From assembly GCA_964513145.1 (NCBI GenBank), contig CAZELK010000010.1:1-14521 (forward strand): DNA of 14,521 nucleotides, given 5' to 3'. The notes under the pieces were generated by a model. The model was given only the letters and a program-made list of their open reading frames with translations, had not been told where the DNA came from and searched no databases. How positions within the stretch are numbered: the first letter of the stretch is position 1; every line of letters begins with the position of its first letter. The stretch comes from Candidatus Woesearchaeota archaeon (GTDB taxonomy: Archaea; Nanobdellota; Nanobdellia; SCGC-AAA011-G17; JACPIM01). Below are positions 1-14,521 of the stretch, one piece after another. The position numbers and the translations under genes are program-made.

Positions 1-60
1 TAGACAGAAAGCTAAATTATCTTATTATAATTATCAGAGGATTGCACCAGAGCCTTTTAA

Positions 61-82
61 CGAAATGTTTATATATAAGTCA
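61..82 (+). promoter_or_regulatory. Archaeal BRE-TATA promoter upstream of ORF 148
   Basis: CGAAATG-TTTATATA-TAAGTCA: purine-rich BRE-like element directly followed by a TTTATATA box. It is 21/22 identical to 2430-2451. Confidence 0.7.
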
Positions 83-147
83 CTATCAATATTGAGTTAA
101 ATAGTTTAATTACTATATAATAAATAATATATCTGGGGGTATGTATA

Positions 148-576
148 ATGGAATATAAAACAAAAGAAAATATATATCAAAAACAAAATTCTTTTTTTAA
201 CAGGGCTGTTTCTGGTTTAACTGGCTTAGCCTTATTGGCTAGCACAACTTTTAGCACATCCGGATGTGTTGAAACTATTAATGGGGTAAGAATTAGAGCT
301 GATGATACTTCTAGACGCGAGAAATTACCTGGAACTGGTAATCCTTTTGGTGACAAAGATAAAAAAGATGATGACTCTAATATTGGAGTTCTTGGCTGGA
401 TAAAAGAAAACCCAGGAAAAACTGCAATTATAGCTGGTTCAGTAATCGCTATTGGTTATGGTTCTTATGAATTGTACAAAGTGTTTGATAAAGACAAGGA
501 TGATGATTTACCACTTCCTTTACAAACTCCTCCTTTTGGTGGTGGAAATGGACCTGGTGGACCTGGCGGAAATTAA
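148..576 (+). CDS. Hypothetical membrane-anchored protein, possible lipoprotein, with a Gly/Pro-rich tail
   Basis: 142-aa ORF preceded by GGGGGT. It has a hydrophobic N-region ending in a lipobox-like STSGC, a second hydrophobic stretch (TAIIAGSVIAIGYG) and a C-terminal PPFGGGNGPGGPGGN. No family recognised. Confidence 0.7.
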   Translation: MEYKTKENIYQKQNSFFNRAVSGLTGLALLASTTFSTSGCVETINGVRIRADDTSRREKLPGTGNPFGDKDKKDDDSNIGVLGWIKENPGKTAIIAGSVIAIGYGSYELYKVFDKDKDDDLPLPLQTPPFGGGNGPGGPGGN

Positions 577-585
577 GGAGAAAAA

Positions 586-2403
586 ATGAAAAAATTATTT
601 ATCTTATTTTTAATTTTAAGTTTACTTACAAGCATAGTTAATGCTGAAGTATTTGTAAATTATAATTTAAAAGAAGGAAGAATTGATAGAAATCTTAATT
701 TTCAGCCAACTAATATAGATATTAACGGGGTTAATGTCATTGGTTTTACATGCTTAGATGATAATTGTGAAAATCTTGGGGGAACTATTTTTAGTAGTGA
801 AAGCAGTCTTACTTTAAATTCTGGTGAAAATTTATTTGTACAATTAAATTACCCAACTAATTTATTGAGTAATTATGGTTATGCTGTTTATTTTTTTAAA
901 GATGGTTATATTCCTTGGGAACAAAACCCTAATTGGTTTGGTATTGGAGAAGCGCCTGAATATTATAATGTTTATTTAACCAAGAAAGAGGTTTGCTCAA
1001 GCAAAATTGAAGAAGTTAAGATAACAAATACCCAGAGACCAAATACTCCCGTTGTAATTTCTGTAAAAGCAGATGTTGATGCCAATATAATGTCAGCAAT
1101 TACAGAAGGAATTGGACCTTTAAAGGCTATTCCAGACTTATTAAGAGACCAATATTCTGTAAAAACTTTAGTAACTTTAGATATTTTAGCAAATGACAAT
1201 TTAGTTATATCCCAACAAAAAGAAGTAAAAACTTTATTTGGTCAAGCAGGAAATGCTGAATTTGAGTTTACACCCATAGAAAGCGGGGATTATACTGCTG
1301 TTGTAACAACTGACGTAACTGATGAAAAATGCATTGATTCAGAAATTGATTCTGAAGAAAAAGACTTTTTTGTATTAAGTGAAAATCCCTTAAATATGTG
1401 CTATACTGAATTAGAAGACCTGGAATTAAGCAGCACTAATTTAAATGTTAATGAAAATTTAATTGTTGGGTTTAATAAATTGAGCAACTTGCAGATTGAT
1501 CAAGCAAATGATATTATTGAACCAATATCTACAACTATCCAATTGGAATTAAGAAATTTTAATACCGGACTAGTTGTTTTCGAAAAAATATTTGAACTTG
1601 GAAAAAATGACGACACTACCAATATTAAAGAATTTAGTCTTTCCATTAACATACCAGACTATCTTGAGAATGGGTTTTATGATTTATCAATTAATGGGAA
1701 AGGAAATGAAGTCAGATGCAGTGAAGACAATAAAGCTGATTTTTTACAAGAAACTATTTTCATAGAAAATAAGGGCATATTTAATCAGGCACCAAAAATA
1801 ATTTCTGAACCAGTAACAAATGCTGAACTGGGAAAAAATTATTTTTATGATGTTGAAGCAGTTGACCCTAATGGTGATTTTTTAAGTTATAGTTTATTAT
1901 TTGGTCCCCAAGGAATGAACATTGATCCAATAACTGGATTAATAACCTGGAATGTTAATGATAATTTATTTAACAATGAACAAAAAGTTAATGTCTGGGT
2001 CTTAGTAAGTGACGGTTTCTTTTTTGATTCCCAATTTTATACAATAACTATTGATGGGATTACAATTGATAAAATTACCAGAGAACATGAATTGAGTTTC
2101 TCTGGATTAAATTTAGAAACAAGCAATCTTGAAGATGGAATAAATGGATTTATACAATTAAAAAATAGTGGTGATTTTAAAGAAAATGAAATATCAATTA
2201 CAGCAGATATTTATGAATTAGGAATACATGAAGTTTTAACTAATAATATTAATCTGGGAAGAAGAGATTCTTTCTGGATTCCAATAAATATTGACCTGCC
2301 TTCGAATGTTGCTGAAGGTGACTATTTGTTAAATGTAAGATTATCAAATAGAAGACATTCTGAAGAAAAGATTATAGTGTTGTCTATTAGTGATAACAAT
2401 TAA
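586..2403 (+). CDS. Secreted multi-domain surface protein with a putative Ig/cadherin-like domain
   Basis: 605 aa with SD-like TAAGGAG overlapping the upstream stop and a class I signal peptide (MKKLFILFLILSLLTSIVNA|E). NQAPKIISEP...YDVEAVDPNGDFLSYSLLFGPQGMNIDPITGLITW...VSDG (about 1783-2055) matches the putative-Ig (He_PIG)/cadherin-like pattern. The C-terminal segment looks like a CARDB-type beta-sandwich. Confidence 0.8.
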   Translation: MKKLFILFLILSLLTSIVNAEVFVNYNLKEGRIDRNLNFQPTNIDINGVNVIGFTCLDDNCENLGGTIFSSESSLTLNSGENLFVQLNYPTNLLSNYGYAVYFFKDGYIPWEQNPNWFGIGEAPEYYNVYLTKKEVCSSKIEEVKITNTQRPNTPVVISVKADVDANIMSAITEGIGPLKAIPDLLRDQYSVKTLVTLDILANDNLVISQQKEVKTLFGQAGNAEFEFTPIESGDYTAVVTTDVTDEKCIDSEIDSEEKDFFVLSENPLNMCYTELEDLELSSTNLNVNENLIVGFNKLSNLQIDQANDIIEPISTTIQLELRNFNTGLVVFEKIFELGKNDDTTNIKEFSLSINIPDYLENGFYDLSINGKGNEVRCSEDNKADFLQETIFIENKGIFNQAPKIISEPVTNAELGKNYFYDVEAVDPNGDFLSYSLLFGPQGMNIDPITGLITWNVNDNLFNNEQKVNVWVLVSDGFFFDSQFYTITIDGITIDKITREHELSFSGLNLETSNLEDGINGFIQLKNSGDFKENEISITADIYELGIHEVLTNNINLGRRDSFWIPINIDLPSNVAEGDYLLNVRLSNRRHSEEKIIVLSISDNN

Positions 2404-2429
2404 TTTGTACACGATATAGTGGTTACTAC

Positions 2430-2451
2430 CGAAAGGTTTATATATAAGTCA
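2430..2451 (+). promoter_or_regulatory. Archaeal BRE-TATA promoter upstream of ORF 2503
   Basis: CGAAAGG-TTTATATA-TAAGTCA, a near-consensus BRE plus TATA box in the intergenic gap. Confidence 0.75.
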
Positions 2452-2502
2452 TAACTGCAGAATAACAACAATTAAAATTTACCAAATATGGGGGAAATAA
2501 AA

Positions 2503-3795
2503 ATGAAGAAACTTGGTTTTATGATAATGTTTTTATTTAGTTTATTAGTTTCAAGCAGTGTATTTGCTGCTGTTTCTAACGATTACAATATTGATCCATT
2601 TAATGGGGTTGAAGTTGATGGCACAAAAATTGTTCCGACAATGTTTGGCGGAAATGAAGTTATTGTTGAAAGGGGGCAAGCATTACCTGTTGATGTTTTG
2701 GTTCATGGTTTTAACAATATTGATAATATCAGGGTTGAAGCAAGCATAAAAGGTTATGAAAGGGGAAGCATAAGAGCAGAATCTGATATTTTTGAATTAG
2801 ATCCTAATACTGATAAAAAAGTTTCCTTAGTTTTGGATGTACCAAGTGACTTAGATGCATCAAAAACTTACACATTAGTTGTTGAAGTTAATGATGACAG
2901 AAATGGCTTTGCTTGGGAATATTCTTTAAGAGTAAAAGAACAAAGACATTTATTGAATGTTTTAGATGTAATATTCAGACCAAGTTCAACAGTAGAAGCT
3001 GGAAGAATTTTAAGATCTGTTGTAAGAGTAGAAAACCTGGGTGCTAAAATTGAAAAAGACATTAAAGTTACAATAAGCATTCCTGAACTTGGAGTTTCTA
3101 CAAGAGACTTTGTAGACAAGTTAGTTACTTTAAATGACAAGGGAGATGATGAAAGTTCATTATCTACAAATGAGTTGTTATTACAAATACCAAAAGATGC
3201 AAAAGAAGGAGATTATGATGTTAAAGTTGATATCGAATACAATAGGGGAAGCGATATTGTAACATTAAGAAAAAGTGTTCATGTTTTAGGACAAAAAGCA
3301 ACTGCTGATGATTCAGATGCTATTATAAGCATTGATTCAACAACCAAGGCTTTAGGAAGAAATGAAGAAACTACATTTAAGTTAACTTTTGCTAATCTAG
3401 CTGAAAACAGAAAATTATACAATGTTGAAGCTGTTGGTGCAGGCACCTGGGCTGATATTTCAATTGAACCAAGTTTCCTTAGTGTTGGTGCTAATGAGGC
3501 TGGAGAATTGCTTGTTAAAGTAAAGTCAAAAGAAAATGCAGCTTTGGGTCAGAAAGTGTTTACATTGAAGTTAACATCAGACAACAAACCTCTTAAAGAG
3601 ATTAATCTGAATGTTGATGTAACTGAACAAACAACTGGCTTTGGAACACCTAATTTAAGAAAAGTTTTGGAAGTATTGTTTGCAGTTTTAATCTTGGTTT
3701 TAATTGTTTTAGCTTTGATAATTGCTTTTAAAAGGGCAAGAGGAAGCGAACAAGGACCTGGAGTAGAAACAAACTCTGAACAAACTTATTACTAA
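2503..3795 (+). CDS. Membrane-anchored surface protein with CARDB/S-layer-like beta-sandwich domains
   Basis: The ORF is open from 2488, but the ATG at 2503 follows GGGGGA and begins a signal peptide (MKKLGFMIMFLFSLLVSSSVFA). It has Ig-fold-like segments (VRVENLGAKIEKDIKVTISIPELG; EGDYDVKVDIEY), a C-terminal TM helix (VLEVLFAVLILVLIVLALIIAF) and a short tail ending QTYY. Confidence 0.8.
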   Translation: MKKLGFMIMFLFSLLVSSSVFAAVSNDYNIDPFNGVEVDGTKIVPTMFGGNEVIVERGQALPVDVLVHGFNNIDNIRVEASIKGYERGSIRAESDIFELDPNTDKKVSLVLDVPSDLDASKTYTLVVEVNDDRNGFAWEYSLRVKEQRHLLNVLDVIFRPSSTVEAGRILRSVVRVENLGAKIEKDIKVTISIPELGVSTRDFVDKLVTLNDKGDDESSLSTNELLLQIPKDAKEGDYDVKVDIEYNRGSDIVTLRKSVHVLGQKATADDSDAIISIDSTTKALGRNEETTFKLTFANLAENRKLYNVEAVGAGTWADISIEPSFLSVGANEAGELLVKVKSKENAALGQKVFTLKLTSDNKPLKEINLNVDVTEQTTGFGTPNLRKVLEVLFAVLILVLIVLALIIAFKRARGSEQGPGVETNSEQTYY

Positions 3796-3878
3796 GCTTT
3801 TTTTTAAAAAGCTTAAGCAAAAACTCTATTTATTTTTTTTTTAAAAAGCTTAGGCAAAAAAATTTATTTATTTTTTTT
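3793..3878. terminator. Hairpin plus oligo-T tracts between convergent genes (partly duplicated)
   Basis: TAAGCTTTTT-TTT-AAAAAGCTTA is a perfect 10-bp inverted repeat (3793-3815) overlapping the stop codon. T-runs follow at 3798-3805, 3833-3842 and 3871-3878. Confidence 0.55.
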
Positions 3879-4079
3879 AAAATTTATTAATTCTATTATC
3901 AATATTAATGCTATTAATACAGTTAGAACTATTGTAATCATAGCAAAATTTAAAGATAGGGTGTTGAATTCTTTAACAGAAGAGCCAGTTATAGCTACAT
4001 CTGCAAAAACACTTAAAAAAGCAAAAATTACAGCAAAAATTACAATAACAAATATTATCTCTTTATTTCCCATGAGCAT
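3864..4079 (-). CDS. Small two-TM hypothetical membrane protein
   Basis: 71-aa ORF (alternative start 4073) with two long hydrophobic stretches and a basic C-terminus, starting 29 nt after the smc stop. Confidence 0.6.
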   Translation of the reverse strand: MLMGNKEIIFVIVIFAVIFAFLSVFADVAITGSSVKEFNTLSLNFAMITIVLTVLIALILIIELINFKKNK

Positions 4080-4108
4080 TATATATTATCAAATCTATAA
4101 ATAGTTTA

Positions 4109-7100
4109 TTAAAGTTTTAATGATGTTACTTTAGACATACCATTTTTTTGCATTGATATGCCATAAACCTGTTCTGCTTCACAAATTACAGAATCATTAT
4201 GCGATATTAATATATATTGGGCTTTTTTTGAATATTTAGATACTAATTTAGACAATAACAGGGAATTTTCTTTATCCAAGGCAGCGTCAATTTCATCCAT
4301 AAGATAAAAACTAGCTGGTTTAAATTCCTGTATTGCGAATATGAATGCCAGGGCAGTTAATGTTTTTTCACCGCCACTTAAACTTTTTATATCCAAAAAC
4401 TTATTGTTAGCTAGCTTTACTTTTATATCTAAGCCAGCATTTAATGGATTTTCCTTGTCTTCCAGTTCTAAAAATGCCTCTCCTTTTTCAGAAAGGCTTA
4501 AAAAAATACTTCTGAAATTCTCTTCAACAACATTGAATGTTTTCATAAATATGCCCTGCTTTTTACCTTCTATTTCATACATTAATTTTAGAATGTCTTC
4601 TTTTTCTACTTTTATTACTTCAGATTTTTCAATTAATTTTTTGTATTCTGTTTCTATTGTTTCATAAACTTCCAAGGCCCTTAAATTTACATTTCCAATA
4701 GTTTTAATTTCCTTTTCAAATTCATGTATTTCTGATTTTAATTCTTCGGGTGTTACTGATCTTCTTATTTTTGCATCATTAAACTGCTCAAATTCCTTTG
4801 ATATAGCTTCGAATTCAGCAACTATTTTAGCCCTTTTTAAAGACAATTCATTTAATCTTGATTCTATTTCTTTTACCTTGAATTCTTCATTTGATATACT
4901 GCCTTCATTTTTCTGGATATCTTCATTAAATAAATTTCTCTTTGCGAATAAAGACTTATATTCAGAAAAGAATTCTTTTTCCTGCTTTTCTTTTTCTTTA
5001 AGCAATCTTGAATTTGTTTCTATAAACTCTTTTAATTTTATCAGTTCTTCTGAGAATAAATGTATTTCTTTTTCATGATCTTTTATTATTTTTTCTATTT
5101 TCTCTCTCTCTGGCGTGTATATTGTATTAACCTGGCTTATGAAATTTTTTAATTCAGTTTCATTTTTTGCTATCTGTATTTTTATTTCTTCTTTTGTTTT
5201 TTCAAAATCAGTTAACTTGCTTAGAACTTCAGGGTTTCTTATTTCCTTTTCTTTGTCTTTTATTTTGTCTCTTTTTGATTTTATTGAATCCAAATCTTTT
5301 TGCAGATTATTTATCAAGCCATCTATTTCTTTAAGACTATTAGTCAATTTCCTTTGCTCCTCAGCAAGTTTTGTTTTATCTTCCCTTAATTTATTTATAT
5401 CGCTTATCTGGTATGTCTTTTCAAACTTAATTATTTCTGCTTCGTATTCTGCTTTTCTTTCTTTTAATTTTGTGACTGCTTCTTCCAATTCTATTTTCCT
5501 GTCTTCTAGCGAGCTTATCTCTGACTTAAAAGAAGAAGTTTCTTTTTCAAATTTTAAGATTTCATCATCATATTGTTTTTCCTTAAATACTGTAAATTTC
5601 TTTGCCCTATAACCGCCGACTATAGCACCAGACTGCTCAAATAAGTCACCTTCTAAAGTGACCATCCTAGCTTTTCCAACACCAAGCCTTCTTGCAGAAT
5701 CTACATCTTCCAAAACAAGAGTGTCTGTAAAAACATAAGAAAAAACATTTTTAAATTCCGGAGAGTGATGTATAAGATTAATTGCCAAACCATGAACTCC
5801 TTTTTGATTTAGTAATTTCTTTACTTCATCTCGTGGAGGCTTGCCTGATATTTTATTTAGGGGCAAAAAAATTGCAACACCAAGCTTATTTTCTTTTAAT
5901 GTATTTATACAACTTGCAGCAACTTCATCATCTTTGACAACAATACTATGAAGCCTTGGACCAGCAGCTACTTCCAGAGCAAGTGAAAATTTTGAATCAA
6001 CTTTCCCAAGATCAGCTATTGTCCCATAAACCCCTTTTAGCTTCATTGACAATATTTTTTTTATAGATAAATTGCCTGACAATGATTCTTTAATTGTAAT
6101 ATCCTTTGCCTTTAATTTTATTAAATCTTCATTTGCTGCAAGTAATTTAGACCTTAATGAAGATAATTGGGAAGAAATAATTGAATTTTCCCCTAATTTC
6201 TGGTTTAATTCTTTTGTGATCTCCTTATATTTCTCCCTTAAATCTTTTATCTCTTTTTTATTATCAACAATTAAGATATTATTAAGACGGCTTAGCTCTG
6301 ACTCTACCCTTTCTTTGCTTAAAGATAGTGATCCTTTCTCTTCTTTCTTTTTTAATAAATTATTTTGTGTTTCCTCTATTTCTTTATCTACTGACTCTAA
6401 ATTAAAATCTTCCAATAAATCGTGATTTTTCTTAAACTTGTTAATCTCTTCTTTTAATGATTCTTCTTTTTTTACCAAGACTGAATTCTTTTCTTCAATT
6501 GATTTTTTCTCTTTTAACAGATGCTCTATTTTTTGTTTTAAATCCTCGTTATTTTGCCTTAACTGAATAATTCTTTCTTTAATCTTTTTTAATTCTGACT
6601 CATAATTATCAACTTTTGTTTTATCCTTAACCAAGGATGTTTTTAATTGCTCTATTTCTTTTTGAATTTGTATCTGCTCTTTTTCGCCTTTTTCTTCTAT
6701 TTTAAAATTTAATTCTTTTAATTCTTCTTTCTTATTTTTTATATTTGCCTTTAATTCATCTATTTTTGAATTAATTTTATTTATCTGTTCTTGAGATGAA
6801 TTGACTTTATCTTCTACTTCTTTTTTCTTTGCTTCCCTATCTTTGATTTCAAAATTTAATAAAGTCGCTTTATTGTCCCTTAATTTTTCTTCTAATTCCT
6901 TAAATTTTAATGCCTGGTCTCTGTCTTTTTTTAGTTCTCTTAAATGCGCTTCTCTTTCTGTTAAGATAATAGTTGCCTCATTAATTTTTGTCTCAACTTT
7001 ACCTAGTTCAAGCAATGCTTTTTGTTTTCTATCTTCGTAAACTGATATGCCTGAAGCATCCTCGATTATTTTTCTTCTATCTTCTGGCTTCATTTCAGCC

Positions 7101-7549
7101 ATTGAGATTATATCGCCCTGGTTGACAATATTATGCCCACCAGGATCTATTTTTGCTGCCCTAATTAATTCCAAAACCTGCTGTCTTGTTCTTTTTTCAT
7201 CATTTATTCTGTAAATACTCTGACCATTCTGTCTTACATATCTGGATAGTTTTACTTCATCAGAGTCTATTGGAAATTCCCTTTTTTCATTATCAAAAAA
7301 AATACTTACTTCAGCTTCTTTCATTGGCGCTGATGTTTTTCCGCCATTAAAAATTAAATTTGATGATTTTTCTGCTCTTATTGACTTTGCAGACAATTCA
7401 CCAAGAACAAAAATAACTGATTCATTTATATTACTTTTACCACTTCCATTAGCCCCAATAACACAATTAAAGCCATTACCAAATTCCAGCTCTGTTGGGC
7501 TAGCAAATGACTTAAAACCCTTTAATCTTAGTTTCTTTATTATAGTCAT
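4109..7549 (-). CDS. smc: Chromosome segregation protein SMC
   Basis: 1146 aa. N-terminal GFKSF, Walker A GANGSGKS, long coiled coils, a central hinge (GVYGTIADLG...LPLNKI...VTLEGDLFEQSGAIVGG), signature LSGGEK, Walker B/D-loop FYLMDEIDAALD and H-loop ISHN. Confidence 0.97.
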   Translation of the reverse strand: MTIIKKLRLKGFKSFASPTELEFGNGFNCVIGANGSGKSNINESVIFVLGELSAKSIRAEKSSNLIFNGGKTSAPMKEAEVSIFFDNEKREFPIDSDEVKLSRYVRQNGQSIYRINDEKRTRQQVLELIRAAKIDPGGHNIVNQGDIISMAEMKPEDRRKIIEDASGISVYEDRKQKALLELGKVETKINEATIILTEREAHLRELKKDRDQALKFKELEEKLRDNKATLLNFEIKDREAKKKEVEDKVNSSQEQINKINSKIDELKANIKNKKEELKELNFKIEEKGEKEQIQIQKEIEQLKTSLVKDKTKVDNYESELKKIKERIIQLRQNNEDLKQKIEHLLKEKKSIEEKNSVLVKKEESLKEEINKFKKNHDLLEDFNLESVDKEIEETQNNLLKKKEEKGSLSLSKERVESELSRLNNILIVDNKKEIKDLREKYKEITKELNQKLGENSIISSQLSSLRSKLLAANEDLIKLKAKDITIKESLSGNLSIKKILSMKLKGVYGTIADLGKVDSKFSLALEVAAGPRLHSIVVKDDEVAASCINTLKENKLGVAIFLPLNKISGKPPRDEVKKLLNQKGVHGLAINLIHHSPEFKNVFSYVFTDTLVLEDVDSARRLGVGKARMVTLEGDLFEQSGAIVGGYRAKKFTVFKEKQYDDEILKFEKETSSFKSEISSLEDRKIELEEAVTKLKERKAEYEAEIIKFEKTYQISDINKLREDKTKLAEEQRKLTNSLKEIDGLINNLQKDLDSIKSKRDKIKDKEKEIRNPEVLSKLTDFEKTKEEIKIQIAKNETELKNFISQVNTIYTPEREKIEKIIKDHEKEIHLFSEELIKLKEFIETNSRLLKEKEKQEKEFFSEYKSLFAKRNLFNEDIQKNEGSISNEEFKVKEIESRLNELSLKRAKIVAEFEAISKEFEQFNDAKIRRSVTPEELKSEIHEFEKEIKTIGNVNLRALEVYETIETEYKKLIEKSEVIKVEKEDILKLMYEIEGKKQGIFMKTFNVVEENFRSIFLSLSEKGEAFLELEDKENPLNAGLDIKVKLANNKFLDIKSLSGGEKTLTALAFIFAIQEFKPASFYLMDEIDAALDKENSLLLSKLVSKYSKKAQYILISHNDSVICEAEQVYGISMQKNGMSKVTSLKL

Positions 7550-7620
7550 TTTACGATAAAATCAAATCTTTTTTTATCTAAATACTTATTCTTCCCTTTA
7601 TAAATTCTCTGACTGAAATT

Positions 7621-8303
7621 TTAGAAATCTTCTAATTTTTTTTGTTTTTTCTCAGCTATTAAATTTTTATACGTTGACCATGATTTCCTTATTATTTCTG
7701 GGTATTTTTCGTGATTTTCTCTTAGGAATTTTTGACAAACTGGGTTAGATGGATATCCGCTACCAATCGATTCTCCAACTAATTTTTCGATTTTCTCAAC
7801 TTCTTCTTCTCTTCTAGATTTTGCAAGAATTGAGGCAGCAGCTACTTCAATAAATTTCAGTTCTGTTTTGTGATCTAAAATTATTTCTGGTTTATGAATT
7901 AATTTTCTTAATAAGAATTTTTTAAAAGCCGGAATATTTGGACTTGGACAGTCAATAACAACTTTATCTGGTTTTAATTCGTTTATTATTTCAGCTTGCT
8001 TTATTGCTTCAAGCCAATTTAAATTTAAACCATCTCCCCCACCAACAGATCTATCAATCTCTATTGGTTGAACAATAATAACCTTATATGATTTTGCTAT
8101 TTCTTTTATTTCTTTAGCTAACTTGTGAATTTTTTTAATTGCTAATAATTTAGAATCTGTTACTCCTAATCTTTTTAATTTAATTAAATCCTTTTCTTCA
8201 AACATAGCTCCAGCTACTATCAGAGGACCGATGATTGGACCTTTCGGTTTATTAATTAAATGACTAATAATCTACCGGCTTCATCGATACCCAAAGTAAA
8301 CAT
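7621..8303 (-). CDS. rnhB: Ribonuclease HII, interrupted by a predicted 29-nt BHB intron (exon 1: 8303-8272; exon 2: 8242-7621; spliced product 217 aa)
   Basis: The ATG at 8303 reads MFTLGIDEAGR. After the insertion the sequence continues GPIIGPLIVAGA into the 194-aa track ORF (GVTDSK, VVIDCPS, VAAASILAK, GSGYPS). Joining gives the canonical GIDEAGRGPxxGPLxVAG motif. TTAATATA lies 30 nt upstream of 8303. Confidence 0.9.
8243..8271 (-). other. Predicted bulge-helix-bulge (tRNA-type) intron, 29 nt
   Basis: Minus strand: exon CGGU, bulge AG|A, stem UUAUUAGU, loop CAUUUA, stem AUUAAUAA, ACCG, bulge AA|A, exon GGUCCA. This gives a 4-bp central helix (CGGU/ACCG), two 3-nt bulges and an 8-bp intron stem. 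Cutting after the second nucleotide of each bulge yields AGA-GGU (Arg-Gly) in frame. Confidence 0.85.
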
Positions 8304-8325
8304 AAGAATAACTTTAGAAATTAAC

Positions 8326-8338
8326 TATATTAATTTTT
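8326..8338 (-). promoter_or_regulatory. TATA box for rnhB (probably leaderless transcript)
   Basis: Minus strand AAAAA-TTAATATA with the first T 30 nt before the ATG at 8303. The same spacing occurs for ftsY and the antitoxin gene. Confidence 0.55.
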
Positions 8339-8342
8339 AGTT

Positions 8343-9419
8343 TTACAAATCCAGACTTTTTATTATTTCTTCCTTATCAAATTCTTTTAAATCTTTTATA
8401 TTCTGGCCAGTCCCCAAAAATAGAATTGGTTTTTTAAGAATGTATGCTGCTGACAATAAAGCACCACCTTTTTCATAAATATCTGCCTTTGTTATAATTA
8501 TGGCATCTACTTTGGCTGCTTTATTGAATTCTTCTACTTGCTGGACAATATCAGAACCAGTCATTGCATCAAGAACTAATATATTAAGGTCGGGTTTATT
8601 TACACGTATAATTTTTTTAAGTTCATTTAACAAATCCTGATTATTATGCAAACGACCAGCGGTATCTGCTAAAACAACATCATAATTTTTTGCTTTTGCA
8701 GAATTTATTGCATCAAATATTACTGAACAACTATCCCCACCAAAGTTACCTTTTATGACTGGGACTTCTATTTTTTTTGAATATTCTACTAATTGTGATG
8801 ATCCTGCAGCCCTAAACGTGTCTGCTGCAGCTAATATGACTTTATACTTTTCTTCCTTTAAGAAGTTGGCGAGCTTTGCGATAGTCAAGCTTTTTCCAAC
8901 ACCATTATAACCCAAAATTAAAATTATAAATGGCTGTTTCTTGCTCTCTTTTATTAGATCCGACAAATTTATTTTTTCCATAGACAATATGTCTTCAAGT
9001 GCTTTTTTTAAAGAAGTGATAATTATTTTTGATATTTCATTTCTTTTTATTGGAATGTCAACCAAATCCTTTTGTAGTTCTCTCTTTATTCTCTCTACAA
9101 CTTCCTGAGCAACATTACTTTCAAGCAAAACCAATTCAATTTCCAAGAATAATTCATTAAATTTTTCTAAAGTAATTTTTTTTAATGTTACTTTTTCCCG
9201 GAGTTTTTCAAAAATAGATTTTTTTGGTTCTTCTTCTATTTCTTCAGTGATTTCTTCTTCAACCTTTTCTTTTTTATATGCTTTTATTTCTTTTATTTCT
9301 GCAGGTTCTTCTGCTTTTTTATGCTCAATTTTTTCTATAGGCTTCTCTACTTCAGTTTCTGCCTTTTTTGTTACGCTTGATATTACATCTTTTAATTTAT
9401 CTTTTAAAAATTTAAACAT
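8343..9419 (-). CDS. ftsY: Signal recognition particle receptor FtsY
   Basis: The track ORF opens at TTG 9440; the likely start is the ATG at 9419 (MFKFLKDKLK). It has an acidic N-region, G1 GYNGVGKS, DTFRAA, DTAGR, TKAD and KGGALLS, which are SRP-GTPase motifs, and no C-terminal M domain. Confidence 0.95.
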   Translation of the reverse strand: MFKFLKDKLKDVISSVTKKAETEVEKPIEKIEHKKAEEPAEIKEIKAYKKEKVEEEITEEIEEEPKKSIFEKLREKVTLKKITLEKFNELFLEIELVLLESNVAQEVVERIKRELQKDLVDIPIKRNEISKIIITSLKKALEDILSMEKINLSDLIKESKKQPFIILILGYNGVGKSLTIAKLANFLKEEKYKVILAAADTFRAAGSSQLVEYSKKIEVPVIKGNFGGDSCSVIFDAINSAKAKNYDVVLADTAGRLHNNQDLLNELKKIIRVNKPDLNILVLDAMTGSDIVQQVEEFNKAAKVDAIIITKADIYEKGGALLSAAYILKKPILFLGTGQNIKDLKEFDKEEIIKSLDL

Positions 9420-9441
9420 AAAATTAATATGATTTCGCAAG

Positions 9442-9449
9442 ATTTATAA
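9442..9449 (-). promoter_or_regulatory. TATA box for ftsY
   Basis: Minus strand TTATAAAT, 30 nt upstream of the ATG at 9419. Confidence 0.5.
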
Positions 9450-9525
9450 CATTTATCTTTGTTCTTCGAAGAGATTTCGATATTTCTTGAGTAATATTTA
9501 TTAAGAAGCTAATTTATCTTATTTT

Positions 9526-9846
9526 ATGGATAAAGAAAGATTTTGGGATATACTTGCTTGGATAGGATTTGGAATTGTGGTGATGTATTTTTTCTTAAAG
9601 GCTTTCGGAGTTTTAAATAGCCCCTTATCAGCTGACATTGTAACTATAATTGGCGGAAGCATTTTCATTGGAAGACATATACAAAAAGTCGAACATATAT
9701 CAAAACATGCTGATAAAAGTGATAATCGACTTAGCTTTTTAGAAAATAAAGTTAATGATATTGATAATAAATTATTTGTTGTTGAAAATAGGTTAGTTGC
9801 TGTTGAAAATAGGTTAGTTGCTGTTGAAAGAATTGTTAATGTATAA
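9526..9846 (+). CDS. Small membrane protein with a C-terminal heptad coiled coil
   Basis: 106 aa with two N-terminal hydrophobic segments, then LENKVND/IDNKLFV/VENRLVA/VENRLVA/VERIVNV heptads. TTTATTAA lies 29 nt upstream. Confidence 0.7.
   Translation: MDKERFWDILAWIGFGIVVMYFFLKAFGVLNSPLSADIVTIIGGSIFIGRHIQKVEHISKHADKSDNRLSFLENKVNDIDNKLFVVENRLVAVENRLVAVERIVNV
9781..9829 (+). repeat. In-frame 21-bp tandem repeat (two full copies plus 7 nt)
   Basis: GTTGAAAATAGGTTAGTTGCT occurs exactly at 9781-9801 and 9802-9822, followed by GTTGAAA. Confidence 0.95.
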
Positions 9847-9866
9847 TTTTGCGTTTACTAAATCAC

Positions 9867-9892
9867 AAAGTTTAAATATAACCAAATATAAC
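9867..9892 (+). promoter_or_regulatory. Promoter of the toxin-antitoxin operon with a possible operator repeat
   Basis: AAAG-TTTAAATA (9871-9878) lies 30 nt before the ATG at 9901. AAATATAAC is repeated directly at 9874-9882 and 9884-9892. Confidence 0.55.
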
Positions 9893-9900
9893 TATGTATA

Positions 9901-10119
9901 ATGGAATTAAAGGTAATAACAAAGAAATGGGGAAATTCTTTAGGAGTTATTCTGCCTAAACTAATTGTAGATACTAAAAAGATTAAAGAAAATGAGGAAA
10001 TAATTATAGAGTTGAAAAATATAACAACTACTGGGGATTTTTTTGGAAAGTTTCCAGAATTGAAGATAAAAAAGACAGCACAAGAATTAAAAGATGAAAT
10101 GAGAAAAGGATGGAAATAA
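9901..10119 (+). CDS. vapB: AbrB/MazE/SpoVT-family antitoxin (VapB-type)
   Basis: 72 aa with the swapped-hairpin signature ITKKWGNSLGVILPK...IKENEEIIIEL and C-terminal KTAQELKDEMRKGW. It overlaps the downstream PIN gene by 10 nt. Confidence 0.85.
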   Translation: MELKVITKKWGNSLGVILPKLIVDTKKIKENEEIIIELKNITTTGDFFGKFPELKIKKTAQELKDEMRKGWK

Positions 10120-10481
10120 AGAAGTATTTCTTTGATAGTTATGCTATTATAGAACTTATTTATGGCAGCCCAGCCTATGCTAAATTTATAAATGAACCTG
10201 TTACAATTACTATCTTTAATCTTGCTGAAATATACTGGTCGGCTATACTAAATTTGGAGGAAAAAAAGGCAGATGACCTTTATAATAAATATTCATCCTG
10301 CGTTGTTGAAGTTTCTGATGATGTATTAAAAGAAGCAATGAAATTCAGAAAAAAATATAAGAAAAATGATCTTTCATATGCTGACTGCATCGGTTACATC
10401 TGTGCTTTAAAAAATAATATGCGATTTATTACTGGTGATAAAGAATTTCAAAATTTGGAAAATGTTGAGTTTATTAAATAA
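10110..10481 (+). CDS. vapC: PIN-domain ribonuclease toxin VapC
   Basis: 123 aa with the PIN acidic pattern YFFDSYAIIE, NLAE, LSYADCIGY and FITGDKEF. It is translationally coupled to the antitoxin. Confidence 0.9.
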   Translation: MEIKKYFFDSYAIIELIYGSPAYAKFINEPVTITIFNLAEIYWSAILNLEEKKADDLYNKYSSCVVEVSDDVLKEAMKFRKKYKKNDLSYADCIGYICALKNNMRFITGDKEFQNLENVEFIK

Positions 10482-10484
10482 ATT

Positions 10485-11426
10485 TTAAGGTATAATCTTG
10501 TTTTTTGTGTTTATTAAAGCCCATTCTACCAATAATAAGATTAAGGCTATAAACAAGAGAGAGAACGACGTATTAAATGAAATACTTTTTTTATTTAATT
10601 TTGCTATTTCATTAAAAGAATCTTTTAATTTTTCTTTTGTTTCTGTTTTAAAATAATTGCCCCCTGTTTTCAATGCTATGGTCTTTAATGTTTCCTCATC
10701 TAATTTAGCAATTACATCAGTGCCAATAAACTGGCCTCCTTCTTCAGTACCAATACCTATTGTATTTATTATGATGTTATTCTGGCGGGCATAATTTATT
10801 GCATCTGGCAATGGTATACCAATATTGCTCTGACCATCTGTTATCAAAACCATTATTTTTGACCTATCATCTTTTTCATTTATGAGCATGTTTGTTGAAG
10901 TTATTATGGCATTCCCAATGTCTGTACCGCCAATTTGAGATATGTCTAATTTTGCAATTGAAGACCTTATTTTATTAAAATCATTTTCCAAATTGCTCTC
11001 TATTAATACAACTCCTGAAAAAGATACCAGACCTACTTTTGTTTCTATTGGTATATATTCCAGAAAAGAGTATAATGTTTCTTTTGCAGCATCAATCCTA
11101 TTTGGAATCAAGTCCTGGACAAGCATGCTAGCTGATGTGTCCAAGGCAAGAACATAATCAGAATCTGTTGATTTGCCTAAATAAGTTATTGTAGCGCCAG
11201 AAACTGATAAAACAATAAATAATAATATTAACAACCTAAATACCAATAAAAAAACATTTTTCTGAATAAACTGACCTCCACTTACTCTTGAAATTGCCTC
11301 GAAATTTGCAAATTTTAAAGCCTTTTTTTTAGTTGCCTTAAAGTTTACTGAATTTGATATAATCAGAACAGGCAAGCTAAGCAAAAACCACAAATAAACT
11401 GGGTTTGTAAAACTTATCTCGACCAT
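10485..11426 (-). CDS. BatA-like von Willebrand factor A domain membrane protein
   Basis: N-terminal FTNPVYLWFLLSLP (BatA-type N-terminus), a second TM helix, MIDAS DTSAS with TDIG and ITDG, TIGIG, and a C-terminal TM helix. The start overlaps the DUF58 stop. Confidence 0.88.
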   Translation of the reverse strand: MVEISFTNPVYLWFLLSLPVLIISNSVNFKATKKKALKFANFEAISRVSGGQFIQKNVFLLVFRLLILLFIVLSVSGATITYLGKSTDSDYVLALDTSASMLVQDLIPNRIDAAKETLYSFLEYIPIETKVGLVSFSGVVLIESNLENDFNKIRSSIAKLDISQIGGTDIGNAIITSTNMLINEKDDRSKIMVLITDGQSNIGIPLPDAINYARQNNIIINTIGIGTEEGGQFIGTDVIAKLDEETLKTIALKTGGNYFKTETKEKLKDSFNEIAKLNKKSISFNTSFSLLFIALILLLVEWALINTKNKIIP

Positions 11427-12307
11427 TTCTGCCTCTTTTTAAAAAAATTTAATACTGGGATAAGGAACTGCTGATTTGTATCTAATTTTAGAAATGATGC
11501 TCTTGAGCCTGAAAATGCAGTTTCAATATAATTTTCCTGTTTTTCTGAAAACAGCCTATATTTTTCTCTTATTAATGGACTTGGGTCGAGAATTATTTGT
11601 TCATCTGTAAACGGGTCTGCTATTAAAACCATATCTGAATCTTCTGGTATTTCCCTATCCCTCGGGTCTCTTACCATAACACCAATTATATCCAATTTGT
11701 AGGCAGCTTTTTTCAGCTGATCCTGCCAATTGCCTTTTAAACCAATAAAATCCGAAACAATAATAAGAATTGAGTTTTTCTTTAAAAGTCTGGCTGATTT
11801 TTCCAATGCTAATTCTAAATTGTAACTACCGCCGTAATTGTCAGGATTAATCAGGGTTTTCGATAACTGGTAGAAAATATTTTTATTAACTGCTGGCTGA
11901 ACTATATTAGATATTGTATCTGAAAATAAAGCGTAACCTACGCTGTCTCCAACATTTAAAATTGCGTAGGCAAGTGTACATACTAACTCAGCTACATATT
12001 CATTTTTTAATTTTTGTGTAGAACCAAAAACCATTGACGAGCTTACATCAATTAAAAAAAATATTTCCAGATTTCTTTCTTCAACAAACTGCTTTATCAT
12101 CGGCTTGTTTAATCTTACAGTTGTTTTCCAGTCAATTAATGAAGCATCATCTGCAGGAGTATATTCCCGAAAACTGCTAAATTCAAGTCCTTTAGATTTT
12201 ACACTTGTCCTGTATTGACCAAGGAATTTTGTGTTTACTATTCTTTTTGAAAATATTTCTAATTTTTTTATTCCCTGAGACAGATCAACATTTAATTTTC
12301 GAGTCAT
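11414..12307 (-). CDS. DUF58 family protein (MoxR-associated)
   Basis: GLEFSSFREYTPADDASLIDWK, FVEERN, LIDVSSSM and IVSDF motifs. The track ORF opens at 12331; the ATG at 12307 sits 1 nt after the moxR stop and is the likely start. Confidence 0.88.
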   Translation of the reverse strand: MTRKLNVDLSQGIKKLEIFSKRIVNTKFLGQYRTSVKSKGLEFSSFREYTPADDASLIDWKTTVRLNKPMIKQFVEERNLEIFFLIDVSSSMVFGSTQKLKNEYVAELVCTLAYAILNVGDSVGYALFSDTISNIVQPAVNKNIFYQLSKTLINPDNYGGSYNLELALEKSARLLKKNSILIIVSDFIGLKGNWQDQLKKAAYKLDIIGVMVRDPRDREIPEDSDMVLIADPFTDEQIILDPSPLIREKYRLFSEKQENYIETAFSGSRASFLKLDTNQQFLIPVLNFFKKRQKWSR

Positions 12308-12308
12308 T

Positions 12309-13301
12309 TTACGGTACCGGTATTTTAGCAAGAATTTCAGTTATTATTTCGTCCTTGTTTATTCCTTCAGCTTCTCCTTCATAATTTAAAATTATTCTAT
12401 GCCTTAAAACTTCATGAGCTATATTTTTTATATGCTGGGGTGTTACAAAATTCTCCCCATTAAGAAGTGCTTCTGCTTTGCCAGAAATATAAAGTGCCAA
12501 AGCGCCTCGCGGAGAAGAGCCAGAACTTATATATTTTCCAAAATTCAATTTATATTTGTGGGGGTTTCTTGTAGACTCAATTATATGCAAAAGATAATCC
12601 TCGACTTTCGGGCTACAATATACTGACTTAACTGTTTTTTGCAAATCCAGTATTTCTTTTGGATTAAGAATTGGTTTAATATTAAAATCCTCAAATCTGT
12701 GCAATGATATGTTTGTTTTTAAAATAAGCCTTTCTTCCTCTATTGTTGGGTATTTTATTATTAATTTAAATAAAAATCTGTCAATCTGGGCTGCAGGAAG
12801 ATTATATACTCCTTCGCTTTCCAATGGATTTGAACTAGCCATTACAAAAAAAGGCAGGTCCAACTTGTAAGTTTCACGACCTATTGTTACCTGCCTTTCC
12901 TGCATTGCTTCCAATAATGCTGACTGGACTTTTGGTGCAGCCCTGTTTATTTCATCTGCAATTATAAAATTTGCAAAAATCGGACCCTTAACTGTATAGA
13001 ATTCTTTTGTTTTTTCATTATAAGCAGTTATACCAGTAATATCTGCTGGCAATAAATCAGCTAAAAATTGTATTCTTTTTGATGTGCATCCAGTTACAGC
13101 TGCAAATGTCCTGATTAAAAGTGTTTTTGCCAGACCAGGAAGACCTTCTACAAGTATATGGCCATCGCATAAAACCCCCCTTAACAGACTCTCTACAATC
13201 TTGTGCTGACCAACAACAATTTTTGCTATTTCTGTTTTTACTTTATTTAGTTTTTCCTGATGAAGCTTCACCTCTTCTAATGTTAATGCTGACATAATCA
13301 C
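12309..13301 (-). CDS. moxR: MoxR-family AAA+ ATPase
   Basis: VVGQ, GHILVEGLPGLAKT (Walker A), RIQFLADLLPADITG, GPIFANFIIADEINRA (Walker B), QSALLEAMQERQVTI, NPLESEGVYNLPAAQIDRF, SPRG and LRHRI. Alternative start at 13295. Confidence 0.95.
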   Translation of the reverse strand: MIMSALTLEEVKLHQEKLNKVKTEIAKIVVGQHKIVESLLRGVLCDGHILVEGLPGLAKTLLIRTFAAVTGCTSKRIQFLADLLPADITGITAYNEKTKEFYTVKGPIFANFIIADEINRAAPKVQSALLEAMQERQVTIGRETYKLDLPFFVMASSNPLESEGVYNLPAAQIDRFLFKLIIKYPTIEEERLILKTNISLHRFEDFNIKPILNPKEILDLQKTVKSVYCSPKVEDYLLHIIESTRNPHKYKLNFGKYISSGSSPRGALALYISGKAEALLNGENFVTPQHIKNIAHEVLRHRIILNYEGEAEGINKDEIITEILAKIPVP

Positions 13302-13360
13302 TATAAACCATATAGACTAATTTATATAGTTTATGTGGGTTTTTAGACTTCTTCTAAAAT

Positions 13361-13372
13361 AAAGTTTAAATA
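13361..13372 (+). promoter_or_regulatory. BRE-TATA for ORF 13396
   Basis: AAAG-TTTAAATA with the first T 31 nt before the ATG at 13396. Confidence 0.55.
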
Positions 13373-13395
13373 CAGTATTAATCTAAATTAAATAA

Positions 13396-14418
13396 ATGAA
13401 AAGAGGCTATATAATCATATTTTTAGTTTTACTTTTTATAATTAGTGTTAATGCCCAAAATGAAAAAAACTTACGTGTAAGAGTAGACACCAAATTATTA
13501 AATGAAACTGGAGTAATAATTAATTTAGTAGAAATTCTTGGTCCAAGCAATGAATACTATGTTATTAATAAAATCAGCAATGTAAGGGTAATAATCGAAA
13601 ATGGGCTGGGTATTGCCAAAATTATTCCAGTAAAAGGCAAAAATGGCACAGAAACTGTTATTTTTTCTACAAATAAAACAAGTGAACTGCCTTCTGAAAA
13701 AAAAGAATATCTAGTTGGTGGCGATATATTCTCTTTTGAAGATAATAAAACTACCAATAATTATCTTTTTGATTCTATAAAGCATCTTGATTTGAAAAAA
13801 GAGAAACTTGATTTTGCTTTGGTTAATTTCTCTGAAGGGAGACTTTCTATAAACCTGAATAATATCAGCAACATTCTTCTTAAATTGGAAAGAAATGAAA
13901 ATAATCTTATATTAAAAAATGTTAACATAAACTTTTCTGAAAGCAGCAATGATGAGAAATATTTATTCTATAAAAAAGAGGAAGCTGATTATATCTCATT
14001 TTTATCTCGGATAATAATCCCTTTTTTATCTGCATTACTTCTTGCTGTTCTGATTTTTTTAATTAAAAAATTATTAAAAAGAACTGCTGTAATAAACAAA
14101 GATGAATTTAAGAAAGTTTACATAAATAAGCTGCATATTTTGAAAAGAAGCTGCTATCCAAACAATATAGATCATATTTTTGATGAATTTTCAACAAGCA
14201 TGAGGACTTTTTTATCAAAAATATTGAATATAAAATATCAGTTTACTTATGATGAATTAATAAATGAGTTAATAATTAAACAAGCTGACAAAAACATAAG
14301 GAATGACCTAATAAAATTTGCCAAAATCATGCTTGAAAAAAGCTATAAAAAGAAACCACATATTGATGAACTGAAAGAACTTATTGAAAAAGGAATTGAC
14401 ATAATAAAAAATTTTTAA
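13396..14418 (+). CDS. Secreted, single-TM protein with a C-terminal helical domain resembling Bat-operon accessory proteins
   Basis: Signal peptide (MKRGYIIIFLVLLFIISVNA|Q), TM helix IIIPFLSALLLAVLIFLI and a cytoplasmic EFSTSMRTFLSKILNIKYQFTYDELINEL. The last segment resembles the 'S..lR.yl.......T..El' pattern of DUF4381/BatD-like proteins. The family is recognised by eye only. Confidence 0.65.
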   Translation: MKRGYIIIFLVLLFIISVNAQNEKNLRVRVDTKLLNETGVIINLVEILGPSNEYYVINKISNVRVIIENGLGIAKIIPVKGKNGTETVIFSTNKTSELPSEKKEYLVGGDIFSFEDNKTTNNYLFDSIKHLDLKKEKLDFALVNFSEGRLSINLNNISNILLKLERNENNLILKNVNINFSESSNDEKYLFYKKEEADYISFLSRIIIPFLSALLLAVLIFLIKKLLKRTAVINKDEFKKVYINKLHILKRSCYPNNIDHIFDEFSTSMRTFLSKILNIKYQFTYDELINELIIKQADKNIRNDLIKFAKIMLEKSYKKKPHIDELKELIEKGIDIIKNF

Positions 14419-14521
14419 GACAAATGACTTAATACAAAAAAGACATTTGACTAAGAAAAGTTTATAAAGACAAATGACTTAATACAAAAAAGACATTTGA
14501 CTAAGAAAAGTTTATAAAGAC
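14417..14521. repeat. Exact 50-bp tandem repeat (two copies plus 5 nt, truncated by the window end)
   Basis: AAGACAAATGACTTAATACAAAAAAGACATTTGACTAAGAAAAGTTTATA at 14417-14466 and 14467-14516, then AAGAC. Confidence 0.95.

Follow-up and report, generated by a model that had tools for sequence, protein, structure and literature searches.

We report that the 29 nucleotides at positions 8243-8271 (minus strand) of a 14,521-nt stretch of archaeal DNA, called the window below, are very probably a bulge-helix-bulge (BHB) intron in the pre-mRNA of the genome's only RNase HII gene, rnhB, from which they would be spliced out. A preliminary description of the window had offered the core of this reading, a BHB intron at DEAGR|GP whose excision by the rule of the archaeal splicing endonuclease EndA restores RNase HII. 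It is upheld here by compensatory change in the helices, by the cut sites, by selection on the gene, and by the presence of EndA and the ligase RtcB. That cutting and ligation occur in the cell, and which enzymes are responsible, we infer from the comparison of genomes.

The interrupted gene

The source organism is a groundwater archaeon, Woesearchaeota-like and a member of the DPANN, and its genome (labelled G000) is a draft MAG whose 18 contigs total 0.98 Mb, with a completeness of 98.8% and a G+C content of about 30%. On the minus strand of the window, the ATG at 8303-8301 is followed by the codons TTT ACT TTG GGT ATC GAT GAA GCC GGT AGA, so that the frame reads MFTLGIDEAGR and then runs through TTA TTA GTC ATT TAA (LLVI-stop). 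The remainder of the gene, GPIIGPLIVAGAMFEE... (GPIIGP..., 206 aa), starts at 8241 on the same strand in a frame that differs from that of the ATG. In an unspliced reading the catalytic Asp-Glu pair sits on a 15-aa peptide, and the longest conventional open reading frame (7621..8205, 194 aa) is without it.

Exon 2 matches the Pfam family RNase_HII (PF01351) with an E-value of 1.3e-31 over profile positions 9-198 in the window search; the gene is single-copy, a genome-wide search for the family finding one match, which starts at profile position 8. Exon 1 supplies GIDEAGR, and intact relatives read contiguously M..(G)IDEAGRGP. A full-length RNase_HII domain, including the N-terminal DEAGRG motif, is obtained only after the predicted splice.

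Table 1. Features of the rnhB locus and of the predicted intron (window positions)
Feature	Positions	Strand	Description and basis
rnhB exon 1	8272..8303	-	MFTLGIDEAG plus AG of the Arg codon; carries the catalytic Asp-Glu; sequence
rnhB 29-nt BHB intron (predicted)	8243..8271	-	base 3 of the 5' bulge, 22-nt hairpin, ACCG, bases 1-2 of the 3' bulge
rnhB exon 2	7621..8242	-	A8242 completes AGA; then GPIIGP..., 206 aa; stop 7623-7621; Pfam
Exon-exon helix, 5' strand AUCGAUGA	8281..8288	-	Ile-Asp-Glu codons; pairs with 8227-8234 in the MFE structure
Central helix, exon strand CGGU	8274..8277	-	third base of the Ala codon and the whole Gly codon; pairs with 8245-8248
5' bulge AGA	8271..8273	-	predicted cut 8272/8271; Arg or Lys in 37/37 with the 2|3 cut alone
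Intron hairpin (h')	8249..8270	-	8270-8263 with 8256-8249, 8 bp including one G.U; 6-nt loop 8262-8257
Central helix, intron strand ACCG	8245..8248	-	4/4 paired in 31/37 loci, 3/4 in 6/37
3' bulge AAA	8242..8244	-	predicted cut 8243/8242; third base A in 36 loci, G in 1
Exon-exon helix, 3' strand UCAUCGGU	8227..8234	-	Ile-Ile-Gly codons; pairs with 8281-8288
TATA-box-like element TTAATATA	8326..8333	-	some 25 nt ahead of ATG 8303, within the spacer behind ftsY; read from sequence

Structure of the motif

According to the proposed mechanism, the transcript would fold so that CGGU, formed by the last base of the Ala codon and the Gly codon, pairs with ACCG, which lies towards the insert's 3' end. 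This 4-bp helix would be closed on the inside by the 8-bp intron hairpin and on the outside by an exon-exon helix (GAUGA, from Asp-Glu, with UCAUC, from Ile-Ile). EndA would then cleave behind the second base of each bulge, and RtcB would ligate ...GGU AG to A GGU CCA..., giving DEAGRGP and a 217-aa enzyme. The layout of two 3-nt bulges on opposite strands with 4 bp between them is present here and in all 37 intron-bearing loci described below. Cutting after base 2 of both bulges removes 8271-8243, exactly 29 nt, and joins AG to A as AGA; the predicted spliced junction is ...GCCGGTAG|AGGTCCA....

Much of this had been set out in the preliminary description. Its reading of the frame from ATG 8303 through MFTLGIDEAGR to a stop, with resumption 29 nt on in another frame, is exact, coordinates included. 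The sequence and the list of open reading frames agree with its statement that the Asp/Glu pair is stranded on a 15-aa peptide and missing from the 194-aa frame, and both the anatomy it gave (a 4-bp helix, two opposite 3-nt bulges, an 8-bp intron stem) and the AGRGP junction of a 217-aa RNase HII agree with the sequence.

The stability of the fold is unremarkable. For the 71-nt fold we find z = -1.72, with 9 of 200 shuffles equally stable, and the strict BHB register (-12.8 kcal/mol) is about 3 kcal/mol worse than the minimum-free-energy structure (-15.8 kcal/mol), which lies in a slipped register. Thus, stability by itself does not mark out the rnhB site, whose non-chance status rests on the 37-genome comparison. 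We take the 4-bp register to be the right one, since it is conserved across loci whereas the energetically favoured slipped register is not.

On the exon side, no more than one C-G pair adjoins the 3' bulge, and the 8-bp exon-exon helix is separated from the BHB core by a 3/7-nt internal loop. The motif is therefore somewhat relaxed on the exon side, with a nearly canonical core. One-unit (alpha4) endonucleases, the type predicted for this genome, have classically been described as strict (PMC5829648), and this relaxation counts against our reading.

Inserts at the same codon in related genomes

Exon 2 was searched in 60 relatives, and an intact homologue then in 240 genomes of the window's order; in each retrieved locus the gene start was read to call insert or no insert. 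From an alignment of 26 intron-bearing sequences (A1) we built a covariance model (R1) and applied it to 151 high-quality genomes, sampled evenly from the phylum and all belonging to one class. The long matches of R1 (61-75 nt) proved in 17 of 17 cases to be inserts at the same codon, and the 36-nt matches that were read (13 loci) are all uninterrupted genes. To this even sample the window's order contributes 26 genomes, 10 of them with the insert, and other orders 125, of which 7 have it. Altogether we examined 37 intron-bearing and 36 intact rnhB genes; the former come from 30 genomes of the window's order and 7 from other orders of the class. Insert lengths range from 21 to 39 nt across the 37 loci, 12 being multiples of three, and in all loci except one (36/37) the exon-1 frame meets a stop within the insert. 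An alignment of rnhB from relatives for intron presence and stem covariation, the comparison to which the preliminary description had looked, has thus yielded 37 same-site inserts whose helices covary.

As to an assembly or sequencing artefact, the genome is a draft in 18 contigs; nothing more specific speaks for that explanation. An identical 156-nt region that includes the 29-nt insert is present in two independent Logan per-run assemblies (SRR12113424 and SRR12113422), which bears out the expectation that the 29 nt are genomic, and in 36 other genomes the site is occupied by inserts that differ from this one. We give an artefact practically no credence. A scan of metagenome contigs for the source-genome junction with a gap of 0-30 nt, spliced or unspliced, returned no match, which we count against the intron reading.

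It is also conceivable that rnhB is dead or decaying, inactivated by a random 29-nt insertion. As annotated, the gene does look so: Asp-Glu lies in a 15-aa peptide, and the 194-aa frame is without the pair. Decay is contradicted by the persistence of the interruption in 37 genomes from several orders and by the state of exon 2, whose frame is open over its full length at nearly every intron-bearing locus and which shows dN/dS of 0.04-0.16 between intron-bearing pairs, values indicating that it is under purifying selection. It is further disfavoured by the covarying helices and by rnhB being the sole copy. A dying gene is therefore a most improbable explanation.

Covariation and register of the cut

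The central helix has all four pairs in 31 of the 37 loci and one mismatch in the other six, which we count against the intron reading. The fully paired helices are built from 16 different combinations of exon and intron tetramers. For example, the outermost pair (12:56 in A1) is CG in 11 sequences, UA in 7, AU in 3, and GC and GU in 1 each, and the innermost pair (15:53) is CG in 8, UA in 7, GC in 5, and AU and UG in 3 each; all four intron-stem pairs adjoining the BHB core also vary on both sides. Those exon bases that vary occupy the wobble positions of the Ala and Gly codons; the intron thus follows synonymous change in the exon. In A1 as a whole, 92.3% of the cells are paired, compared with 74.1% after shuffling (0 of 500 shuffles attain the real figure) and 23-48% in controls with the partners slid by 1-3 columns. 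The covariation score behaves likewise: 0.503 observed, 0.155 in shuffles (again 0 of 500), and 0.03-0.11 in the slid controls.

The register of the cut was assessed by joining both bulges at every possible register in each of the 37 loci. A cut after base 2 gives a junction codon for Arg in 35 loci and for Lys in 2, that is, Arg or Lys in 37 of 37, and this is unique to that register; the same position in intact genes holds Arg or Lys in 36 of 36. A cut after base 3, which amounts to plain read-through on the 5' side, gives Ser (AGT or AGC) in 8 loci, and cuts after base 0 or 1 give Ile, Leu or stops, so that every other register produces Ser, Ile, Leu or a stop in 8-14 loci. In the 3' bulge, bases 1 and 2 vary among AA, AG, AU, UA, UG and UU. 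For the cbf5 introns, the published rule places the cut between the second and third bulge bases (PMC2738675).

These data also bear on whether the interruption might be bypassed in translation, by a programmed ribosomal hop of the T4 gene 60 type or by frameshifting. There is a superficial likeness to gene 60, in that a stop falls four codons past the Arg codon and the gap contains a hairpin. Ribosomal hopping requires matched take-off and landing codons. Here only a minority of loci have such a match, the triplet before exon 2 being AGA in 8 of 37 loci and otherwise AAA (14), ATA (7), TAA (3), TGA (3), TTA (1) or AAG (1). The varying gap length of 21-39 nt argues against bypass as well, as does a covariation that fits BHB geometry precisely, including a helix built on exon bases; and eight loci obtain Arg rather than Ser only if RNA is joined. 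We consider a translational bypass very unlikely.

Splicing machinery and other introns in the genome

The preliminary description had made the presence of endA and rtcB a point to check, and both are encoded. The single EndA gene (188 aa, with the Pfam N and C domains; match at G000:C7:33779-34039; gene at L001:1474-2040, minus strand) has as its nearest solved structure the homotetrameric enzyme of M. jannaschii (1a79, 1.5e-34), with which the motifs of the catalytic region align; RtcB lies on contig C6. ARAGORN finds only 15 tRNA genes in the whole genome, 9 of them with introns, despite the completeness of 98.8%. With so few found in a near-complete genome, most tRNA genes are presumably too fragmented by introns for detection. 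Judging by these tRNA genes and by the further mRNA introns described next, the genome makes heavy use of the splicing machinery.

Counting that of rnhB, the source genome appears to have at least five mRNA introns of this kind, spread over four core genes. The suspicion that other apparently frameshifted genes might hide similar introns was correct, the further cases being rtcB (two introns), cbf5 and EF-2. The first rtcB intron is a 33-nt BHB element (GGGG/UUU ... CCCU/AUA; G000:C6:75441-75473, L003:1574-1606) with an in-frame TAG, and its removal restores HWGYGFPIGG. The second is an 11-nt bulge-helix-loop, GAGG/AAA-UUAA-CCUU/AGU (G000:C6:75543-75553, L003:1676-1686), which, removed by the BHB rule, yields GGIGFDINC as in uninterrupted relatives; plain deletion of the 11 nt was rejected, since it gives Val where the BHB rule gives the Ile of the intact relatives. 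Both rtcB introns recur in relatives (G002, G013, G007). An intein-like insert follows the second, starting CLHPESKVL after VGFDIN/IGFDIN. Since rtcB is itself interrupted, supply of the ligase would need pre-existing ligase, a circularity that we count against the rnhB reading.

The cbf5 gene contains a 19-nt BHB intron (G000:C3:20387-20405, plus strand; CCUU/AGC ... GAGG/AUA) that, read from the sequence, splits the catalytic Asp codon of GHSGTLDPGVTG at GHSGTL|D. This is the classic crenarchaeal site, now in a DPANN genome. In EF-2, a 38-nt BHB intron lies between SAHID and HGK (G000:C1, minus strand, ~214066-214103), with a central helix AUUG/CAAG containing one A.G mismatch and with a long intron hairpin. 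Right behind HGK, the EF-2 frame goes on with CVHPNSRLSL, a sequence resembling the beginning of an intein.

A genome-wide scan for BHB motifs combined with open reading frames, as envisaged in the preliminary description, gave 5861 raw and 136 filtered candidates and is not a census: it recovered rnhB, but its thresholds missed the real introns of rtcB, cbf5 and EF-2. The remaining candidates look mostly like chance matches at gene junctions. A candidate in the TyrRS gene (C3:8266-8355) was discarded, as it merely spans the gene's own start.

Distribution and history

Roughly two in three genomes sampled from the order have no insert, nor does most of the class. We mapped intron presence onto an RNase HII gene tree of 72 rows, obtained by a quick search and enriched for intron-bearing genes. 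Presence requires 25 changes on this tree, compared with 24.3 for shuffled labels, with at least 7 forced, and it shows no clustering. Because the tree is poorly resolved and its rows are so enriched, it cannot decide between an ancient origin followed by many losses and repeated transfer, and favours neither.

The window's genus contains one genome with the rnhB intron (G001, locus L009) and one without (G002, locus L006). Between the two, rnhB is 80-95% identical downstream of roughly codon 10 of exon 2, and the first codons, the intron and the upstream flank are unrelated. Since the similarity is confined to the part downstream of that codon, the gene start looks to have been exchanged by recombination, the intron coming or going along with it. 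Many introns, across families and even orders, start with GAAU... and end with ...AUUC, which suggests common descent.

The exons themselves may contribute to the choice of site. In intron-bearing loci 88.9% of the cells of the exon-exon helix are paired. Pairing of the Asp-Glu with the Val/Ile-Ile codons averages 6.3 of 8 where the gene is intact and 7.1 of 8 where it bears the intron, a difference with a nominal p = 0.006 that ignores kinship. The 3' strand of this helix is mostly GUC AUC in intron-bearing genes, in genomes that are AT-rich. A native hairpin between the Asp-Glu and Val-Ile codons may thus make the site hospitable to an intron.

It has to be asked whether a real intron doubles as a checkpoint by which the cell couples RNase HII output to its splicing capacity, the regulatory switch raised in the preliminary description. 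If the intron is real, production of RNase HII must depend on EndA and RtcB, and other core genes (rtcB, cbf5, EF-2) are interrupted too. Against a checkpoint stand the lack of the intron in some two thirds of the order's sampled genomes and in most of the class, differences between close relatives, even inside one genus, and intron loops that are not conserved; nothing suggests a sensor. We regard a checkpoint as improbable, and the proposal of a switch finds no support here. Rather than a purpose-built device, the rnhB intron looks like a passenger that is tolerated, inherited and now and then exchanged.

A broader account can be formulated, to which we would give an even chance. In it, rnhB would be one visible case of routine EndA/RtcB splicing of mRNA in DPANN archaea with a one-unit endonuclease; DEAGR|GP would either have held introns since very early times or be a hot spot to which they keep returning because of the helix that the mRNA's Asp-Glu and Val-Ile codons form; and introns would spread and vanish through recombination that swaps 5' ends.

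A further feature was seen at some gene starts. In five intron-bearing relatives (L009, L012, L042, L043, L045) an open frame upstream, with a winged-helix motif at its end (...WWKLTxKGK; Pfam HTH_45 at 1.3e-7 in L012), continues in frame into exon 1. This frame can be read over about 155-160 aa in L009:2153-2632 (-) and L012:1797-2261 (-), and the flanks of L042, L043 and L045 end inside it. Among intact genes, 0 of the 36 examined have such an extension.

Comparison with known systems

BHB introns in cbf5 pre-mRNA have been described from the Crenarchaeota (Desulfurococcales and Sulfolobales; Watanabe 2002, Yoshinari 2006, Yokobori 2009, PMC2738675). They share with the rnhB introns a short BHB or BHB-like motif within coding sequence, at the codon of a catalytic residue, and the 2|3 cut. 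Both are patchy, and the distribution of the cbf5 introns (PMC2738675) shows gains and losses. The two differ in gene and lineage, rnhB being interrupted here in Woesearchaeota-like DPANN archaea and cbf5 there in Crenarchaeota. Moreover, cbf5 introns have mostly relaxed motifs, linked to hetero-oligomeric EndA, whereas the rnhB core is nearly canonical and accompanied by a single one-unit EndA. Splicing of cbf5 was demonstrated by cDNA, while that of rnhB is deduced from comparison.

Outside tRNA and rRNA, another mRNA substrate of the archaeal splicing endonuclease is HVO_1309 of Haloferax volcanii (Schwarz et al. 2020, PMC7714728). Its BHB intron was shown experimentally, in a single species, and lies in the 5' UTR, unlike the rnhB intron, which is within the reading frame. 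The hBHBh' motif of archaeal tRNA introns (Marck and Grosjean 2003, as cited in PMC2738675 and PMC5829648) resembles the rnhB intron in its 3-nt bulges, 4-bp helix, size range and presumed enzymes; in rnhB, by contrast, the host is an mRNA, and the outer helix consists of codons (Asp-Glu with Val/Ile-Ile) beyond an internal loop. In eukaryotes, HAC1/XBP1 mRNA undergoes IRE1/RtcB-dependent splicing (background cited in the references of PMC5829648, and PMC8718801). That system likewise involves a non-spliceosomal, protein-catalysed cutting and ligation of a coding mRNA, with a change of frame and RtcB as ligase, but its endonuclease is IRE1, with another recognition motif and stress regulation, where EndA and a BHB are predicted for rnhB.

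In the literature searched up to 2025 (reviews and primary papers), cbf5 is the sole archaeal case of a BHB intron in coding sequence, and HVO_1309 the case in a 5' UTR. No rnhB intron is reported in the searchable literature, in line with the preliminary description, which knew of no such case; the one searched paper that mentions both RNase HII and bulge-helix-bulge leaves the terms unconnected. With a second host gene and dozens of genomes, protein-catalysed mRNA splicing would be more than a crenarchaeal oddity, and the proposed tie between pre-mRNA introns and hetero-oligomeric endonucleases is weakened. Gene callers systematically truncate or split genes of this kind, as with a 194-aa 'RNase HII' devoid of Asp-Glu, and inferences about metabolism and completeness in DPANN are therefore biased. 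The short transcript and the 188-aa enzyme provide a clean substrate on which to probe how strict a one-unit EndA is.

Other features of the window

An ftsY homologue ends at 8343 (minus strand), and a 39-nt AT-rich spacer separates it from ATG 8303. Any role of the TATA-box-like TTAATATA in this spacer is conjectural. The rnhB gene is flanked by genes for SMC (4109-7549) and FtsY (8343-9440). ARAGORN and Rfam scans of the window gave no match. Further along, positions 10485-13301 (-) hold an ordinary trio of MoxR AAA ATPase, DUF58 and VWA/BatA genes.
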